A stretch of 20,000 nt of DNA from an uncultured virus (IMG/VR IMGVR_UViG_3300025168_000003) (lineage: Duplodnaviria; Heunggongvirae; Uroviricota; Caudoviricetes; Crassvirales), in IMG/VR virus record IMGVR_UViG_3300025168_000003, one strand, 5' to 3'. The notes below the pieces were generated by a model that saw nothing but the letters and a program-made list of their open reading frames with translations, was not told the DNA's origin and made no database searches. Shown piece after piece: positions 1-20,000 of this stretch. The stretch's first letter is position 1; every line of letters begins with the position of its first letter. A program made the translations under genes and the position numbers.

Positions 1-679
1 AGTTTAAATATGCTTTTCCTGAAAATTGAGCAGAAAAAGAAAGTGTTACTGTATTTTGATTGTTATATGTTATTGAGCCTTCTACGGTGGTATTACCACT
101 ATCAACTACTGTTACTGAAGGAAATTTATTTAAATTATGATTTACAACCCAGTCTGTTGCTGGAACTGCTTGAGTAAATACAAATGTTTTATCTGCGTTT
201 TGTATTTGGTCAAGCTCTATACCATAATATTGTTTAAATTGCAAGCCACCGTTTCCGCTTATGAAACTTAAATCCATTAAGTAGTTTCCAGATAAAGCTT
301 CTAAAGTTAACGAGTTTAATGTAAAAACACCAAACTGTCCAAGGTTATTTCTATTTTGCATTAATATTTCTTCACCAACCATCGACTCCAAGTATGGTAA
401 AGAGTCTGTTCCGTTAGCCATTAACGGCGTAATCATTAATTCTGTTATATTCGAGAATAAAGTATTATCACCACCAAAGTTAGGGAAATATATAGAGCTA
501 GCCTCTGGTATACCTAAGTGTGATTGAGTTTGAAACTGCCAGCTAACATTAGAATCTTTAACAACGCTACCAATAGCATTGATTGAAAAGTTTTTAGTCT
601 GGCCTGTTTGAACATCAGTACCGATTATAATGTCTGAACCATCAGGTGTGCCTACTTGGTACGATGAAATTTTTGCCAT
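1..679 (-). CDS. Putative virion structural/tail-associated protein (~226 aa; stop codon probably just outside the window)
   Basis: Not in the ORF track. ATG at 679 abuts the stop of the upstream gene and the frame is open to position 1: MAKISSYQVGTPDGSDIIIGTD...FTQAVPATDWVVNHNLNKFPSVTVVDSGNTTVEGSITYNNQNTVTLSFSAQFSGKAYLN. The C-terminal W-x-V-x-HNL-x-x-x-P-x-V-x-V-x-D pattern is typical of phage tail proteins. Confidence 0.75.
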   Translation of the reverse strand, partial: MAKISSYQVGTPDGSDIIIGTDVQTGQTKNFSINAIGSVVKDSNVSWQFQTQSHLGIPEASSIYFPNFGGDNTLFSNITELMITPLMANGTDSLPYLESMVGEEILMQNRNNLGQFGVFTLNSLTLEALSGNYLMDLSFISGNGGLQFKQYYGIELDQIQNADKTFVFTQAVPATDWVVNHNLNKFPSVTVVDSGNTTVEGSITYNNQNTVTLSFSAQFSGKAYLN

Positions 680-680
680 A

Positions 681-2159
681 TTACACTGCCGTTGTTATTA
701 AAGTACCCGTGTCGTCTACGGTTATTTTGTATTTTGTTCCGTTTGGTGAAGAAAGTATAACGCTTGTTTGTGTTTCCATACCATTACGCTTAAGCTTAAC
801 TACACCTTGATCTACATATAGTCCATCTTGAGGTATATAACTATAACTGTTAAAACCAGGTCCAGGTATATTTCCTTGTTCAAATTCTTCTATTCCAGCT
901 AATGCTATGTAATTAAAAGGAAATGCTCCACCAAATGCGTTTGCTTTTTTACCTTGCTCAAAAGCAGGTGTGCCATCTGTTGGTGACTGTGTAAATAAAC
1001 ATATACGATCTCCTTTTTGTTCTGGTGCAGTACCTACTATATCTGATCGGTACACAATTCCATTTTTAACATTATTACCAGTTCCGATTGCATCAGAGAA
1101 GTACGTATAAGCATAATCTACTCCTGTTTGTTTTACTATACCTAGTAGTTTACCATCTGTCTGGTCTCCAGGGCCAACAACAAGAGCTGCGTTAGGATTT
1201 AAAGTGTTAATACCTACTCTATCAAAATTAGAGGGTACAGAAATTTTAGGTTGTTGAGAACCTCCACTGTTATCTGCTTTTATTATAAACTGCTTGTCGT
1301 TTGTAAAATCAGGTTGAGCTGGTTCTATTTCTAAACCACCAAATATTTTCATTTTAGTAGACGAGTCACCTGTCTCACCTACTTCAATTGTAGGTAGACT
1401 TTGATTAGGTTGTACTTTTATTATAGAATCTGTGAAAGAACTGCCGTCCCAATAGGGTAAGTTGTATTGACTTAAGCTTGTAGTTCCAGCTACAATATCA
1501 TCTATGATACCTCCTTTACCTACAGTTATACTAGAAGGATTTACAAACGTTCCTAACTTACCAACCATTGCGTCAGGTGTAACCAAGTCAAACGTAACCC
1601 TTACCTCACCTCCGTCTACACCAGTAACTAGCGTATCAATTCTAAGAGGATCTGCTGTTGTTCCGCCACCACCTTTAAGTTCTAGATAACCGCCAGCTAC
1701 ACCAGTTAGGTTTATCGGTGCCATAGCGAGTTGTTTAGCAGTGCCTAGGTTAGCGTACACGAGCGTACCTACCGCAACTGTCTGGAATTGTAAACGACCA
1801 CTTTGATCTTGAGCAACTAGTAAATCTCCTGCGAAGGCTACATTAGGATTTGCTCCGGGGTTTGGTAAAGCGTCTAAATCGAATTTTACGGTTTGACCTC
1901 CGTCTGGATCAATTGCTGCATTTATTAATAAGCCTCCTTCGAAATTAAGTGTCTCTGTAGGTAAGCTTACGCTGCCCGCAGTTCCGGTAGTAGAAGAAAT
2001 GTTTAATACACTAGCTGGTTGCTGCGATTGAAAGTATGCAGTAAGCTTGCTCAAAGTTACTGATTTAGTAGGGAATTGAGAATCTGAAACATCGGTTATT
2101 GGCATGAGATCTCCAGCCGCTATAGTTCCTATTTCAGGGTAAGAATAAATTATTGCCAT
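681..2159 (-). CDS. Putative tail fibre / virion structural protein
   Basis: 492 aa, G/T/S/V-rich. Contains a 'VGINTLNPNAALVV' motif and a C-terminal 'ILSSPNGTKYKITVDDTGTLITT' motif of the kind seen at the ends of phage fibre proteins. Confidence 0.65.
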   Translation of the reverse strand: MAIIYSYPEIGTIAAGDLMPITDVSDSQFPTKSVTLSKLTAYFQSQQPASVLNISSTTGTAGSVSLPTETLNFEGGLLINAAIDPDGGQTVKFDLDALPNPGANPNVAFAGDLLVAQDQSGRLQFQTVAVGTLVYANLGTAKQLAMAPINLTGVAGGYLELKGGGGTTADPLRIDTLVTGVDGGEVRVTFDLVTPDAMVGKLGTFVNPSSITVGKGGIIDDIVAGTTSLSQYNLPYWDGSSFTDSIIKVQPNQSLPTIEVGETGDSSTKMKIFGGLEIEPAQPDFTNDKQFIIKADNSGGSQQPKISVPSNFDRVGINTLNPNAALVVGPGDQTDGKLLGIVKQTGVDYAYTYFSDAIGTGNNVKNGIVYRSDIVGTAPEQKGDRICLFTQSPTDGTPAFEQGKKANAFGGAFPFNYIALAGIEEFEQGNIPGPGFNSYSYIPQDGLYVDQGVVKLKRNGMETQTSVILSSPNGTKYKITVDDTGTLITTAV

Positions 2160-2203
2160 GTTTGTTTTTTTTTAGTATGTTTTACATGCGCGTACCATAT
2201 ACT

Positions 2204-2233
2204 ATATACTCACAGGTTTTAAGGTGGATTTAC
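2204..2233 (-). promoter_or_regulatory. Class-2 promoter-like motif GTAAATC-N12-TGTGAGTATAT upstream of the structural genes
   Basis: The reverse complement matches the motif at 11452-11481 with the same 12-nt spacer; it lies ~45 nt upstream of the ATG at 2159. Confidence 0.6.
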
Positions 2234-2253
2234 TCTTATTTTAAAAAGCTTAG

Positions 2254-2296
2254 TGACATTAGCCTCTTACTTATACTATTATATAGGCTATTGTCA
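2254..2296. promoter_or_regulatory. Inverted repeat, operator-like site TGACATTAGCCT-N19-AGGCTATTGTCA
   Basis: 12-bp arms with one mismatch; similar to the site at 10042-10091. Confidence 0.6.
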
Positions 2297-2468
2297 TAAA
2301 TAGTTACGTATATAGAGGAGTAGTGTTGCAACCTCTCTTTTTGCTTGTAACCTTTTTAGAAAAACGGTTTTACTTTACCGGGTTTCCCCCATTTTCCCAC
2401 GTTTCGCCGTCATATATGCGTAAAAACGGCGTAAAAGCCCCCACCTTTTAGACTTTTTCCCCGGATTC

Positions 2469-2535
2469 TGACATACTGTCATGACTTGTTGTCACATGAC
2501 ACACTGACATATACATATGACACATTGACATACAC
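2469..2535. repeat. TGACA/TGTCA box cluster (iteron-like) including a 21-nt-period direct repeat
   Basis: TGACA at 2469, 2497, 2505, 2518, 2526 and TGTCA at 2477, 2490. ATGACACACTGACATATAC (2496-2514) is repeated as ATGACACATTGACATACAC (2517-2535). Confidence 0.75.
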
Positions 2536-2549
2536 TATATTACTATACA

Positions 2550-2581
2550 TTACAAACAGATTGATGATTCAATTGGATAAT
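2550..2581 (+). promoter_or_regulatory. Class-1 (early) promoter-like motif, copy 1
   Basis: TTACAAACA-N16-GGATAAT, one of seven copies with an invariant spacer. Confidence 0.75.
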
Positions 2582-2663
2582 ATAAATGTAAATAAGTTAT
2601 ACACAATGAGACATTGCGGAATACATACTAACAATTATAAACAAGTAAACAAAACTACACTCA

Positions 2664-2695
2664 TTACAAACAAACTAAATTATCAAATGGATAAT
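2664..2695 (+). promoter_or_regulatory. Class-1 promoter-like motif, copy 2
   Basis: TTACAAACA-N16-GGATAAT upstream of the ORF at 2744. Confidence 0.75.
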
Positions 2696-2743
2696 AATAA
2701 TGTAACTAAATAATAATAATAATAACAATTAAATCTAAATTCT

Positions 2744-2968
2744 ATGCAATTAAATTCTAAAAGATTTGTCATCAGACAATCACTAATCGGTAAAAACACT
2801 GTCATCAATGTTGAATTCAAAAATGGTAAAACATTTACTTACAATCATGATAAAGTGTATGAAATAATGAAAGATAAATTAACTTCTATGAATTGTTTCA
2901 TCAAGTACAAGTCTTACACTTCTTCAACTAGTGTACCAGTAGTACTAAGAGATAAAGAGGTAGTGTAA
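2744..2968 (+). CDS. Hypothetical early protein
   Basis: 74-aa ORF directly downstream of two promoter motifs, A-rich start context. Confidence 0.7.
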   Translation: MQLNSKRFVIRQSLIGKNTVINVEFKNGKTFTYNHDKVYEIMKDKLTSMNCFIKYKSYTSSTSVPVVLRDKEVV

Positions 2969-2982
2969 CTACTACTTCTTTA
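2953..2982 (+). other. Stem-loop over the stop codon of the 2744-2968 ORF (processing or termination hairpin)
   Basis: TAAAGAGGTAGT pairs with ACTACTTCTTTA (12 bp, one G-U); no clear U-tract follows. Confidence 0.4.
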
Positions 2983-3088
2983 CCAAACGGTGACTATCCG
3001 AACCGAGTCGGCAACAGGCTAAACTGGATATTATACAGGCGCGTTTCGCTTATATTAATCACCTGTCTAAATAATGTTGAATGAGCAA

Positions 3089-3131
3089 TGTCATTATGGT
3101 ACACGAGTGTGTTCGATTCACACTATGACAA
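3089..3131 (+). ncRNA. tRNA minihelix-like element (acceptor stem plus T arm, no anticodon arm)
   Basis: TGTCAT/ATGACA stem stacked on AGTGTG/CACACT with a canonical TTCGATT T-loop; 11-nt linker containing TGG. Confidence 0.5.
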
Positions 3132-3152
3132 CTAACAAATTAAATTATAACT

Positions 3153-3362
3153 ATGTCAAAATTCAAATTCAGAGGATTTATTCCTGCGGTAACTAAATAT
3201 GTAAAATCAAAACCACTAGCAGAAGTGGTAGCGGAAGTAATAGCTTTCGGTTTACTAATGCCATTAGCGTTTGGCGGAATTACCTTCTTCATCTTTATGA
3301 TGATAACAGGTCAAGTGGATTATTCAGCGATGGATTCTATTAACTGTCAAATCTGCTACTAA
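3153..3362 (+). CDS. Hypothetical membrane protein
   Basis: 69 aa with a long hydrophobic stretch (VIAFGLLMPLAFGGITFFIFMMI). Confidence 0.7.
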   Translation: MSKFKFRGFIPAVTKYVKSKPLAEVVAEVIAFGLLMPLAFGGITFFIFMMITGQVDYSAMDSINCQICY

Positions 3363-3523
3363 TGAAAAGTTACTACAGTAAATTACAACAGAGATTTATA
3401 GCTCGTGAAGAATACTTTGACGAGCTACTCTTTGGAACTCTTAATGATGAGAATTATGACAAGCCAATCACAAACAAAACTAAATCCACTATGGATAATA
3501 ATATAAACTATGAAACGAATTAA
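3362..3523 (+). CDS. Small hypothetical protein (53 aa)
   Basis: TAATG stop/start overlap with the previous gene; MKSYYSKLQQRFIAREEYFDELLFG... Confidence 0.5.
   Translation: MKSYYSKLQQRFIAREEYFDELLFGTLNDENYDKPITNKTKSTMDNNINYETN
3468..3499 (+). promoter_or_regulatory. Class-1 promoter-like motif, copy 3
   Basis: TCACAAACA-N16-GGATAAT (one mismatch). Confidence 0.7.
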
Positions 3524-3641
3524 ATACATATCAATACTATCACTCTGGTTACAAAGTAATCACGAAATACTATCAGTTCTTCCTCAAGAAATACTCGATG
3601 AAGTATATGTATACCAACGCTTTCAAACTAAACTAATATAA
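3510..3641 (+). CDS. Small hypothetical protein (43 aa)
   Basis: aaactATG start right after the promoter motif; MKRIKYISILSLWLQ... Confidence 0.5.
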   Translation: MKRIKYISILSLWLQSNHEILSVLPQEILDEVYVYQRFQTKLI

Positions 3642-3645
3642 TACT

Positions 3646-3765
3646 ATGGCACATCAAAATACTTACTTGCTAAAAATCTCTTTCAGAGTATACAAAAAAC
3701 ATTTTAACTTACTAACTTCAGAAGAAAAAAGTAATGTATGGGATATATACTATGATTTCTATTAA
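3646..3765 (+). CDS. Small hypothetical protein (39 aa)
   Basis: atactATG start, tightly packed; MAHQNTYLLKISFRVYKKHF... Confidence 0.55.
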   Translation: MAHQNTYLLKISFRVYKKHFNLLTSEEKSNVWDIYYDFY

Positions 3766-3776
3766 AATAATTAACT

Positions 3777-3911
3777 ATGCAATTTATACTAACATGCCCT
3801 AATGGCAAAGAAATCGATATGACTCACTACGTCGGTAAACAAATGGATGGTGAGTTAACTAGACAAGATGTTCTCAACAAAATAGACTTTTACAAATCAA
3901 TTAATAAATAA
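3777..3911 (+). CDS. Small hypothetical protein (44 aa)
   Basis: taactATG start; MQFILTCPNGKEIDMTHYVGKQMDG... Confidence 0.6.
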   Translation: MQFILTCPNGKEIDMTHYVGKQMDGELTRQDVLNKIDFYKSINK

Positions 3912-3915
3912 TACT

Positions 3916-4158
3916 ATGCAATTTCAAGATACTAAATTCAAAGAATTAGACTCTCAAGGTTTAATCACTGACAAACTAAATCAAATTAAGAAGTTTGAAA
4001 CTAAATACAAACCTTGTACTTCAAGTATCGCTATGTATAAATGGTGTACTGACTATGAATACCGCAAGAGAGAGTGGCAATTCAGACAAGGAATGGCTAA
4101 TTATGCATCAGTAAAAGGTCACGAAGCTTTTCAAACTAGTGATAAATCTACATTTTAA
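3916..4158 (+). CDS. Hypothetical early protein
   Basis: 80-aa ORF in a tightly packed array. Confidence 0.7.
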   Translation: MQFQDTKFKELDSQGLITDKLNQIKKFETKYKPCTSSIAMYKWCTDYEYRKREWQFRQGMANYASVKGHEAFQTSDKSTF

Positions 4159-4190
4159 TTACAAACAAATTAATTATTCTTTCGGATAAT
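4159..4190 (+). promoter_or_regulatory. Class-1 promoter-like motif, copy 4
   Basis: TTACAAACA-N16-GGATAAT, intergenic. Confidence 0.8.
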
Positions 4191-4205
4191 ATAATAAATT
4201 AAACT

Positions 4206-4397
4206 ATGCAAACAATAAAATTCTTACCAAACAATCAAATTAAATTAGCAAATAAAACCTATAAAGGTTACCATGTAGGCGAACTACCTGCAAGATTTGC
4301 TTTTATTTACAACGAAAACAAAGACCAAGAAGGTATTAACTCTTGGTTTAACTACAAAGGTTTAACCTATGTCGAAAAAACTATCTTACCATGGTAG
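4206..4397 (+). CDS. Hypothetical early protein
   Basis: 63-aa ORF after a promoter motif. Confidence 0.7.
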   Translation: MQTIKFLPNNQIKLANKTYKGYHVGELPARFAFIYNENKDQEGINSWFNYKGLTYVEKTILPW

Positions 4398-4405
4398 TAA
4401 CTAAT

Positions 4406-4642
4406 ATGAAAGAACTGTGCCTCTATGCTAAAAAGGCGCAACAAGATCGTGCGAGAGTGCATAGGCTCAAGCACGCACATGACGGCAAGTGTAGTGGACT
4501 CACTGATGCAGAGTACAAACGCGTACAAATTAACGGCAAGAAGTCCTATTCTGCCAAAGCACGAAAGTTCACTCACAACCGTATGTGGAAACATCAATCA
4601 AGATATTCAGTAAAACAATTAATAGAAATAGTAAAACAATGA
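4406..4642 (+). CDS. Basic hypothetical protein
   Basis: ORF track 4391..4642; the ATG at 4406 avoids overlap; K/R/H-rich. Confidence 0.6.
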   Translation: MKELCLYAKKAQQDRARVHRLKHAHDGKCSGLTDAEYKRVQINGKKSYSAKARKFTHNRMWKHQSRYSVKQLIEIVKQ

Positions 4643-4902
4643 GCGATACAATAAAAAAGTGGCACGAGATGCAAGAAGAGTTTACAGAAGTAGTAGAAGT
4701 AAAAACTGCTAAATATATATTCTTACTAGATTTTACAGATGGTAAAGCTTATAGGTATGACATTAGCGTGTTATGTAACGAAGAAAACAAATGGAATCCA
4801 GACACAGAATCTTGTGAGTCGTTTTTATATGGCGCAGGACATCAGATAATAAACTGTGAATGGATGGTAACTAGCAAACAAGAATTAATATATGGAAACT
4901 AA
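4639..4902 (+). CDS. Hypothetical protein
   Basis: ORF track 4585..4902; an ATGA overlap at 4639-4642 favours the start MSDTIKK. Confidence 0.65.
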   Translation: MSDTIKKWHEMQEEFTEVVEVKTAKYIFLLDFTDGKAYRYDISVLCNEENKWNPDTESCESFLYGAGHQIINCEWMVTSKQELIYGN

Positions 4903-5020
4903 AACAATTAACCCATGGAATTTAGCGTGGTCTAAATGGTGGGTACAAAAGAATTATAAGAAATGTGAAGTGGACGAAATGACACTGAGCGAAATATATG
5001 AACTATTAGAACAAGATTAA
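4892..5020 (+). CDS. Small hypothetical protein (42 aa)
   Basis: METKTINPWNLAWSKWW...; fills the gap between packed genes. Confidence 0.5.
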   Translation: METKTINPWNLAWSKWWVQKNYKKCEVDEMTLSEIYELLEQD

Positions 5021-5155
5021 ATGAAAACACTTAAACTAACAGATAACGACTGCACTTTCGTACACTATGTACTACGCATGTACGCTCAGCAAACACCTGG
5101 GTTAGATCAAGAAGACAAAGATGAAATACGTGAAGTAGCAGCTAAATTTAAATAA
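5021..5155 (+). CDS. Small hypothetical protein (44 aa)
   Basis: MKTLKLTDNDCTFVHYVLRMY...; abuts its neighbours. Confidence 0.55.
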   Translation: MKTLKLTDNDCTFVHYVLRMYAQQTPGLDQEDKDEIREVAAKFK

Positions 5156-5156
5156 T

Positions 5157-5345
5157 ATGGAAGAATATATAGATAACGAATTAAGTAAACTAGATCGTGG
5201 CATAGTAGCCACACCTACAGAAGAGTATCTTGACGGCTTTGCAAGAGCTAATGGCGGTAGTAATGACTTTTTACTAATGCAATTAGCTAAAAACTACGGC
5301 TATCAACTAGCTTTACTTAACATTAAAGATAAAATAAATGAGTAA
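5157..5345 (+). CDS. Hypothetical protein
   Basis: 62-aa ORF in the packed array. Confidence 0.65.
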   Translation: MEEYIDNELSKLDRGIVATPTEEYLDGFARANGGSNDFLLMQLAKNYGYQLALLNIKDKINE

Positions 5346-5514
5346 AATGAAAGAACTAGATTCTATTGCACAAGGTGTAGCGGATCATATGAAAGAAATC
5401 ATTGAAGACAGTGTTGATTGGCAGCTTGCTGAGGTACCACTTGACGGTGATGACTATCAAAGAATGAGAGAATATGTAATTAACGTAGCTTTAAATAAGC
5501 TATTAGGTAATTAA
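5338..5514 (+). CDS. Small hypothetical protein (58 aa)
   Basis: MSKMKELDSIAQGVADHMKEII...; overlaps the previous stop and ends at promoter copy 5. Confidence 0.6.
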   Translation: MSKMKELDSIAQGVADHMKEIIEDSVDWQLAEVPLDGDDYQRMREYVINVALNKLLGN

Positions 5515-5546
5515 TTACAAACAAAACAAATTATCTACTGGATAAT
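5515..5546 (+). promoter_or_regulatory. Class-1 promoter-like motif, copy 5
   Basis: TTACAAACA-N16-GGATAAT, intergenic. Confidence 0.8.
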
Positions 5547-5561
5547 ATAATAAACAAAATT

Positions 5562-5750
5562 ATGTATTGTAAATGCGGCACAGTAGTGCACCCTATCAGA
5601 GTAAATTACGGTTATAAAACGTGTGTTCCTTGTAGCACAGTTCAAGATTATAGTTATATACCTATAATAAACCACAAGACAGGTAATACAATACAAGTCG
5701 TTAGCCAAGAAGTAAGTGCATCAGTGCACAGAGCTTGGAGACGCAAATAG
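5562..5750 (+). CDS. C4 zinc-finger protein (TraR/DksA-like finger)
   Basis: CKCG-x4-P-I-R-x7-CVPC resembles the DksA/TraR C4 finger pattern; the N-terminal coiled-coil is absent. Confidence 0.55.
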   Translation: MYCKCGTVVHPIRVNYGYKTCVPCSTVQDYSYIPIINHKTGNTIQVVSQEVSASVHRAWRRK

Positions 5751-5960
5751 CTAGACGAGTAGCTTAATTAGGATTTAGGTGGGCGAATGCTGTAAAGATA
5801 CCACGACAAATGGTACCTAAATTACATAAGTGAATAGCTAGCAAACGTGAAGAACAACCACAGCTTGAAATAGTAGTGCACGGTTGTGAAGCGGTTTAGC
5901 AGTAGTAAGTATAAGTCAGGGTACACACCGGTAAATGACGTGCATCTTATTGCTGCTTTA
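5751..5960 (+). ncRNA. Candidate structured non-coding RNA (~210 nt)
   Basis: No ORF of 60 aa or more, higher GC, several helices: 5773-5780/5815-5822, 5859-5864/5883-5888, 5898-5909/5946-5957. Confidence 0.5.
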
Positions 5961-5961
5961 T

Positions 5962-6040
5962 GGGGGTGTCATGGTTTTGACGTAGTAAAAAGCCTGCAAA
6001 GGAATTACTACGGAAGACAGTTCGATTCTGTCCACCTCCA
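5962..6040 (+). ncRNA. ssrA: Minimal tmRNA-like RNA: tRNA-like domain only, no tag reading frame
   Basis: Acceptor GGGGGTG/CACCTCC with G3:U70 and A73; tmRNA-type unpaired D-region TCATGGTTTTGA; P2 helix CGTAGTAA/TTACTACG capped by CCT-GCAA-AGG; GAA linker; T arm GACAG-TTCGATT-CTGTC. Confidence 0.8.
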
Positions 6041-6044
6041 CTAA

Positions 6045-6076
6045 TTACAAACAAATTACAAACACTAATGGATAAT
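6045..6076 (+). promoter_or_regulatory. Class-1 promoter-like motif, copy 6
   Basis: TTACAAACA-N16-GGATAAT immediately after the tmRNA-like gene. Confidence 0.8.
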
Positions 6077-6092
6077 ATAATAAATTAAAACT

Positions 6093-6533
6093 ATGACAAA
6101 TCAGTACACATGGCGGCAAGAACGTCAAATGCTCGAAGATTCCTACGCACGTAGGTTATTAGTAGAGTACAACATCAAAGAAGTAACTACTCAAAGGCAA
6201 GCTAAAAATGGCACAAGAGAGTTTGAATTTCCAGTACCTTGCTATTCTAAACAAAGACTAGAATGGTTTAAGTACAAAAAATACAACTTAAAAGATCTAC
6301 CAAGATTAAGACTAGCTACGTTTGAATCAGGTATGGTTAGAAAACAAAATGGCGGCGATAGAGCTTACCAAATAAACCCACAATACAAACAAAATCAAAG
6401 ATATGTGTGGCTTAACAGCGACAATGAAGTTACTGTTAAAGAGTTTGTAGGCAATGCTAGAGCGTTAATACACAATCCATTAGCTAGAATGGTATACATG
6501 TTAAATTATTATCTTAAAAACTATAAACAATGA
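6093..6533 (+). CDS. Hypothetical protein
   Basis: 146-aa ORF after a promoter motif. Confidence 0.75.
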   Translation: MTNQYTWRQERQMLEDSYARRLLVEYNIKEVTTQRQAKNGTREFEFPVPCYSKQRLEWFKYKKYNLKDLPRLRLATFESGMVRKQNGGDRAYQINPQYKQNQRYVWLNSDNEVTVKEFVGNARALIHNPLARMVYMLNYYLKNYKQ

Positions 6534-6766
6534 GTAAAGTAAAAACCGTCTACGACAATTTATTGCCCGACGTTAAATCAGCCTTGCAAGCTAGTGCTAG
6601 AAAGTACAGTAGTGCAAAAAGACTAAAGTACACATTAATGTCAAAAACTATGTGGTATGAACTAACCATCGACGATGTTAGAGATTTAATTAGTTACAGC
6701 GAGTTAAATAGCTGGGACCTAGAATCTTACTCTTTTATGTACGGTGATAAATTTATGAAAAAATGA
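6530..6766 (+). CDS. Hypothetical protein
   Basis: 78 aa, ATGA overlaps at both ends. Confidence 0.7.
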   Translation: MSKVKTVYDNLLPDVKSALQASARKYSSAKRLKYTLMSKTMWYELTIDDVRDLISYSELNSWDLESYSFMYGDKFMKK

Positions 6767-7206
6767 AAAAGAAACTATTAACAGAAGAATTAATTGACAA
6801 AAGACTAGAAGAACATGGTGTTAATTTTGATATTGACCATGATGAAGCTTTAAAAGTAATACAAACTCATTACGATTTTGAGCTAACAGACAACTGGAAT
6901 GGCACGCCTGACTATAGTATATACACTGAAACTACAGCTGACGGCTATGAAGTGTGGGTTGCAACATCAGGTGATGGTAGAAATGTATGTATAAATGAAG
7001 ATGTACATTACTATGAAAACGACTTAAGTGACAAACTGGTTGAGGCTATGACTGACTACAACGAGTTAATATATGTAGATGACCTTGAAGCTTATTATGT
7101 AGAAGATGCGGTTAGAGAAGTATATGACTCTTATGTAAATGATATGAAAGAAGAAGTAGAAAACGAATTAATAGAAGAAGGTTATGAGTACGAAAAAAGT
7201 GAATGA
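6763..7206 (+). CDS. Highly acidic hypothetical protein (DNA-mimic candidate)
   Basis: 147 aa with about 42 D/E versus about 11 K/R by hand count. Confidence 0.7.
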   Translation: MKKKLLTEELIDKRLEEHGVNFDIDHDEALKVIQTHYDFELTDNWNGTPDYSIYTETTADGYEVWVATSGDGRNVCINEDVHYYENDLSDKLVEAMTDYNELIYVDDLEAYYVEDAVREVYDSYVNDMKEEVENELIEEGYEYEKSE

Positions 7207-7435
7207 TTTAGGTGAAAAGCCATTACCAAAATGGTATGATGGAGCCAAGTATACGTCTTGGGAAACAGTAGAAAACAGATTTACAGGTGAAGAAATTCTT
7301 TTATCACCTAATGAAGTCGCAATGTATGACTTAATTATGGGTAGTCAAATCACTGGTCATCACGATCTAACAAGGAAAGGCTTAAAATGGTTTAGATCCG
7401 CTAACCCTAGAGCTTATATGGTCTTGCTAGACTAA
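7184..7435 (+). CDS. Hypothetical protein
   Basis: 83-aa ORF ending just before the tRNA. Confidence 0.7.
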   Translation: MSTKKVNDLGEKPLPKWYDGAKYTSWETVENRFTGEEILLSPNEVAMYDLIMGSQITGHHDLTRKGLKWFRSANPRAYMVLLD

Positions 7436-7440
7436 AAAAT

Positions 7441-7514
7441 TGCGCGGTGGAGAAGTTGGTTATCTCGCGAGTCTCATAAACTCGAGGTCGAAGGTTCGAG
7501 TCCTTCCTGCGCAC
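7441..7514 (+). tRNA. tRNA-Met(CAT), initiator-like but atypical; CCA not encoded
   Basis: Cloverleaf: acceptor TGCGCGG/CTGCGCA, D stem GAGA/TCTC, anticodon arm CGAGT-CTCATAA-ACTCG, T arm GAAGG-TTCGAGT-CCTTC. Confidence 0.9.
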
Positions 7515-7516
7515 CT

Positions 7517-7714
7517 ATGAAATTTATAAAATATACAATAGTATGGATAAGTCAAAATCTAGCTATCCCTTTTTGGGTGGTTGGTCATATACACTTGTCC
7601 ATACACTCGTTTCATGATCTATATGAGCTTCTTGCAAGTATAGGTATGAATTTAATAGTATTAACCGGCTTTATTATAGACTATAAAGCACAAAATCAAA
7701 ACAATGGCAACTAG
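7517..7714 (+). CDS. Small membrane protein
   Basis: 65 aa with two hydrophobic segments. Confidence 0.65.
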   Translation: MKFIKYTIVWISQNLAIPFWVVGHIHLSIHSFHDLYELLASIGMNLIVLTGFIIDYKAQNQNNGN

Positions 7715-8183
7715 AAATTTAACAATGGTCGTTCCAAGATCGGCCGCGGAAAATAATGAGCTTGGCTTTGCTTGTAATCCCGATGTAGTCGGTGACAAAA
7801 GCCACGTAAATATGTATTTACATCATGATGGTTATCCTGAATATAGAGCTGTAGAGCTTGCTAATTGGGTTAAGCACATGCAAAATGATGAAGGTTTTAC
7901 TAAATTTGGTGATGGATCAAGAATAGCATCACACTTAGTAAAAGATTTTCATTACAATTCACAGTATTTATATCCTTCTCACGAAAGTATAGATCATCAT
8001 TACACTTATATTATATGGACAGGTAAGCCTGACGTGTGGATAACATGCTGGAATCAATACAACACTTCTTGTGTATTTGTAAGTAAAGTAAGTGATATTT
8101 TGCAAAGTGGTTGGTTTCAACCAGAAAGATTTGATTACACAGACTGGAAACTTTACAAACAAAATATTAACAAGCTTGGATAA
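7704..8183 (+). CDS. Conserved phage hypothetical protein (MxTR...YxHxDGYP type)
   Basis: N-terminal MATR and a YLHHDGYP motif familiar from phage early proteins of unknown function. Confidence 0.75.
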   Translation: MATRNLTMVVPRSAAENNELGFACNPDVVGDKSHVNMYLHHDGYPEYRAVELANWVKHMQNDEGFTKFGDGSRIASHLVKDFHYNSQYLYPSHESIDHHYTYIIWTGKPDVWITCWNQYNTSCVFVSKVSDILQSGWFQPERFDYTDWKLYKQNINKLG

Positions 8184-8184
8184 T
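8153..8184 (+). promoter_or_regulatory. Class-1 promoter-like motif, copy 7
   Basis: TTACAAACA-N16-GGATAAT embedded in the 3' end of the upstream CDS. Confidence 0.75.
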
Positions 8185-8190
8185 AATAAT

Positions 8191-8424
8191 ATGACAAACA
8201 ACGAAATAGAAAAAATTGCACTAAGAGTATCAGAATTAGTACTTGAAGGTATACTTAAAGGAAGTATAGTAACTACAGAAGAAGATGAGCAAGGCTTATT
8301 AACTCAATTAGCCCAAGCTATGACTCAACTAGATTATAACTTACAAGAAGAAAATTATGATAAATGTGCAGAATTAAAAGAAATAATACTACAAATAGAA
8401 AACAAACTAAATAAATTTAAATAA
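8191..8424 (+). CDS. Small protein with a C-terminal UVR (UvrB/UvrC) coiled-coil motif
   Basis: ORF track 8092..8424; likely start 8191 after the promoter; LDYNLQEENYDKCAELKEII fits the UVR pattern. Confidence 0.6.
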   Translation: MTNNEIEKIALRVSELVLEGILKGSIVTTEEDEQGLLTQLAQAMTQLDYNLQEENYDKCAELKEIILQIENKLNKFK

Positions 8425-8425
8425 T

Positions 8426-9271
8426 ATGATAAAACCAATGCTCGCATACAAAGTAGACAAAAAACCTGTCGACTGGTCCGAGAAAGTTTTTATGCAGCCT
8501 AAGCTAGACGGTGTCAGGTGTGTAATTAAACTAGGTGATAACAATGAAGTACAAGCTTTTTCTCGTACAGGTAAACCGTGGCTTAACATAGCTCACATTA
8601 CTAATTCTTTGCACTACTTTTTTACACAAAACCCTGATATTATACTTGACGGTGAGCTGTATAATCACGATCTAAGAGACGATTTTAACAAAATCATATC
8701 CTTAGTCAGAAAAACTAAACCAAAGCCATCTGACAGAGATGAGGCATCTAAATTAGTACAATTTCATTGTTACGACTACATAGAAACTGTATTAAATATG
8801 CCTTATAGCTACAGAAAAGACCAATTAGCTACATCTAGCATGTATTCTTATTGCGTTAAAAAAGTATACACTACAGTTATAACACAAGATCAAGCTAACA
8901 TACAACATCAAGCTAACCTAGACGAAGGTTACGAAGGTTCTATACTAAGACTAGACAAGCCTTATGAGTGTAAACGTTCTTACAACTTGCAAAAGTTTAA
9001 AGATTTTCATGACAAGGAAGCGTTTATCGTAGGTTATCAAACAGGTAAAGGTAAAAGGACGGGTACGCTTGGCAAATTCATAATGCTAGATGACGAAGGT
9101 GTAGAGTTCGGTTGTCCACCGGGTAAAGGCTACAATTACAAGGATTTAGCTAATATACTAGAAAATATAGGCGACTATATAGGCAAGCGCGCTACCTTTA
9201 CTTACTTCGAACGTACACCAGCGGGTAGCTACAGACACCCGCTATTCAAATGTATTAGAAATTATGAGTAA
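8426..9271 (+). CDS. lig: ATP-dependent DNA ligase
   Basis: Motif I QPKLDGVR, motif III LDGELY, motif IV EGSILR, motif V LQKFK, C-terminal OB-fold-like region. Confidence 0.92.
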   Translation: MIKPMLAYKVDKKPVDWSEKVFMQPKLDGVRCVIKLGDNNEVQAFSRTGKPWLNIAHITNSLHYFFTQNPDIILDGELYNHDLRDDFNKIISLVRKTKPKPSDRDEASKLVQFHCYDYIETVLNMPYSYRKDQLATSSMYSYCVKKVYTTVITQDQANIQHQANLDEGYEGSILRLDKPYECKRSYNLQKFKDFHDKEAFIVGYQTGKGKRTGTLGKFIMLDDEGVEFGCPPGKGYNYKDLANILENIGDYIGKRATFTYFERTPAGSYRHPLFKCIRNYE

Positions 9272-9374
9272 AACAATATGGAAATTATATAATGATAATA
9301 TGATTAGCGAAGAAGTTGCTCATATATTATTAGACGCGCACTATAATAGGTTACAAAACAAAAGATATAAATGA
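9264..9374 (+). CDS. Small hypothetical protein (36 aa)
   Basis: MSKTIWKLYNDNMISEEVAHILLDAHY...; overlaps both neighbours. Confidence 0.5.
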   Translation: MSKTIWKLYNDNMISEEVAHILLDAHYNRLQNKRYK

Positions 9375-9862
9375 ATATATTTTATTTACATAAGGACCCT
9401 TATAAAGCAGCCTCTTATATGTATGATAAACATAAAGTTAAAATGATCTTAGAGTCAGCCCAAATGCTTTGTACGGCACACAGATATTATGGCAATGAAG
9501 ATGTTCCATACAAAACTGCTCACCTTAATCACCCATCAAGTATATGGTGTAGATTAAATAAAAATAGTTACAGATGGCTATACAATCACATGCTGGCTTT
9601 AGGTGAAGAATACACGGCTAGATACGGTAGAAAACATTTAACTATTACAAAATGTAAAGAGCCATTAGGTCATTATCCTCCCGGTATACCAGAGGGTAAA
9701 TTTATACAACCTCCTCAGTGTATGCCTGATGAGTATAAAGTTGAAGGTGACAGTTTGTCAGCATATTGGAATTATTACGAACAAGACAAAATTAAAATTA
9801 AAAATAAAAATGAGCAAAAAATTAGTAGACCACTTAATCAAAACCAATTACAATGGAATTAA
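9371..9862 (+). CDS. Pyrimidine-dimer DNA glycosylase / endonuclease V-like protein
   Basis: MNIFYL...DKHKVKMILESAQMLCTAH...HLNHPSSIW...PPQCMPDEYK family signature. Confidence 0.75.
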   Translation: MNIFYLHKDPYKAASYMYDKHKVKMILESAQMLCTAHRYYGNEDVPYKTAHLNHPSSIWCRLNKNSYRWLYNHMLALGEEYTARYGRKHLTITKCKEPLGHYPPGIPEGKFIQPPQCMPDEYKVEGDSLSAYWNYYEQDKIKIKNKNEQKISRPLNQNQLQWN

Positions 9863-10047
9863 CGATAAGATTAAATCTTTCAGAAAGCCGAAGAAAAAAG
9901 GCGCACAAAAAACAGCTAGAACTCGCAATAGCAGGAACGCATAGTGATATAGTATTGCATACGTTAAATGGTGATTATCATTTAGCACAATTAAAAGCAA
10001 AGCTTTTTTTAAAATACAATCGAAGATTGAAATACCTAGGGTTGTGA
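9853..10047 (+). CDS. Basic hypothetical protein
   Basis: 64-aa ORF bridging the glycosylase and HTH genes. Confidence 0.5.
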   Translation: MELTIRLNLSESRRKKAHKKQLELAIAGTHSDIVLHTLNGDYHLAQLKAKLFLKYNRRLKYLGL

Positions 10048-10091
10048 CAACAGCCCTTATAAGTTAAATAAGTAATAAGCAAATGTCACAA
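10042..10091. promoter_or_regulatory. Inverted repeat, operator-like site TTGTGACA-N34-TGTCACAA covering the HTH gene start
   Basis: Perfect 8-bp arms. The left arm TGACAACAGCC resembles the TGACA(A/T)TAGCC arms at 2254-2296, and the TGACA-to-TGTCA span is 44 versus 43 bp. Confidence 0.6.
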
Positions 10092-10697
10092 GAAAGAAAT
10101 ATAAAATGGTTAAATAGTAGACGTGTTATTTATAGGCAACTTCCTATAAATGATATACCTACCATTGAAACCAACAAGTACATGTTCTTTGAAAATGGCA
10201 CATACGAGCACTATAGTTTATTTAATACTAAAGCTAAAATTACAACATACAAATCTTTAAAATGGCATTTTTTAGTGTTATATTATTTAAATCAAGAAAA
10301 TGGTTTATTACCTACACATGTATATGAATTTATAGCTAACAAAGAAAACGGTTTTGTAACATTTTTTATTAGTAAAAAAGTATTAAATGATATGATAGAC
10401 GATGTGTTTAAGATAGGCGGTGAACCTCCTGTAAATAAAGTACGTAAAGTAATATTTAAAGACTATAGTATGTTAACTATAAATGAAAAGCTTAGTATAG
10501 TGGGTAAATTAATAGGCAGATCGTCACGAGTTGACGATGAAGCAATTTACCAATGCATGCTTGATCTTAATGATTTAGGTAAACATATTTGTATTGGTAG
10601 AATAGCCGGACTATTAAGCGTGTCTAAAAGAACAATATATCGTCATATAAATGACGAGTTAAAACAAGAAATAAAAATACTAAATGAAGAAATATAA
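10083..10697 (+). CDS. Protein with a C-terminal helix-turn-helix DNA-binding domain
   Basis: IGRIAGLLSVSKRTIYRHI HTH pattern near the C-terminus. Confidence 0.7.
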   Translation: MSQERNIKWLNSRRVIYRQLPINDIPTIETNKYMFFENGTYEHYSLFNTKAKITTYKSLKWHFLVLYYLNQENGLLPTHVYEFIANKENGFVTFFISKKVLNDMIDDVFKIGGEPPVNKVRKVIFKDYSMLTINEKLSIVGKLIGRSSRVDDEAIYQCMLDLNDLGKHICIGRIAGLLSVSKRTIYRHINDELKQEIKILNEEI

Positions 10698-11442
10698 CAT
10701 ACAAAACTATATAAGGTATAAAAAAGATCTAAAAGATTCAATGCCTAAAGATAAAATAGCTTATCAATCTTATTCAAGAGATGAACTTATAGTTAAATTT
10801 TTACCATTAGTAGAAAACTTAGCTAGAAAATTTTCAACAGCAGATCAAGCTTCTGGTGTTTTAAGTATACTAGATTTATTACAAATAGGTGGTGAAGCTT
10901 TAACTAGAGCAGTTACTAAACTAGACTGGAGTTTACTAGACGAATCAGAGGATATTGAAAAAACTTTAAAATCTTTTTTTAGTAAAAGAATTAAAGGCGC
11001 TATAAGAAGAAGAATAGATAGAAATAGAGGTAATATGAGAATACCAGAGCATAAGCTTAACGAAATGAGAAAAAATCCTAAAGATAAAAAAATGGTAGAA
11101 ATGTTTTTTAATTCTATATTTTTATCTATAGATGCTCAACCTTTGAACGAAGACGGTGAATCAATGATGCAACAATTACCAGATAATTCAGAACCTTACA
11201 ATATAGCTTTTTTAAATTTATATTTAAAAAGTTTATTACAAAAACACTTAAAAGATCAACAGTACGAAGTATTAAGATTATCATATGGATTAGACTGTGA
11301 TAAGCACTCAGCTTTAGAAATTGCATCTAAATTAAAGATCAATGGTGTTAGTGCATATGTAAGAGTTTCTGAAATAAAAAAAGAAGCAATACAAAAACTT
11401 ATCAATGAAGTCGACCACTCGCAAGTGCTTGATTATCTATAA
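10684..11442 (+). CDS. Phage-encoded sigma-70-family RNA polymerase sigma factor
   Basis: Region 2-like ELIVKFLPLVENLARKF...DLLQIGGEALTRAV, a MRIPEH motif, region 4-like EVLRLSYGL...EIASKL...RVSEIKKEAIQKL. Confidence 0.85.
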   Translation: MKKYNIQNYIRYKKDLKDSMPKDKIAYQSYSRDELIVKFLPLVENLARKFSTADQASGVLSILDLLQIGGEALTRAVTKLDWSLLDESEDIEKTLKSFFSKRIKGAIRRRIDRNRGNMRIPEHKLNEMRKNPKDKKMVEMFFNSIFLSIDAQPLNEDGESMMQQLPDNSEPYNIAFLNLYLKSLLQKHLKDQQYEVLRLSYGLDCDKHSALEIASKLKINGVSAYVRVSEIKKEAIQKLINEVDHSQVLDYL

Positions 11443-11451
11443 GTTACGCAT

Positions 11452-11481
11452 GTAAATCATTAAAATAACATGTGATTATAT
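11452..11481 (+). promoter_or_regulatory. Class-2 promoter-like motif GTAAATC-N12-TGTGATTATAT upstream of the recombination/replication operon
   Basis: Intergenic, directly after the sigma gene; matches the minus-strand motif at 2204-2233. Confidence 0.6.
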
Positions 11482-11504
11482 TAATAAGAAAAACCAATAT
11501 ACCA

Positions 11505-12053
11505 ATGACTATAAATGAAAAACTGGCAACGATCCAGACAAAGTTTAAATCTAAAAAATCAAGATTTAATTCATTCGGCAAGTACAACTTCAGATCAGCC
11601 GAAGACATACTAGAAGCAACAAAACCCTTTTTATTAGAATTAGGAGTATCAGTTACAATAAACGAAAAGCTTGATGAAGTAGTAGGTTTGCCTATTATGA
11701 CATCAACAGCTACTATAACAGACGGCAAGTCTTTAATAGAAGCTACAGCTATAGTTGGTGTAGACTTAAATCAAAAAGGTATGAATACACCTCAGCAATT
11801 TGGCTCAGCATCTTCGTATGCTAAGAAATATGCATTAGGTAATTTATTCTTAATTGATGATACTGCAGATAGTGACGCTACAAATGATCACGGCAAAAAG
11901 AAATTTACGCCACAAAAACCAACTTTAACCTCTAAAAAAGATCCAGCTTATGAAAAAGCGGTTCAATACGTAACAGCAGGTGGTAAAGTATCAGCTATAA
12001 AAGCTAAATATGCTCTATCTCAAGAAATAGAAGGAGCATTAACAACACTATAA
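11505..12053 (+). CDS. erf: ERF-family single-strand annealing protein
   Basis: FNSFGKYNFRSAEDILEA...QQFGSASSYAKKYALGNLFLIDDTADSD signature; ATG at 11505 preferred over the GTG at 11472, which lies in the promoter motif. Confidence 0.88.
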   Translation: MTINEKLATIQTKFKSKKSRFNSFGKYNFRSAEDILEATKPFLLELGVSVTINEKLDEVVGLPIMTSTATITDGKSLIEATAIVGVDLNQKGMNTPQQFGSASSYAKKYALGNLFLIDDTADSDATNDHGKKKFTPQKPTLTSKKDPAYEKAVQYVTAGGKVSAIKAKYALSQEIEGALTTL

Positions 12054-12054
12054 T

Positions 12055-12786
12055 ATGAATAAAGAAAAAGCAATTGAAAAGCTACGTGATGACGAGCATT
12101 ACTATGGACCTTTCGGTAAGAAATATTTAAGTAATTCTGATATCGGTACTTTGCTTACAAATCCTTTAAACCTTGGTAAGGCTTCTGAAGCTAGACCCGC
12201 GTTTTTAGTTGGTGGTTATTTCCACACAGCTATTCTAGAACCTGATAAACTTAAAAAGTTTAAGATTATAGAAGCTACAACTAGAAATACAAAGGTATAT
12301 AAAGAGATGTCAGGTGGTGAACTGTGTTTACTACAGCACGAGGTTGATAACATAGAGAAACTAACAGACAAAATGTTAGCCAATAAAATATGTAACGACT
12401 TAATTAGAAACTCAACAAATGAGTATGAAAAACCTGGCATTACAGAGCTTGAAGGTTGTTTATGGAAAGGTAAAGCTGATATTATAAATCATTCAGAAAA
12501 GCTAGTTGTTGATTTGAAGACAACAGCAGATCTTAATAAATTTAGGTATTCAGCTTCTAAGTACAATTATGACTCACAGGCATATATTTATAGTAAACTA
12601 TTTGGTTATGAAATGGTATTTATTGCTATTGACAAAAACACAGGCCAAATAGGTATTTTTGACTGCTCACCAGAATTTTATGAACGTGGTAAGGACAAGG
12701 TCGAAAGAGCAGTACAGGCTTATGAATTATTCTATAAGTCTGAAGGCTTTGATCCTACACAATATTTTATTAATAAAACCTTATAA
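12055..12786 (+). CDS. PD-(D/E)XK exonuclease (exonuclease VIII/RecE C-terminal-like)
   Basis: LSNSDI...GGYFHTAILEP...KGKADII...VVDLKTT...YDSQAYIY. Confidence 0.85.
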   Translation: MNKEKAIEKLRDDEHYYGPFGKKYLSNSDIGTLLTNPLNLGKASEARPAFLVGGYFHTAILEPDKLKKFKIIEATTRNTKVYKEMSGGELCLLQHEVDNIEKLTDKMLANKICNDLIRNSTNEYEKPGITELEGCLWKGKADIINHSEKLVVDLKTTADLNKFRYSASKYNYDSQAYIYSKLFGYEMVFIAIDKNTGQIGIFDCSPEFYERGKDKVERAVQAYELFYKSEGFDPTQYFINKTL

Positions 12787-12787
12787 T

Positions 12788-12967
12788 ATGGCAAGAACCA
12801 GAAAAAACCAAACAAAAGTATGCAGTGTAACGGGATTAGAAACTGATGTAAATAATTTTTACAAAAACCAAACGCACGTAAAAGCTGTAGACAATATAAG
12901 AAGAACTACTAACGCGACAAAAGATCAGTTAGCTAGGATGTTTAATCAAATAAATCAATACGCATAA
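12788..12967 (+). CDS. Small hypothetical protein (59 aa)
   Basis: ORF track 12659..12967; the likely start MARTRK at 12788 follows the upstream stop; TAATG overlap downstream. Confidence 0.6.
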   Translation: MARTRKNQTKVCSVTGLETDVNNFYKNQTHVKAVDNIRRTTNATKDQLARMFNQINQYA

Positions 12968-13278
12968 TGGCAAGTATAATTAAAACTAGTATTAACCTTA
13001 ATAATATACCTAAAGATAAAATTATCGAAGGTAAAAAAGGTAAATACCTACCGATAACAATAACCATCAATGATGAGTTAGATCAATTCGGAAATAACGG
13101 CCCTGTGGTTGTAGCACAATCAAAGGAAGAAAGAGAGTCTAAAACAGCTAAAGTATATTTAGGTAATGTACAGGTTGTTTGGACTAATGGAGATAACGTT
13201 GCTGTTGCTCCAAGAGAAGATCAACCTAAAACTCCGGCCTTTGTAGCTGAAACAGGCGATGATGATCTTCCGTTTTAA
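12967..13278 (+). CDS. ssb: Putative single-stranded DNA-binding protein
   Basis: 103 aa, beta-rich, acidic C-terminal tail ending DDDLPF, in a recombination operon. Confidence 0.75.
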   Translation: MASIIKTSINLNNIPKDKIIEGKKGKYLPITITINDELDQFGNNGPVVVAQSKEERESKTAKVYLGNVQVVWTNGDNVAVAPREDQPKTPAFVAETGDDDLPF

Positions 13279-13609
13279 TATAGTTTTATGTTTGTTTGTT
13301 AGCTTAGTAGGCTTTGGTCAAGAGATACAATGGATTTCTCTTGATCAAGCTGAAGAGCTTCAAAAACAAAATAAAAAATCTATAATTATTTTACAAGAAA
13401 ATTATGATAACATAGTTTATTTTAATAATTTATTAGAAGAAAATAGTAAATTAATAAATGAAAGTTATTTACCTGTTAAAATAAAAAAAGACACAGAAGA
13501 AGATTCAATTAAAATAATCAGCGGTAAATACTACATAGACGTAACTATAACTGGTTGGGTTGGATCTAAAGAGCTAAAAACTTTTTTAGAAAATCCAAAT
13601 AGAAAATAA
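13259..13609 (+). CDS. Secreted thioredoxin-fold-like protein lacking CxxC
   Basis: Signal-peptide-like N-terminus, then QEIQWISLDQAEELQKQNKKSIII, and a C-terminal ITGWVGSKELKTFL as in Bacteroidota thioredoxin-like proteins. Confidence 0.5.
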   Translation: MMIFRFNIVLCLFVSLVGFGQEIQWISLDQAEELQKQNKKSIIILQENYDNIVYFNNLLEENSKLINESYLPVKIKKDTEEDSIKIISGKYYIDVTITGWVGSKELKTFLENPNRK

Positions 13610-13613
13610 ATAA

Positions 13614-15335
13614 ATGCAGACAACAGAGATCAATGGATTTTTGATTGATGATTTCAATCAATATAGGCTTGAAGAGGGAAAAAAGCAGGGTACATGCCCT
13701 CTTTGTTCTCACGATAGAAAACCTAAGAATCAAAAGGCAAAATGCGCGTCTTATGATTGGGAACGTGGTCTTGGTACTTGTCATAATTGTAATACATCAT
13801 TTCAATTACATACTTATCAGCGTAAAGGCGCTAGCGAAAAAGAATATGTAAGACCTGTTGGTCCACCTAGCGACACTGAATATCCTGAGTTTTTAAGTGA
13901 CAAGGTAATTGAATGGTTTAAAACAAGAGGTATAGGAACTCAGACCCTTTATGATTTAGAAATCAGCGAGGGTGCTGAGTATATGCCGCAAACCGGTAAG
14001 TCCGAGAATACAATAAAGTTTAATTATATGATGGGTGATCAACTTATCAATATAAAATACCGTGATGGTAGAAAAAACTTTAAATTATATAAGGGTGCTG
14101 AAAAAGTATTCTATAATATAAACAGCATAGTAGGTTATGAGTATTGTATTATAACTGAAGGCGAGATGGACGTGTTAGCTTTACACGAAGCAGGTATACC
14201 AAACGTTATATCTGTTCCTAATGGCGCTACACTAAATAACAACAATTTAGATTATCTTGATAATTGTATTGATTATTTTGAAGACAAAGAAAAAATCATA
14301 CTAGCAGTTGATTCAGATGAAGCAGGGCAAGCATTACAATCAGAATTAGTCCGCAGACTTGGAGCTGAGGTTTGTTACTTAGCAACGTTTGACGACTGTA
14401 AAGATGCTAATGAATACTTACAAAAACATGGAAAAGAAAAACTGGCACAGCGTATTACCTCCGCGAGACCCGTACCACTTGAAAATGTTACAACATTCAA
14501 GGATATTGAAGATGAAGTTACTGACTTTGTCCGTAATGGCTTTAAGAAGGGATATCAAGTTGGTTTATCCAATTTTGATGACATATTTTCTACTTATACC
14601 GGTCAATTTATTACTGTCACTGGCATACCTAGTAGCGGTAAATCAGACTTCGTTGATCAAATGGTTGTCGGATATAATCGTAACTACGGTTGGAAAACGG
14701 CTTTTGCATCGCCAGAGAATGCGCCGACGTATCTTCATGCTCACAAGCTAATGCGTAAAACCTGGGAAGGTATGCCAAGAGCTGAGGATATACATGGAGA
14801 TAAATGGAATCAAATTGCTGATCATTGTAATAGTAATTACTTTCACATTGATATGGAGCGTTATACATTAGAATCAGTACTTAGAAAAGGTGCTGAGCTA
14901 GTTAAACGTAAAGGTATTAAATGTTTAGTTATAGATCCATTTAATAAGGTTAGAGATGTAGACTGTAAGACTGAAGATGTTAATAGATATACAATGGAGT
15001 ATCTAACAAAGATAGAAGTCTTTGCTAAGAAGTTTGATGTATTAGTATTTGTAGTTGCTCACCCAACTAAGATGTATAAAGATAAAGATGGCAAAATGGA
15101 AGAGCCAACTATGTATAACATTAAAGGTGGTGGTGAATGGTACGATGCTAGTTACCACGGCATACTAGTTCACAGAGACTATGAAAATAAAACTGTTAAA
15201 GCTAAAGTTTTAAAAGTTAAGTTTCAGAATCTAGGTGAAAACGGTGCTGAAGCTCATTTTAAATGGGAACCAAAGTCTGGTTGCTTTATACCTCATGAGC
15301 CTATTTCTAATAACGAAGCTATGCCATGGGAATAA
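13614..15335 (+). CDS. Primase-helicase (T7 gp4 / Twinkle type)
   Basis: Zn finger CPLC...CHNC, TOPRIM ITEGEMD...DSDEAG, Walker A GIPSSGKS, Walker B LVIDP, VVAHP. Confidence 0.93.
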   Translation: MQTTEINGFLIDDFNQYRLEEGKKQGTCPLCSHDRKPKNQKAKCASYDWERGLGTCHNCNTSFQLHTYQRKGASEKEYVRPVGPPSDTEYPEFLSDKVIEWFKTRGIGTQTLYDLEISEGAEYMPQTGKSENTIKFNYMMGDQLINIKYRDGRKNFKLYKGAEKVFYNINSIVGYEYCIITEGEMDVLALHEAGIPNVISVPNGATLNNNNLDYLDNCIDYFEDKEKIILAVDSDEAGQALQSELVRRLGAEVCYLATFDDCKDANEYLQKHGKEKLAQRITSARPVPLENVTTFKDIEDEVTDFVRNGFKKGYQVGLSNFDDIFSTYTGQFITVTGIPSSGKSDFVDQMVVGYNRNYGWKTAFASPENAPTYLHAHKLMRKTWEGMPRAEDIHGDKWNQIADHCNSNYFHIDMERYTLESVLRKGAELVKRKGIKCLVIDPFNKVRDVDCKTEDVNRYTMEYLTKIEVFAKKFDVLVFVVAHPTKMYKDKDGKMEEPTMYNIKGGGEWYDASYHGILVHRDYENKTVKAKVLKVKFQNLGENGAEAHFKWEPKSGCFIPHEPISNNEAMPWE

Positions 15336-15574
15336 AAAAGAAGTCAGTTGGTTATCAATATACACCTGATGAGTTTAAGGCTTATCATTGGTGTGTTAAT
15401 AACGGTATTTATATATCTCCATTTTGCAAAGAAAACTTTGCTTGGTGGTATATAGACGTAGAGATAAACAAAAAGATAAATAGATCCCCTAAAGCTTTTA
15501 ATCCAAGAGAAATATGGGAGACAATATTTAAATATTATAAATATTATTATGACAAATATGAACAAAAGATATAA
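15326..15574 (+). CDS. Hypothetical protein
   Basis: 82-aa ORF overlapping its neighbours. Confidence 0.65.
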   Translation: MGIKKKSVGYQYTPDEFKAYHWCVNNGIYISPFCKENFAWWYIDVEINKKINRSPKAFNPREIWETIFKYYKYYYDKYEQKI

Positions 15575-16199
15575 CAACGCAAATGAAGCTTATGAAGCTT
15601 TGTTGCACGATGCTATAGCGCTAGGCGTAGACTTTGATGATACTAAAGCTTTGTTTAATTGTGGTTTTTATATAGAAAACCCTACACAAAATCATATTAC
15701 TAACAAAGAACGTAACTGGAGTTTAAAATACGCTGAAGCTGAATGGCAGTGGTATTTATCTGGTGATCCTAATATAATTAAGTTAGGTCAACTATATGGT
15801 AAAATACCTCCTATATGGGAGCGTATGGCTGACAGCAACGGAAACGTAAACAGTAATTACGGTTATCAATGGAAACGTAATGCTCAAATAGATTATGTTT
15901 GTGCCAAGCTTAAAACTAATCCTAATACTAGACACGCAGCTATTAGTATATACGATGCTAAAGAATTTCATAAATATAAGAAAGATACTCCTTGTACTTA
16001 TGCTATTCAGTTTACAATTATAAACAAAAAGCTTTGTATGTCTGTCTATATGCGTTCTAATGACATCTGGTACGGTTTCTGTAACGATCAGTATCAATTT
16101 TCATCATTACAAAAAATGATTGCTAGACGTCTTAATTTTGAAATTGGTTGGTATTACCATCATGCACATAACATGCACTTATATAACAATAAACTTTAA
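15558..16199 (+). CDS. Thymidylate synthase-family protein with a dCMP-hydroxymethylase-like active site
   Basis: NSNYGYQW, catalytic DTPC, MRSNDIWYGFCND, NMHLY. Start is 15549 or 15558. Confidence 0.88.
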   Translation: MNKRYNNANEAYEALLHDAIALGVDFDDTKALFNCGFYIENPTQNHITNKERNWSLKYAEAEWQWYLSGDPNIIKLGQLYGKIPPIWERMADSNGNVNSNYGYQWKRNAQIDYVCAKLKTNPNTRHAAISIYDAKEFHKYKKDTPCTYAIQFTIINKKLCMSVYMRSNDIWYGFCNDQYQFSSLQKMIARRLNFEIGWYYHHAHNMHLYNNKL

Positions 16200-16204
16200 A
16201 AAAA

Positions 16205-16981
16205 ATGTATTATTTATACCACATACCAGGTAAAAAGATCGGTGTTACACGTGATCTTAATAACAGGGTAACCCTTGTACAAGGATACAAGGAGAATGAG
16301 TATGAAGTTCTTGAGCAGTCAGACGATATAGATTATATATCAGACCGCGAAATAGAGCTTCAACAGTCTTATGGCTATAAGAAAGATAGAAAACTATATA
16401 AACAATTATTTAATAAAATGAAAATAAACGCAACAGAACAAACCTCAACATTCCCTGTGCCAGTCAATAAGTTAAAAGGCAGGCTAACGGATAACATTGG
16501 TTTAACGTGGAAAACAGAGTTTGGCCAGTTTGAAATAACAAAAGAGAACATTAAATGGATTATGCAAAACGTAAAAACATCTATGTTTAACAATGATAGA
16601 TCTTACATTTATAATAAAGCTTTTTATGAAGCTTATTTTAATCCTACACATAATCCTAATAAATGTATATCTAATAATTTAGATTGTGAAAGATTTGATC
16701 TTATTAGAAACTGGGCATTAGTTAGAGGTATATATGATGGAGGTAACTCACACACACAATACGTAAAGCTAATGGAAGAAGCCGGTGAGTTAGCTAAAGC
16801 TTTATTACAAAATGATAAAGAAGAAATACAAGATGCTGTGGGTGATATGGTCGTTGTATTAACTAATCTAGCTGAGCTAGAAGGTATGTCTATTGAAGAC
16901 TGTATTGATTCTGCTTACACTGAGATATCAGCAAGAACTGGTAAAATGATTAACGGAACATTTGTAAAAGATGCAGATTAA
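16205..16981 (+). CDS. MazG-like nucleotide pyrophosphohydrolase fused to an N-terminal GIY-YIG-like region
   Basis: C-terminal KLMEEAGELAKA...EIQDAVGDMVVVL; N-terminal YYLYHI...KIGVTRDLNNR...REIELQ. Confidence 0.75.
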   Translation: MYYLYHIPGKKIGVTRDLNNRVTLVQGYKENEYEVLEQSDDIDYISDREIELQQSYGYKKDRKLYKQLFNKMKINATEQTSTFPVPVNKLKGRLTDNIGLTWKTEFGQFEITKENIKWIMQNVKTSMFNNDRSYIYNKAFYEAYFNPTHNPNKCISNNLDCERFDLIRNWALVRGIYDGGNSHTQYVKLMEEAGELAKALLQNDKEEIQDAVGDMVVVLTNLAELEGMSIEDCIDSAYTEISARTGKMINGTFVKDAD

Positions 16982-17279
16982 AACTAAAGATAAGATAGTA
17001 CAAAACGTACTAAGGAAGATGGACGAACGTAGCTTAATAGGTCAAAAGAAATATGGCGCTACAATGATGCAAGAGATCGAAGGTCAAAAGAAAGATCTTA
17101 ATAGGTTTATGATAGACGTACAAGAAGAATTGATGGATGCTATATTGTACATTGAATCAGCTAGACATTGCTTAAGAGACGAAATAGAAGAAGCTATGTT
17201 AAACCGTATGAATATAGTAGGCCAAAATGGAAATGATGGTTTACATTATATAGAGGTCAATGATGAAAAAGTTTTATAA
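16971..17279 (+). CDS. Small all-alpha NTP-pyrophosphatase-like protein
   Basis: ERSLIGQKKYG...DVQEELMDAILY acidic EExxD motif. Confidence 0.55.
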   Translation: MQIKTKDKIVQNVLRKMDERSLIGQKKYGATMMQEIEGQKKDLNRFMIDVQEELMDAILYIESARHCLRDEIEEAMLNRMNIVGQNGNDGLHYIEVNDEKVL

Positions 17280-17712
17280 AAAGAAAAGAGGACCAGTACA
17301 GTCTAAAAAGATATCATATGACAATATCACCTTTGCATCAGGTTTAGAACGTTATATGTATATGGCTTTAAAAAAAGCCAAGATCAGGGCTTTGTATGAA
17401 GGAGAAACATTTGAACTACAAGAGTCATTTGATTTTCCGTTTGAATCGTTTGAAAGATGTGGAAACGGTAAAGGAGATTATAAAAATAGAGGTAACAAAA
17501 AAATACTTAATATTAAATATACTCCTGACTTTGTAGGTAAAGGTTTTATAATAGAAACTAAAGGCCGAGCAAATGAGTCGTTTCCATTAAGATGGAAGAT
17601 GTTTAAAAAGCTTATGTCAGAAAGTAAAATAGGTCCTTTTACTTTATACAAACCACAAAATCAAAAAGAATGCGACGAAACAATAAGGTTAATCCTAAAC
17701 TCTCGAAAGTAA
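17260..17712 (+). CDS. T7 endonuclease I-like PD-(D/E)XK nuclease / resolvase
   Basis: FASGLE...YEGE...YTPDF...IIETKG signature. Confidence 0.8.
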   Translation: MMKKFYKKKRGPVQSKKISYDNITFASGLERYMYMALKKAKIRALYEGETFELQESFDFPFESFERCGNGKGDYKNRGNKKILNIKYTPDFVGKGFIIETKGRANESFPLRWKMFKKLMSESKIGPFTLYKPQNQKECDETIRLILNSRK

Positions 17713-17846
17713 TAGCAAGACAAAAATACGCTGAGAGACAAATCGATACTTGGTGGAAGTGGAGCTGGAACGTAAGAAATAAAATAATTTATAAAGAACT
17801 TGTAGAAGTACAAGATAAATATGGAATAAAAGTATATGGAAAATGA
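17670..17846 (+). CDS. Small hypothetical protein (58 aa)
   Basis: MRRNNKVNPKLSKVIARQKYAERQIDTWWKWSW...; fills the gap. Confidence 0.5.
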   Translation: MRRNNKVNPKLSKVIARQKYAERQIDTWWKWSWNVRNKIIYKELVEVQDKYGIKVYGK

Positions 17847-17982
17847 AACAAAAAACTGGAGTTTATCTTTTGGATTTTACCCAGGTATATTATTAGGAGT
17901 TAGATCTTATAATGAAGAAAATCAAGACACACACGTGTTGTATGTACCTTTTATTGATATTGCATTAGAAATATATAAGTAA
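17836..17982 (+). CDS. Small hypothetical protein (48 aa)
   Basis: MENETKNWSLSFGFYPGILLGVRSY...; TAATG overlap with nrdB. Confidence 0.6.
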   Translation: MENETKNWSLSFGFYPGILLGVRSYNEENQDTHVLYVPFIDIALEIYK

Positions 17983-18950
17983 TGGGATTATTTGACGAAA
18001 GAATACCGTACAAACCTTTTGAGTATCCTGAGTACTACACAGAAGGCTGGTTAAAACAAGCTCAGGCATTTTGGTTACATACAGAAATACCTATGTCAGG
18101 TGATGTTAAAGACTGGAATGAGAAATTAAATGAATCAGAGAAAAACCTAGTAGGAAATATCTTACTAGGGTTTGCTCAAACCGAATGTGCTGTGTCTGAC
18201 TACTGGACACAAAAAGTTGTTGGTTGGTTTCCTAAACATGAAATACAACAAATGGCTATGATGTTTGGTTCACAAGAAACTATTCACGCAGTAGCATATA
18301 GTTATTTAAATGAAACACTTGGACTTGAAAATTTTGAAGCTTTCCTGCACGAGCCAGCTACTGCTGATCGTTTTGACAATCTCGTTGCGTATGATGGCAA
18401 TGAATCAATCGGTATCGGAAAGTCATTGGCTATTTTTTCTGCCTTCGCAGAGGGAGTATCTCTTTATTCTGCTTTTGCAGTATTGTATTCTTTTCAATTG
18501 CGCAACCTCCTTAAAGGAGTAGGCCAACAAATGAAATGGTCTGTAAGAGATGAAAGCTTACATAGCAAAATGGGTTGTAGATTATTTAATCATATGTGCG
18601 AAGAAGATCCTACTTTACTAAAAGAATGCGAAGACGATGTATATTTAGCAGCTAAAACAATGATTAGTTTAGAAGAAAAATATATAGATAAAATGTTTGA
18701 AATGGGTGATTTAGAAAACCTAACATCAAATGATCTAAAACAATTTATAAGAAAAAGAACAAATGAAAAACTTATTGAACTTGGTTATACAGATAAAAGA
18801 AAACTTTTTAAGTATGACAATAAAGGAGCGTCTAACCTTGATTGGTTTTATCATCTTACCGGGGGCCACACTCATACTGATTTTTTCGCCATACGTCCAA
18901 CGGACTATAGCAAAGCTAACGAAGGTGAAGACTTTGAAGACATTTGGTAA
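17982..18950 (+). CDS. nrdB: Ribonucleotide reductase class I beta subunit
   Basis: Ferritin-like ligands FAQTE, QETIHAVAY (radical Tyr), AEG, RDESLH; C-terminal DFF...Y. Confidence 0.95.
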   Translation: MGLFDERIPYKPFEYPEYYTEGWLKQAQAFWLHTEIPMSGDVKDWNEKLNESEKNLVGNILLGFAQTECAVSDYWTQKVVGWFPKHEIQQMAMMFGSQETIHAVAYSYLNETLGLENFEAFLHEPATADRFDNLVAYDGNESIGIGKSLAIFSAFAEGVSLYSAFAVLYSFQLRNLLKGVGQQMKWSVRDESLHSKMGCRLFNHMCEEDPTLLKECEDDVYLAAKTMISLEEKYIDKMFEMGDLENLTSNDLKQFIRKRTNEKLIELGYTDKRKLFKYDNKGASNLDWFYHLTGGHTHTDFFAIRPTDYSKANEGEDFEDIW

Positions 18951-18998
18951 TGGTTTTGATATAGTTATAACAAGAGAAGATATAGAACAAGATTTAAA

Positions 18999-19229
18999 AT
19001 GAAAGAAAAAACTTTAATAGAAATGTCTAACAAGGTTAAAGCTTTAACAAACGTAGCCCAACACTTATTAAATGAGGTTGCAAACATTAGAGAGTTATCA
19101 GTTGGAACATTAGAAACAATTAAAAAAATGCCTGATTATAATGAAGCTATCGAATCGCTTAAAAAAGACTTGGTTGAAAAGTCTAGTAAAACAAAGGAGG
19201 CTAAGCCCGACAGAGAGGCTAGCGAATAG
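18999..19229 (+). CDS. Hypothetical coiled-coil protein
   Basis: 76-aa helical ORF. Confidence 0.65.
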   Translation: MKEKTLIEMSNKVKALTNVAQHLLNEVANIRELSVGTLETIKKMPDYNEAIESLKKDLVEKSSKTKEAKPDREASE

Positions 19230-19416
19230 ATTAGGATATATGGGGACTGCATTTATGATGACTAGTCCTCATTTATTACCTGACGAAAGAGGTATGATTA
19301 CATACATAATAGCTGGTATAATATCTATACCACAAGTGTTTGTAGCAAAACAATGGAACTTAGTATTTGTTAATTTAAACGTAGCAATAGCCTACATAAT
19401 ATTATATTTATCATAA
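19141..19416 (+). CDS. Hypothetical membrane protein
   Basis: Hydrophobic segments; TAATG overlap with nrdA; exact start uncertain. Confidence 0.6.
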   Translation: MKLSNRLKKTWLKSLVKQRRLSPTERLANRLGYMGTAFMMTSPHLLPDERGMITYIIAGIISIPQVFVAKQWNLVFVNLNVAIAYIILYLS

Positions 19417-20000
19417 TGTGGAACAATGAATGGAAAAAAGGAAAAGACTACCCAGAATGGGGAGACACTGAAGTTTATAAAAAAACTATTGCAGGAGGAT
19501 ACTTATTATCAAACGAAACACCAAAAGAAGCTTATCAAAGGGTTTGTGAAACTGTTGCAAGAAGACTTGATAAACCCGAGCTCGCAAAAACGTTCTATGA
19601 ATACATATGGAATGGTTGGTTATGCTTGGCGTCACCTGTTCTTAGTAACACTGGTACTGATAGGGGTTTGCCTATTAGTTGCTTTGGTATTGACGTCGCT
19701 GATTCTATATATGACATAGGAACTAAAAATTTAGAGATGATGCTACTCGCTAAACACGGCGGTGGAGTTGGTATCGGTATAAATCAAATAAGACCCGCTG
19801 GAGCAAAAATTAAAGGTAATGGAACAAGTGATGGCGTAGTGCCTTTTTGTAAAATATACGATTCGACAATACTTGCCACTAATCAAGGATCTGTCAGACG
19901 AGGAGCTGCATCAGTTAATATTAATATTGATCACGCCGATTTCGATGAGTGGCTCGAAATACGTGAACCTAAAGGAGATGTCAACAGACAATCACTTAAC
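19416..20000 (+). CDS. nrdA: Ribonucleotide reductase class I alpha subunit (runs off the window)
   Basis: Not in the ORF track. MWNNEWKKGKDYPEWG...ASPVLSNTGTDRGLPISCF...GGGVG...NQGSVRRGA, open to the window end. Confidence 0.93.
   Translation, partial: MWNNEWKKGKDYPEWGDTEVYKKTIAGGYLLSNETPKEAYQRVCETVARRLDKPELAKTFYEYIWNGWLCLASPVLSNTGTDRGLPISCFGIDVADSIYDIGTKNLEMMLLAKHGGGVGIGINQIRPAGAKIKGNGTSDGVVPFCKIYDSTILATNQGSVRRGAASVNINIDHADFDEWLEIREPKGDVNRQSLN

What the first reader, a model, noticed from the sequence alone, without database searches (positions are those of the whole stretch)
5962..6040. Phage-encoded 'tagless' mini-tmRNA: complete tRNA-like domain with the whole mRNA-like domain replaced by a GNRA hairpin
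Seen: a 79-nt element with 5' GGGGGTG-TCATGGTTTTGAC and 3' GAA-GACAG-TTCGATT-CTGTC-CACCTCC-A. It folds into a 7-bp acceptor stem with G3:U70 and A73, a stem-less D region, an 8-bp helix (5981-5988/6005-6012) and a canonical T arm. Only 16 nt, including CCT-GCAA-AGG, lie where tmRNA normally has roughly 270 nt of pseudoknots and tag ORF. Established: G3:U70/A73 are AlaRS determinants; the stem-less D loop and short linker are the SmpB-binding surface of tmRNA; MLD-less tmRNAs are known from jakobid and oomycete mitochondria. Inference: the phage makes an alanyl-chargeable SmpB ligand. It could titrate SmpB and block trans-translation, or take nascent chains from stalled ribosomes without adding a degradation tag, for example when host nucleases cut phage mRNAs or tRNAs. 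Both ends and P2 are intact and closed by a tetraloop, which argues against an att-site remnant. I am not aware of this being described in phages.
Basis: partly seen in the sequence, partly recalled or inferred. Interest (0 to 1): 0.92.

Follow-up and report, generated by a model that had tools for sequence, protein, structure and literature searches.

The report
Phage tag-less mini-tmRNA gene
This marine phage carries a real 79-base gene that copies only the alanine-accepting, tRNA-like end of the bacterial ribosome-rescue RNA (tmRNA); one such RNA was already published from mycobacteriophage DS6A, and the form turns out to be common in uncultured phages, where it most likely competes with the host's rescue-and-tag system.

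Summary
Window 5962-6040 (+) matches Rfam tmRNA end to end (63.1 bits, cut-off 47), with 304 model positions replaced by 12 nt. It folds as described.

It belongs to a large, diverse phage family. Two pattern scans of viral contigs gave 61 and at least 120 stretches. Base pairs covary strongly in P2, the T arm and acceptor pair 5:68. U70 and A73 are present in 98 of 98 distinct sequences, although the pattern left both free. In five syntenic relatives the RNA is 82-98% identical, while most flanks are 65-82%.

The claim that this is new in phages does not hold. DS6A has a published 'TLD only' tmRNA, and a similar molecule is reported to inhibit tmRNA, perhaps by titrating SmpB (PMC4131195, PMC11915505). 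My model built from the family hits DS6A at 61.9 bits. This scan also found the kind on at least six other genomes.

No SmpB, full tmRNA or integrase accompanies it.

Verdict: a new member of a known kind. It is probably an alanine-charged competitor of host tmRNA. The function is inferred, not shown.

The parts
5962..6040 (+). Mini-tmRNA gene (tRNA-like domain only), 79 nt up to the discriminator A73. The next bases are CTA, so CCA is not encoded.
   Evidence: Rfam RF00023 63.1 bits. Own family model R1 88.2 bits. Fold z = -3.74.
5962..5968 (+). Acceptor stem, 5' strand GGGGGTG. G3 is at 5964.
   Evidence: Pairs with 6033-6039. Pair 5:68 covaries (GC 17, CG 15, AU 8 of 42 sequences). G3:U70 is present in 42 of 42.
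5969..5980 (+). D-loop analogue without a stem (TCATGGTTTTGA). It carries the conserved tmRNA GG..UU.GA.
   Evidence: Aligned to the conserved positions of the Rfam tmRNA consensus. The GGTTTTGAC form occurs in 19 of 31 Bacteroidia tmRNAs sampled.
5981..5988 (+). P2 helix, 5' strand.
   Evidence: 7 of 8 pairs show changes on both sides across 42 sequences.
5989..6004 (+). 16-nt cap that replaces the whole mRNA-like domain: an A-rich bulge, the hairpin CCT-GCAA-AGG (5993-6002), then AA.
   Evidence: Sequence. Rfam shows 304 model positions replaced by 12 nt. The hairpin pairs are only 74% kept in the family.
6005..6012 (+). P2 helix, 3' strand. It is followed by the linker G-A-A (6013-6015), which completes the tmRNA GAC/GGA joint.
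   Evidence: The 4 nt before the T stem are GGAC in 70 of 98 distinct family sequences and GGAA, as here, in 10 of 98.
6016..6032 (+). T arm: GACAG, loop TTCGATT, CTGTC.
   Evidence: 4 of 5 pairs show changes on both sides, with 100% of cells paired. The stem is 5/5 paired in 119 of 119 pattern hits.
6033..6040 (+). Acceptor stem, 3' strand CACCTCC (U70 at 6037), plus the discriminator A73 (6040).
   Evidence: U70 and A73 are present in 98 of 98 distinct sequences although the pattern left both positions free.

Best explanation
The element is a phage gene for a 'TLD-only' tmRNA.

Shown:
- It has the full tRNA-like domain of tmRNA: acceptor stem with G3:U70 and A73, stem-less D region, P2 with the GAC/GGA joint, and T arm.
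- It has no resume codon, no tag frame and no pseudoknots.
- It is under strong purifying selection, and it belongs to a large phage family that includes the published DS6A RNA.

Inferred:
1. The RNA is cut out of an early transcript by the host's tRNA-processing enzymes and receives CCA.
2. Host AlaRS charges it with alanine.
3. It binds host SmpB (the phage encodes none) and EF-Tu.
4. It thereby competes with host tmRNA for SmpB and for ribosomes stalled on broken mRNAs.

The net effect would be less ssrA tagging and less proteolysis of unfinished proteins during infection. Nascent chains would be passed to an RNA that adds one alanine and no degradation tag. How the ribosome is then released is unknown.
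For: Identity:
- RF00023 at 63.1 bits against a cut-off of 47, matching all highly conserved TLD positions.
- Model R1, built from 42 family sequences, hits the published DS6A element (JN698994 28478-28557) at 61.9 bits, E 7.8e-12.

Selection:
- 93.9% of cells are paired, against 67.6% in shuffles (0 of 500 reach it) and 40-52% when partners are slid.
- 15 of 23 pairs show changes on both sides.
- In five syntenic relatives the RNA is 82-98% identical, while most flanking stretches are 65-82%.

Charging appears to be selected:
- U70 and A73 are present in 98 of 98 distinct sequences with both positions free in the pattern.
- With a pattern that ignores the acceptor, 72 of the 78 sequences with a well-paired acceptor have G3:U70, and 74 of 78 have A73.

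Dependence on the host:
- SmpB (PF01668) is found in 0 of 5 phage records, 3 of them at least 98% complete.
- No full or permuted tmRNA is found.

tRNA-like processing:
- The element directly abuts tRNA genes in L086, L068 and L128.
- CCA is encoded in 42 of 98 distinct sequences.

Literature (passages only):
- The DS6A form is said to inhibit endogenous tmRNA in E. coli (PMC11915505).
- A TLD-only tmRNA undergoes kirromycin-sensitive peptidyl transfer in vitro (PMC3895274, citing Shimizu and Ueda 2006).
Against: - Nothing here shows transcription, RNA ends, CCA addition, alanylation or SmpB binding.
- Contigs from RNA libraries cover the element, but they cannot exclude carried-over DNA.
- No sigma-70-like promoter lies upstream on the + strand.
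- According to the citing passage, inhibition did not need chargeability. A plain sponge would therefore suffice, and the ribosome-entry half of the model is not required by published data.
- Off-types exist. Among the 78 sequences with a well-paired acceptor, 4 have G3:C70 under my simple register (for example L378), and some of these may be mis-registered. 13 of 119 loci have two non-pairs in the acceptor stem and one has three.
- No translation-related protein is linked to the element that could explain release.
- Why a phage would gain from blocking rescue is unknown.
- Mao et al. 2009 itself could not be read.
Confidence: 0.6

Rival explanations
1. Pure SmpB sponge. The RNA only sequesters free SmpB. 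It need not be charged and never enters the ribosome.
For: [quoted passage not shown] The SmpB-facing D/T elbow and the GAC/GGA joint are conserved.
Against: G3:U70, A73 and a fully paired acceptor are kept in nearly all members (98 of 98; 72 and 74 of 78). A sponge would not need them. The EF-Tu-facing acceptor and T helices are intact, and 42 of 98 members encode CCA.
Confidence: 0.2
2. A tRNA-shaped RNA with another target. It could be a decoy or ligand for host RNases (for example RNase R, which works with tmRNA-SmpB), for tRNA-cutting defence nucleases or for type III CRISPR complexes. It could also be merely an RNase P/Z processing signal in the early transcript.
For: A phage anti-CRISPR, AcrIIIA1, uses t(m)RNA fragments that bind Cas10-Csm and RNase R (PMC11662646, passages). 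The element sits among or beside tRNA genes in several phages.
Against: The features conserved are specifically those of tmRNA (D region, joint, alanine identity), not of a generic tRNA. A processing signal would not need G3:U70. There is no linked nuclease or Acr-like gene; the largest shared neighbour family covers only 10 of 80 loci.
Confidence: 0.1
3. One half of a new split tmRNA whose message part is encoded elsewhere in the phage or supplied by the host.
For: Two-piece tmRNAs exist, and phages carry them (PMC9004378, passages).
Against: P2 is closed within the molecule by its own hairpin. No alpha- or beta-type permuted tmRNA and no second RF00023 hit occurs in the close relatives' records, two of them at least 98% complete. 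The cyanobacterial and the new permuted models were not run on those records.
Confidence: 0.03
4. A remnant of ssrA: an attP site or a decaying pseudogene picked up from a host.
For: Phages often integrate into ssrA and carry its 3' end (PMC9004378, passage).
Against: Both the 5' and 3' halves are present and they pair. Compensatory changes are found in 15 of 23 pairs. The element is far more conserved than its flanks. No integrase is found among 41 window ORFs scanned. The neighbours are early and replication genes of a lytic-looking phage.
Confidence: 0.02
5. An assembly deletion of a full-length tmRNA.
For: None found.
Against: The same 78-79-nt form is found in five syntenic contigs from different samples and in at least 120 other viral contigs. 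Contigs of four further public runs carry it.
Confidence: 0.01

Closest known systems
'TLD only' (CDS-less) tmRNA of Mycobacterium phage DS6A (JN698994 28478-28557; tmRNA Website tmID 11587 according to PMC4131195)
   Same: Same architecture and size (80 nt against 79 nt): a 7-bp acceptor stem with G3:U70 and A73, a stem-less D region, P2 capped by an A-rich bulge plus a small hairpin, a T arm, and no message. It matches my family model at 61.9 bits. Both are encoded by phages that lack SmpB; this was tested only for relatives of the window.
   Different: The sequences are too far apart for BLAST to link them. DS6A is GC-rich and comes from an actinobacterial phage, whereas this element is AT-rich and comes from a marine phage whose closest cultured relatives infect Flavobacteriia. 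The DS6A locus does not reach Rfam's gathering score; the window does. The DS6A element is not annotated in its records.
Bacterial tmRNA (Rfam RF00023), for example E. coli ssrA
   Same: All conserved TLD nucleotides and helices are shared. The D-loop variant GGTTTTGAC matches the likely host class, being present in 19 of 31 Bacteroidia tmRNAs.
   Different: The element lacks P2b onward: four pseudoknots, the resume codon, the tag frame and the stop. 304 model positions are replaced by 12 nt, compared with 363 nt in E. coli.
Mitochondrial tmRNA of jakobids and oomycetes, and the roughly 65-bp plastid forms (PMC11915505)
   Same: These also have no tag reading frame and keep only the tRNA-like part. 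They co-occur with an SmpB encoded elsewhere (passage).
   Different: The mitochondrial genes are usually permuted and belong to an organelle's own rescue system. Here the RNA is made by a virus and must use the victim's SmpB.
Engineered TLD constructs used in vitro (as cited in PMC3895274)
   Same: tmRNA cut down to the TLD. It accepts a peptide on the ribosome in an EF-Tu-dependent way (passage).
   Different: Those are laboratory constructs. Here the same design is natural and conserved.

Membership tests
tmRNA tRNA-like domain (RF00023), TLD-only subclass | 7-bp acceptor stem with G3:U70 and discriminator A73 | tested here: met
   5962-5968 pairs with 6033-6039, and A73 is at 6040. G3:U70 is present in 42 of 42 aligned family members.
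tmRNA tRNA-like domain (RF00023), TLD-only subclass | Stem-less D region with conserved GG..UU.GAC, and a P2 helix closed by the GAC/GGA joint | tested here: met
   Rfam alignment. P2 covaries in 7 of 8 pairs. The joint is GGAA here, as in 10 of 98 distinct family sequences; it is GGAC in 70 of 98.
tmRNA tRNA-like domain (RF00023), TLD-only subclass | T arm with a GUUCGAUUC-type loop | tested here: met
tmRNA tRNA-like domain (RF00023), TLD-only subclass | Score above Rfam's gathering threshold | tested here: met
   63.1 bits against 47.
tmRNA tRNA-like domain (RF00023), TLD-only subclass | Homology to the published DS6A TLD-only RNA | tested here: met
   Model R1, built without DS6A, scores DS6A at 61.9 bits, E 7.8e-12.
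Full-length tmRNA | mRNA-like domain: resume codon, tag frame, stop and pseudoknots | tested here: not met
   Only 16 nt lie between the P2 strands. ARAGORN finds no tag peptide.
tmRNA (functional definition) | Alanylation by AlaRS, and binding of SmpB and EF-Tu | not testable with these tools
   Only the sequence determinants can be seen.
Mitochondrial tmRNA (RF02544) | Best match to the mt-tmRNA model | tested here: inconclusive
   It is not reported. However, overlapping matches within one clan are reduced to the best, so its own score is unknown.
Ordinary tRNA (tRNA-Ala) | Anticodon arm with a 7-nt loop, and a D stem | tested here: not met
   ARAGORN makes no call. The 8-bp P2 with a capped bulge replaces the arm, and loop sizes vary in the family.
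ssrA-derived attP site | Only the 3' part of ssrA, next to an integrase | tested here: not met
   Both halves are present. No integrase is found among 41 ORFs.

The most novel reading that the evidence does not exclude
Mini-tmRNAs are a widespread phage tool that reroutes stalled ribosomes. The alanine-charged RNA, carried by host SmpB and EF-Tu, takes the nascent chain from ribosomes stranded on cut mRNAs. Such cuts could come from host RNA-cleaving defences or from the phage's own host shut-off. The chain is then released with a single extra alanine and no degradation tag. This would protect phage proteins and free ribosomes while shutting off host tagging. It would be a natural, tag-free rescue pathway run by a virus.
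Probability: 0.25. Interest if true: 0.75.

Novelty: new member of a known kind. Interest (0 to 1): 0.45.

Why it matters
tmRNA-SmpB is the main ribosome-rescue system of bacteria. A virus that makes only the 'entry ticket' part of tmRNA is a natural experiment on what that part does alone.

The kind has been in print since DS6A, so this copy is not a discovery of principle. My four literature searches found three points that are not in print:
- The form is common and diverse in uncultured phages: at least 120 viral contigs against 27 hits in 596 billion bases of cellular genomes.
- The alanine identity is kept almost without exception.
- It persists in phages that carry one tRNA gene or none.

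Together these say that selection acts on a charged RNA, not only on an SmpB sponge. That gives a clear and cheap set of experiments.

Tried and rejected
- BLAST of the element and its surroundings against GenBank phages found no match. A second family member also found nothing, and DS6A finds only itself. Cultured carriers could therefore not be listed.
- No whole genome is held for the window.
- R1 found nothing in the five nearest cultured Flavobacteriia-type phages, 0 of 5.
- I looked for a linked protein partner. ORFs within 4 kb of the element in 80 loci were clustered, and the largest family covers 10 of 80 loci, all in one clade. Of ten neighbour proteins scanned in Pfam, only a zinc ribbon and a YqaJ recombinase were named.
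- The sigma-70 promoter scan found nothing on the + strand upstream. The likely host class uses other promoters, so this says little.
- Public runs: the stretch is held by marine metagenomes. Contigs from three RNA libraries (two studies) cover the element, among them an 85-nt contig spanning 5959-6043. Contigs break where relatives diverge and may come from DNA, so this gives no verdict on expression or RNA ends.
- The Rfam low-threshold scan of 5500-6200 found no other family.
- Mao et al. 2009 is not held.
- The conserved region upstream did not yield a convincing consensus fold. One of my coordinate ranges there was wrong.

Full report
**What is there**

Window 5962-6040 (+) reads GGGGGTG / TCATGGTTTTGA / CGTAGTAA / AAAG-CCT-GCAA-AGG-AA / TTACTACG / GAA / GACAG-TTCGATT-CTGTC / CACCTCC / A.

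Rfam's tmRNA model RF00023 matches 5962-6043 from its first to its last position. The score is 63.1 bits (gathering score 47), E 9e-23. 304 internal model positions are replaced by 12 nt. E. coli ssrA, run as a positive control, gives 295.8 bits over 363 nt.

The RNA folds into the predicted shape at -29.5 kcal/mol. None of 200 shuffles fold as well, and z is -3.74. ARAGORN, which needs a tag frame, reports only tRNA-Met at 7441-7515.

**It is a gene family, not a one-off**

- A strict pattern of the conserved TLD letters, with a 20-50-nt gap, found 61 stretches in viral contigs. These are 41 distinct sequences.
- A looser pattern left positions 5, 6, 70 and 73 and part of the T loop free.
- Of the 119, all have a 5/5 T stem. 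105 have a 7/7 acceptor stem, 13 have 5/7 and one has 4/7.
- They form 98 distinct sequences of 63-87 nt, mostly 78-79 nt. All 98 end in CTCCA, that is U70 and A73, although both were free. 42 of 98 encode CCA; the window has CTA.
- On an alignment of the window plus the 41 strict hits, 93.9% of cells are standard pairs. Column shuffles give 67.6% (0 of 500 reach the observed value), and sliding the partners gives 40-52%.
- 15 of 23 pairs show changes on both sides: 7 of 8 in P2, 4 of 5 in the T stem, and acceptor pair 5:68. The small capping hairpin is only 74% kept, and its GNRA loop is clade-specific.

Those patterns fixed G1-G4, so I ran a third scan anchored only on the D and T loops. It gave 121 matches in 120 loci, or 92 distinct sequences. 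Under a simple register, 78 have at least 6/7 acceptor pairs. Of these 78, 72 have G3:U70 and 74 have A73. Four are G:C, among them L378. The other 14 distinct sequences include ordinary tRNAs and unrelated hits. Alanine identity is therefore the rule, with a few exceptions.

**Surroundings**

The window is phage DNA. A run of small unknown ORFs is followed by genes for DNA ligase, a sigma factor, Erf, an exonuclease, primase-helicase, thymidylate synthase, MazG and ribonucleotide reductase. No integrase is found among the 41 ORFs scanned. The closest cultured relatives by primase-helicase are phages of Cellulophaga (42.8% amino-acid identity), Tenacibaculum and Flavobacterium. The DNA is held by marine metagenomes.

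Five viral contigs are syntenic with the window (L066, L135, L086, L131, L122). In them most flanking stretches are 65-82% identical in nucleotides, with a few short blocks higher. The RNA is 92.1%, 97.7%, 96.3%, 82.1% and 82.4% identical. That is the signature of selection on the RNA itself. It also excludes an assembly deletion.

In other phages the element directly abuts tRNA genes: tRNA-Met in L086, a 20-tRNA array in L068, and tRNA-Thr in L128. This fits processing by the tRNA machinery. The close relatives, however, carry only 1, 1 and 0 tRNA genes in the whole record. The mini-tmRNA is therefore not a passenger of big tRNA arrays.

**What the phage lacks**

- SmpB (PF01668) is found in 0 of 5 phage records, three of them at least 98% complete. 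The same search rings in 10 of 14 control genomes.
- RF00023 finds only the mini form in 5 of 5 records, plus one sub-threshold second hit in a 194-kb phage.
- Alpha- and beta-type permuted tmRNA models find nothing in the three close relatives' records.
- No protein family accompanies the element across lineages. The largest neighbour cluster covers 10 of 80 loci, all from one clade. The neighbours that could be named are a zinc ribbon and a YqaJ recombinase.

The RNA must therefore act with host factors.

**Virus enrichment and host match**

The same loose pattern found only 27 stretches in one genome for each of 185,579 bacterial and archaeal species. 16 of these loci match my family model, and most are MAG contigs.

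The window's D-loop form GGTTTTGAC is a minority among the phage RNAs: T at that position in 16 of 98. It is common in tmRNAs of class Bacteroidia, occurring in 19 of 31 examined from a sample in which 54 of 61 genomes had a tmRNA. This agrees with a Flavobacteriia host and with an RNA shaped to that host's SmpB. It is a weak argument.

**What is already known**

Notes from this scan pointed to mycobacteriophage DS6A, and I checked that lead.

- PMC4131195 lists 'Mycobacterium phage DS6A (TLD only)'. [quoted passage not shown]
- PMC11915505 counts 9 'Standard, no CDS' sequences among 97,179. It says the DS6A form inhibits endogenous tmRNA when expressed in E. coli. It also reports roughly 65-bp plastid forms and tag-less mitochondrial tmRNAs (passages).
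- Mao et al. 2009 is not held, so I know it only from these passages.
- My covariance model R1, built without DS6A, matches JN698994 28478-28557 at 61.9 bits, E 7.8e-12. The match shares the same A-rich bulge and the CCGCACGCGG cap seen in several uncultured members.
- Rfam's gathering search does not report the DS6A copy, and the record does not annotate it.
- PMC3895274 notes that a tmRNA truncated to the TLD undergoes kirromycin-sensitive peptidyl transfer in vitro (passage). A TLD alone can therefore enter the A site and take the peptide.

Four full-text searches found no paper describing such RNAs as a widespread phage family. Phage tmRNA surveys that rely on ARAGORN (PMC9004378) would miss them.

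**How it most likely works**

Shown: a tmRNA TLD without a message, conserved by selection on its structure and on its alanine identity, in phages without SmpB.

Inferred: it is processed like a tRNA, receives CCA, is charged by AlaRS and binds host SmpB and EF-Tu. It then competes with host tmRNA. The published inhibition supports competition. The near-invariant G3:U70, A73 and acceptor stem suggest that the charged form matters, and hence that the RNA also enters stalled ribosomes and takes the nascent chain without adding a tag.

What happens next is open, as is the benefit to the phage. The next step could be drop-off with hydrolysis, or an ArfB-type factor. The benefit could be sparing its proteins from tagging, freeing ribosomes when mRNAs are cut, or disabling a host pathway. 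I give 0.6 to the charged-competitor model and 0.2 to a pure sponge. Small weights go to a different target (RNase R, defence nucleases or Cas10-Csm, an idea from PMC11662646), a split tmRNA, a remnant, or an artefact.

**Verdict**

The novelty claim is wrong. This is a new member of a known kind, and this scan has met the kind on at least six other genomes. The useful additions are the breadth of the family, the strength of selection on the alanine identity, and its persistence in phages with few or no tRNA genes.

Noticed in passing
window 5748-5772 and 5825-5842: Two boxes (TAGCTAGACGAGTAGCTTAATTAGG and CATAAGTGAATAGCTAGC) lie 120-215 nt upstream of the mini-tmRNA. They are nearly invariant in four of the five syntenic relatives, while the 50-odd nt between them vary and seem to keep a hairpin. 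Each box occurs once in the window. There is no Rfam match. They could be a promoter or operator, or another small RNA.
   Followed up: partly
window 7441-7515: tRNA-Met (CAT) lies 1.4 kb downstream on the same strand. Relatives carry a different single tRNA (Gln in L066), a tRNA-Met directly abutting the mini-tmRNA (L086), or none (G003).
   Followed up: partly
L066 about 5940-6000: Directly upstream of the mini-tmRNA lies a T-arm-like sequence (TGAGG-TTCGAAT-CCTCA) that ARAGORN does not call as a tRNA. The same flank appears as loose ends of RNA-library contigs. It may be a degenerate tRNA or a second tRNA-like element.
   Followed up: no
L069, L108, L117, L121, L125, L129, L141, L177 and others (13 of 119 loci): Most of these 13 belong to one clade of mini-tmRNAs with the acceptor GGGGTGG / CACCTCC. 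It has two non-standard pairs (U5.C68, G6.A67) kept across distinct sequences. L103 has a related GGGGCGG form.
   Followed up: no
L190 2339-2414 and 2501-2563: A MAG contig labelled as archaeal carries two family-model matches 87 nt apart (47.8 and 60.1 bits). This looks like a tandem pair of a longer and a short mini-tmRNA, probably on a phage contig that was binned by mistake.
   Followed up: no
L378 (viral contig): A mini-tmRNA-like RNA with a perfect TLD shape but the acceptor GGGCCTG / CGGGCCC, which gives G3:C70 and so no alanine identity.
   Followed up: no
L064, L090, L104, L115, L130, L132, L133, L147: A 63-64-nt size class in which P2 is a plain 6-bp hairpin, with no bulge and no second hairpin. 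This is the smallest form seen.
   Followed up: no
JN698994 / NC_023744 28478-28557 (L181 979-1058): The published DS6A TLD-only tmRNA has no feature in its GenBank or RefSeq record, and Rfam's gathering search misses it.
   Followed up: yes
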